Shown: piece by piece, positions 1 to 64,000 of the stretch | How the letters are laid out: every line of letters begins with the position of its first letter | Position numbering within the stretch: the first letter of the stretch is position 1 | Source of the DNA: Paramecium tetraurelia | Lineage: Eukaryota | Assembly (NCBI GenBank): GCA_000165425.1 | Contig: CT868038.1 | Span: forward strand, 1-64,000 | Direction of reading: 5' to 3' | Length of the DNA stretch: 64,000 bases | Position numbers and translations under genes: made by a program | The notes under the pieces: generated by a model | What the model saw: only the letters and a program-made list of their open reading frames with translations | What the model was told of the DNA's origin: nothing | The model's database searches: none

Positions 1-555
1 GCTAGCCGTTCACGGAAGTTGATCTCGCTTTAAAGAATTTTAGGCATTTCTTTCTTCCGAATGAGGTGTCTAATCCTTTCAATATGCTAAGATGTTAATA
101 AATTAGGAAACTTTAAATCATCCTTTATTAACCCAACTGCATTGTCTGAGTCTAAATACTGCTTGAAAATCTCATTCATGTCATTGAGGGTGAACAACAC
201 ATGAAGAAGCCATTTCTTATCAGGTAATCTATCACTAATGAAGCCTAGAGAGAGTTATTTTTCATGGGCTATTTTTATAGGTCTTCAAAAAGCTTTAATT
301 TACTCACTTTCTTAAATAGTTGACCAATTTTCATTTCATTATTTCTAAGTCTCAAACATTTACCGAGGGCCACGTTCAACAGATATTAAGAGGTGATAAC
401 TGATGATGTTAGATCAGGCAAGTAATAACTTTACAACACAAGAGCTGTATGCAAGGATTCCACAGAACCAACTGCTTAGTTTGCCTCTTAAAACGATACA
501 GATGCCTAAATAGATCGATATAAAAGTCTTGTAAAATTGCTTTAAATCCTTTGAT
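1..555 (-). CDS. Partial hypothetical ORF running off the window, possibly an accessory ORF of the adjacent transposon
   Basis: About 185 codons open in the ciliate code (...NQAVGSVESLHTALVLQSYYLPDL...VIDYLIRKWLLHVLFTLNDMNEIFKQYLDSD...RERLA). No clear start codon and no recognised domain. Confidence 0.3.
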
Positions 556-674
556 TTCAAAGGAATGAGCAACTTCGTTTTTCATACCATTTTAAAGTAT
601 TTTTGAGTTTATTTTCTTTTTTTTGAATTCAAGAATAAAAAATTTATCATAGGAAAATAGCCTTAAAATGCAAT

Positions 675-700
675 TCACATAATGATTTGTCATTATGTGA
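675..700. repeat. Perfect 11-bp inverted repeat with 4-nt spacer
   Basis: TCACATAATGA-tttg-TCATTATGTGA read directly. Flanked by poly-T + AATTCAAGAA direct repeats near 626 and 730. Confidence 0.9.
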
Positions 701-830
701 TGCCTTTCTTAACATTATTTTTTTTTTTTAATTCAAGAAGAATTTCTTCAATTCAATTGTTATTTGAAATGAAAACTCATTCTATGTAGTTTTTCTAGAC
801 ATAAATAACATAAATGCAATAAATTAAAAC

Positions 831-2002
831 ATGTAAAAACAAAAGAATAAAATTATCCTTAAAAAAAAAACCATAACAGAAGAAAGTAATGGTTTAAGCC
901 CTAAATGTCAGGTATGAAAAATGTAGTATTGGTTGTCAAATTTATCAAATTTTTGGCTAATATTAAAGCAGAATTCTTTACTAAGAGCCTTAATCCTTGC
1001 CTCAACACAATACTTCGGAATGCTAAAAGCAACTAGCTAAATTTCTTGAATATAAAGAAACAAATAAAGAATTAAGAAATTTTGGAAGATCAAAAACCTC
1101 ATCTTTAAGATAGAGTTGTGATTTTTTACGGTTCAAAGACTGCGAGACAGCATGAAAAAGTTACAGTAGTATAATTATTCAACTAATGCCATTGCAGCAT
1201 CCCTAAGCATTACCCCTTAGTAAGTATACTAATTGAACTAAAATTCAAAGTTTGAATAGCAAAAGGAAGATTATTTTAACTTAAGACGATCCCATATTAC
1301 ATGGATAAAACAATTTATAATCACTCATGAAAGTTTTCAACTGTATGAGAGCAAACAAATATATTAATAATTTTTATCAGAATTCAAATTAAATTAAAGG
1401 GCACTAAGCCAGAGCTATTTTATTTAAATAATGAAAAAGCATTGCAAAGCCACTTATAAAATTCCCTTATTAAAAGATGTTAGGGGAACTAATAATTAAG
1501 ATATTAAATACAATTATGCACTTCAATACCTAAATTGCAGCATTAATAACGTTAATTTTGTTTTTTAGATGAAACAATATTTAGTTATCATCACAAATAA
1601 TAAAAATGTTGGAAATTTAGGGGTGACATAAAAAATATTAAATATATCAGAAGAAGAGACACATGCTTTGTGTTCTAGGAGCCATTGGAATGAATGATTT
1701 TTTTTTTTAGCATATTAACTGATTAAGGGACTTGTAAATTCTGAAGTTTATCAATAACATTTATGTTCTCTTAATAACAATTTCTTTTAATTTTGGACAA
1801 TTCACCTATTCATAAAAGCAAAAAAGTTAGGAAGCTTTTGATTGTAGTTAGGAACAATTTTTTGCCACCATATTCTCCTCAATTGAATCCAATTGAAAAA
1901 TTATGGCATCTACTCAAATAGCACATTTATAAAAATATCACAACTTGCTCATCAGAAATGATAAATTAATTCATTAGTTTTTTGGAAAATTTAAGGATAT
2001 GA
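831..2002 (+). mobile_element. Degenerate IS630/Tc1/mariner (ITm) DDE transposase, DD32E type
   Basis: HTH-like NAIAASLSITPQQVYQL (~1185). First Asp in NVNFVF/LDET (GAT at 1568, 1-nt shift in a T run). Then LCVLGAIG and LDNSPIHKSKKVRKLLIVVRNNFLPPYSPQLNPIEKLWHLLK (1793-1920), TGA at 2000-2002. Several frameshifts and stops. TIRs not identified. Confidence 0.9.
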
Positions 2003-2479
2003 AATGGATAAACTGATTATGTCAATGATCCCTAGTCTTAGGCTGGCATTTCTTAAGTAAGAAACATGATTGTATGATTTAATTGTTATTTAACATTAAA
2101 ATTTTAATTCTTTTTAATGAAATGAAAAATAGAGAAAGCACTGATGGAAGAATCATTTTTTTTTTTAGACCAATAATAATATCTAATTTAATTATCATGA
2201 TGAATCTAATGTGTTAGCTTAATTTTAAGGTAAAGAACACTCTTGAGCTTTAATCTAATCGGACTTTTTTTTAAATAGATTGCTTAATAACAAGCGATTT
2301 ATGAATCCTTGAATTTTACAAAGGATGTATAAAGTAATTTTAATTTAAAAAATTTGAGAGGGAGCTAGAAAAACGAAGGAATTTCAACCTTTGTTCTCAA
2401 TAGATTCATCATTATTTGTTGTTTAGATCAATTGCAATTTACAAACATTAAAGAGCCTATTTATATTAATTAATTTTGA

Positions 2480-2875
2480 GTAATGATTTGTCTATTGAAA
2501 TTTTACATATATTTATAATTTATTGCCTCTTCATCATCATTTGAAGCATCTTAATATTTTTCCAATTTATATAGAGCAAATCCTTCCATTATTTAGAATA
2601 AAAACCTTTGTTATAATAGCCTTTCTCATCTCTATTACCATTTTTATTATTTAAAGGGCTTTGTGAATTTGCCTTTGTTAATTATATTTGTATAGTAATT
2701 TTAGGCTACTTAGTTTGTTGTAAGCACTTTCATATTTTTGGTTGATCTCTAGGGCTAAGTCAAAGGAAACTACAGCTTCATCAAATTTAATTTGATGCTT
2801 TAATGGAAGGCCTTTGAAATTTATAGGTAGTCCAAAAATATCTTTTAAATTATAGAAAATGTATAACCCATCCAT
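2480..2875 (-). pseudogene. Degenerate TPR-repeat gene fragment
   Basis: FDEAVVSFDLALEINQKYESAYNK and ...YNKGF...GFALYKLEKYQDA are TPR-like. Reading frames are discontinuous. Confidence 0.55.
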
Positions 2876-3099
2876 AATGATTCGTTTAAGGGGAGTTTTA
2901 AATATCCCTCTTTACCTAAAATTACTTCCTTACGAAAATCCTCCAATTATTCCTCTAAAATTAATTAACCTTTCTCAAAATAACTTTGGCTCTAATCATA
3001 TATTATTAATTATCAGTTAAAGCATTGATTCATATTTAAAATTTTCAAGAGCAGACACAGACAGAGACAGATATCCCAAAAAGTTTGATAATGATTGAT

Positions 3100-6000
3100 T
3101 TAAGCAAGGCATAGATAGGTGTAAATCTATTTGATAGAATTGACAATACGCTGTACGTATAGTGAAGAAGTAGAACTTGAAGTTCAAATCTCAGAATTTA
3201 ACATGGTATAATTAAAAATATTCACAATTATTAAAACCACCAACCATTTATAACTTAAGTATGAAGATGGAGAGGGTTGGGTATTAGAAAAGTTCAATAA
3301 CAAATTGAAATTTTAAATGTCATTATTATTGTAATATTCTGCAAAATAATCAATACAGTACTCGTTAGAATGATTTTGAATGTATAACAGTTGGAATAAG
3401 CAGTTATTATTTTATGCTATTAACTAACCAAAGTAGCTCTGATTAACAAGTAAGTCTATTTTGTTTTGGTGAGAATTAAAAAATGGCTTATATTTTTGCA
3501 AATGTCCCTCAAATTATGGTATGTCGTCGACAGTACAACATTTACATGGGGGATCAATAATTGATAAATAGTCGAATCGAGCTAAATCGTCAGCATATAA
3601 TATATTAGAGATAGAAAATTATCAAATAATGAATTGGAAAAAGGAAGAACTATAAAACCATAAGGGGGTTCGAAAACTCTGTTGTATCTGTGTAAGCGGT
3701 TTCGATCATATTTGTACTGTCTCTTTATCTATTTACGCAGGGTGTCTCGATATGGCTCTCCAAAATCCAATAATGAATTTTGTGGTTGTGGTTAAGATCA
3801 ACTTATGTTAATGCTATATTTTATGTATGATAGAGACTATATTTGAGGAAAAGAGAAATAAATAGTACACATAGAATATGTGGAGCAGTAATCGTCCCGT
3901 CGACTCAAAGAAGAAGGTGGCTCTCAAATTAAACAAGATCCATCAAAATGGATCAATAATTATCTTATAAAATGTATCATTAACAGATGGATCTCCTGTT
4001 TATCAAGCCATTATCAAAATTAAAATAGTAACTTTTATTATCCTTACTAGAAATATTTCCTTAGCTGAGGAGAACCATTATAGAATACTGATTTGTTTCA
4101 AGGTTCGCAATAATTTTTCAATAAATTTTGATCATCTGCTGTACTTAATTTTTTCAACTCTAAGTTATAATAATAAGTTTGAAACTATGCAAGATTGGCA
4201 GTGTCTACATTATAAGATTAAAATGATTAGAAGTATTAATTTACCTTGTTATCTTATTGGATTGTGTTATTCTCTGCATATTTGTATAGTTTTAAGGAAA
4301 TCAGAAAGGTCTATAAAAAGTAGCACACAATTAGAGTTGAGGTAGCGAGTTATAAAGGTCTAACACAAAAGAATGAAACAAATTTGCTGTCAGAATATCG
4401 TTTACCTTATTGTTAAATCAAGTATTTCAATTGCAATGAAGTAGTATAATTTCAAGGTTGTTATAAATCAGCCTTAAAGCAAAATTTGAATCCACTACTT
4501 GTACAAAGTGTGTGTTATATATTCTTCTGAATTTTATAATAGAAGGGGAAGATTGTCAGCTTTAAAAGTGTTCGAATTATATTTAACTTTGAACAAAAGT
4601 TTGATATTGACAAGGCTCAGCTTGACACATGAGTTACATACAAAAGGATGTAATTGTCTATTTATAATGAGTGAGCTTATAGGACCATTAAATATTAGCC
4701 ATCTTAAAAATCACTACTTTTAGCAGCTGTATTAAAAAGATGGATAGTGTAATACACAGAAATGTTGTAAAATTATGCTTAGACACAAGTGGTAGTTTCT
4801 AGTTTCCTCAACATATTTGGTGTAGGACAGAAGAAGTAGGTGACGAAGATGCTTTGAAGACTATCATGAGTAACACAATTATTTTAGCAGGTTTGTAAAT
4901 CTCCCCAAAATGTTTTTAAAAATGCTGATGCATTGCAATTAGCATTATTAAGTATTTCTAGGAGTTGATAAAGTCATAGAATCAATTAATACAAACTGGA
5001 TGCCAATTAGTGTAAACTGAAGTCAAGGTATCCAATAATGTTTGATATAATAGCATAACCTAACGCTGAAGGTTCATAATCTCCAAGATTAGGAAGGCAT
5101 TAAGTATACAACAATTATAATTTAAGCTCACGAAGATATGAAATATTCTAAAATACTACCTTAGTGATATAATAGTTCTCAATTACTTTATACAAGTTTG
5201 AAATTACACTTGAGAAAGCTGCAGGTTCAAATGTAATATATGGCTGAACGAGTAATAAAACCATTAGATGTAATGATGATGACGTAAAACACTGATATAG
5301 TCATAGGGTAAAACATGAAATTTAACCTCCTGACTTTAGGGGTATGTAATAAAATAATCAAAAGCAATACACATAAGATGACTAATGCACAAGCAAACAC
5401 TCTTTAGTTAGAAATATGCTTGACTGACTGGTTCATCTCTTCAGTTAGACATCATGAACAATTTCATGCGAAAAATATTGTCTTGTAACACATCCTTAAA
5501 ACACTTCTCATACTCTTTCATTTATTAGAGGAAGATGAAAAGAATGACTAAATTTGAATAATAAGTTCTAGTTGAAGGATGCAGTTGGTGAATCATATAT
5601 AATTTACACCGTATGTAGTACAAGTAGATCTCCTGAATTAATCAAAACATACAAGGCTGATTTAATCATTTGTTGCTTCTACTTATTGGTTAGGCAGTTT
5701 TTAAATTTAGATCCAATGATAAGGTTGTTATCAATTGGGTTGAATATGGTTAATATCAATTTCAACACAATATATGACCCAATCACTACAATCAAAATAA
5801 AATAGCTGCGCCAATAACATTGAATAATGGTTTTTTCACATTATTTTCAAACAGAAGGAGCAATAGAAATTATGTAGGTAGATATTTCATACTTGAATCA
5901 ATTTTGCACAATTACTATTACCTTTAAGAGTGGATTTATTATACAGTGAGTAACCACAATAGTCATTACGTATATTTTTGGTAGTAAGACAATTGCCCAG

Positions 6001-7400
6001 ACATAAATGCAAGGTTAGCTATATCTATGACCAAAGCACAAATTAATTTCTGTGTAAAGGATGCATTTATAAAAAATATAGTTTAGAATCAACAAATTAA
6101 GCATTCTTTGAAAACTAGCTTTAGGACGCTGTTTATTATTATAAAAAGTAGAGCAACTATTTCAAAATGTTCAGCTACTTGCTATCAGTTACAAACGCGC
6201 ATGCTCAATATGCAGTATTTGAAATTTAGACAGAAACAGCATCACAATCATAAACTCAAAAATTTAGAATCAACAGCTGTGCTGCTTCAAGATATTCCAA
6301 AGTTTAGCACATTGCGTTTGCCGACTTAACTTTTTAGGAGTAAAGGATTCTCTACATTTAAAGTATCTGTTATATATCTCTATTTTATAAACAAAGGGAG
6401 CCCAACCTTTATGTAGTTGTGACTGCTCTTAATTTAGTAAACCAATCAATTTTGTATTGAATTGGTTAGTAATAGTTGAGGAATAAAAAACAATTTAGGA
6501 AAAAAAGGAAGCTATTTATCATAATCAATGTGTATGTCACATTGATTATGGATTTACATATCATGGACATGAAGAATATTAGAAATGGCTCAATCAAGTA
6601 CTTAATATTATTAGTTGTATCAAAACATTTTAGAGATAGTTTGAAAATCAAATTCTTAAGCAAATGAGATCCATATAAATAATTTAGTGAATAGTAAGAC
6701 ATTGTCTTTTTCAGCATAGAAGATCATTTATAGTTTATATCGTGTGCTGAGGAAGAAACTCTCAATTTATCGCCGCATATACTAATGATGAGGATTCTAA
6801 GCAAAGTTAAAAATAGAATTTATTTTTGAAGCTTACCTCTAGAGAGCAGGTATCGTAAATTCATCTTGAATTTTAGGTCACCTAGATATTTTAAACGAAT
6901 TTTCATCCATCAGTACTTACACATAGAGTTCTTAAAGTGGTTAAGCTTGAATCTAATAATTAACATGAGCTGACAGGTTAAGTTTATACAATAATTAAAT
7001 TGAAGATTCACTCTCTACAGAAAAAAAAACACACCTTGAAAAAAACATTAGTTACAATTAAAAATTAAATTCAGAGATTCTGCACCAATTTATGTTGCAC
7101 ACTTATCAGAAGTATGCATTGGAGGTATTTGAGCAACTTTAGAATCTTTATAAAGAGTAACACAACCCAAGATCTACATCCCTCTGTTTAAGCTTAAGGA
7201 AATTAAAATCATACTCAACTTATATCACACACACAATATTTATGGGATGCAAATTATCTTTTTGAGTTTTACAAAGTCTATTTTAAACCTTCGAGCTCAT
7301 GATAGATACCTGTGGCTTCAGCTCACTCAGCTGAGCATTTATGTATTAAATATCTTTGGATATACTGCATACTCACATTAATATAAAATGAAGAATAGGA
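3100..7400 (+). pseudogene. Large degenerate coding remnant(s), 3' part beta-propeller/WD40-like
   Basis: Coding-like stretches broken by TGA and frameshifts, e.g. VC*GRNSQFIAAYTND (6742-6790), SAPIYVAHLSEVCIGG and LWDAN (~7240). Identity uncertain. Confidence 0.3.
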
Positions 7401-7938
7401 GCTTCGGAGTTTTATCAAGAATATTTAACATCAGTAGCCCATACATTTAATAGAATCCATTTCAGGATATCATAATTTTTGTGATTAGTTAAAAGGTTCT
7501 TGAAGTGAATAATTGTATTTTTATTAGATTGCCTCCTTTTCTAAAGTAAGATTATGTCTTTTCAAAAAAAATTCTGAATTAATCAGCACTAAATCCTATT
7601 TGAAATAACCTCTTTATTGATATTATTTCATATATATTTGAAATTGTAAATACCTAGGCTTACAAATTATTGTTTTCTCTAGTTTGAGATAAGAGGATGA
7701 GAACTAAAATTTATATATTTTTTTTTGAATTATTTTTTTTTAATTCCAAAATACCATAAATTGTGACTTTTAATTCTATTCAAATTATATTTTTAATAAT
7801 CAAACTAAAACTACATATTATTTTATCAAAATCAATTTACTCCTAAAACTATTATTTAGGTTATGACTTATAATTGAGTTTTTAAGGGATCATTGGTTAT
7901 AATTTGACGATTTTCTTTGCACTATATATAAATAATTA

Positions 7939-9325
7939 ATGGAGTAATTTATTGAACAATTTACCAGAGAGTAAATATTGCCTTCATTAGCTGATTTTAT
8001 TCGCATTCCAAATTTAAGTCCTCAATTCGACCCTTAATGGTTAGAAAATGGCCTTCTTGATAAAGCTTGTAATCACATTGTAACTTGGATTGAAGTATTA
8101 TTTTTTAGATATCTAGTCGTAAAGCATCCCGAATTGTAAAGTAGAAGTATTGTCAATAAAAGGGGCGCCTAAAGCGATACATGTTAGAATTTGTGCTTAA
8201 AATCCTATAACTGTGTTTTATTACGGTCACTATGACAAGCAACCTCATTTCCCAGGATGGAGGGAGGGTTTTGGCCCTACAACACCTGTAATAGAAGGGC
8301 ATAGAATGTATGGAAGGGGAGTTGCAGATGATGGTTATGCTCCCTATGCAGCTATTGCAGCATTATAAACTTTGATATCATAAAAACTGGAACATCCAAC
8401 CATAGAGATGTTGTTTGAAGGTGAGGAAGAAAGTGGAAGCAATTTTCTTATGCAATATTTTGATAAACTAGAATTAAAAAGAGTTGATATAATGGTAGCA
8501 TTAGATTCAGGTAGTGGAGATTATGAGAGATTATGGTTGACGAGTTCCCTTAGAGGTTCAATGAAAATTGATTTATGTGTGAAAGTATTAGAAGCTCCTA
8601 TTAGTTCAGATGAAAGTGGAATAGTTCCATAAGCTTTGAACATTATGAGAACTTTATTAAACAGATTGGAGGATCCAGTCACTGGTTAAGTTCATAAATC
8701 GCTACAAACAATCATTCCAGCTGATCGCTATGAAGAATGTTTACTATCGGCTGATCTAGTGTAAATTGAGTTTTCTAGATAGTGTGATAAAATGGAATCC
8801 TGCAAAATATAATAATATATTAATCGAAATTGGAAACCCTCTGTGTCTTATATAGGGTAGGATGGACTTCCTTCAGTTCGATAAATCAATGATTAAATAA
8901 TTCCAGAGCTTATTATAAGATTGTCAATTAGATTACCACCTAATAAATGTGCCAAAGAAGCTGCCATTTTTGTGAAGTAGTTACTTGAAAAGGATCCACC
9001 ATTTAATGCAGATGTTAAAGCCAATATCATCTCTGCAGGAACAGGGCTAAATATTAATTCTTTTAGCCCAAAATTAAAAGATATCCTAAATACAGCCTCA
9101 AAACTCTTTTTTAATGATAAAGAATCTAGGGTTTTTCATGAAGGGGCATCCATTCCATTTTTAAATTAATTAAACGAAAGATCTCCTTAGGCCGAATTCC
9201 TTGTTTTAGGAGTGCTTGGGCCTGATTCAAATGCTCATGGGGCAAATGAAATGTTAGATTTGAACTATATGAAAGGATTAATAGGCTGTTTGGCCTATAC
9301 AATGAATTAATTTATTAAATAATGA
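7939..9325 (+). CDS. M20-family metallopeptidase (DapE/CNDP-like dipeptidase)
   Basis: FIRIPNLSPQFD, YGHYDKQP, MYGRGVADDGY, FEGEEESGS, LDSGSGDYERLWLTSSLRG, GVLGPDSNAHGANE. One 22-nt intron at 8095-8116. Confidence 0.93.
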
Positions 9326-9349
9326 ATGAAAATGGTAGAAATAATTTGC

Positions 9350-9830
9350 ATCTTTAACCTCACAATATTTTATTACTAAACTATATATAGAGATTGTTTC
9401 GCAGACTTGTCTAGGCGATTTAATGTTACCATCCTAAATTATTTATTTCATCTCATAACCTTAATACTAATAAATTGTTGCTTTCTTATAGCATAATTTC
9501 TATTAAGAGAATGATATAGATCAGCATTAAGTGTATCTTTAATCCTAATAGAGGATTTAAATAAGTTAATTTTTGTTAATCTATCTCTCTCAAATTTAAT
9601 TTTGTATCCTTGAGTATGTTTCAAACTATCAAAGAATAATTCATTCTTTTTATATATAATTTGTTTTATAAGTTGTTTGAAATACTTTCTTTTTAGTGAT
9701 TGCTTAAGTTAACAGAATAATTATGCAAGTTACTTAAAGAAGATTAGACTCCAACAGATTAAGGCAAAGAAGATTCAAAATAAATATTGATCTGCTAAAG
9801 TCGAAGTGTATTTTAAATGAAGGAATTCAT
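9350..9830 (-). CDS. Hypothetical protein
   Basis: ATG at 9830 opens about 120 codons (MNSFIQNTLRLQQINIYFES...) followed by a plausible short intron. 3' end uncertain. Confidence 0.3.
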
Positions 9831-10163
9831 TTTCAATTCTAGCATTATAATCCAAATTTTTTGTTCATTTTTTCGATCAAATAATCATTAAAATAATATT
9901 TATTTCTATTTTTTTATTAATTATAAATTATTTATGTGTGATAGAAGAAACTATTAACCAATTTGTTTTGAGAACAAAGAAATCATTTTTTTTTCTATTG
10001 GTCTCAAAGCTTTAACCATATTTTTAACAAATCTTAATCATTATGCTATTTTTTTAGAACAATATAAAACCTAAAGTTAATGGAATTGATATATTTCATC
10101 GTTATATTTTATTTTTTATCCCTAGATGTATTTATGAAAATTAGAAATATTTCCATCAATACA

Positions 10164-10237
10164 GGTTTCGTAGCTCAGTTGGTTAGAGCGTCAGTCTAAT
10201 AAGCTGACGGTCGAGGGTTCGATCCCCTCCGAAACCA
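10164..10237 (+). tRNA. tRNA-Ile (anticodon AAT)
   Basis: Acceptor stem GGTTTCG/CGAAACC, D arm TAGCTCAGTTGGTTAGAGC, anticodon arm TCAGT-ct-AAT-aa-GCTGA, T arm GGTTCGATCC, followed by a T run. Confidence 0.97.
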
Positions 10238-10269
10238 TTTTTACATATTTTTTATATTTATTATAAATC

Positions 10270-11350
10270 ATTTATTAATATTTATGGTTTTTTAACCTTA
10301 TTTGTTTACGATGGAGTCCTTTTCATTATGTTTTTAGTTACAATATCACCATATACCTCTTTACAATTCAAGAACTTATTCAGGAATTCATTGTTTAATG
10401 TCCAAATTGGATATAATTATTACTTTAACTTTTTCTAAATTATATATTAGTTTACTTAATTTTTTAAGTAGTTTGCAAGAATTAATTTATCGATTGACTA
10501 TGAATGAATTTCGACTTTCTATAATATTAGAAGCATTTTGATGATCATCGTTCAAAATTCTAGTGGATTTCTAAGATTTTCTTTTGGTGGTTTGATATTA
10601 TTAGTTTTGGAAGGTATCTAAATTATCAAATGATCTTATAAATTACATTTTCTAGATACAGCTCTCTTTTAGTTGAATTCTTCTACTAAAGCTATCTTGT
10701 ATTTAGATGAATCCTTTTGATTGAACTATTGGATTACACAAAATTTTGGTATGGTGTCAATTATTTATGGTATAATATGATTCTAAAAGTATTCTGAGTC
10801 AAATAGTAGTCTTTCTTCACTTATAAAAGATGATTGATGTTGTAATTCATTTTCACCAATTAACTATCATTAAGTATATATGAACAGCTCCTTTATCTAA
10901 TTTTCTTAATTCAACTATACAATCTATAACAAAATAGATTTGTTTTGCCATTTACTCTTGAAGATGAACTATATCTAAAAATTAATATGTTTAGGTGACG
11001 GAATTCGTATAAAACTTTCTTACTTTGAATAAGGTAGATTTTTGAAATTAGGAAAATTACATATTAATGAGATCTCCTTGGTAACTCGACAAACTTCTGA
11101 AGTCAAAAAATTAACTCTGAAATCATGTCTGGATTTTGTAGCCGCCTTATATGGTGTTTTAGAAATAACATTCCAATCTGACCTAACATTACTTATGTTT
11201 ACATTTCAGAATAATATTCACTCCCTAAAATGAGAAGATTTGATCCAAATGTTAGAGAAGATGCATTTCTTGGTTACCCATATTCAAAATGGCATCGCGA
11301 GTCAAAATTATAATAACATTGTTCTTATTAAATTCGTTCTTTTGAAAGAT
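10270..11350 (-). CDS. Hypothetical protein(s), structure unresolved
   Basis: Long open stretches on the minus strand with plausible short introns. No recognised domain. Confidence 0.25.
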
Positions 11351-11399
11351 CAATTAATTTTTTTTTAACTATTTGAATCTAATTAACTTAATTTTATAT

Positions 11400-12513
11400 A
11401 ATTACTACTTAACACCATTCTTTTAAGAAATTACTATCACTCATAAGATAGAATTCATGGCCTCTCAAGAGTAAACCGTGTTTCTCATTTTCTTGTTCAA
11501 TTCTAATTGTAGGATCCTTCAAAAGCAGCTATATGCATTCCTGAATGGTTGATTGGTTCCTGCTTAATGATACTTTATTGGCCCAATAATTTGTTATAAT
11601 GAATATCTGTTATATATGATATTCATAATTTATAATTGGATTTTTCTATTGGATATTTTTAATGAAAAATTTGATTAATTATTGTATACGAAAACTAAAT
11701 TCTAGTGATGATGGAAAAATGATTTCTGTTCTCTATTGAATCTAATTTATCTTATAAAGAATTGTTAGTTGCCATCGAATTTAGCTATCTCTTATTGTTC
11801 TCCTTCTAAAAACTGAAATTATTAAATAGGTACATGCATTAATTAATATTAATATTTGCTCTCAATTTTTTGGCATCAAACTTCCGTCTTTGTTTTTATA
11901 ATTTACAAAAAGATTAAAATAGTTAGTATCAATTTCAATTTATAATAATGACTACCCAGATTGTATTCATAATACCTTCTCTTCAACCTTAGGTATCTTG
12001 AAAACCTGTTTATCATGTGTTAATTGCTTTGTCCTTTCCTAAAGCTCTAGAATTTCAGGATCTTATTTCCAATCTTCTTTATTTGTAAAATAACAATTAT
12101 CTTAAAATTTTATATGGATGGTTTAATCAATAATTAAATCTAGAAAAAACTGATTGTCTTTGAAAAGGAATGTAATTCAAAGTATCTTGATAATATTCTA
12201 AAGGAAAAATCTATTCCTTTCTTTCCAGTCTTGGAACGGCAACAACATTGTTGTAACGATCTTGGAAATATTTTCGGTCTTATAAGTAATCCCTGTATCG
12301 TTTTTCTATAGGCATATATTCTATTTTGGATTCAGGTACATGCTCGTTATATCTTTCGTATGGCATTCGCTCAATCAATGATATGCCTGAAATCAAATTC
12401 AAATATCAATATTTACCTATTAAAGGAGTTGATTTCCACCTTGAGGAATCAGTTGAAGGAGCAGTATAAGGTGATCTTAAATAAGAAGAAAACTTGGAAG
12501 TTGAGTAGCTCAT
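11400..12513 (-). CDS. Protein with an epiplasmin-like motif near the N-terminus
   Basis: MSYSTSKFSSYLRSPY..., a 30-nt intron, then MPYERYNEHVPESKIEYMPIEKRYRDY, resembling the PYER/EY.P.E motifs of Paramecium epiplasmins. Downstream exon structure uncertain. Confidence 0.45.
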
Positions 12514-12942
12514 ATTTTAGAAATTAATAACTGAATTTGAATGAATAAATTCTAGTTATATTTTAATATTGTATATGTATTGCTAATTCAATTGTGAAGG
12601 TTCAAAATAATAAAAACTGTTGTTCCCATAGATGCAGACTACCCCCCAAAGCTCATAGAAACCTCTAAATTCAGCATGATATTATCGAATCACTTTACCT
12701 GTGTGTTTCATTGCAAATAGGAAGATTGGCACTTTATTTGTAATTGCAAAATTTTTAATATCCAAAGGTACCAACATTAAATTTAATTGGTCAGTTCTTG
12801 TGGCAGATGAATTATACATTCCCTCACATTATGGATTTGATTATGAAATACAGTAAGAACATGATTAATAAACATCAGATGAATCATCAAAAATAATACC
12901 TTCCCTTTCTGGAGATAGATATATGGCTATTAGCTCTTCCAT
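12514..12942 (-). CDS. Hypothetical ORF, either an in-frame 5' extension of the 12513 gene or a separate spliced gene
   Basis: ATG at 12942 (MEELIAIYLSPEREGIIFDDSSDVYQSCSYC...) is open and in frame down to ATG 12513. A possible 34-nt intron near 12665-12698 would instead end it at about 12590. Confidence 0.35.
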
Positions 12943-13003
12943 AATGCATTTAATTATGAGTGACAGTATATATCAGCCAAAATATATACAAAATTGTATC
13001 ACA

Positions 13004-13087
13004 GCCTGTTTGCCCGAGCTGGTTAAGGGGGCAGACTTAAGATCTGCTGGAGCCTACTCCGCGTCGGTTCGAATCCGACAGCAGGCA
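13004..13087 (+). tRNA. tRNA-Leu (anticodon TAA)
   Basis: Acceptor GCCTGTT..AGCAGGC-A, anticodon arm GCAGA-ct-TAA-ga-TCTGC, long variable arm GGAGcctaCTCC, T arm GGTTCGAATCC, downstream T run. Confidence 0.97.
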
Positions 13088-13149
13088 ATTTTTATTTTTT
13101 TTATAACTTAATACAAGTGAAATTAATATTAATTAATATTTACTTAAAT

Positions 13150-14125
13150 TCTAGTAGAAAACATTTCATCTTTAAAATTATAGAAGGAATCATTAAATAA
13201 GTGGATTAAGTAGTTTTTGTTTGCGTTGTTGTAGGAAAATAAAACTCCTTCTGAAATTGAAGAGAAATAGAAGCAAACAATAAATTACTTAAAACAATAG
13301 AATTTATGTATCAAATATATACTGCTAGTGGTAATCATTTAGTTATATAATATTAACTCATTTTTAACTTTAGAAATTATTTTAATAAAGAAGATTTATA
13401 ATAAATAAATAGAAAAACAAAAATAATAAATTGAGTAAACTTCATTGGTTTATTAGAGGATGCTATAAGGGATACAACTTAAAAGTTAATATTCCAAAAA
13501 AGTAATTAAAAGTTATTGAGACGTTGTAAGAGGAAACATAAATTAATGATCTATTTTTAATATCTCACTCTAATTAGTCATTGTTTGGCTAGGGATATCC
13601 AAATCATATCATGAAAAGAACATAATGAGGGGAGAAAAGTTAATAAAAAATACTATAATCTTCAAAAAACATATGATATCTTAATTAATATAGAATTTTA
13701 GATATGTTGCTTCTCTATTCTTATACTCTAACATCTTATTGCAATGTTTATTAAACTATAATTTCTCAGAAAACATCTCACTAATGAAACAGATTATTAA
13801 TATATCAATAAAAGAAGACGACGATTAATTTAATACTAATGAATGTAAAATTAGGATAAATTAATAAAATAAATATAATCGAATAGCTAGAGCAGAATCA
13901 TGTAAAAAATGGAATAGGAACCGGAATAATCATAAATGAATTTGAGAATTGAACAAAGAAGAAAAAATTAATCTACACAAACCACAATTGATTAGGAATC
14001 AAATTATAAATGTTTATAACATCTAAGGCACAGCATACTAAGAGAAAAGAAACAAAACCAGAAAAGCAAGAGAGTGAATCAGAGGTATAAAATAAATACA
14101 TAATAATTTTTGCATCAAACTTTGA
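13150..14125 (+). CDS. Hypothetical Q/K/E-rich protein or remnant
   Basis: Coding-like purine-rich composition with open stretches. Start not identified. Confidence 0.22.
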
Positions 14126-14163
14126 TTAATTACGCAAAAGTTTTATATTTATTATTCAAAATA

Positions 14164-14460
14164 ATGGATTAATTCTTAATTGGCTAATTAATGAAAATAG
14201 AATAAAATACTTTTTATTAAATGCAAACTTAAAGCAAGCAAAAATATTTGGGTTAAATTTCTATTTGGAGTCTTTTATAGAATGGTTGTTTCACTATGAA
14301 TACTTAATTTTTTTACTTGATAGATAGGATTCTACCTTTTAAATTTATTTCAGAATATCGATTTATTGAAACCCTTAACTTATAAGGGAGAAGTTTGAGT
14401 TAATCATCTTATGGCTAATCTTTCGAGACTGAATAGGATTTGTCAACAGCTCAAGATTGA
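14164..14460 (+). CDS. Hypothetical ~98-aa protein
   Basis: ATG 14164 to TGA 14460 is open in the ciliate code. No motif recognised. Confidence 0.25.
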
Positions 14461-14646
14461 TATGTTTATTTTTTAGTTTGTTGATTATTCATCATAGAAA
14501 TGATATGAAAAAGTGTATATATTGTGGATAAAAATACTTATCGTAATTAAAGAAATAAATAATGATTTAATTATTAAATAAATAATCTCGGATATTTATA
14601 TTAAAAATGTATTTAATAAATTATTGTTTAAATTTATTAAAAAGTT

Positions 14647-15131
14647 ATGCTGGTGGATTCAATGGATTAGTCAACTCATAAAACAAAATGTGAAAGTGAA
14701 TGTTTAAATTTTAATTAATTAGGATTAGAACCAAAATATAATCTAAAAATGAACTATAAACTCGAGGTTAGGAAATAACATCTTCTCGCCTAGTTCCTTT
14801 AAGCTAAATTAGATGATACACATAGGTGCATAGCAAGGCTGTCAAAATAAGTATCCAATAATGAGGTATTTGTATAACTTATATTTTAATTTATTAATTG
14901 CTCGTTATTATTATTGTTGTTATTTTAATTTATTTATATTAGGTATTACATAAACGAATCTCGAGAAAGAATTGCATAATGAAACCTTTCAAATGTTCTA
15001 ATTGTGCACACACTTATTCTTCAAAAGCAGCTCTAAAGCAGCATCAGAAACTAAAGCATTCTTAAGAATAAACTCCAATCACTCAGCCCTTAGATCAATT
15101 AAAAGTAGTTGAACCATTAATTGAAATATGA
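14647..15131 (+). CDS. Small C2H2 zinc-finger protein
   Basis: KPFKCSNCAHTYSSKAALKQHQKLKH. Frame continuity needs a 27-nt intron and a 77-nt intron (14866-14942). Confidence 0.8.
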
Positions 15132-15266
15132 AATTAAGTTTGTAAACCCTTATGTTTCTTCATCGTATAATTTTGGAGATTTATAAAATTCTGATTAAAA
15201 AAACCATATTCTAAAATTTAACTTAATATTTAAGTTTAAATAATTAATATTAGTTGTGCATCTAAA

Positions 15267-18414
<3,148 letters not shown>

Positions 18415-18431
18415 TATTGTTAACATATAGT

Positions 18432-19035
18432 TCATTATTTCTTCTTATTCGAACCAATCAATTTTTATGCTTTCAACACTAATTATTTGTGATAGTCTAT
18501 AAGAGCACTAGTAGATAATTTAGATATGGGAGTGTTCCTAGTTCCTTTCTTATCAGAGTCTCCATTAAACGAATACAGTAAATAACGACTATTTGTCGAA
18601 GGTGTGCGTGTCGGAGATTTTGGAGATGTGTCTACTTTCGGTATGTGGCTTTATCGTCTTGATATATAAGGATTGTGCAAAGGTTTTTAAAACCTAGTTG
18701 CCTTATTGCCCAAATGAGGTTGCGATAATACTCTTGCTCTATTTTACTAGAAACTATTGGAAATTGGATGTTTCTGATCTAGAAATTAGGTTAAGTAAGT
18801 CTTCATTTCATTTGATTCTTACCTCCATATTTTTAGGGTTTTGCATGCTCATCATAATCAGTTATTAGAGTCGACTGCGTTCATCTTAGTAGTATGATTT
18901 GTTGGTGCTGCTTGTGTTCGCTTTCGTTGATTGCTTTGCCTCACGATCTGTCCGCATTTTGGCCGATTTAATCATCACATAGTGCTCTTTGGTTGTAATT
19001 AACATATAATATATTGCATAATTAAATTTATTCAT
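18432..19035 (-). CDS. Hypothetical low-complexity protein
   Basis: Open frame with one 22-nt intron (gtaagaatc...gaag), ending ...IGSNKKKQ*. Start codon ambiguous. Confidence 0.5.
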
Positions 19036-19486
19036 AAGTTATTTGAAACAGTACAATTATCTAATTTATTACTCTGAACTAAAATACAACTTCATCAATT
19101 CAACTTCGCTCCTTACAATTTAGAATCAATTCCAACTTAAAGTAAATGCAATAAATTGAAAAAATAATAATGTGGAAGTTGAACTACTTATTATTATTTA
19201 AAAGAGTAAAAATTAAAAATCGCATCAAATATCGATTATTTTTCTTAAATTAAAGTATTCAATAAATCAAAGGAAGACGATGCATAAAATGATAATTGAA
19301 AAAAGAGATCCAAATATTATTCAAATTATATCTAATATTTCAATATCGATTATATCGAATTCTCTTCATGAATGTAGTGCTAATTTCATTCACCTATGTC
19401 TTTAAGTCCTTATTATAATAAATATAAAAAGCTTTTGTGTATGTTGAAATTTTATTATTTTTAATTGATATTATAATAAAATAAAT

Positions 19487-19952
19487 ATGTCACAAGTCGA
19501 TAGAGAGTTAGATTAATTATTTGAATTGTTTAAAGACAAAAAGACAAAGCTATTTTCAGTTGACTAATTTATTGCTTCATTGCAATCAGCAGGTATTGAA
19601 ATTGTTAATGATCTAGACTTGACTCAAAGCACAAAGATTTTATAGGAAAGAATAGCTTAATTAAAAAAATAGCAATTAACAAAGCAAGAAGTACAGCAAT
19701 TGTTTTAAAACGATATAAAAAATGTAACGAGATTAATAAATATAAGAGAGAGATGTGAGTCTTGCAATATTCAAATCCATTTAGAAAAAAGACTAAAGCC
19801 ATATTACTGTTGACGATCTCATTCTTCTTAATAAGAGTCATAATTTAGGCTACAGCAATGATCAATTGAATTTCATTATGAAATATTTAGGAAGATAGAA
19901 TCAAATAACAAGTGATTAATTTGTTCAATTGCTTCAATAATAGCAGAATTGA
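19487..19952 (+). CDS. Divergent EF-hand (centrin/calmodulin-like) protein
   Basis: ELDQLFELFKDKKTKLFSVDQFIASL and AIFKSIQKKDQSHITVDDL...LGYSNDQLNFIMKYL...ITSDQFVQLL. Two short introns. EF loops are degenerate. Confidence 0.65.
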
Positions 19953-20067
19953 ATATTATGTTGAAATAATATACAATATATCAATATTTTTATGTTCTCT
20001 AGCATTACTATTTGTATTAAGTCGCCTCATTTTATACAAAACAAGAATACAATAATTGTTAAATATA

Positions 20068-21176
20068 ATGATTTAAAATTTTGATTTAAAAGCTGAAATT
20101 CAGAAGTATCAATTTAAGCATTCATTACTATTGGAAGTATTAGTTAATAATGAGAAAAAGATATAACCATAAACATTTTTAGACGTAAACATAATTATTC
20201 AAATATCTAAAGCTAATACAAAATTACAATAATTCCCAGATTGATGATCTCAAATTCATTAAGGAGTATAACCAATATCTATACAAAAATGAACTATCCA
20301 TATAAGATTCATATATAGTGTATAATGAAGTCATTCATAAGAACTTTGATAAAATTGAATTATAAATTAGAAAGATAATAGATTTGCTATCCTTGATACA
20401 TTAATAACTAAATCTTAAAATTAAGTAATTGGAATAGTATGAGGAAGTTTATATAATTTTAGATGATGAGAAAGTTGGATATTTGTGTGAGGATTAAGTG
20501 TTGTTTTTATTTTTTAGTTTATTCTTAATAGAGAAACCAATTGAATAGAATATTGATATATATGCATGTTTCAAATCATTTTGGTTGGGGATACAGTAAT
20601 ATAATAAAGTAATTAGTGCTGTTAATTTAGGTGTCATTTAGAACTTTCAAATAGTTTTTATTCAAACAACATTACAATTCTGATATTATAATATAAAATT
20701 TAAATAGAATTTTAACTATGTTTGAATTGGAAAGAGTTCCAAATATAAGGATGGACATTTTGAAGTATTTAGCAGCAAAATATCACTATGATAATATCAT
20801 TGAAATTGCTGTAGAATTATTGATAAAGTTACCGATTGAATATGCTAATGTTGAGAAGATCAATAAAGAAAACGAGGAAAATATATTCATATCCTCCTTT
20901 ATCAAGCTGTATCATTTGGCAATCATTAAGTATTTATGAATTTAATTTTATATGTATATAGAGAAATTTAGACAATGTTTTATGGGAGAGTAAATTTAAT
21001 CACAAATCATTGAACAAAAGGAAAGAGATCAAAATTGGTTTTACAGAACATTTATCAAAAATAGTCATAGGATTAAGCAACAACCAAACCAACCAAAGAC
21101 TATTAATGTTGATCTTACTATATTTTCAAAAGAATCTCCCACAAAATAACGTTAAAGAAAGGACATGTATAAGTGA
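20068..21176 (+). CDS. Hypothetical protein
   Basis: Long coding frame from ATG 20068. The 3' end is ambiguous (TGA at 20939, ~21013 or 21176 depending on splicing). Confidence 0.45.
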
Positions 21177-21187
21177 AGTATTGAAAG

Positions 21188-22337
21188 TCATTTTTACAGA
21201 ACTCCATTAATCCATTCTCCTTGAGTTTGTTTACCATTCTATTCAAAAATTATTCCTCTTCCATGCATCAAACCATTACTCCAAAAACCAACATATCTTC
21301 TACCATCAGGCCATTCAAATGTTCCAAGACCACATTTCTAATTTTTAAAATACCATCCTGAATACTTTTTCCCATTTGGCCAACTAAATTCTCCTTCACC
21401 ATGCATCATATCATCTCTAAATTATCCAATATACTAATTTTATGATTATTATTATATACTTTTTTGCCATTTGATTTCACATATTCACCAAATCCATCCA
21501 TGCAATTATTAACAAACTCTCCAACATAATGTGATCCATCAGCCCAAATAAATGTGCCTCTACCATGTTTTTTTCCCAACACATAATCACCTTCATATTT
21601 TGCTCCATCTGCCCACACTTCACTTCCTTTTCCGTATTATTTATCACATTTCCACTCTCCTTAAAAGACACCCCCATTATTTTTTCTATAAACTCCATAC
21701 CCTTCCAATCTACCTTCATTGAAATTACCTTCATAGAAATCCCCATTTTAATGAAGGAATCTCCCATAACCATGTGGTTAATTCATCCTCCAATCTCTAA
21801 TTAAATGTATATGCAAGATCAATACCCTTCATAAATGGAGCCATTCTTGTAGTAATATCTTCCCTTTCCATTCCTCCTACAATTTACAATTTCCCCTGCA
21901 TAAATTGATCCATCCCTATATTAATAAACTGCAAAGTCTTTTATCTCAAAACTTTCAAGTGGTTCCATTTCATCAAATTTACAACTAGATAATTGAGGTT
22001 ATGCAAGTTCTATAAAAGTTAAACTGTCTTAAGAATTAATTTAAACCGGCTATTACTGTAACGAATTTTCCTAATTGATAGTAAAACCAGGTTTTCTCTT
22101 TTAATAGTTTTTCCTCTATCTGTATCCCTTCCAATTTTTTTGAATCTAAATTGCTTTTTCTGAATATTAAATATCCTTCTTTCTTTGTGATTCATAGTTA
22201 AAATTAGAGATGACTTATTAAAAGTTTTTAGGGGAGCTGTGTGCTGAGAGCATATTTTCCTATTTGTTGCTTAAATTGATTTCCTAATTATTAGATGATA
22301 ATTAGGTACAACAAGAATTATTTTGAATAGAACCCAT
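21188..22337 (-). CDS. IQ-motif and MORN-repeat protein, N-terminally acylated
   Basis: Starts [12 protein letters not shown] motif [12 protein letters not shown]. Multiple MORN repeats such as [34 protein letters not shown]. Confidence 0.92.
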
Positions 22338-22392
22338 ATTTTTATTAAAATATTCAATAAATTATATTAATTTTAAATGTTTTTATAAGATC

Positions 22393-22710
22393 TCAATCAA
22401 ATTCATCATCTTCCTCATCATCATCATCCTCAACTTCCTGTGCTAATTAACCCAACTTAAAAGATAAATCTTATTCAAATTTTTTGGAATACAACTAAGA
22501 ATGTTTGTTTAATAATTATTCCATATTTTCAAATACTTCATTGTATTTCAAAACCTTTATTCCTTTATAAATGTCGCACTCTAAATCCAACTCCTCCCCT
22601 TCCAATGTAATGATCTGTACTTTTGTGATGGTATTCACTGTTTCACCAATTTATAGTTTGGATACATAGTTAAACTTGATATATTCTTCAAATTCTTTAT
22701 TGAAATCCAT
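22393..22710 (-). CDS. GSKIP-like (DUF727) small protein with acidic tail
   Basis: Intronless 105 aa. VQIITLEGEELDLEC...EVFENMEQLLNKHSQLYSKKFEQDL fits the GSKIP/DUF727 pattern. Confidence 0.65.
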
Positions 22711-22799
22711 TTCTAATTAAATTATATATATATAATTGATAAAAAAAAGTAGATTTTCATCCCACATTTGATAAAAATGCCTAACTAATACAAACTCAA

Positions 22800-23515
22800 T
22801 CAAAAATATTATTCTCTTACTCCCTTTAATCCTTCCTATAAATTTCGAATTTTTACTACTTGGTTCTCATTTATAGTTTATATATTTTAAATGCTCTATT
22901 ATAATAATATTATATAATACACTAATTCTTCTACAGTTTCCAATTTTAAATATCTTTTTATTTTTGTTCTTATTTAGCAATTTAACCTTCTCAAGAAATC
23001 TTAAAAATTGATGTTCCTTAGATTTCTTATTCAAATAAACATAACAATCAGCGGTTCTGTAATAAACTAAATATAATTGATGAAGCCACATACCGTCAAT
23101 CAGTTCTGAATATTTGACACTCGAGGAGTTTATTATCCAAAAATGAAAATGAGTCTCCTTGGACTCTGAAAATTCCAATTTCGAACAATACTCCAAATGA
23201 TAATTTTTCTTAGGCTTTCTAAATGCTCCACAATATTTAAACACTTGGTCAATTTTATCGAGATTGTCTACAACTAATACATTGATGTTGCTCTGCTCCT
23301 TCTTCTCTTATTCCTCCTCAAAGGATGAAGTCTATGAAATGTTAATCACATAAAATTACATTTGTGTCTTTTTCTGAATTATCAAGTCCTCTCTACTAGC
23401 CCGCAATTTCTTATTGTGTCCCATAATATACTAGTTCTTATTGCCAGGACATTTTGGCTAGTTAAATATACTCTTCAAGGGAATCTGCATGCAAGGCTCC
23501 TAATCTTTTACGCAT
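22800..23515 (-). CDS. Degenerate small-GTPase-fold protein (Rab-like pseudo-GTPase)
   Basis: Three clean introns. FHFWIINSSSVKYSELIDVYYRTADCYVYL and IFKIGNCRR align by eye with the Rab WDTAGQE...YYRGA and LVGNK segments. No P-loop. Confidence 0.55.
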
Positions 23516-23588
23516 ATCTGAATTTGTTATTTTTAAATAATAAATTATCCCAATATATTTGTGCAATCAATTTCAAATAAAAACATAC

Positions 23589-26500
23589 ATGTATAATCAA
23601 TGCTAAGTTTAGGTAATTCAAATCTCCAAAATCAAGGAAATTCAAATAAAACAGGAATCCCTTCAAAGAACCTCCCATCATTGTGTTTACAAGTGAAACT
23701 CCATCTCACAATCAAAGTAACATATTCATTGTCTATACAATCAATTCAGGATCACAATCTAGTGTATTCTAGTCAAACTAGTCCATCAAGAAGAACCTAA
23801 GATCAACAAGTTAAAATAGATGCAGAATTAAGACCGATCAACAAATTCACTTTTCATTATCTTCGCACAAATACAAGAATAAAGACTCTACTATCTCACT
23901 ATGTTCTTCCTTCAACCAGACGAACTCAAAACTACTAAAATATAATCACTCTACTAATTTTCAGTTTAGTAATTTTATTCATATATTTATTAGTTGATTC
24001 AAATCAACAGTAAAATAATATAGACCCTTTCGATTTAAAATTAGGGAAGAGCTTGTTTAAATAAGACAGAATCCAAGAGGCATTGATAATATTCGAAAAT
24101 TATTTGGTATCTTACGGAATCCATCCTGAAGCACTTTATTTATCAGCACTTTGTTATCAACAACAGAATCAATATGATAAATTGATATAATAATTAGAAA
24201 AATTGATTTCCGTATTCCCAACATTCCAAAGGGATGCTTATTTGATATTGGCTAACACTCTGGCTTAAATGAATAGAATTCAAGATTCTATCAACAATTT
24301 AACGCTGGCAATCAGTAATTTTAATAGATTTTATGATGCAGTATTATTAAGAGCATAATTGTATTTAAAGTCTAAATTTACACATAAAGCTATATAAGAT
24401 TTTAATTAATTAATTTTAATTAACCCAAAAAAATCAATCGCGTATCTTGGTTTAAGTGATTGCTTTGCATAATTGAACTAATTGCAATTGGCTTTCAACA
24501 ATTTGAATAAAGCTCTTTAATTAGATTTAGTGTCCAATCCTAAACCAATAATAATAAAACTATTTTGGTTATTTTTTGATGTCTCAGATTACAGACAGTC
24601 AAACTATTACTTGGACATTTTAAAATAGATGTATTCAGAAGATTCAGAATCCGCGTATTTAAAAGGGCTTTGGTTCAAGAAACAAAGTACGAATATATCC
24701 TATACTAGATCATACTTAGGAAGCTTATCTTGCATTTGAATAGGCAGTTTAGTACAACAATAATAAATTATGCACTACATATGCACTTTTAGAAATAGTA
24801 AAACTTGAAATTGATAAAAACAATTATTATTCTGCTTCTCATTATTTAGAAAGAAAGGTAATTTTAGATGTTTTTAATGATTAATTTACATAAATCGATC
24901 TCTTTGTAGAAGGAACTCTACTCCTGATGAAAAAATAATTTGATAAAGGTGTCGAATCTCTTTCCTAAATGATGTTATATACTAAATAGGAGGATTCATT
25001 AAAAGTCTTAGCTTTACAATTTCGAGCCTATGGATATTTTTGCTTGTCAAATTATCGTCAAGCTCTAAAAGATTTATTAGAATGTGATCAAAACTTATTA
25101 GAAAAAGTAATCTCCCAGTAATAACATAGGCATCTGTTTATAATATATTGTTGTGTCGAGCCATATTAAAATTTGAAGCAGAGGAACTGGATTCTAGCTA
25201 TCAGCTTTTTTCAGAGGCATACGAGGTATTCAAAACTAAGCAAGAACCATACTTTTATTAAGCTACACTATTAATAAGAAAATATTGTATAAATATTAAT
25301 GAGGATAATCGAATTATCTATTTAAATTAAGCCTTAGAGAGTCTATAGAAGGCATTATCGATTCGAGAATCACCAAATGTATTATTTTATAAAGGGATTT
25401 TGAACTTTGCATTAGGCAATCTTGATTAGGCAGAATAGGATTTAGAATAAGCGATTGAAAATTTTAATGAGAATTAAGCATTACACTTCTATGTAAGAGG
25501 ACTATTACGTAATTGTCTCAAATAATATGAAATGGCTATTTTGGACTTTAAAAGTTGTTTGCATATGGAACCAGAAAATTTATAATCTTATTTGAATAAA
25601 TGCAGAGCAGAAATTCATATAGGTGATCTCGAAAATGCCTACCTTGATCTAATGAAGTATGTTGAGAATTGCAAGGAGGAGAATCTCAATTATTAGGTGA
25701 TTGGAATGCTATTTTTTTATATTGGAAGTTTCGAAGAAGCCATTTTCTCTTTAAACATGGATTCAAGCATTGTTGGCCAATATCTAAAGATTAAGGTATT
25801 AATTTTCAACAAAGAGTTGAGTCTGGCTCAATCAGAGTTGCAATTGATTTCAGAGAAGAATTAGAAGGCTATGGCAGATTTTTAATTAGTAAGAATTCTT
25901 AATTTAATGTGTTCGGGTGAAATTTACACAAATTTATAAGACAATATCTCTGTGTTAAGTGGGATATAAATGAATGGATAGGAAGGCGAAATATTCAAAT
26001 AATCCCACATATGGTTTTATTATTGTGTATTGCTCACATATAAGGGGGAATATTAATTGGCCCAAGAGTTTTTGAATCTTTCTTATGAATTGGAGAGAAA
26101 ATCAGAAAATTTTAATAGTAATGATTTTGGGAATCAGATCTACACCTTCAAGGAATATCTGTTTAATAGTGCTTTACTAAATTTAATGATGAATAAAATG
26201 ACAGTGGCTATAGAATTATTAAATACTTTATATGATTAATTAAATTATATGGAAGAGAAAGTTGAATTGTAGATATTTATAAAATAGATAAAAGACGACT
26301 TGCAGGATACGGATAAGAATAAAAAACTAATCACTTACGATGAATTTTATTTGTTTCAGTAAAAAAATCGGCTTAGTTCACTTTTTCCAGTATTGCAGTT
26401 GCCTTTGAAGAAATACAATGTAACAACCAAATTGTCCTTTTGTTTGCCTAGGATTGAGTTTCCCTCTTTAGAATTCGTGTTCGATGAAAAAGTGCTTCAA

Positions 26501-26698
26501 AAAATTTCGGTATCTTTTCTATGTTAGGACTAGCCGTATGTAGTAGAAAATTATCCTGAGGCCCCATGGATCAAGAGGATTAAATAGGCCATAGTATTCA
26601 CTGACAATTTGAGATCGATAGGTGAGGATTTGGAATCTACGATAAGAGAGAAGGAAGAAATTAAGGAAATGAATTAGGTTGAATTTGATGATGAATGA
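23589..26698 (+). CDS. Large TPR-repeat protein
   Basis: Many TPR-like helical repeats (EALYLSALCYQQQNQYDK, LFYKGILNFALGNLDQAEQDLEQAIE, FYVRGLLR). Several short introns. The ATG appears to be formed by splicing. Confidence 0.85.
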
Positions 26699-26871
26699 AT
26701 AAAATTACTGAAAATAATATTGAGTTTATTAAATAAAGATTAAATTAAACATTTGAGAAACGATAAATTTGCACCTTATTTATACTCAAATAAAATGTTA
26801 TGCTAATGTAATTGCTGATATTTGAGCAGTTTTAATCTTTTTTCATCTAAAATTATAAATAATAATTATTC

Positions 26872-27180
26872 ATGGGATAGAGTTGTTGCAACAAGTAAAC
26901 TGTAGAATTGAGTAATGAATAAATGACAGATTGGTGTTAAAATATCGAGGGTGTTAATTTTTGTGAAAATTTGGATGATATTATTCACTCAAATGACTTT
27001 AATTCTAATCATGGCAGAATACTGAGCTCCCAAATAATATTTACATTTTAACAGTAGCCACCTCCTACTCTATCGTAAGAGAGTAGTTGTTACGAAAAAA
27101 TGAACAGTATTTAAAAGTAAAATTTGGACGAGGACAGTCCCACTTTCAAGGGTCAGAGATGCTTATTGTCGGAGAAATGA
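26872..27180 (+). CDS. Small hypothetical protein with N-myristoylation/palmitoylation signal
   Basis: Intronless 102 aa starting MGQSCCNK. Confidence 0.65.
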
Positions 27181-27482
27181 GATGAATTTGAAATTACTTA
27201 TATTTTATTCTTGAATGTATTTCATGTTCTTTTTGAGGAATTAAAAAGCTTACGTATATAGATATAATAACCAAATATATACGATTTTGAAAAATAATTA
27301 AATATTTATTATGTGCGATTAAAAAAAGAGCATTTGGAGGAGGACCAATTAACTGAAGGGTGTTAATTTATAAGATGGCAAATTTAGGGAAGATCTGAGC
27401 GAGTCAATATTTGAAGTTAACGATGATTAATTTGTATAAATATCTCAATTTCTAATAATATATATATTATATAATTATACCG

Positions 27483-29177
27483 ATGGGGTGTGGATCAAGC
27501 AAAGGTGAAGAAGTAGATAATCCGAATAAAAGTACTGCTATGAGTTCTATGTTTAGTAAAGGATGTGGCACATTTCAAAATTTCATCCTCGGGCATGGTT
27601 TCGGAAAAACATGGATTAATCACTAATGATTACACTCTCCTGAAACCTCCCATCGGAAAAGGTATAATTAAGGATAAAAGAAGGTGCTTATGGGGAAGTT
27701 AGAAAAGGGGTGCATAAGGTCACAAATTAAATCAGAGCCATAAAAGTGATTTCAAAGGAAAAAGCAAGCAAGATGGAAGTCGAAAGATTACGAATCGAAA
27801 TAGAAATTCTCAAAAGATTAGTAAATCTACAATTCGAAAATAGGATCATCCCAATATTATTAAGATCTATGAGTTCTATTAGGATAGTAAAAATATTTAT
27901 ATCGTGACTGAATTATGCACTGGAGGAGAACTTTTCGATAAGATACAGGAATAACAGTCTTTCTCTGAAAGGAAGGCTGCTGAGACTCTGAAGCAGATAT
28001 TGAGTGCAGTTAATTACTTGCACAAGAGTAAAATAGTGCACAGGTACGAGATTAATGTGATTTGATTTAGAGATCTTAAACCAGAGAATATTCTATATGA
28101 GTCCTCCAAACCATAAGCTTTGTTAAAGATAGTGGATTTCGGAACCAGTCGCATGTTTGAATAAGGTTACAAGATGAACCAAAAACTAGGAACAGTAAAT
28201 TAGAGATTCTTAAATTTAGCCATATTATATAGCACCTGAAGTTTTGGAGAGGAAATACGATGAAAAATGTGATGTATGGTCTTGTGGAGTAATATTATAC
28301 ATTTTGCTTTGTGGAATTCCACCATTCAATGGAGAAGAGGACGAAGAGATCCTCGAATCTGTGAGAGAAGGTCAATTGACATTTGATGGAGAAGAATGGA
28401 ATCAGATATCTTATGAAGCTAAACTATTGATCACTAAGATGTTGGAGAGGGATCCAAAGAGAAGGATCAGTGCGGAACAAGCCTTAAGGGATCCTTGGAT
28501 TACAACCTATGTCAAAAAAACAGAGATGGATTTGCCACAACTAACCAAAGTTTTGAATAATCTCAGGAATTTTAGAGTGGAGAAGAAGTTTTAGGAGGCA
28601 GCATTAACCTTCATGGTCAATCAAATGGCTACCAGTCAGGAGAAACAGGAGTTGTTATAATAGTTTTAGGCTCTGGATTTAAATGGAGACGGAAGATTGT
28701 CAAAGGATGAACTCATTTTAGGTAATATTCAGCTGTCATTTAAGGTTATGCGAAGGTTATGAGTTATACGGATGCTGAATTGGAAGTAACCAAATTGATG
28801 AAGCAAATTGATCAGGATAAGAATGGAAGTATTGATTATTCAGGTATTGTAAAAATTATTATAGATTTTAGAATTTGTGTTGGCTACTTTCAACAAGGTC
28901 AAATTGTTGGAGGACAAACGATTAGAACAGGCGTTTCGATTGTTTGATAAGGATGGAAGTGGATCAATATCGATCGATGAAATCAAAGGCATTTTTGGAT
29001 CAGATGAAACTGCAGTCAGTGACGAAGTGTGGAAGGAGCTGTTGGCTGAAGTGGATGCTAATGGAGATGGATCTGTAATTGCGTTATTGCTATGTTTAGA
29101 TCAGCTTCTAGGAGTTCAAAGAAATTATTGTTAAAGCCATAAATGTTAGTTATTCAGATTAAAAACCCATAAAATGA
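27483..29177 (+). CDS. CDPK: Calcium-dependent protein kinase (kinase + 4 EF hands)
   Basis: MGCGSS start, GKGAYGEV, HRDLKPEN, DFG, YYIAPE, CDVWSCGV. EF hands DLNGDGRL, DQDKNGSI, DKDGSGSI, DANGDGSI. Multiple short introns. Confidence 0.97.
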
Positions 29178-29195
29178 TTATATATTATATATTTA

Positions 29196-29516
29196 ATGGA
29201 TAACCTACTCACTGCTCTTATAACTCATTTGATTGATAGCAGTAATCCTGATTATGTTTAAATAATGAGTAACTACGAATGCTTTAGATCCATAATCAAT
29301 GCCAATATTGACGCATCTGCAAAAGCATTCTAAATTGAGAAATTTCTGCAATCTCTCAAACCAGAACAGCGACATACTCACAGAAGTTCCAATTATGATC
29401 TTCAGCCTCGATCGAAACAATTCAACAGTTCATTGGTGTTAGTAGAAGCCAAGCTTTTTGAAAAGAAATTCCAACAACATACCCAAGAAATAGAAGACAT
29501 GTTAACAAATCTTTGA
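29196..29516 (+). CDS. Hypothetical 106-aa protein
   Basis: Intronless ATG-to-TGA ORF MDNLLTALITHLIDSSNPDYV...EIEDMLTNL*, 18 bp downstream of the CDPK stop. Confidence 0.55.
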
Positions 29517-29569
29517 ATATTATTTGGTTTCATTTATGAAATAGATATTTCTTATAAATCATAACAACA

Positions 29570-31148
29570 TCACTATTCCCCATATCTTAATTAGTTCCTG
29601 ATTCAACAAATACTTTCACTTTCCCACTCTTCCCAAAAGCACTATCAATTTTCCCTTGAATGTTCCCTTACTTGATAACAATCAACTTCCCTATATAATT
29701 AGCGATATTGGTTTCTTTCTTAAATAAATCCTTAATAAGTAAGGTGTAATTGTCGATCACCTTCTCCACCTTCCCATTTTTCGTCTTCTTTCTGAAAACT
29801 CTTAAGAAATTCTATTGAAATATTTATTAAGCTGTATAAGAGAACAGTATATTTCCATAAAATGCAATTCTACATATATTAGCTTCTAAATCAGTGTCCA
29901 ATTTTGAACCTATAACCAACGAATTCATAGAAGCAATCAATGGCTTTTCCAATTGGAGTACACCATACAAATTATACTTCTCTTGAAGTTTTATATAATC
30001 TAAAAGTGATAATAATCAATACATACCTTCATAATCCTCCAGGTATTCCCCCTCGCTATTGATCTCCAATTATAAATTCTTTGGTCTAATGATCAATTTC
30101 AATTATCCCATTACAGTCAAATGACCTGAAGTGATATGAAACTTATTCTAAGACTTTAATTACCCCTTATAATAACTAATCTTCTTAAAATCGATAACTA
30201 TATTTTCTAATAATGAAACAATCCCTGGTTAACATACGATTCCCCTCTCAATCTCTTTGGCATCTAAATTGGTGAATAAGGCAGCAATTCTATCTCCAGG
30301 TTCTCCAATCTGAACAGGTTTCTTAAACATCTATAGACTTTTGATCTTCTTATTCAAATTGAGCATAGGAAAAAAGACCTCATCGTTTGGTTTCATTGAT
30401 CCTTAGATGATCGTACCAGTAGTGACTGTTCCTTATCCCTTGATTTAGAAGCAATGATCAATCATAAACAACAGACCCTTATTCAATTAAGCCTATCTAT
30501 TGGGAATGGTGATATTGTGAAGTAGAATTCCTAATAAATCTTCTATTCCAATTGCTTAAACCGCTGAGACAGGTACTAATGAAACCTAATTTCCAAACTT
30601 TGTCTTAGATAGCACATTAGAAATAATTTTTTTTTGTTTATTAATTACTTCCTCAGTTGCTAGATCTATTTTGTTCAAGACCACAATTAATTTATCAGCC
30701 AATATCTCGCCAATTACTAAACATTCAGCAGTTTAAGTTTAAATGCCTTTAGTCACATCAATCACTAAAAACATCATATCAATAATTTATGCTCCTCCTA
30801 TGATGGTCTTGATTAATGATGCATGTCCAGGACAATCGACTAGTGTAAATTGAAAATATCTTAAATGATTTATTGTCGATACTTTCCCTATTCATTTGGA
30901 TTACGAGTGTAAAAGGCACTGAACCCCAGATCCAAAGTAATTCCCCTCTCCTAACTCTAAGGGTTCTTATCTAATGAGGCTGTTGATGTTATCTAAATGG
31001 TAGATATATTAATTACTTTAGACAATGTCTTAACCAAAGAGGTCTTGCCAGAATCAATATGTCCTAAGACACCAACATTAATGTTGATGGTATTTAATTT
31101 ATTGACTTGCTCTATTTCTTGTTATGAGATGAATAAACTTTATTCCAT
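29570..31148 (-). CDS. EEFSEC: Selenocysteine-specific translation elongation factor (eEFSec/SelB)
   Basis: NINVGVLGHIDSGKTSLV, ASLDKNPQSQERGITLDLGFSAF, FTLVDCPGHASLIKTIIGGAQIID, GIQTQTAECLVIGE, LNKID, IDHCF, FHITSGHLTVMG, CRIAF. Confidence 0.93.
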
Positions 31149-31168
31149 TTATTAAGTATATAAATAAA

Positions 31169-33457
31169 TCAATAATGATCTTCATGCATAATTTAATATT
31201 CCACTTTTCTCTCCTGAGTGATGCCTTGCAACTACAAAGAATACTCAGCGATTGCTTTCTATTTCGTAACAGGATTCTCCCTGTCATAATCAGTATCAAA
31301 GTCGATCTATGCTTTTTTATATGAAACAGGCTAATGTCATATATTATTAGTACTTCTTCAAAGTTCTTGATTGGAAACATGCTGTCAACAATACGATGTA
31401 TTGGTAAGACTTAAAAACTCAATCCAATGATTACTCCAATTGTTGAATAAATATCAAAGTCTTAGTTAAGAAATAATGAGACTGCCATATTACCCAACGG
31501 ATTGAATAGGACAATGAATTCAAGCATATTTATCATTTACCATGATAACTCTTAGGATATGCTCTCCTTCACTGTTCTCCTTCTCAAAATGTTATACTTA
31601 TCAACGAGGTAAAATAAACTTAAACCGATTAAAGAACTGAATACACCTATAGGAATTGCAGTTCCAAAGAAGAAGGTGAACCACATAGTCTTGATTATGT
31701 CTGCATACCTCATGGCTAATTGGTAATCAACTTCCTCCATGATTTCGTTAGCCTCCTTTTGGGTCAGTAAACAATCATTCACTTTCTAAATCTGATGGTC
31801 TCTTTGCAGTTTTCTAATCAGAGTCCAAGGATCAATAAACCAAATCAATGGTGCTATGGCAGCATTCATAATAAAAATCAGAGACTCATTATACAAGAAT
31901 CCACCAAAGCCATACACATTACTGAAAATCAAGATGTCAATAACATAGCTAACAATAGCAGCATTTACAAATAAGGAAATGGTTAATTTGTTAGCGTAAG
32001 AAGTCTAAAATTTGGTATTGGTAGATATCTTTTCAATTTTAGTGACCCACTTCATTAAGGGTTCAATTAATAGTTTGTTGACCAAGACAATGGTTGAAGC
32101 AATGGCAAATGAAATCATTTAAACATGCTTCAACTTCTCTTTATCGTCTACACCAATCCTCCTTTTTTCGAGTTCTTCGTTGTAGACTAGTCGAATGCAT
32201 CGGATTGATAAATAATAAATAACAAAGAATGTAACTCCTTACAAAGCAAGGGTAATGAAGAATCCCTTGATTCTGGCGATTATCTTATCTTGAGTCAAAG
32301 TGGCCAAGTTTTCCCACAAGATATCATTAGGTTCAGGTGCCTACTCGATGAAAAGTTTCTAAGCCTGCCACTACAATTCCATCTCATCCAAACCTGGAGT
32401 TTTACCAGAATATAAAAACGTCTTCATCTTATCAATCAGAGTATGTGCATTTTAACTAAGAACTAGGTCCTTCATTTTTTCACTTTCAAACGATACAAAA
32501 GCGATGCCGCTGAATTATCTATTAGTCCAAAAGTACTCCTCTTATAGATCTTTGATTCTCCTTTACGAAGTTTCAATTTCGAGTTCGCAATCTCTGACAT
32601 CCTAACATTCATATTTCATATTCGATGTTTATAAAGCGATCTTTTTCTTCTGTAGAGACTTTTCGATCTTAGCTTCTTCAGCCAAGATTTCTGTAATATC
32701 GTAGACTAAAACAACTTTGGTAACAGTTATTTAAAAGTTAGTATCTGATACTGCGTAGTTTTAAAATATATTAGTTAGTTCCCATCTATAATTGACATTC
32801 AAAGTTTTTGGGATATTGGTCACCATGATAGTGTAATCGCTTGGAGTTAGTTATGATTCATCTATTTGATTGTCTAATTTCTTTTGGTGTCTTCTGAAAA
32901 ATTGGAGTAGAATGATCATTATAATTAGCATAATAAGATTGGCCTTTTGGATGAACACCACCACTTCTGAGTTGCTAATTTAAAATGAATACAATCACTT
33001 TAGTTTATTGGCTATAGACAATTTAAGGAATGCGGATTCTTGACAATTAGGTTCCATCTACTGTGAAATTGGATTCAGGGATTATTATCTAAATAACCAT
33101 CAGATTTACTAGCAAAATTCACCATGATAATTGCTCAAAATATTGAAAATGGCTACAAGACTTTACAGACATAATAACAGGATGCAGAATTTCAAAAAAT
33201 TGTAAAACAATGGAAAACCTGCCCCCAAAAATTTGAGTTATTTGATATCATCACAATATGGAATTTCCTTTCTCTCTATTTCAAACCCACAACAAGGACA
33301 TGTCTCAGCTGAATAGAAAATCATAAATACGTTTTTTAGGTTCTTCATCATCTTCATAATCAATATGAGCCTTAGTATCAGGAGCAGTTCGTCTGGCCAA
33401 TGCATGCTTTCTGGCCACATTCCAATCACAAGGCATCTTCAATGGGTTGTAATCCAT
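31169..33457 (-). CDS. OSCA/TMEM63 (CSC1)-like multi-pass channel
   Basis: TPSDYTIMVTNIP, SGIAFVSF, APEPNDILWENL, TQKEANE, RYADIIKTMWFTFFFGTAIPIG, VDKYNILRR, FDTDYDRENPVT, plus many TM segments. Confidence 0.8.
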
Positions 33458-33704
33458 TATAAATAAATTTTGTCAATCAAAAAAATTATTTATATTTAAT
33501 CACCCAAAGAGCTTGACAATAAATTTGATTATGCTAAAACTCATAGGATAGATAGAGTATTAAGGTTATGGATTGTCCTCCTAGGTCGTACTTCTTACTC
33601 CTTCTCGAATATTAATACTTCTCTTTATATCAATATTAAACACATACGCTAATTATGTAAGAATGTTTCATTTTACTCTTTTTAACTAATTATTAATATA
33701 AATT

Positions 33705-36004
33705 ATGGAAACTGACGAAGCTCCTAAACCAAAGAAAGCACCCTACAAATCAAAAAGATACTTCCTAAGTTCATTGAATACTTACTTTGGTTATCAATTA
33801 GTACAACTGTGTACTCATTTAGATTTAATAACTTCGCAATGACATTGAGCATCCTGAAGATCCAAATCTTATTGTAGGCACCACAATCTTATAAAGCAAA
33901 TACCCTTTGCATCCAGCAGTTAGAAAAGTTATCGATGTATGATTAACATTCAGTACCTAAATAGCCATCCAAAATGTCATTTTTATAAAAAGTCATCTTA
34001 GATAGTGATGTGATAGTCTATGACATTAACACATGTGATCACAGTGAATGCGAATATGCAATCAAAACCTTGAAATTAGGCACTTATGACGAAGAAAAAA
34101 TATTGATTCTCGTTTCATCAGTAATGGCTTGGTCAGCAACCGATCCCAAAGAAAAGAAGGCTGGAGAAGAAGATGAAGACGGAGGCTACCCTCCAGAATC
34201 TGGAGAAGAAGATAACAAACCATTAGATGATGGTGAGGATGCACCTCCTAAGAAGGAATATACACGTTTTAATGAAAGTGATTATCCTAAGAGGAAAGCT
34301 TTACCTGAATTTGAGAGCTTATGTTCTCTCGAAAGTCTTTGCTTGAGTATTAATAGACCAAATCTCAGGACATTTATACTTTGCGCAGGTATTTTGTATG
34401 GAATGGGAGAAGATCACTTTTACACCAAGTTCAAAGGGGCTTGGTTATAGAATACAATAACATTTTATAATAAAAATAAAGTGCCATGCATTCACGTTAA
34501 AGATTTGGCTTTATTTGTGTCGAAATTGGTTGAGAAACCAGTCAATCAAAAATATATTTTTGCAATTGATCACAATCAAAATCCATCTCATAAAGCCATC
34601 ATAGAATCGATATCTAAAGGAGTGGGAAACCAGAAAATTCAGCAATCTAATGTGGCAATCCCTGAATTCAAAATTGATCTAAGGATGAAGCCAACCAAAG
34701 TATTCGATGCTTTCCTTGAAGAATAAGGAGATCAAGGAGATGAAGAACAGGCAGTTGATAAGTTTACATTTAATTGGTGGTGTAAAGAAGGTATTAGAGC
34801 TAATATCGCAAAGATAAGATAAGAATTTGTTGATTATCATAACTTAAAACCAATCCGGATTGCCATTACAGGTCCACCTGGAATTGGGAAAAGCACTATT
34901 GCTAATTAAATATCCACTTATTTTAGTATTCCTCACATCACCATCAAAGAATTGATATAGGAATACTTGAATTAAACAAGCGAAGAAGTGGAACAATTGA
35001 AGACAAACTTGGAAGAGAACAGAGCTCAACTTGTTGAAGAAGCCAGAGCTTAATATGATATTTAAAGAGAGAAGAGAAAACAATTGAAACAACCTTACAT
35101 CCCATTTGATGACAGTAAAATAGAAGCAAGATTGACAGATGAATAATTGATTACTATTTATAAATGGCGATTGATGTAGAATGATTGCTAGAATAGAGGG
35201 TTTATATTGGATAATTACCCAAAAACACATGCATAAGCCAGATAATTATTTTATAATACTGAAGGAGAGGGTGAGGAGTAAAAATTTACTCTTAATAAAT
35301 TGATATTGCCTGAACACTTTATAGTGCTAGCTGGCAATGATGAATAAATAATCGACAGGATTAAGTTCTCAAAAACTCATAAATATGATGAAGAAGTACT
35401 CCTCAAAAGATTGAAGAATTACAAAGTACTCAATACTAAAAAGGGATACACTATTTTGATTGACTTTTATAAGGAGTTGAAGGTGGACATATGTGAGATC
35501 TCTGTGTTCAATAAGTAGACTAATATTTAGGATACATGCAGAAGCTTTATTGAGAGGGTATGATTCTGACATTAATTTTAGAATGGGAAGTATAGGAATT
35601 ACAAGCATATTGAGTAGGATTAGGAAGAGAGTAGGTTGAATGACAAGAAAGAGTAGTTATTGAAGTAGGAGGAGCAAAACTAAAAATTGAAGGAGTTGAG
35701 GGATAAGAAGGAAGATGAGTTGTGGAAGATTCAAGAGGAGGAGTACAGGATCAAGCAGGAGCATAGTGTGAATTATGAGAAGGAATTACTCGATTCAAGG
35801 TCTCTGCCATTGAGGTAAGACATTTAATTAAATGATAGATAATATTTGAATGACAATGTAGTACCATTTATTACAGAGGGTTTAGTGGAGATTGTTAAAC
35901 AGAATCCAGAAAATGTGATTGACTTTTTATCTGAATTCTTGTTTAAGAGATCATTGCAAGTGAGATTCCCAGATCCCAAATTGTATTTTGAGAATTCTGA
36001 GTGA
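33705..36004 (+). CDS. AK7: Adenylate kinase 7-like (NAD-binding-fold N-terminus, AK core, Dpy-30 motif)
   Basis: LVSSVMAWSAT, AGILYGMGE, P-loop GPPGIGKST, RGFILDNYPKT, C-terminal PLRQYLNDNVVPFITEGLVEIVKQNPENVIDFLSEFLF. Confidence 0.92.
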
Positions 36005-36026
36005 TTCGATACCTAATAACCAGAAA

Positions 36027-36886
36027 TCATATATTTATTTTTTATAGTCTTTTTTTCAATTTTAATGAATTCCATTGATTGTCAGTCTAAGATTTTTATT
36101 CTTTATATTGAGTGGAGTACTCCTTTGAATCCATTCGGACGTACTTACCCTCAACTTAAGAAGGGTATTCTAGACTGTAGTTTGAAAATCCCTTGTTCAG
36201 AATGTAGAGGTCGGGGTAATGTAGCCTGGGATAGTCGTTCAGGTTGCGATCGGTGTTTCGTATTTGTTTATAACTAAAGGAAAATTAAGGGAGCAATTAC
36301 ATTTAGACACTTCTCTTTTCGGAGAATTCACAGTATAGCACAATTACTGGTTTTACGGTAGGAATTTATTTAAAAAATATAGACTCTATCTCGAAGGGGT
36401 TGCAAAGATGAGTTGCACCTTGGATGTGACCACCCTCAAACTCAAATTTGTAACGACAATCAAACAATGTAATATCATTAGCATTTTTATACTAAATTAT
36501 TAATTACTCAATTTTACTAAAGTTTCTGGGTTTATATAATTAACAGCATCCTTTTCAAAGTGCTATATTCTATTGGATCCCTCTTGCTCTTCGCAGAAAT
36601 TAACTGGAACTCTGAATGAACTGAAAAATTCTTATCTTTCAAATTATCTTTCAGGACTGCTGGTTTCACTCGAAATCGACACTCCTCTTCTCAACCAGGA
36701 ATCGTCTCCTATGACAATTCTTTTGTTTGGATTTGAAAATTGCTGGCTTCTTGTCGGACTCGACAATAACAACTCATCTCCAAATCTCTTCGTAGAATGA
36801 CTCGAATCGCAGTCAAAAGAGCTTAATGACGCACAAGTCTTGAATAGAGGCAAGAAATTAGGCATATCTGACGATGAACAATACAT
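36027..36886 (-). CDS. CDC25: Cdc25-like (rhodanese-fold) phosphatase
   Basis: YINPETL, LFDCRYKFEFEGGHIQGA, catalytic VLYCEFSEKRS (Cx5R), DRNLNDYPRLHYPDLYILNKGF, YVRM. Ser-rich N-terminus. Confidence 0.88.
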
Positions 36887-36935
36887 TTTAACTTTCCGCT
36901 ATTTTAGTTTTAAATATAAATATATATATATAAAA

Positions 36936-38033
36936 TCAAATCAAAAATGCTTTACGGCATAATGGACACTTCACCTAAATGTATTACCTTTGGCCCATTG
37001 AACTGCAGCACTGAGTACATATCAGATGTCCGCATAACTACCCAATCACAACAGAAGCTTCATTCATTTGTTAACTACAAACAGGGCATTCCGTATTGTA
37101 TTCTCTCCAGTTTGTTTTGCTATTTTATTGATAATTCCAAAATGCAGCTACATAATATACTCAAATCCTAACTTATATCGCAATACGTTCTTTCTTCCAC
37201 CTCCAATTCTCTATTACAACCATCCTCCCAAATAAAGTTGTCCCCACTCACTACTACAAACTTATACTCCAATTGATCGTCCTAAATTATCATACCCAAT
37301 TTCCAATTGTAATCGAGGTATCTTTTCATTAATCGACCTCGCTTTGGATTCCATTTACCTAATTACTCTGTATTACCCACAACAACCAAATAATCATTAC
37401 AGGAATTGGTCTTATAATTGATTGAAAAGTGGACGAATCTAGGAACTTTCCCAAGTGACTTCTCGTTCGTTTTCCTTTCCCATTCAGCCTTTAATTCCAC
37501 TGACTATGGCGCAGTTAAAATGTTATAATTTCTATTGTGAGTTCGTTCCCAAGTTATCTCATTGCTGAACATTTTAGTGATGGCAAATTTGTATTCAAAT
37601 GACTTAGACACAGATATCGTGAGATACCAAGTATTTCCATTTAAAATCATAATCTAAGCATCCTAAGGATTCCAATTCCCAAGTTCTTAGATACTCCCTA
37701 AAACACAAGGAACATAAGGCCAATTGATTTGTTTATTTAAAGCAAAGGTGACTTGCTTTTAGCCAAGTGTTACTTGCATCTTATCCAAACTGTCATCTAC
37801 ATTAACAAATAGAAAATACTAATAATTACATAAGAGTCCTTCTCGAAGCTAATTTTCCTCTCGAATCTAGTGTTATCATCCAAAGAGTATGTGACAATCT
37901 CATTATTTTGGATAATGAATTATGAAGTAAACTTGTTCTTGTTCACCCTATTTAATTGGAATGAATGGTCATTTGAACTTAAATTCACATCTTTGGGTGC
38001 ATTAGTGGTTTTGAGCTGATATTGAACAAGCAT
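36936..38033 (-). CDS. Tandem CBM20 (starch/glycogen-binding) plus C-terminal RING-HC protein
   Basis: CBM20 #1 VLGSIQELGNWNP...FEYKF...ITWERTHNR. CBM20 #2 VVGNTEQLGKWNP...LEYKFVV...IWEDGCNR. After a 25-nt intron (37148-37172): CPVC-x14-CGHLICTQC-x13-CPLCR. Confidence 0.88.
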
Positions 38034-38202
38034 TGACTTGCGAAATGAATATTAATTATATATATGAAATATAAATACTCATTATTTATTCAATTGCTAA
38101 TTGGGAAGAGTATGTTCTTAGCTATTAAATTCAATATTTAACATAATCGATTTATAGTTTTTGTTCAACACTACGTCAATCAATTAAGCTTAATTATAAT
38201 TA

Positions 38203-40817
38203 ATGAGTACAAGTAGATACATTTCGAAGAAGCTTCAGCCATTTCTCACTTCCAAATAAGAACTAACTCAGCTTCTTCAAAAACTAGAGAAGGAGCAAAA
38301 GGATGAGGAAACTTAGAGCGATTAATACTTTGATCAATTGGCAAGAGTTGAAAAAGTAAAAATGACAATCATTTATCATTTAAGGAGTATGAAACTCTTG
38401 TCCACATCTTAGAAGAGTATGGCAAGAAGATAGCTAATAATTAGAATGGAGAAACAGATTAAGCCTAAGATGCAGATTTTCGGATTGAAAAAGCTGTTAT
38501 TGAGACATTGAATTTATACTTGCTAGCCAATAGTAGAAAAGAATAACTGGAAGCACTTTAGGAAAGAGAAATAGCGAAAAGGCAATCTTCTCTGAATCTA
38601 ACTCTTGGCAAGCATGTCAACAATGAATAAAAAATAGTTGAAGATGATAACTAATTAAATGAAGATGAGTATGGTTATTATGTAACATTGAAATCTGAAG
38701 ACACTTCTATGGATGTTAAAATACCAGCAACCATTAAAACCTTTAAAGAGTTGAAGTAGATCATCAAATCTTGCTTTATGTTAGAAGAAAATGAGATATT
38801 TTGCACAGATCTTATGGGCAATCTGTTCCAAGATAATATGGTTTTGTTAGATGAAATATATCCTCCTCTTTTTGATTTAATGAAGAACTATCAACCTATT
38901 ATTGGAATCCAAGTGGTGAAATAAGTTAAACTCAAGGAAGTTATTTAGAGTGGGGATGAAAGTTTGTTATCTGATGATGGAGCAAGATTTTTCATTAAAA
39001 GATTCCAAACAATCAAACCTGTTTAAAAAAAAGTTAATTGGAATATATATTTCGGCTACTTAAACAATTTTAAATATTTTATTGAAACAATATTGTTTCT
39101 CATGGTACTTGGCTTATTTTTCGTGGTTTAAATTGATTCATTTAAATTTACTACTAGTTCCTCTGTGATCACATCATTTGGAAAACAGATTTAGATTTCT
39201 AAATCACTATTATCGCCGATCTAGAACATTTCCTAGCTTATTAATTAAACTCTCAACGATGACACTGATAATACTCTGTATCCAACTTATCCTTTAGTAT
39301 CTGGATTGTTGATATAAACACTAGTTAAAGAAGTAAAAATTAATATCATCTAGGAAAAATTACAAAATTGTTCTATCCTAAATCCTAATTAGAAATAGTT
39401 GTTCATTGATAACAATTAGAGTTGTTTAGACTTCTCTACTCTCCTGACAGATAATTTATCTGGAGAATATGAATTCAACATCTTTAATCCTACTATCTAC
39501 AATCAAGATTTTGGAGGGTATGTTTGGGAATTGAACTTAGCATCCAAAGAGGAATTCAATGAAAACATCTAATTGCTTTAATAGAAGCAATGGGTTTAAT
39601 ATAACGTCAAATCCTCAAAGTTCATCTTAAATTATTTTAACTCTCCTTCAAAAAGACTCATCTAAGTAGTTATTACAACTATTTACCTATTTAACGATGT
39701 ATGTACATATTGCTATCTAGATGTTATTAAATTATAACACAATTGCCTTAGAATCATTTAATCTTAACAAACCTTCTGAAACTGAGGATTTTTATGACGA
39801 AATTATATTTTATTTATCTATCCTACTCTTGTCTTTATCATTTTTAGGTGAGAGAATTAATCACATTTATTCTAGATTTCTTCGCCATTTACAAAAAGAC
39901 ATCTGAGAACCCTTTTATTTTTTTCTATCACTCATATTGTGAACTAAAAAACAAATAAAAAAAGTTATAATCCAAAAAAAAAGAATTGTAAAGTGTAGAA
40001 TTGCAAGAATTACAGTAGAAAGAACTCATCATGGGAGATTATTTTATTTTAAAAATATCCTCTGTGTATGTTGTGATTAAAATTCCCTTGATATTTGACT
40101 TTGTTTGTAATAATAACAAATAAAATAGACATTCTATCCAATATTACTTTATTAGTTAGGAAATCAATCTAGGATCTTTACACTAATGCGTTAGATGATA
40201 TTTAATTGAATTCAAATGTATATTAAGATACTGACAAACTATATGTTCCTGCATTTATTTTGAAAATATACACAGGAGTGTAGGTACTACTTTTAATGGG
40301 ATCAATAATACGGTTTTTAGGGAATTGGAGTCCTTACCTCAAATGTTACGGATTGGTGATGATAAGGGTAAACTATTTAGTAATATTCTAGTTCAACAAA
40401 TAATCTTCATTTTTATTGTTAGTCCTCATATTCATCATCAGTATAAGTGCAATGTCTTGGTCCATAACCATTCAAGGGAAGTTGATGTATTAAGAAAATT
40501 TTTTCTATGATTTTCTTGGCTTATTACGTTGCAGTTTAAAATATGGAATGCATAATGACCTGTCGGAGTTGGGACTGGAAAATAACTATTAGAAACAAAT
40601 AAGCTACTCTTTCGAAACTAGATATGTATTTAAGATCAATAAGATTAAGCTACAATACTTGATAATCTTAGTTATATCCTACATCATGGTTCCGATATTC
40701 ATCTCATTGATGACACAGCAGGTACACAACACTAAACAAGAAGCCGAACAAAAGATGTTAGAAATGCAAAAAGAAAAGCAAGAAGAGAAGTTATAAAAAA
40801 AATAAAGATAAAAATGA
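38203..40817 (+). CDS. Polycystin-2/PKD-channel-like membrane protein (divergent)
   Basis: GGYVWELNL...IQLLQQKQWVQYNVKSSKFILNYFNS resembles the polycystin TOP-domain signature and is followed by several TM helices. Coiled-coil termini. Several short introns. Confidence 0.55.
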
Positions 40818-40829
40818 ATTTTACTCTAT

Positions 40830-41709
40830 ATATTTCAATAAGTTTGTGGTGGGTTTATTATGATATTCTTTTTATTCCATTTTTGAAGTTCTCCTTATTC
40901 AAATTGAAGAGTCCCCTGCTTTCTCATCTAGTCTTTGAATTAATATTAACTACAATGGTCAGAAATAAATTTAATTGATTCCTACTTCTTCTCTAGGATT
41001 TGGCCAATCATTAAGAGTGATCTTAAGTAGTGGGGAAGGCTAGCGTTTGCTTGTAGTGTTGGTGGTAGTCTATAAATATATTGAATATAATATTGATATG
41101 AATGAAATAGCAAAAACATCAAGATAACAAGAATCACATCTTACATTGGAAACCAATTAAGACACCGCTTATGATTGATAAAACAACCAAGCCCATGAAG
41201 TTGAGCAAGATGATGTCCTTTCATAATTGAATATTGATTTACAAAAAATTCCGGAAACAAATAACAAGCAGTGTAGGTCAAGAATATTTCGGTGTGTCCC
41301 ACTATGCAGCGCTGGATTCTTTGAATAGGGATATGTTACATCTTTATATTTTTCTGAATACATTTCCATATAGTTGTTCACGCTAAGCAAGAGGGCTGTA
41401 AGGAATCCATGTTGGAACACAATAATTGGGAATGCCAAATACGCCAATTGATCAGCGATGATTTAGGTTCTCTTGGCAGATACGTGTGTTGCTCCGATAC
41501 AGCTGAGCATTCTTCCTGCCATCCAAGTTTAAAAGCTCAAAGTCAAAAAGGCGTTCTGAGCGAATATTAATTGCAGCACTGCGAAAATGATGGAAAATAT
41601 GAAGCACAGTTCGGATGGCACTAAAATCAACATAATCTGATTTACTGGTGGGCGAGATGAACATCGACAGTATGTAATTATGATAGTATCGGAGACATCT
41701 ATCTAACAT
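40830..41709 (-). CDS. Hypothetical multi-pass membrane protein, weakly CDP-alcohol phosphotransferase-like
   Basis: MLDRCLRYYHNYILSMFISPTMPSELCFIFSIIFAVLQLIF... with hydrophobic segments and plausible introns. 3' exon structure ambiguous. Confidence 0.45.
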
Positions 41710-41748
41710 AATAATTTCTTTTTCTAAAATTTAAATTACAAAAAAAAA

Positions 41749-44700
41749 ATGTCAGAAGAACAATTTAACGAAACGAAAGAAGCGGCTGAGCCTTACAAAC
41801 CTGTTGATTTCAAGGGCGATCCACAACATACTGAAACCAAAGTAGCTCAACCTGTCTATGGGAATGATGATGTGCCGATCGGAAAATCTTCAAATAAATA
41901 AATGCTCGATGAATTTCCCCCTGAGGATTTTGTCCCCAAAAAGCCAGCAGCCAAAAAAGCACCCAAAAAACCTGTACATCCTCCCGTTTAAAACGATGAA
42001 CCCAAAGTTGTAGTTAACCCTGATGAAATCCCAATTAAACCTGCTGGGGCAGGTGTGCTTGATGAGCAGCCTGTTGGAGGAGGCAAGAAATTCGCTATTA
42101 GTGAATACCCTGAAGGAATGGAGGGGGGAGGAGAAGATGTGCAATAGACAGTCCTTCCACTTGCCCAGCGTTTGAAGTCAAAAGCATGGAAATTGAGACA
42201 AAGTGCTTTCGAAGAAATGGCAGAACTCTTTTAAAAAGACGAATCTCTTGATGAATATTACGAGGAGTGGCCCAAGCTGATCAATGATAACAATCCTGGA
42301 AGTTAAGAAAAAGCATTGATAGCCTTATAAATATTTATTTCCAAGTCCAACAAGGGCTAATTCGCAGCAAGATTTGATGCTAAAGAGACGATTCGAATGT
42401 TAATAGACAAATGTATTGCTCCAGGCAAGAAATAAATAGTCAAACTAAGTTAAGAAATCTTTTTTGATATTTTTGAAAGAAGAGATAAATAAGAAATGTT
42501 TGATGTTGTTAATGAAATGTTGAAAAACAAAGTGCAAAAGGTTTAATGCGCAGCAATCCAAAGCTTGGTTGAATTATTGATAACATTTGGTCCAAAGAGA
42601 TTGGATTATTTGAAACCTTTCTTTCCAGAAATCGAGAAATTAGCTTAATCTACTGTTTCATCAATCAAAACCGAGTGCATGAACTTTTACAAGGAAGCTC
42701 ACAAATGGTTGGGCGAACCAATCTTAGCCCCTTTTATCAAAGGACTTAAAAAGTTATAATTGGAGGAACTGGAAAAGTTCCAAAAGGAATGGCAACCTAT
42801 TCCCATGGTTCCTACAAGAGGTGGAGATGCGGTAACTGTCGGATAAGGAGGTGGAGCCAATAATGGATTAGATGCATATGACTTGGTTGATGCAGTTGAT
42901 ATTTTCAATAAATACAATGAGAAGTGGTGTGACAAGGTCTTAGCCCAAACCAAATGGAATGAAAAGCAAGCCTTATTAGATTAATTGTTAAAAGAGTTAG
43001 CTACTCCTAAAATAGCTCCTGGCAATTATGTACCAATGATAGCAATGATTAAAAAACTACTAGTAGATTCCAATTAGGTTATAAACGTATGCGCTATTAA
43101 ATTATGTGGAGCATTTGTTAAAGGACTAAGAAAAAACTTTACTGCTTAAGCAAAACTCTTATTTCCACTTTTGATGGTTAAATTGAGAGAAAAAAAAAAT
43201 ATATGCTAAGAAGCCAAAGCTGCTTTGGAATTGTTCCATTACTGTTTATAAGTGGAAGACGTTGTTGAAGATTTCAAGGAAGGACTTGCTGACAAGAATC
43301 CACAAATGAGAGCTTAAAGTCTGTTATTATTTGCTAAACTTGTGTAGTTGAAAGGATTCCCTCAAGGAGCACCTAAACCTAAATTTGTGGATTGTGTCAA
43401 GCAATTATTGCCACTGGCTAAAAAATTAATTGAAGACAGTGTTCCAGATGTGAGAGAAGCATCAGTACAAAGTTTAGGCACTCTAAAACCATATTTATCA
43501 GACTAATTGATTAATTCCTTTTACTCAGATATTGGACAATAAAAATTAAGTAAAATCAATGAAATTTCTGGTCAAATTGAAGAAGAGAAAAAGAAGGAAC
43601 AAATTAAAAAGTAGCCTACACAAGCCAAAGAACAATAAGCAGCTTCATAGGTTCAATAATCCACTATACAAAACAGTTCAATACAATAGGCAACAGCTAA
43701 GAAGCCTCCTCTTTCTCAAAAGAGTAATATTGTAATTACAGAATCGCCAGAACAAAGTGTAGATCAATTAGAGGGTTTGCTAAGAAGTTATGGGGTTGAT
43801 GATCAATTTTTTGAAAACATCAATGGAATGCCTAAGTTGAAGGCTGAAGCTATAAAGATGCTTGAAAATGAAACTGACACTATGTAGCATCATTTTGAGG
43901 ACGTTTTGAACTTCTTGAGGATAAAATTGAAGGATTGGAAGGAAGCCAATCTTTCAATAAATAAGGAGCTGTTTGCCATATTGATTTATGCTAATAATTT
44001 GGATCCAAAGCCTTTTACTCAAAAATCATTTTAACCTTTGTGCAAGTTGCTGGTTGAAAAAATGACAGATTCTAAATTCAGAGAGGACATCTACATAATT
44101 TTGAAGGGATGTTGTGAATGTGTGAATCCTAAATACATTGTGTTGTATTTGATGACTCAAGCTGTGCCGAAGGAGGATAAGGACAGTGGTAAACTTACGA
44201 TTGTGCCTCCCTAGAAGATTGGAGAGGTGATTAATAACATTTCGAAAATCATTGATATCGTTACTATTCGAAATGTGCCCACCAAAGAAATTATTGATTT
44301 CGGTAAGGAATAATTACAATCAACAAATGCCATCATCAAGACTTCTTGTGTAGAGTTGTTCAAGACAATGTACAAGTATATTGGCTAAGAATTGCTCTAA
44401 TTTTTGTAGGATGTCTAGCCCCCAATAATGAAGACTCTTAATTCTGAATTCGAAAAAATATCAGTGTTAACTTCTTATGAACCAACAGTCACTTTTACAG
44501 GAGAAGCAGCCAAAGAATGTGGAGTGATCCAGTCTCAACCCTTGTCTTAATCAATTATGCAATCTACAATCTCATCCATCAATGATAACTTGCCTAGAGC
44601 TGACATCTCAAACTAGTTACAATCAGTTTTAAAGAAAATGGCTGATGTCCAATGGAATAAGAGGAAGGAAGGAATCGAGGAATTGGATAAATTATTAACA

Positions 44701-47700
44701 CACAATAATAATAGAATTTAGATAAACGGATTAAATGATCTGATCAACATGCTCAAACAAAGATTGAGTGATAACAATAAATAATTGGTTAGACCCATTG
44801 TTTAGATAGTGGGTAGAGTAGTTGAAGCCTGTGGAAAGGATTTTAAATCATCAGGCAAATAATTGATTTCACCATTAATCTCAATTCTTAGTGATAAATA
44901 AGTGTTGGTTAGACAGGATGTAGTTGCTAGTTTAGATAAGTTTTGTATAGCCATTGGCATAGATTAAGTGATCTTGCAAATGCCACCTTATTTATAGATG
45001 GAATCCATTGAGTTGAAACAAGAAGTTCTGTTATTCATTATGAAATACATCGAGGCCTTACTCAAATTGGATTACAAGCCCTTTATCTTACCATTAATTA
45101 ATTGTCTTTGTGACAGAGTCAAAGAAGTAAGATAGGCAGCAGAGTAAGTTTGTGAAAGGATGGTTGAAGATGTGGGCATAGATCCATTTTTAAATTAAAT
45201 GAAAGATCTGAAACCAGCTGTTGTTTAATAGGTGAAGCAGTTCTTTGCCAAATTTGGAATGACCGAGGTAGAAGAAACTTCAAAGAGAACAGGTAAAACA
45301 CCAAAGGGCAAACAATAATAATTACAATAAAGTTAATAACAAGATATCAGAAATATGAAAAGAAATTTGACTACAAAGGATTTGTAAAGCGATTTGAATA
45401 CCTCTCAAGAACCAAAATAAAGAAATGAAAGAACTCCAAAGAAATCATTACATTAAAAATCTCACAAGACTCTACCATAAGACAACACTCCATTAAGACA
45501 ATAAAAAGAAAAAGCCATCTTCTAAGATGGCAATAGTTTGATTGCTAGAAGTGCAAGCATCAAGGAAATGAAACTGTTAAGATTGCAATCGGATTAAGCA
45601 TAATGGTGGGCCAGTGATTGTTTTCCAAACAGTGCATTCAGTGATCTGTATGTATGTCTAAGAGAGGATCTCTACAATCAATTAATGTCATACAATTACA
45701 AGGATGTTATGAAAGGCTTGCAATAATTAATGATTATTTAGAACGATCCTGAATAGAAGACAGACATAATTGAATTAAGCGACTTACTATTAAAATTTGT
45801 ACTAGTTAAAATCTATGGGTGTTCTGCCAATCAACTATTAATTAATGCCTTGATTAGTTTCCTAGATGCATTCTTTTAGACTATATCCAAATCGAGGTAC
45901 ATCTTAACTGAAGTAGAATAAATTGTGATAATCTCCTTAATAAGAGAACTAGTCTATGCTGGAGTTGATGTCCATCCAGAATTGATTCAAAATCTGCAAT
46001 TGGTGTTCCCAGCTGAAATTATGATTAAAAGACTCCTTCCTTTGTTTAGGATCAATCCTTAAAGTATTCACCCCTTCTTGATTGATCAGAAGGAGAGAAT
46101 TGATACTTAATTATGCAATTTGATCATTCAAGGTCAATTGGCCAAATTCTTTCCTCTGGATCTCTTCCCAGAATATTCATAATACTTCACTAAAGAATTA
46201 CAAAATGAATTTATTACTCTATTCGGAGATAATACTATGTAAGAGATATACCTAACAATAGTAACCATATTAGTAATAATAATATTAATAATAATAATAA
46301 TAACCATAACCGTAGTCAGTAACTTAATAAGCATAATAACAATACTAAACAGGGAAGTAACCAATTGTCTAAGGCACTGTATAGTTGCAATCAGCAAAGG
46401 ATCCAAGATCACAATACTTCTTATCAATTTTAGAATCTCTATTGAGTGAGTAAACTTCTCAAAAAATAGAATCCCTAATGTAAATCAGTGATTTGCTAAC
46501 TCAAAATATATAACAAAATCAACAGTTGTTTGTTGACAATGCAGAGGCCATTTGCAAATGCTTCTAAACTCTCTTACAGAATACCTTCACACAAAGAGAA
46601 ACCTACCCTGCACAATTCATACAGTTCTTCCTCTAAGCCTTAAACAAATTGTATTAACTAAAGCCATATGTAAATTAATTGCCATATGAACTATTGTGTG
46701 GATTCACTGAGGAGATTATGCAAAGACTTTTGACTGAGGACGAAATAAAAGCCCAGCATGAGAATGGAGATGCTACAGTTAGATAACTCAACTCAACCAC
46801 TCTTCGTATCTTGGAAAATACAAGCTAGGATATCATGTTTTCTATTTTATTCGACATTTTAACAAAGCATAGACGGAGAAACAATTCGTCGAAAATGATA
46901 GGCTTGCTTGTTAAATGCATAGCCAGATTAACAGCAAAAGTAGAATAGAATAGTAACATTAAGATTGAATTACTTCTTCTTAAATTCCATAACTATTTGA
47001 ATGAGTTTTAACACTATCCTAACTTTGCTGTTGATGAGTAAGGAGTCAAAACAATTAAAGTTGTCCTCCAATAATTAGTTAAAATGAGGGGGGAGACCAT
47101 TTGGGAAAACTACCATCTTGTAGGCAGAAGCACCCAATAAGATCATTATCTGAATAAATGGATCCAAGCCTATTTGGGCAATCCTTCCTTGTAAAATGCC
47201 TAACAAGAAAACAACCTCCCTGATCAAGAATTACTGTAGATTGCCGAGATGTTGAGATCGCCTAACTTATTAGATACTGGCATCCAAAAGATGGTAGACA
47301 AAATCAAAAGAAATCCAAGTATCATATTCAATCTAATTTAGCTATCCAATGGTAGAAGTACGTTCAAGATCAATAGATCTAATTACTCATATAGTAATAA
47401 TTGACTAATGGACAGGCACCCGTACTGGGAGGTTATATTAGTAATCAGTCTACTCTATAGCAATCCTAGTTATAATAATTGCCCCTATAACAATCGCAAC
47501 TATAATAGAACTCACTACAATAACCTCCATTGCAACAATCCTAACTATCTGTTAGACCTTAGTTACAATACCCTGCACAATAATAACAATCACAATAATT
47601 ATAGAATTAATTACAATAATCACAATTATAAGACTCCTAACTGTCAGTTAGGCCCTAGTTACAATAACCAACACAATAGCGACAATTATCACAATCACAA

Positions 47701-48031
47701 TAATAATCACAATCGCAATAATAACAGCAATAATAAATGTTACAACAATTGGTTCCGTATCCAAAATCGACTAGAGAAGTTGATCAATAATAATAATATA
47801 GCGATACTCTAAATGGCTAATAATTCAACCCAATATATGTCTGTTAATTAATACCAAATGAATTCAAATCAAATAGTATAATAACAACAATAATAAAATG
47901 TAAAAACACCAGAATATTTAATGCAAAAATTGACTGATATGAAAAATAAAGTTCAAACTCTTGTTGGTCCAAATAATGTCTAACAAGCATAAAATTCTAG
48001 ATCCTTTTAAAATAATCGTATGGCATAATGA
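41749..48031 (+). CDS. XMAP215/ch-TOG (Dis1/CKAP5) microtubule polymerase
   Basis: LPLAQRLKSKAWKLRQSAFEE, LDAYDLVDAVDIF...TKWNEK, LKDWKEANLSI, LPRADISN...DVQWNKRKEG: successive TOG domains, then a Q-rich tail. Apparent +1 frame discontinuity near 46250. Confidence 0.93.
47440..47900 (+). repeat. Gln-rich low-complexity coding tract in the XMAP215 tail
   Basis: CAA/TAA/TAG runs with two copies of SQLSVRPQLQxP. This explains the spurious N-rich ORF 47408..47812. Confidence 0.85.
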
Positions 48032-48153
48032 ATATCAATTATAATAAATAATTCATTATTCTAATGTTATTTCTATTGTTGTAATTCAATTGATCAGACT
48101 TCTACACATTATAATATTCTATTAATTTAAATAAAACAATTTTTAATACTCAA

Positions 48154-48906
48154 ATGAAGAAGTTGTTCATCCTCTTCCTTGTATTTGCTTGTTGCTACTC
48201 ACTAAATATGGAAGTGCAGGTTTCCAAATTGGAAGCTTAGGAAATTCTAAAAGCCTATCTGAAGAAAGTAAGCCTATAAAATTTATTATTACCATGGAAT
48301 AAAGTATAATTCATTCTGTAACATTAGGAATTAAGTGTGGGATTCGGAACAATATTGACTAAGAATGTAGCGATTTCTGATTTAATATTTAACGAAGATC
48401 TAATTTAAATTGATCTAATAGAGGAATCGAAATCAATGAAGGTGTTTATTCGGTTGGATTCCTTTGCACTCAGATTGAACGCTGATATTACCACAAAAGT
48501 GTTGTTAAACTTTTCAACTTAGTTGGATTTAGAAATATTCGGATTATAAATAGAAGCAACTTTATTGCTTCAAAAGAATTAGATTATCGTATAAAACGAA
48601 AAGTTTGATAAATTTTCTATTAAATAAATCAAAATTAAGGAAGGTGAAGGTGTGATTTCCAATTTAATCAAAAAAGGTTTCAATGAATTATTGAATCTCT
48701 TTAACAAACTCATTAATGATTTTTTTACAAATAAAATAGTTTAATTCTTTAAATAAGATAAATGGAGAAATTTGCTGCCTTCATACATATCTGAAGTGTA
48801 GTTTTAAGAGGTAATAAATTCGGAAAATTTGAAATTCACATTTTCTGTTAACAATTCAGAAGTAATAGCTAAAATTTCTTAACATAAACCTATCAATGAT
48901 ATTTGA
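48154..48906 (+). CDS. Secreted hypothetical protein, possibly BPI/LBP (TULIP)-like
   Basis: Signal peptide MKKLFILFLVFACCYS, long beta-like middle, amphipathic helix ISNLIKKGFNELLNLFNKLINDFF. One short intron. Confidence 0.55.
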
Positions 48907-49116
48907 ATGATGTTTATTTTTTAATGTTATGTCCGTGAGATCATTACAAATCAATATAGATTAATTTTACATTTAAATAAAATTTATTTTTCTCTGTGTA
49001 TGTAGATAATATATGTGTACTTCTTTTTAAACTATAATACTATTAATATATCTTATATTACTGATAAAAGGAATTTAGTTCCTAAAACTTGAATTAAAAA
49101 TACATTGAAAAAATAT

Positions 49117-50121
49117 ATGAAGATAAATCAACTGTCACCATATTAAGGAAGCCTTACCTTGGTCCTTAAATTCTTCAGAGTTCCTTAATGAGATGAAAAA
49201 AGGAAGGCATTATCTCAAAAAGGAAAAAGAGATTTAAGGAGTGATTATAATAATTTAAATAAAAATAACAGCTTATTTATGACTCAAAACCTACAGGATT
49301 ATGCTTAATAATTAGTGAATATCTCGATATCGGATGAGGAAGACATAATCAATTACTCGCCAATAAGATAATCAAATTACCCGTAGGTTGCTACTTAGGG
49401 TTAACCTTCTGCCAAAAAGTCAATTGCAACATCAGTCAAAGGATAAGCAAAATCTACTGCTTCAAAAACATCTAAAAGTATGATAACCTAGTATGATTTA
49501 AGAACCAAGTGGAGTTAAGTCAACCAAGGATAAAACTAAAGAGATGAAAGAGCAATTTGAAGAATAGGGGAAATAGCTAAAATGGTATTAAGAAGAGTAC
49601 CAAAGATTAAAGGATCAAAAGAAATAATTAAAAGAAGAGAAGACTCAATATGTAATAGTCTCATTTATCCATAATAGCTTCTAACGATTAATACGTATAA
49701 AACAAGGTTAGAGCAAAGTACAGGGAACGAGAAGAAACTCCACTAATAATTGAATGAACAGATGGATGTTGCAAAATAAGCATTGAAATAAGCAAATGAT
49801 GCTCAAATTAGTTTGGAACAGAGCAAACAAAATTTAATATAATAATCATAAATGGAAGACCTAGTCAGATAAAGACAAAAAGAAGATTTAGAGTACAAAT
49901 ACTAAAAGAAGCTTGATCAATCAGTAAAATAAGCAATAGTTGATGCGGAAAGCAAGTATGAATTGAGAATTCATTAAATGAATAAGGAACTCGATGTGTT
50001 GAGATAAGAGAATGTTGAACTACATAAAAGACTGATGTAGAATGAAACAAATAAAAAGCATTTTTATGTTTAAAGTGAAATAGATTAGTTGAAAACTAAA
50101 TATTTAACAACTAAAGGATGA
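49117..50121 (+). CDS. Hypothetical coiled-coil protein
   Basis: Continuous Q/E/K-rich frame with one short intron (~49652-49676). Confidence 0.65.
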
Positions 50122-50260
50122 TTATATTTAAACTATTATTGTTGTTTAAAACTTTATCTATTTGTTTTAATTTATATATAAATAGTGGTTGTCACATGCC
50201 AAATTAACATTAATAGAGTTAAATCATTAAAAATAAACCATTAATTCATATCAATATAAT

Positions 50261-51562
50261 TCAACCATCTATATAAAAGTATTATTTGATGTTATATATT
50301 AAGAGAGGTATGAATCCCACTGCATAAATAACTACTATGGCCACCAGCATTAATATAATTATTAATGGAGAGAATGCTATCAAAATCCCATTGTTAATAC
50401 TGTTCGTTCGATTTTTGACAAAATAAAAAACCCACTTAGATACCTATATAAACTAATGCAAGGCGATGTATATTCCTAGTACTATAACAAAGCCACAAGC
50501 CAGAAATGCAACTATAAACAAAATGGATAAGTAAAACATGAGAACAAAGAGCATCCTAAACGACAACTATTTAATAACTCGGTATAATAGATGAAAACAA
50601 TTTCTTTCTCTTTTTTTACAAGGAATGCATGTCAATGTTTCTGAGTTTGGAATGGATTCAAACAATTCCAAAGGTCCTTTGCAATCCAAACAAAATAAAT
50701 GATTGCACACAAAACATTGTTACCAATTTGCTTTGTAATCTCTGCAAGGTTCTGAACTTACAGAGCATTTGTTTGGTTCTGACAGAGAATGACAATAAGG
50801 ACACTATATAATTTGTTATTCCTTGATGTACTTTAAAAACAACTTATCAAAATCACATGCTCCAATATGCTTAGTCCAACAAATGGCACAAAATGTTTGC
50901 TTACACATTTCGCATTGATTTTGATTACTATCTGAAATGATATTCAATTGCTATAAATTGTTGTAAGGTTACAAATTAAATTTTGCTTTGCATCTCTTTT
51001 AGTAGCAAAATTAATTGTATTAAAATTTATTCCACGTTTTAATGTCATTGTATTATAAATACTAAAATATCAGATAGTCATTTATTTCGTATGAACAACC
51101 CAAATAAGGACACATCAGTTTTCTACGATTATCATTGTTTATGGTTATATAAAAACTTAAACACGAATCACAACAATAATGATTACATAGGTTTAATTTT
51201 ATTAATATAGAATTTGCAGATGTACAAATAATACAATCTCCATAATCTAAGTTGTAAAATTTCCCTTATTTTTCGACAATAATTTCAATCTCATTGCTGA
51301 ATTTACAATCCTTAAACTTGCCTGCACTCTCTTTGTTAATTGTTTAAAAAGCATGAATGATATCCCAACAAATCTAGCAAATGCTTAGTTCTCGTTCGAT
51401 AGTAGAGTAATTCAAAAGATGAGCATTTTATTCAAAGCACAAATTACAAAATTCATTTGAATTAGTATTATCCTGTTTTTCTGGTTTGAATTATAGGGAT
51501 AGCTCAGTTTCATTTTATTTATTGTCATCATTTTCAATATTAATAAGAATAGCTTAATCCAT
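50261..51562 (-). CDS. RBR (RING-IBR-RING) E3 ligase-like protein with C-terminal TM segments
   Basis: RING1 CIIC...LCNHYCCDSC...CPYLGC, IBR C...CEMCKQTFCAICWTKHIGAC, RING2 CPYC...CFVCNHLFCLDC, hydrophobic C-terminus. Confidence 0.8.
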
Positions 51563-51683
51563 GAAATTGATTTATAATTTTTAGAATACTTATAAATGTT
51601 TAAATTAAATTGTTTTGACAAATACTTTTAATATTATTTAAGGTCTGAAATACTATAATGCATATTTGTATTATAATAGATTC

Positions 51684-53999
51684 TCATTTCTTGAATCCAC
51701 TTTGGGGTCTTCTAGCGTTTTTCTTGATTGCCGATTACAAGCGAACTTTATTGGGATTAGATGGAGGATTCAATATGGCTTCCTTGTTGATTATCGAAGG
51801 ATCTTCAATGTAGACATTGGCTTGCTTTTCATTTTAAATCATTTGTTGTTCTTCCTAATATAATTTCTAATAGAATGTTACTTCATCTTCATTCAAAGCC
51901 ACATTCAATACTTCCTATATCTTTTATGAAGGTTCATGAGAAAAATCCTCAGTCATTCTTTGGGGTAGATCTAAATCAGTTTGCAAGATGTTTTCTGGTC
52001 TAAATCTCGGGTTAGTATCTCCGAAATTGATTGCCATTTTAGAAAAATTGCAAATGGGTCTTTTGAAGAAAAATGCAGATGCAGGCTTTTTCAATGGATT
52101 CGCTTCAAACTCCTTAATAACCCAATCATCTTGCTCTTCTGAGAATTCTAATTTCTCCTTTAATCTCTTTTCTAAATGAATAACATTATTTGAATACCTT
52201 CATCTTCTGGAATGAAATGTTCAATTATAAGATTCATTAGATTTAACTATCTCAGAGATTCTCTATTATCTTCTATTAATTCTTCCTTCTACCTCTATCT
52301 AAATTAAGTCTACTCCTAAGCTTGACTTTTTAATTCCTTAATTTTTTAGATTAGATTATTTAACTTTTATGTTTTGGCTTCAATTTCTTCTTTGGTTGAA
52401 TTATACTTCTATTCTTATTCCATTTACATGGCTTCTTTTTTTGCCAATTCCTCAGCTTGTCTTCTGGCTTATTATGATCTCTCCTCCAACTCCATTCTTG
52501 CTTTTAATAGATCCTTTTCTTTTTATCTAGTTTCCTCTTTCATTTTATCTCCATGCAACAATTACTCCTGAAGTTCTTAAAGTTTCTTTTGCATGTTCTC
52601 TTGTTCTTTTTTGAGATTGTGCTCCAACTTCTATTTCTCCTTTAATTTCAATTACAATTGTTTTTTTTCTTCTTCCTACAACGTACTTTGTCTTCTCTAT
52701 TGCATAATCTATTATTCTAAGTCAGCCTTCTCCTTTTAAGCCTTCTTTTACAATTCTGTAAGTTCTTCATCATCCTCCACTTCAATAACTTGTTCCTTGA
52801 TTTTTTAGATTTATCCATTTGGCCCAATAACTCCTCCAGCCTTCCTAGCTAATTCATCCTTTAATTTATTAATTTGTTCTTAAAATTCTCTAATCATGGC
52901 ATCTTTTGGATCTTCATTGATCTTTGGATTGTTTTGAATTTTCTTAGCTCTGCTGGCATATCTGAGAGTGGACATGGTTTCATCAAAATTATAATCAGCT
53001 GGACCAATATTTGCAACCATGACGGTCTTAGTGTTACCTCCCAAGGAATCCTATAAGAGACGAGTCAATTTGGAATCTCTGTATGGGATATGTTGACTTT
53101 TTCCATCAACCAATGATGTGATAACATTACCAAGTGTTGTTAAACTCAAGTTGATATTAATGGCTTCTTCAAATCTGACACCAACTGCTTGTGTCTTTGA
53201 TTGTCTTTCACTACCTGCTAAATCAACAAGGTTTAATTTTCCAGATTTAATGTGTTGTTATTAGTCTGCTCCAAATTCACTTGATTCAATGGTGAGTGTG
53301 AATATTGAATGAGACCTAGAGGATTCTTAATTCATTTTAGTCTCTCCCACTTTCCTATTGGCTCTACCAGCCTTTAGCCATTCATTTAGTTCAGCCACAG
53401 ATTTTACAACTATTTTAGAGAGATCCTTAACAAATACTCCTTGTTCTGGTTTTTCTCTTAATTCTAACTTGGTGAGATGGTTTGGACTCAACAAATCCCT
53501 GACTTCCTCATTATAGAGTTCTAAATAGGAACATCTAACTAAGAATTGTATATTAGGTGTCCCTTCAATAACTTTGATGATGTGATCGAAGGTTCTGGGA
53601 GTGATACCTCTTTCATGGGGAGGATCGTTCTTGCCTTCCATGGTATGAGTTTTGCCAGTACCTGTTTATCCATAGGCAAAGACAGTACCATTGTAACTAT
53701 AATAGTTGTACATTTTTGATTTACCCATCCATGACACTTTCAACTATGGGCAAGGCTGTGTTGTGATAGACTTGTTCTTGTTGTGAATTCATATCAAAAA
53801 CTTCATCAAAAACAAATGATCTTTGTGCTTCATTGCCATCTCCTTTTATATTTTAAATAATGATTTCTTTTCTGGTTGTGTCTACTTCTACTATTCTCCT
53901 TCTGCCATCTTCTACCTCAAAATAACTGATTCAATTTACTTCTTTGCTTGATAATGGTCTAGCTCTCACAACCACCTTTACACACTCCTTTCTTTTCAT
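51684..53999 (-). CDS. Kinesin-2 motor subunit (KIF3/FLA8-FLA10-like)
   Basis: [82 protein letters not shown], tail RPQSG. Confidence 0.95.
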
Positions 54000-54040
54000 T
54001 TTTATATATGAAATTAATGTTTAGAAATTACAATAATATT

Positions 54041-54499
54041 TCAAATGGCTGCATTCTTAATTATAAATAAATGCGTTAAGAGTGAGTGAATGAGTGAGAG
54101 AGAGAGGTAGGACAATGCGAGTTACTTCTTGGGTTCAGGAGGGCGATTATATATATATTAAAAACAGAGATTAAAATTTATTGCATTTTCAAATTGATTA
54201 GGACAGCTTTTAAAATCTTGATGCATTTTATAAAATTACAAACAAGTGTATTATGATAATGTTCGAAATTGGTTATTTCTAAAGACATCAAGAATCGAAA
54301 AATTGATTTGCTTTTATTACTGTTTCAATATTAATTCTGATTCGAAACGAGGGGGATGTGTCTGGTTTTGGGATGACATGAATCCTAGCTTCGTGCGGAA
54401 TCGATTGGATTAATAATTATGAGATTATTAGTGCGAATGATTTCGGGAAGGGAGGATTGGAAGTTCATCTCTTGAGAAATTAAGGTGTCGCGTTTTCAT
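54041..54499 (-). CDS. Hypothetical 152-aa protein
   Basis: Intronless ATG-to-TGA frame MKTRHLNFSRDELPILPSRNHS..., no domain recognised. Confidence 0.4.
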
Positions 54500-54604
54500 T
54501 GGTTGATTCTGAGGATATTGGGATATTTTTTTATTGAAATTTTAATTAAAACAAAAGTATTGGATCTCAAATTAAATAAGAAAAAATACATTAGCATAAA
54601 ACAA

Positions 54605-55028
54605 ATGACAGATAATACTAAAAAGGTATATATATAAATTAATAATTTGTTTAGGAAGCTCCACCAAAAAGACCCCAATGTGCATTCTTTATTTACAAAT
54701 AGGAGGTGTACTCATAAGTCAAAGATGCTCACCCCGGCAAGAAAATGACCGATATCACCAAGATCATCTCTGAATAGTACAAGCAACTACCAAAGGATAA
54801 AATTGATTAATACGAATAAAAGTACAAGGACAGCAAGGCTATATTTGAAAAAGAAAAGAAGTTCTCCTTTCTATATATATTTTTAATAGAATCTACGAAG
54901 ATAAATACGGAAAGATCAAGAATGAGAGAAAGAAGAAGAAGGAAGACGGCAAGGGATCCAAAAAAGTTCAAAAGAAGTAAAAGAAGTAGGATTCCGATGA
55001 AGATGAGAGTGGATCAGACGATGATTGA
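54605..55028 (+). CDS. Single HMG-box protein (HMGB/NHP6-like)
   Basis: PPKRPQCAFFIYKQEVYSQVKDAHPGKKMTDITKIISEQYKQL...YEQKY, basic then acidic tail. Two introns. Confidence 0.93.
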
Positions 55029-55069
55029 GAATTCATATTTAATATAAATAATTATATTTTTTATTATTT

Positions 55070-56519
55070 ATGGGAGGATCTAAATCTAAATCTATAAAGA
55101 AACACGCAAATGTGGCATTCACAGATTATGAACTCGAAGTCTTCGAAGTCTACTTCGAATTATTGAAATGCCATGATTCTATGTGAATAAACTATCCTAA
55201 TTACATAGAAACGGATTTCTTACGTAGAAATCAATGCTCCCAGAATTCCCTGAGAATCCAGACTTCTCGGTTAATTTGTATAACTGGATGAGAGAAAGAT
55301 GCAAGAATTAATAAATCGATTACACCAATTTTGTCATCACATGTAACATTCTAATCCTATTTACTTAGTGGAACTCTTGCTTAAAGAATAACAAGAATAT
55401 TATCTAAGCGACTACAAATTCAGAGTCCTTGAGAAATTCGAGTTATTTGCCCTTATTAGTCTCGGGTGTCTCGAGAATCAGAAAGAATCAATCAATAGGT
55501 ATGTTATCCATGCTCTATTCTAGGTTTTCGGTGAGTTACTCACAAGGAAGTCTGGTTATTAAAGAACTATTGAATATGTATTATTACAATAAACAAATCA
55601 GGAACAGCCAAAGAAATGATCTAGCAGCAAGAAGTGTTGCTAATTCTATTTTTGAGTAAAAATCTACTCTCCCTTTCAACCAATTTATTGGTAAAGCAAA
55701 ATAACAATTGATTTACGCAAATAATTTGTGCAAACAATATTTTACTAAGAAATTCATTAATCCTCATTTGAAATATGGAATTCCAAAATTAACATCCTCC
55801 AGTTTCATCTTGAATGACCAATTTCTTGCCTTATTACAAATGAGCTCTCCTGACTTTAATAGGATTACTGAATTGGATCGTAAATTCAAATCCTCAGTTA
55901 CAAAAGATGATTTGGAATAAATTACTGAAATCATTATGTATTCGGATTAGCCTTTGCTATTTTTGTTTAGGAATCGAGAAGATGAATCATAAAATGACTC
56001 ATTTTAATAATAAATATTTGGAGCATATATTAGCATTGATGAAACTATTGAAACTCATTTCATCAGGAAGAGGCTGAAGGATCCAATGGGTAAGTATTTC
56101 TCATATAGATAGGGATCTTGTACAACCCTAAAGATTAAATATCACTTTATTTTGGAGATGAAAAGAGTTTTTTATTCTCTTTTTTACCTAAATATCAGTT
56201 ATTTATGAGTACATTTGATATCAACTCTAAGCAGTGCTTTGCTTATATAAACAATAGAGCGTTCAATCTTTAAACGTAATAACCATATGGACTTGGGTTC
56301 GGTGGGGATGGAAAAGGTAATTTTAGAATTTGGATTGATGAAAAAATTCAAGGAAATGCAACGAATAGAATTAATAATTAATGTGATTAAACTTATGAAA
56401 TGGGATATTTATTAGAACCACATGTAGAATTTCTTAATGTAATTCAATGATTCTATCTCTAGTTGTCATAAATTGAAATTTGGGGAGTCAATCATGAAAG
56501 AAAATAATAGAAAAAATGA
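55070..56519 (+). CDS. N-myristoylated TLDc-domain protein (MEAK7/TLDC1-like)
   Basis: MGGSKS start, IFGAYIS, YFGDEKSFLFSFLP, GLGFGGDGKGNFRIWIDE, IEIWGV. Confidence 0.85.
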
Positions 56520-56659
56520 ATCTATATCATCTATTTTATTAAAAATATTTAGATCATAAATATGTTTATTATTGTAATATTTCTTAGTATAAAAATATAA
56601 TAGAATATAATTAAATAAATTAATTTAAACTAAAATAAAGAAGAATTTTAATAAGAAAA

Positions 56660-59600
56660 ATGGATTAAAACTAATTGAATTTGGATAATGGAAGGGTACC
56701 AAATAACTTTCTTGAAAAGATTTAATAAGATTACTTTAGAGGAAGGAAATAATACAATAGATGGGAAAAATTCTTTAACGATTATTTGTAACAAAATCAT
56801 TATGATGAAAACAACAAAGATTAAGACTAATCTAAAGTAATTTTATTCCAAAACTAAAAACTTCTTACCAACATTATATAAAGTAATTAGGTTGTAAAAC
56901 GTTTTTCTTCTAACAAAAATTATTGTATGATTTTATTTATGAGGGCTTAGATTATTTAATGGGTTAGCTTTAATATATTATATATAATGATGGTTCTTAA
57001 AACAAATAATTCAAAATTTGTGATATCCCCAACGAATTTTTTTAAGAGTTTCATTTTTAGGTCAGCTTGCCTTGCATTTTACATGATAGCCATTTGACAA
57101 AAATAGAAGAACAATTCAAAAATAACACACTTTTTAATAACTTAAAAAGGAAGGTGTAGTAAGCAAATCAGAAGTATATCCGACTTAAAGATATATCATA
57201 ATATAATTTATTTTCATATGTAAATAATTTTTAGTTTTTTAGGTAACTAATACTAATAAGGTCACATTAACTGATTGTAATAAATTTGCAATAGAAAAAA
57301 TAGATGAACGCTTACTATATTATTTTTCTATAACAATTCAGGAGTAATATTTTATCTATTCAAGTAAAGAAGCTAAGATTATGATTGAAGATTTCATAAT
57401 TAGTGTTATTGTTCTACCAAACAATAAAAGGTTTTAGATTCTAAATAATGATACTGATGAATCGTTATATAATAAAGAGTATAAAAAGTAAATTCCAATT
57501 TACACGGCTATTTGGGAGTAATTAAAATATGAGAATGAAAAATGGACATTGAATTTGAGTAAAGAAGAGTGTACATTTTATAAGAAAGTTGATCAATATC
57601 CTGAATCCTTTTATTTGAATGAAGATTAGACATTAATTGTTAGATGCAGATATGCCAATGTTAGAGTAAGTTAGATTGGAAATTAGTGATTAAAAAATAA
57701 AAATTATAATATATTTTACACATTATATGAATCCATACTTTGAAATTGCATCACTATTCTTGCCTGCTAAATTCAACAAGTACATCTCAATAACAAAGTC
57801 AGCATATGAAATTTATAACATTGCTGCTTCTAAATTCAGACCTGAATTTGCATCGGTGAAGAATGCTGAAAATTATTAAACGAATGATCCTATATTATAC
57901 TCTCAGTTATTTTAGGGGTCATTTAATCTAGAAACTATTAAAAGAAAGTCAATATCATTAATTCACACCTGTTTAAAGGATATTTAAGATTTCTTGTCTA
58001 ATTATCATTTCAATTAATAATTAAGCATAATTAAGATATGCAAGGAATTCTATTCTGAAACTGTTGAATGTTGCATCATAAACTTAAAAATGATTTCAAA
58101 AGACCCAGCTAATTACCTATAAAATGAAGACAGAAAATAATTCAATGAAGAACAATTGAATTAATCTATTGATGAACTCTCATTGCTATTTATTGAGTAC
58201 ATTAAGGGTTAATTCCATTAGGAAAGCATTATTGAAGAGTTTTGTGAGAACTTTCAGGAGATTTCCACATCAGTCTATGAATCCATAATATAAGCTGCAA
58301 AAAAACAAAACAAAGAGATTTATAATAAGTTAATCAATTCAATAAAATAATTTTACAAAAATGAATTAAATAATTTAATATTAGATGAAACTTGTACAAT
58401 AATAAAAGAAAACAAAATACCTTTATTTTAAGTTAGGAATCTAATATGTAACTTTTTTGTACAAAACCATAAATATTTACATGATGAATTACAAAATTTC
58501 TATAATTTTTAATTGTCCAATGTTGTAATATCAAGGTATGCATCAAAAATAATTGATCATTAACTATTCAAAGTGAGATCATCTCTTCAAATCTTCTTGA
58601 GACATGAGAAGGTATATGAGGAATTGTAATTGAAATCTTGGTAGCTATTCTCTTAATATTTTTAGAAAAAGGAGTTCCTTTTAATTAAGGAGAAAGAATT
58701 TGCTTCTTAATTATTTTACCTATTGTTGTAAGTTGATTTGGAATAATAGGAAATCTTGAACATTTTGGCTCTACTATCTTAATATACTGAAATTACAAAA
58801 ATAGATTGTTCGTAAGATGTAAAATAAACTTTAATTAAATTAAGAAATATATACAGGAACGAAATAGAATAGGCTAATCAATTTTGGAAAAATTCGATAA
58901 CTGAATAGTAAAATCTATAGTTAATTTTTGATTTATTCATTCTCTTAAATGGTACTCATTTTGTGAATGATTAATTATTGATTTCTTAATATCAGGCAGC
59001 CAAAAAAATTATTTTGATGAATATAATCAATTTAATGAAAGAAGCATGTTATGGGTATTTTAACTGTCGCTTAATTAATAATTTCGAGAGCACAGTCGGA
59101 GATATTATTAATTAAATAAGTAAGTAACTTGAAAAGTAGAAATAAGAAATTAAGATATAGGTAGAAATTTAAGATCAACACTTTCCCATTTAACTTTATG
59201 ACAAATTAGATCAATCATAATAATTTAGTTAGGAAGCATTTTATAAAAGAAATGAGATATATCATTTGACAAATGCTTCGTAAATGGAGAATTAGATAAA
59301 CCAAATAAAGATATTATTGAGTTAGATATAAAAAGATTATTTAGCAAGTATCAACATCCCAGAGAGAATGTATTTTGAAAAACGAACTCCTGAGTTGGTG
59401 CAATCATCTGTAATCACTCTATTCATTTCAGGGTTTACAGATATAGAGGCATAGAACAGTATATTAGAAGGATTAAGAGATTACAATCTTATAGTTTTGA
59501 ATTGGAATAATCCAAAAGAAGAAAATACTGTAAAAGAGAAACTAGTAGAGGCTGTTAAGTAAATTATCTTAAAATCTCCATTGGAAGCAGTTGTAAATGG

Positions 59601-60130
59601 ATTTAAGGCTTTGACAAGCGCCCCGTTTGAATAAACTTAGGAAGAAGCAAAACGTGTTGGGAGATACTTGGCTCATCTATTAATTAGTAAAAAGATATTT
59701 GGAGATTATTAAATTAACATTATTGCTCATTCAGTAGGTTCAACAGTGATGTATGAAATGATGAAAGAACTTGATAATCTATCTAATACTTCACATGCTA
59801 TTAATGAAATATTGATATTAGGGGGAATAGTGGACACTAGAAAACTTCAAAAACGGAGATGGAATTGTGTTTAAGGTAGGATATGCAATGTGTATAGTAA
59901 AAATGACATGGTAATTAAATTGATGTACAAATCATTTAGATTATTAGATTAGTTTTGTGGTAAGTTTTTAGAATTATCTAGGATTAAATGAGGTGAAAAA
60001 AGGGTACAGAAGAATAGAGAATTATAATTTGAGTAATTTGATTCAGAAGCATAATGATTATGGAGCTAACATATAGAAAATTTTAGTTCAAACAGATTTT
60101 CAATAATATCTAAGATTTTTGTATGAATGA
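56660..60130 (+). CDS. Large protein with C-terminal DUF726/TMCO4-like alpha/beta-hydrolase domain
   Basis: LFISGF, LNWNN, AKRVGRYLAHLL, INIIAHSVGSTVMYE (nucleophile elbow at 59725-59739), ILILGG, GRICNVYSKNDMV, KHNDY. Confidence 0.8.
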
Positions 60131-60211
60131 TTATTTAGTTATCATATTCAAATTTATTGAAGAAACAATTTTTTTTTGAGTTTATCAATATATTAAAAAC
60201 TTTATATTAAA

Positions 60212-61770
60212 TCAAACTTAGAAGGATTTTAAGTCGTCTGCAACTGTTAATTCAAATCCTGTATTAGCTCTAACCCACTCTAGTGTAGTGTCACTTGAAA
60301 TTTCAGTCAATACTAATTGTCCATCTCTTTTAACAAAGACAGCCTTGTCGGTAATAACTTAGCTGACTTTATTCATTCCTGTGGCTGGGTATTGTAAGTC
60401 TTTAACAAATTTGACTTCTCCTTTGGCAGTGTGTTCCATCACAACAAGTACTTTGGATCCTGAGGCAACTAAATCCATGGCTCCTCCCATTCCCTTAACC
60501 ATTTTTCCAGGAATGACCCAATTAGCAATATCACCTTATTTAGTAATTTGCATAGCTCCCAAAACAGTCATATCCAAATGACCTCCTCTGATGATACCAA
60601 ATGATTCGCTGCTTTCAAAAGTAGTGGCTCCTGGATTGAGAGTGCATGATTCTTTTCCTGCATTTTAGAGATCTCCCAATTCTTGTCCCAATTTAGGATA
60701 GGATCCTACTCCGATAGCTCCGATTTCTGTATGGAAGTGAATGGTCATGCTTTTATCAAGGAAAGCAGGAATGAGAGTTGGAATTCCAATACCTAAGTTA
60801 ACATACATTCCATCTTTGAATTCTTGGGCTGCTCTTTTAGCAATTCTATTTCTAGTCTAATTCAATTTTCCTTGTGGTTTGATATCTAAACAATATAATC
60901 AATATCATACCCTTATGTTTGTCATACACACTCTAGTCATACACAAGTCTTTCAACTGTCTTTAAGTAATTATTTCCTTGATAGAGGTAATCAACATAAA
61001 TTCCATTGACATGGGCCTCATCGAAACCAAAGCTACCAACAGGCACTATTGTGTCGACCTCAGCAATAACCACCTTAGCTGCTTTAACCATATCTTGATT
61101 AAAGTTTCTGGCTGTCCCAACAAACTTGAGATTACCATTCGTATCAGCCATGTTTGCTTTGATAATTGCGTAGTCTCCCCAGATTGAGTCTTCTCTAATA
61201 TATTTCTTTCCATTAAAGTATTCAACCTAAGTATAATGAAATTTTCATACAGGTTTTGGTTTAGATTCTATTTCTACACGATCACCTCCTTTGTGGTATT
61301 TGATTGGAATTCCTCCCTTTTCAACAACTGTGTCTGTACCAGTATGAGTGTAAAATGCAGGGATACCAGCGCCTGCTGCTCTTAGCTTCTCTGCCAAAGT
61401 GCCTTGAGGGACTAATTCCAATTCCAAGGTACCATCAAAGTATTACCTATTGTTAGCATATTATATATTACCTGGCAAGGTTGTGATTCTCTCCTGCATA
61501 TGATGCAACCACTCTTTTCAATTATCCATTGTTCAAAAGTAATCCCAATCCCAAGTCAGTTGTTCCACAATTGTTACTAACTACAGTCAGATTTTTTGTT
61601 CCAGCCTCCTTTAAGGCATTGATGCTGCATTCAGGTATACCGCACAATCCGAATCCACCAACAAGCACAGTAGATCCAGCTGGAATCTGTTTGATGACAT
61701 TCAAGTCCTTTATGATGCGCACATAGTATCTGCCTATGTGTGTAAGAGAGGATATTGGCTTTACGTACAT
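60212..61770 (-). CDS. OXCT1: Succinyl-CoA:3-ketoacid CoA transferase (SCOT), mitochondrial
   Basis: [72 protein letters not shown]. Confidence 0.97.
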
Positions 61771-62497
61771 GAATTTGAATTTTTATTATAATATATTCAA
61801 GATATTTTTGAGAGGATATGAATAATCATTATAATACGTAATATATTTATGGCATAATATCTTTTTATAATATATATAATAATTATTATAAAAATTATAA
61901 TAATTATTTTATTTTGTTAATTTTTGTCTAATATTAAAACTATTAATTTTACAATATATTGCTGAAACACATAAAATAACTTAGGGATTTACTCATAACC
62001 TCCTTAATTTGGTATTTATTATAAAAGCATTATAATATCAGTTCGAATTACCAATTTGATTTTATGAAAATATAAAGGACTTTACTAAAATGTCATTTAT
62101 ATGTTAAATCTTAGAATTCTAAATAGTATTACTATATGCTATATTGGTGTAATAAAAAAGGAGGATAAATGTATGTTCTTTAAAAAAATAAATATATTTT
62201 AGTATTAATTTAAATATCTTCTTGATTTCATTTGTTATAATTCTTCAATTTTCATCATATAACTAATCTTTACTATATTTTAATATCTCACTATTCAAAA
62301 TTAATTCTTCTAGTTGCCTATTCAAAATTCAGAATTTAAAGTATTTAATATGTCTAATTTTTATTAGATTTAACCATTCAAGTTAAAGGCACATAAATAG
62401 GAAAAATAAAAAAAAGAAAAATACAAGACATCAGTGTTGGGATTTGTAATAAAATTATTAAGTAATAAAAGAATAGTTAAAAAATTAATAAAAAAAT

Positions 62498-62568
62498 TGC
62501 ACTGTACGAGACTCGAACTCGTGTCACAAGGATGGCAACCTTGTATACTACCCTTATACTAACAGTGC
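62498..62568 (-). tRNA. tRNA-Gly (anticodon GCC)
   Basis: Reverse complement GCACTGT...ACAGTGC-A, anticodon arm CAAGG-tt-GCC-at-CCTTG, T arm CGAGTTCGAGTCTCG, downstream T run. Confidence 0.95.
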
Positions 62569-62983
62569 TTGATGCTGTTTCCAAGTCATCTAACTATAAA
62601 AATAGGATTGATCATTTAGCATAAGTGATTTTATGTTAAACACTATATAATATTACAATGCTAAAGCAAAAATACTTAGGTTAAAAAATTGTTACTTAAG
62701 ACAACTTCAGCCTTTATTTAATTTAGACAGATGATTGATATTTGATGAACTATGTAAATTTAAATGAAATCGCAATTGATTTCCTCAAAACAGATTAAAA
62801 AGATTATAAATAGAAAAATGAAATACCAATCCTCTACCCTCCTAGTCTGATCAATGCTTGAGTGAAGCAATCGATGATAAAGATTTACACAATTGAGTAT
62901 ATTAGAGTGTGTATTCTTTGATAAAATAATTTAAAATTGAATTTGTTTGAGTATTATAAATATTTAAAAATTGATATCTTAAA

Positions 62984-63918
62984 ATGACTGAGAATACCAC
63001 AGCAACAAATGTTAATTGGGCAGAAATCTCTGATGATGAAGATTAGGTTTAGCCTGTTGTTGAGAAGGCTCCAGATTAAGAAATTAAAGCAGAGACTCAA
63101 CCATCCGATTAGAATAAGGAGTTCAAGAAATAAGCTAAAAAGCCTTATCACAAAAATAATAAGCCAGAGTGGGTCAAGTTAAAGGAATTGCAAAAGAAAT
63201 AAGCAGAATAAATACAAAAAGAGTAATAAGCAGCATTAGAGGCAAGAAGAATTAAACCAAGCGTAATGATGCATTGATATTCTTAGAAAAACAATTTCTA
63301 GGGTTTGATGTATAATAGTGATGATGAAAGTGAATAATAGGAGTAGGAGGGATAAAAACCCTAAGAGGAAACTGTTACAGAACAATAATCAGAATAAAAG
63401 GCTGAGCAAAAACAAGAATAAGCAGACTAATATCAAAGTAATATTTGTTGTTAATATGAAGTATTGAAATAAAAACAATAGTAAGAGGAAAAATAATAAC
63501 CAAAAAAGAAAGAATAAAAAAAGAAAGAGACTGAAGATTTAGATGCAATATTAAATGAATTAGGATTTACTTAAAAAGGAGATAATAAGGAAGACGGTAA
63601 GGAAGAAGGAGCTTAAGAAAAGAAGAAGAAAAAGAAAAATAAAAATAAAGAATCAGCACCTGCAGAAAAGTAACCAGAACAACCTCAGTAGCAACAACAA
63701 TAGCAAGTCTAACCATAAACCGAATAAGGAAATAGCAACGACAAAGTGGATATCAAAAAGGTTCTAGCTGAAAAGGCTAAAAAACATCAAGCTGGTTCAC
63801 ATTAGGTCGATAAGGTATAACGGATGAAATATTCTAGGACCTAGAGAGAGTGAAACAGGAAATTGAAAAGAGGAACTAAAAGTCTAAAAAGAACAAGAAA
63901 TAAGATTTAGATCTATGA
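62984..63918 (+). CDS. Hypothetical K/E/Q-rich disordered protein
   Basis: MTENTTATNVNWAEISDDED..., EDLDAILNELG, poly-K tracts. Three short introns. Confidence 0.7.
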
Positions 63919-64000
63919 AGGGGTTATTGACATATATACATTAAATATATATAATTGTTTAATTAACTTATATTGTAATGCATTTAGAAAAGCATGCTAA

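Follow-up and report, generated by a model that had tools for sequence, protein, structure and literature searches.

The gene GSPATT00034775001 of Paramecium tetraurelia probably encodes a RING-type E3 ubiquitin ligase that anchors itself to glycogen, the reported storage glucan of the cell. This prediction is based on the domain composition of the 349-residue product, in which two consecutive CBM20 modules precede a C-terminal C3HC4 RING finger. The gene was studied in a window of 64,000 nucleotides (contig CT868038.1, positions 1 to 64,000), for which a fusion of CBM20 modules with a RING finger had been proposed from the DNA sequence. Three other explanations, which concern the identity of the main product, the ligand of the CBM20 modules and the activity of the RING finger, have been weighed, and each of them is weaker than that of a glycogen-anchored E3 ligase.

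Gene structure under the ciliate genetic code

GSPATT00034775001 is located on the minus strand at 38033..36936 and consists of three exons and two tiny introns. Positions 36936-38033, where the original prediction had placed the gene, correspond to its exact coding span including the stop codon. The G+C content of the window is 25-34% and its long frames are open only if TAA and TAG are read as glutamine. The gene was translated with table 6, in which both codons specify glutamine. On the minus strand, there are three relevant frames, which comprise 71 codons from the ATG at 38033, a CBM20-like stretch at 37875..37063 and a RING-encoding stretch at 37160..36936. The three frames are connected by two short GT...AG stretches.

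Exon 1 (37820..38033) starts with the ATG at 38033..38031, is open under table 6 and contributes about 71 residues, which are identical to the start of the public protein model (P0001). Intron 1 (37797..37819) is 23 nt long and has the form GTA...TAG (GTATTTTCTATTTGTTAATGTAG). Its removal is required because it joins exon 1 with its ATG at 38033 to the CBM20 frame. A first intron of 33 nt (37797-37829) was also considered and rejected, because it leads into the wrong frame and because both transcript contigs omit 23 nt. Exon 2 (37173..37796) encodes both CBM20 modules and its translation is 100% identical to P0001. Intron 2 (37148..37172) has a length of 25 nt and the form GTTAG...TAG (GTTAGGATTTGAGTATATTATGTAG); its GTTAG start is unlike that of intron 1, which begins with GTA. 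Exon 3 (36939..37147) encodes a short linker, the RING finger and a tail of five residues, and is followed by the TGA codon at 36936..36938, which is the sole stop under table 6. The earlier account of the gene described one intron, and the intron at 37797-37819 is added here.

The coding sequence obtained by joining the exons from the window sequence has a length of 1050 nt and encodes 349 amino acids. It contains no internal TGA and 13 in-frame codons that the standard code would read as stops (7 TAA and 6 TAG), which is consistent with the earlier observation that the gene is absent from a standard-code ORF track. In the spliced protein, the residues at the junctions read ...VII-N-DSLD... 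at intron 1 and ...CDI-T-AFWNYQQ... at intron 2. Removal of intron 2 brings the RING finger in frame with the CBM20 modules. If intron 2 is retained, the frame ends at the TGA at 37062..37060 and the product is a protein of 316 residues without a RING finger.

The latter form is represented by the public model P0001 (CAK65296.1, XP_001432693.1), which has 316 residues and is named "CBM20 domain-containing protein". P0001 was the only P. tetraurelia protein found in the protein search. It matches the spliced reading over the first 279 residues and then diverges, and it lacks the RING finger because the model runs through intron 2 to a stop. Thus, the model XP_001432693.1 has to be corrected to a protein of 349 residues including the RING finger.

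Expression and splicing of the gene

The gene is real and expressed. Four sequencing runs were aligned to positions 36700-38300, providing two contigs (X11 and X3) and two sets of raw 58-nt oligo-dT RNA reads (X21 and X22). The X11 contig (1108 nt) spans 36942..38051 and omits exactly both introns, namely 23 nt at 37797 and 25 nt at 37148. Only intron 1 is missing from the X3 contig, which spans 36942..38060 (1111 nt, depth 24.8). Both contigs can be regarded as transcripts because they are gene-sized and lack intron 1; their RNA nature is thus deduced from the absent intron or introns. The raw RNA reads cover all exons and the first mate lies nearly always on the plus strand, as expected for RNA from the minus strand in a usual stranded library. 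At 37797 in intron 1, both X21 and X22 have a read depth of 0. At 37148 in intron 2, the depth is 0 in X21 and 2 in X22, where both reads are unspliced, as compared to 12.7 and 7.8 (X21) and 13.4 and 6.0 (X22) in the flanking bins. No junction-spanning reads were reported in X21 or X22 with their 58-nt reads, and the evidence for splicing from the raw runs is the dip in depth rather than the joints themselves.

Intron 1 is always removed, and most molecules, but not all of them, have also lost intron 2. The proposal that a 25-nt intron at 37148-37172 joins the CBM20 modules to the RING finger is confirmed by the X11 contig, which omits exactly these 25 nt, and the same junction is present in the orthologues P0002 and P0003. 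Splicing at this position in RNA is also in line with the dip in raw-read depth. However, the retention of intron 2 in X3 reveals that the removal is not universal.

The retained intron leads to one of the three alternatives. According to this explanation, the RING-less tandem CBM20 protein of 316 residues would be the main or a regulated product, acting as a glucan-binding scaffold or competing with the ligase form, and the RING-containing protein would be a minor form. The X3 contig, which keeps intron 2 in spite of having lost intron 1, the two unspliced reads in X22 and the public model P0001 are all compatible with such a product. They have to be set against a fully spliced X11 contig, a depth over intron 2 of 0 and 2 as compared to about 6-13 alongside, a RING exon that is as conserved as the CBM20 modules, and three orthologue models that use the spliced junction. 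Moreover, Paramecium introns that shift the frame when retained usually cause nonsense-mediated decay. A RING-less main product is therefore improbable, and the full-length protein is considered in the following as a glycogen-anchored ligase.

The surroundings of the gene bear nothing on its function. About 50 nt downstream and on the same strand, there is a gene encoding a Rhodanese-domain protein (ATG at 36886), which has its own read coverage; the minimum of the depth between both genes lies at 36916-36969. Upstream, an A+T-rich spacer of about 170 nt is followed by a plus-strand ORF region starting at 38206, for which no Pfam match was obtained.

The tandem CBM20 modules

The presence of two CBM20 domains, as originally claimed, was confirmed by a Pfam search with the exon 2 translation. 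The family CBM_20 (PF00686) was detected in two stretches with an E-value of 3.7e-29 and 100.8 bits, the cut-off being 23.3. Module 1 (37501..37755, minus strand) covers residues 14-98 of the exon 2 translation and is the best Pfam stretch, and module 2 (37198..37437, minus strand) covers residues 120-199. The two modules recognise each other in hhalign with a probability of 99.7%. Among solved structures, module 1 is related to the CBM20 of cyclodextrin glucanotransferase (7.7e-8) and to the starch-binding domain of the Aspergillus glucoamylase (1ac0; 5.8e-6), and module 2 is related to the CBM20 of human STBD1 (8x8k; E 3.5e-5). The alignments to 1ac0 and 8x8k revealed that both modules keep the columns of the tryptophan in LGxW, of the lysine in EYKF and of the WE..NR motif, with module 1 reading FEYKF. 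We take these residues to be the glucan-binding site 1 of CBM20 domains, which presumably consists of two tryptophans, a lysine, a glutamate and an asparagine.

The AlphaFold model was built on the P. primaurelia orthologue P0002 with an alignment of 19 rows. In this model, the CBM20 modules form two confident beta-sandwiches (block pLDDT 86-97). A Foldseek search with the model identified the STBD1 structure 8x8k_C with a TM(target) of 0.81 and an rmsd of 1.8. Further CBM20 matches were the glucoamylase 1kul (0.73), the maltotetraose-forming amylase 7czj (0.74) and GPCPD1 (2z0b; 0.68), and laforin (4rkk) was matched as well. The top single-domain matches are glucan-bound CBM20s. The arrangement of the domains is undefined in the model because its pTM is only 0.37. 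Thus, the Pfam score, the beta-sandwich fold and the site-1 columns assign both modules to the CBM20 family, and they are predicted to bind glucans.

The modules could also bind a target other than glycogen, such as a polysaccharide carried by intracellular bacteria, endosymbionts or remnants in food vacuoles, in which case the gene would encode an E3 ligase of the defence type. The idea has a precedent in RNF213, which joins a CBM20 to E3 activity; its authors speculate about a role of this CBM20 as a receptor domain for pathogens (PMC11549300). However, the CBM20 of human RNF213 was discovered through cryo-EM and a comparison of folds, its role is described as unproven, and point mutations in it had no effect on the known function of RNF213 (PMC11549300). 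As this last result illustrates, the presence of a CBM20 is no proof of glucan binding. In the Paramecium protein, both modules keep the columns that align with the starch- and glycogen-binding residues of glucoamylase and STBD1, and their best fold matches are binders of alpha-glucans. These features argue against a non-glycogen ligand, which we consider unlikely, and favour the docking of the putative ligase to glycogen.

The C-terminal RING finger

The C3HC4 RING finger is encoded by 36957..37088 on the minus strand, from the first to the last zinc-binding cysteine (CPVC ... CGHLICTQC ... CPLC), and is directly followed by an arginine. A complete RING in frame with the CBM20 modules had been predicted, and four Pfam RING families indeed exceed their curated cut-offs with the exon 3 translation: zf-RING_UBOX (32.6 bits, cut-off 25.2), zf-RING_2 (29.7 and 27.3), zf-ANAPC11 (29.3 and 25) and zf-C3HC4 (22.7 and 21), the last of which matches residues 20-63. 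Thus, the Pfam searches with the exon translations support the whole architecture of two CBM20 modules and a C-terminal C3HC4 RING under the ciliate code. All eight zinc ligands are present with the spacing C-x2-C ... C-x-H-x2-C-x2-C ... C-x2-C, and the same pattern occurs in P0002 and P0003. The closest solved RINGs by sequence are those of RNF4 (3.8e-6), TRIM32 (1.4e-5) and TRIM21 (2.9e-4), and all zinc-ligand columns align with them. The CPLCRK motif lies opposite CPTCRK of RNF4, with the arginine right after the last cysteine in both proteins. This arginine is presumably the "linchpin" for the ubiquitin-charged E2 enzyme. Given the zinc-ligand spacing and the Pfam scores, the domain can be classified as a RING of the E3 type, for which E2 binding and ubiquitin transfer are predicted. 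The moderate confidence of the RING part in the P0002 AlphaFold model (block pLDDT 58-83) would be compatible with a non-catalytic zinc module for dimerisation or docking, and the protein would then be a glycogen adaptor lacking ligase activity, but this has a low probability in view of the Pfam scores and of the eight zinc ligands and the arginine, which are all matched in the alignments with the active RINGs of RNF4, TRIM32 and TRIM21.

The N-terminal region

The N-terminal region of about 80 residues is regarded as coding because it is conserved among the orthologues, in which 49-64 of 80 residues are identical. With 62-64 of 80 residues, the identity is highest in the orthologues from P. 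primaurelia and P. pentaurelia. A Pfam search with the 71-residue exon 1 translation detected no family, a hydrophobic N-terminal signal was not seen on inspection of the sequence, and the region is poorly predicted in the P0002 AlphaFold model (pLDDT 32-57). It had been suggested that a third, degenerate CBM20 might be located at the N-terminus. This suggestion has to be abandoned: besides the missing Pfam match and the low pLDDT, BLASTP against the CBM20 exon gave no alignment at E<=100, and hhalign comparisons with the two modules gave probabilities of 0.7% and 0.3%, as opposed to the value for module 1 against module 2 given above.

Conservation in Paramecium and distribution of the domain combination

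Orthologue models with the CDIT/AFWNYQQ junction and the RING finger exist in P. primaurelia (P0002, 349 aa), P. pentaurelia (P0155, 349 aa) and P. sonneborni (P0003, 351 aa). Overall, the protein from the window is 83% identical to P0002, 83% to P0155 and 75% to P0003. Within the 52 residues of the RING and tail, 45, 46 and 42 residues are identical, respectively, and the 17 residues preceding the RING share 15, 15 and 16 identities. Exon 3 is thus conserved like the rest of the protein because the identity of 42-46 out of 52 residues in the RING and tail is comparable to that of the CBM20 modules. The gene is conserved in four species of the Paramecium aurelia group, and full-length members of the family were found only in these four species. 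The models from P. primaurelia, P. pentaurelia and P. sonneborni, which contain both domains, are already public as uncharacterised proteins.

A HMMER scan with P0002 across 1.84 billion cluster representatives yielded 276 proteins at E<=0.001, and only the cluster of P0002 itself reached E<=1e-30. For the best 150 of the 276 relatives, the 149 proteins other than P0002 were subjected to a Pfam scan, 66 of them at E<=0.001 and 83 at E<=1e-5, so that a weak RING (E>1e-5) would escape detection among the latter 83. Two of these 150 proteins, namely P0002 and P0143, combine CBM_20 with a RING. The latter is derived from a transcript of the dinoflagellate Gymnodinium smaydae (EP00928_P016247) with a complete ORF of 227 residues and contains a CBM_20 at 48-131 (E 1.4e-18) followed by a zf-RING_2 at 154-199 (30.5 bits, cut-off 27.3). 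A check of 154 proteins with a regular expression, which misses the RING variant of P0143, detected a canonical RING only in P0002, P0003, P0061, P0132, P0134 and P0149. Other partners of CBM20 among the best 150 relatives are laforin-like phosphatases, protein kinases, PP2C, amylases and 4-alpha-glucanotransferases, and one partner is a ubiquitin-specific protease from Vitrella brassicaformis (P0076, CEM38811.1). When only the RING part (residues 280-349 of P0002) was submitted to a word-based search, the two candidates returned were P0002 and P0003, and the same type of search with the dinoflagellate protein P0143 returned only the query. In the ESM Atlas, only generic CBM20 clusters were matched with a score of 0.82, which is under the level for more than a lead.

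Short fragments (P0009, P0011, P0018, P0030 and P0061) with 44-95% identity suggest that more distant copies of the protein may exist in environmental ciliates. P0061, a RING of 60 residues with a Paramecium-like tail, was considered as a possible distant orthologue, and a metagenome scan yielded the two loci L001 and L002. When these loci were checked in six-frame translation against our own CBM20 profiles, no CBM20 was present, and the loci therefore represent unrelated RINGs.

As far as can be judged from these sequence searches, CBM20 and RING form a rare and uncharacterised domain combination. In searches of the openly accessible literature, no paper was found on a protist CBM20-RING protein or on GSPATT00034775001. 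However, the orthologue models and P0143 were already present in databases and RNF213 is a described E3 ligase bearing a CBM20, which limits the novelty.

Proposed function

Paramecium and Tetrahymena are reported to be glycogen accumulators that have lost the glucan-water dikinases (preprint, bioRxiv 10.64898/2026.09.25.754361). In P. tetraurelia, the tandem CBM20 modules would dock on the alpha-1,4-glucan chains of the storage glucan and the RING finger would recruit a ubiquitin-charged E2 enzyme. The ubiquitin could then be passed to proteins on the same glycogen particle, such as glycogen-metabolising enzymes, a laforin-like phosphatase or the ligase itself. The ubiquitination might control the turnover of these proteins or tag the particle for lysosomal or autophagic disposal. 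Glucan binding, E2 recruitment, ligase activity, the substrates and the physiological outcome, including the originally suggested part in polyglucan quality control or glycophagy, are all predictions from domain membership, and direct ubiquitination of the glucan, which would require a suitable E2, is unlikely.

A bolder version of this function would make the protein a natural single-chain counterpart of laforin and malin that coats glycogen particles with ubiquitin and thereby directs them to breakdown in lysosomes or by autophagy; the ubiquitin would be attached to bound proteins or, given a suitable E2, to the glucan. In addition, the protein may exemplify a wider habit among alveolates of linking enzymes of the ubiquitin system to storage glucan via CBM20, the other instances being the dinoflagellate protein P0143 and the chromerid USP-CBM20 protein P0076. 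This extended scenario is tentative and clearly less probable than the glycogen-anchored ligase as such.

Comparison with known systems

RNF213 (mysterin) of vertebrates is a described E3 ligase that resembles the Paramecium protein in having both a CBM20 and a RING finger (PMC11549300). However, RNF213 is of giant size, is built on a dynein-like AAA+ core and uses an RZ finger for its ligase activity on bacteria, and its CBM20 has been linked to pathogen coats and not to glycogen (PMC11549300). By contrast, the Paramecium protein has 349 residues and matches only CBM_20 and RING families.

The uncharacterised Gymnodinium smaydae protein P0143 comes from another alveolate and shows the same order of CBM_20 and zf-RING_2. 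It differs from the Paramecium protein by having a single CBM20, another RING variant and a C-terminal extension and by lacking the N-terminal region. Over the whole protein, the match of P0143 to P0002 has an E-value of only 5.1e-5 with 29% identity, and for this reason it may be an independent fusion.

STBD1 of animals is a non-enzymatic glycogen protein with a CBM20, to which module 2 can be aligned and which gave the TM(target) of 0.81 mentioned above. STBD1 has an N-terminal membrane anchor and a binding motif for Atg8-family proteins, but no RING, and is a receptor and not a ligase.

In human cells, tethering of HOIL-1L (RBCK1) to glycogen via a CBM20 resulted in ubiquitinated glycogen and in co-localisation with lysosomes (PMC13345935). 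The tethered enzyme resembles the natural fusion in Paramecium, but the tether is artificial (PMC13345935). Moreover, HOIL-1L is an RBR-type ligase that is capable of modifying sugars, whereas the Paramecium protein contains a plain RING. Direct ubiquitination of glucan is much less likely here than with HOIL-1L because a plain RING depends on the chemistry of the E2 enzyme. The role of ubiquitin at glycogen is topical, since ubiquitinated glycogen and its ubiquitin-dependent lysosomal clearance have been reported (PMC13345935). A further enzyme of the ubiquitin system with a CBM20 is the uncharacterised alveolate protein P0076 from Vitrella brassicaformis (898 aa; UCH/USP at 382-695, CBM_20 at 803-886), which is a deubiquitinase rather than a ligase.

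A parallel in logic is the laforin-malin system (EPM2A and NHLRC1), in which a CBM20 delivers a RING E3 ligase to glycogen. For instance, mouse malin has been reported to localise to glycogen in a laforin-dependent manner (PMC9844227). The original prediction relied on laforin being present in ciliates and malin being essentially restricted to animals. Both statements agree with published reports: laforin orthologues have been described in P. tetraurelia and Tetrahymena (PMC2064834), and malin, which is related to TRIM32, is reported only from vertebrates and one cephalochordate (PMC3160408). Hence, there is a gap in protists that are reported to bear laforin and for which these sources report no malin (PMC2064834, PMC3160408). 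In Paramecium, the CBM20 modules and the RING are located on a single chain. Malin consists of a RING followed by six NHL repeats, but no NHL family was detected by Pfam in any of the exon translations, and the Paramecium protein ends 5 residues past the RING-flanking arginine. Laforin consists of a CBM20 followed by a dual-specificity phosphatase domain, but no DSPc match was obtained by Pfam with the Paramecium protein, while the same scan recognised CBM20 together with DSPc in other relatives such as P0020, P0068 and P0105. Lacking NHL repeats and a phosphatase domain, the Paramecium protein is therefore neither malin nor laforin.

If the protein is indeed a glycogen-anchored E3 ligase, it would be a natural "Rosetta-stone" fusion supporting the idea that laforin and malin work together in order to bring a RING ligase onto glycogen. 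Since RNAi feeding and microinjection are feasible in Paramecium, the organism would offer a simple one-gene system for studying the role of ubiquitin at glycogen. Thus, the protein can be considered an analogue of the laforin-malin pair in its predicted logic, with homology confined to generic domains.

Public gene model and genomic neighbourhood

The public P. tetraurelia model of the CBM20-RING gene (XP_001432693.1 / GSPATT00034775001; 316 aa) lacks the RING because the 25-nt intron is kept as coding sequence and read through (window 37060-37172, minus strand), with the result that the last 37 residues of the protein are not conserved. The intron-retained form is present in one transcript contig, that of run X3. 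Both transcript contigs over the gene end at an A+T dinucleotide-rich spacer (window 36899-36941), which separates the CBM20-RING gene from its downstream neighbour and was passed over as a repeat in read mapping. This neighbour (window 36030-36886) is expressed, lies on the same minus strand and starts only about 50 nt past the stop codon of the CBM20-RING gene. It encodes a Rhodanese-like domain (E 4.8e-10), whose motif region, as read from the sequence, appears similar to that of Cdc25-type phosphatases. Upstream, a divergently oriented ORF region on the plus strand (window 38206-39779) stays open for 475 aa when read with table 6; Pfam gave no match in this region.

Other CBM20 fusions among the relatives

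The search for relatives with the CBM20-RING orthologue P0002 also uncovered other CBM20 fusions. For instance, P0013, a single predicted protein of 1507 aa, carries Argonaute/Piwi domains followed by an alpha-amylase and three CBM20 stretches; it probably represents two adjoining genes that were joined by the gene caller. The Vitrella brassicaformis protein P0076 (CEM38811.1; 898 aa) combines a UCH domain (ubiquitin-specific protease; residues 382-695) with a C-terminal CBM20 (residues 803-886). It thereby adds to the ligase another type of ubiquitin enzyme with a predicted tether to storage glucan in an alveolate. Moreover, in P0033, P0057, P0067, P0049 and P0148 the fusion partner of CBM20 is a protein kinase domain or a PP2C phosphatase domain. 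CBM20 seems to serve as a glucan tether for many signalling enzymes.
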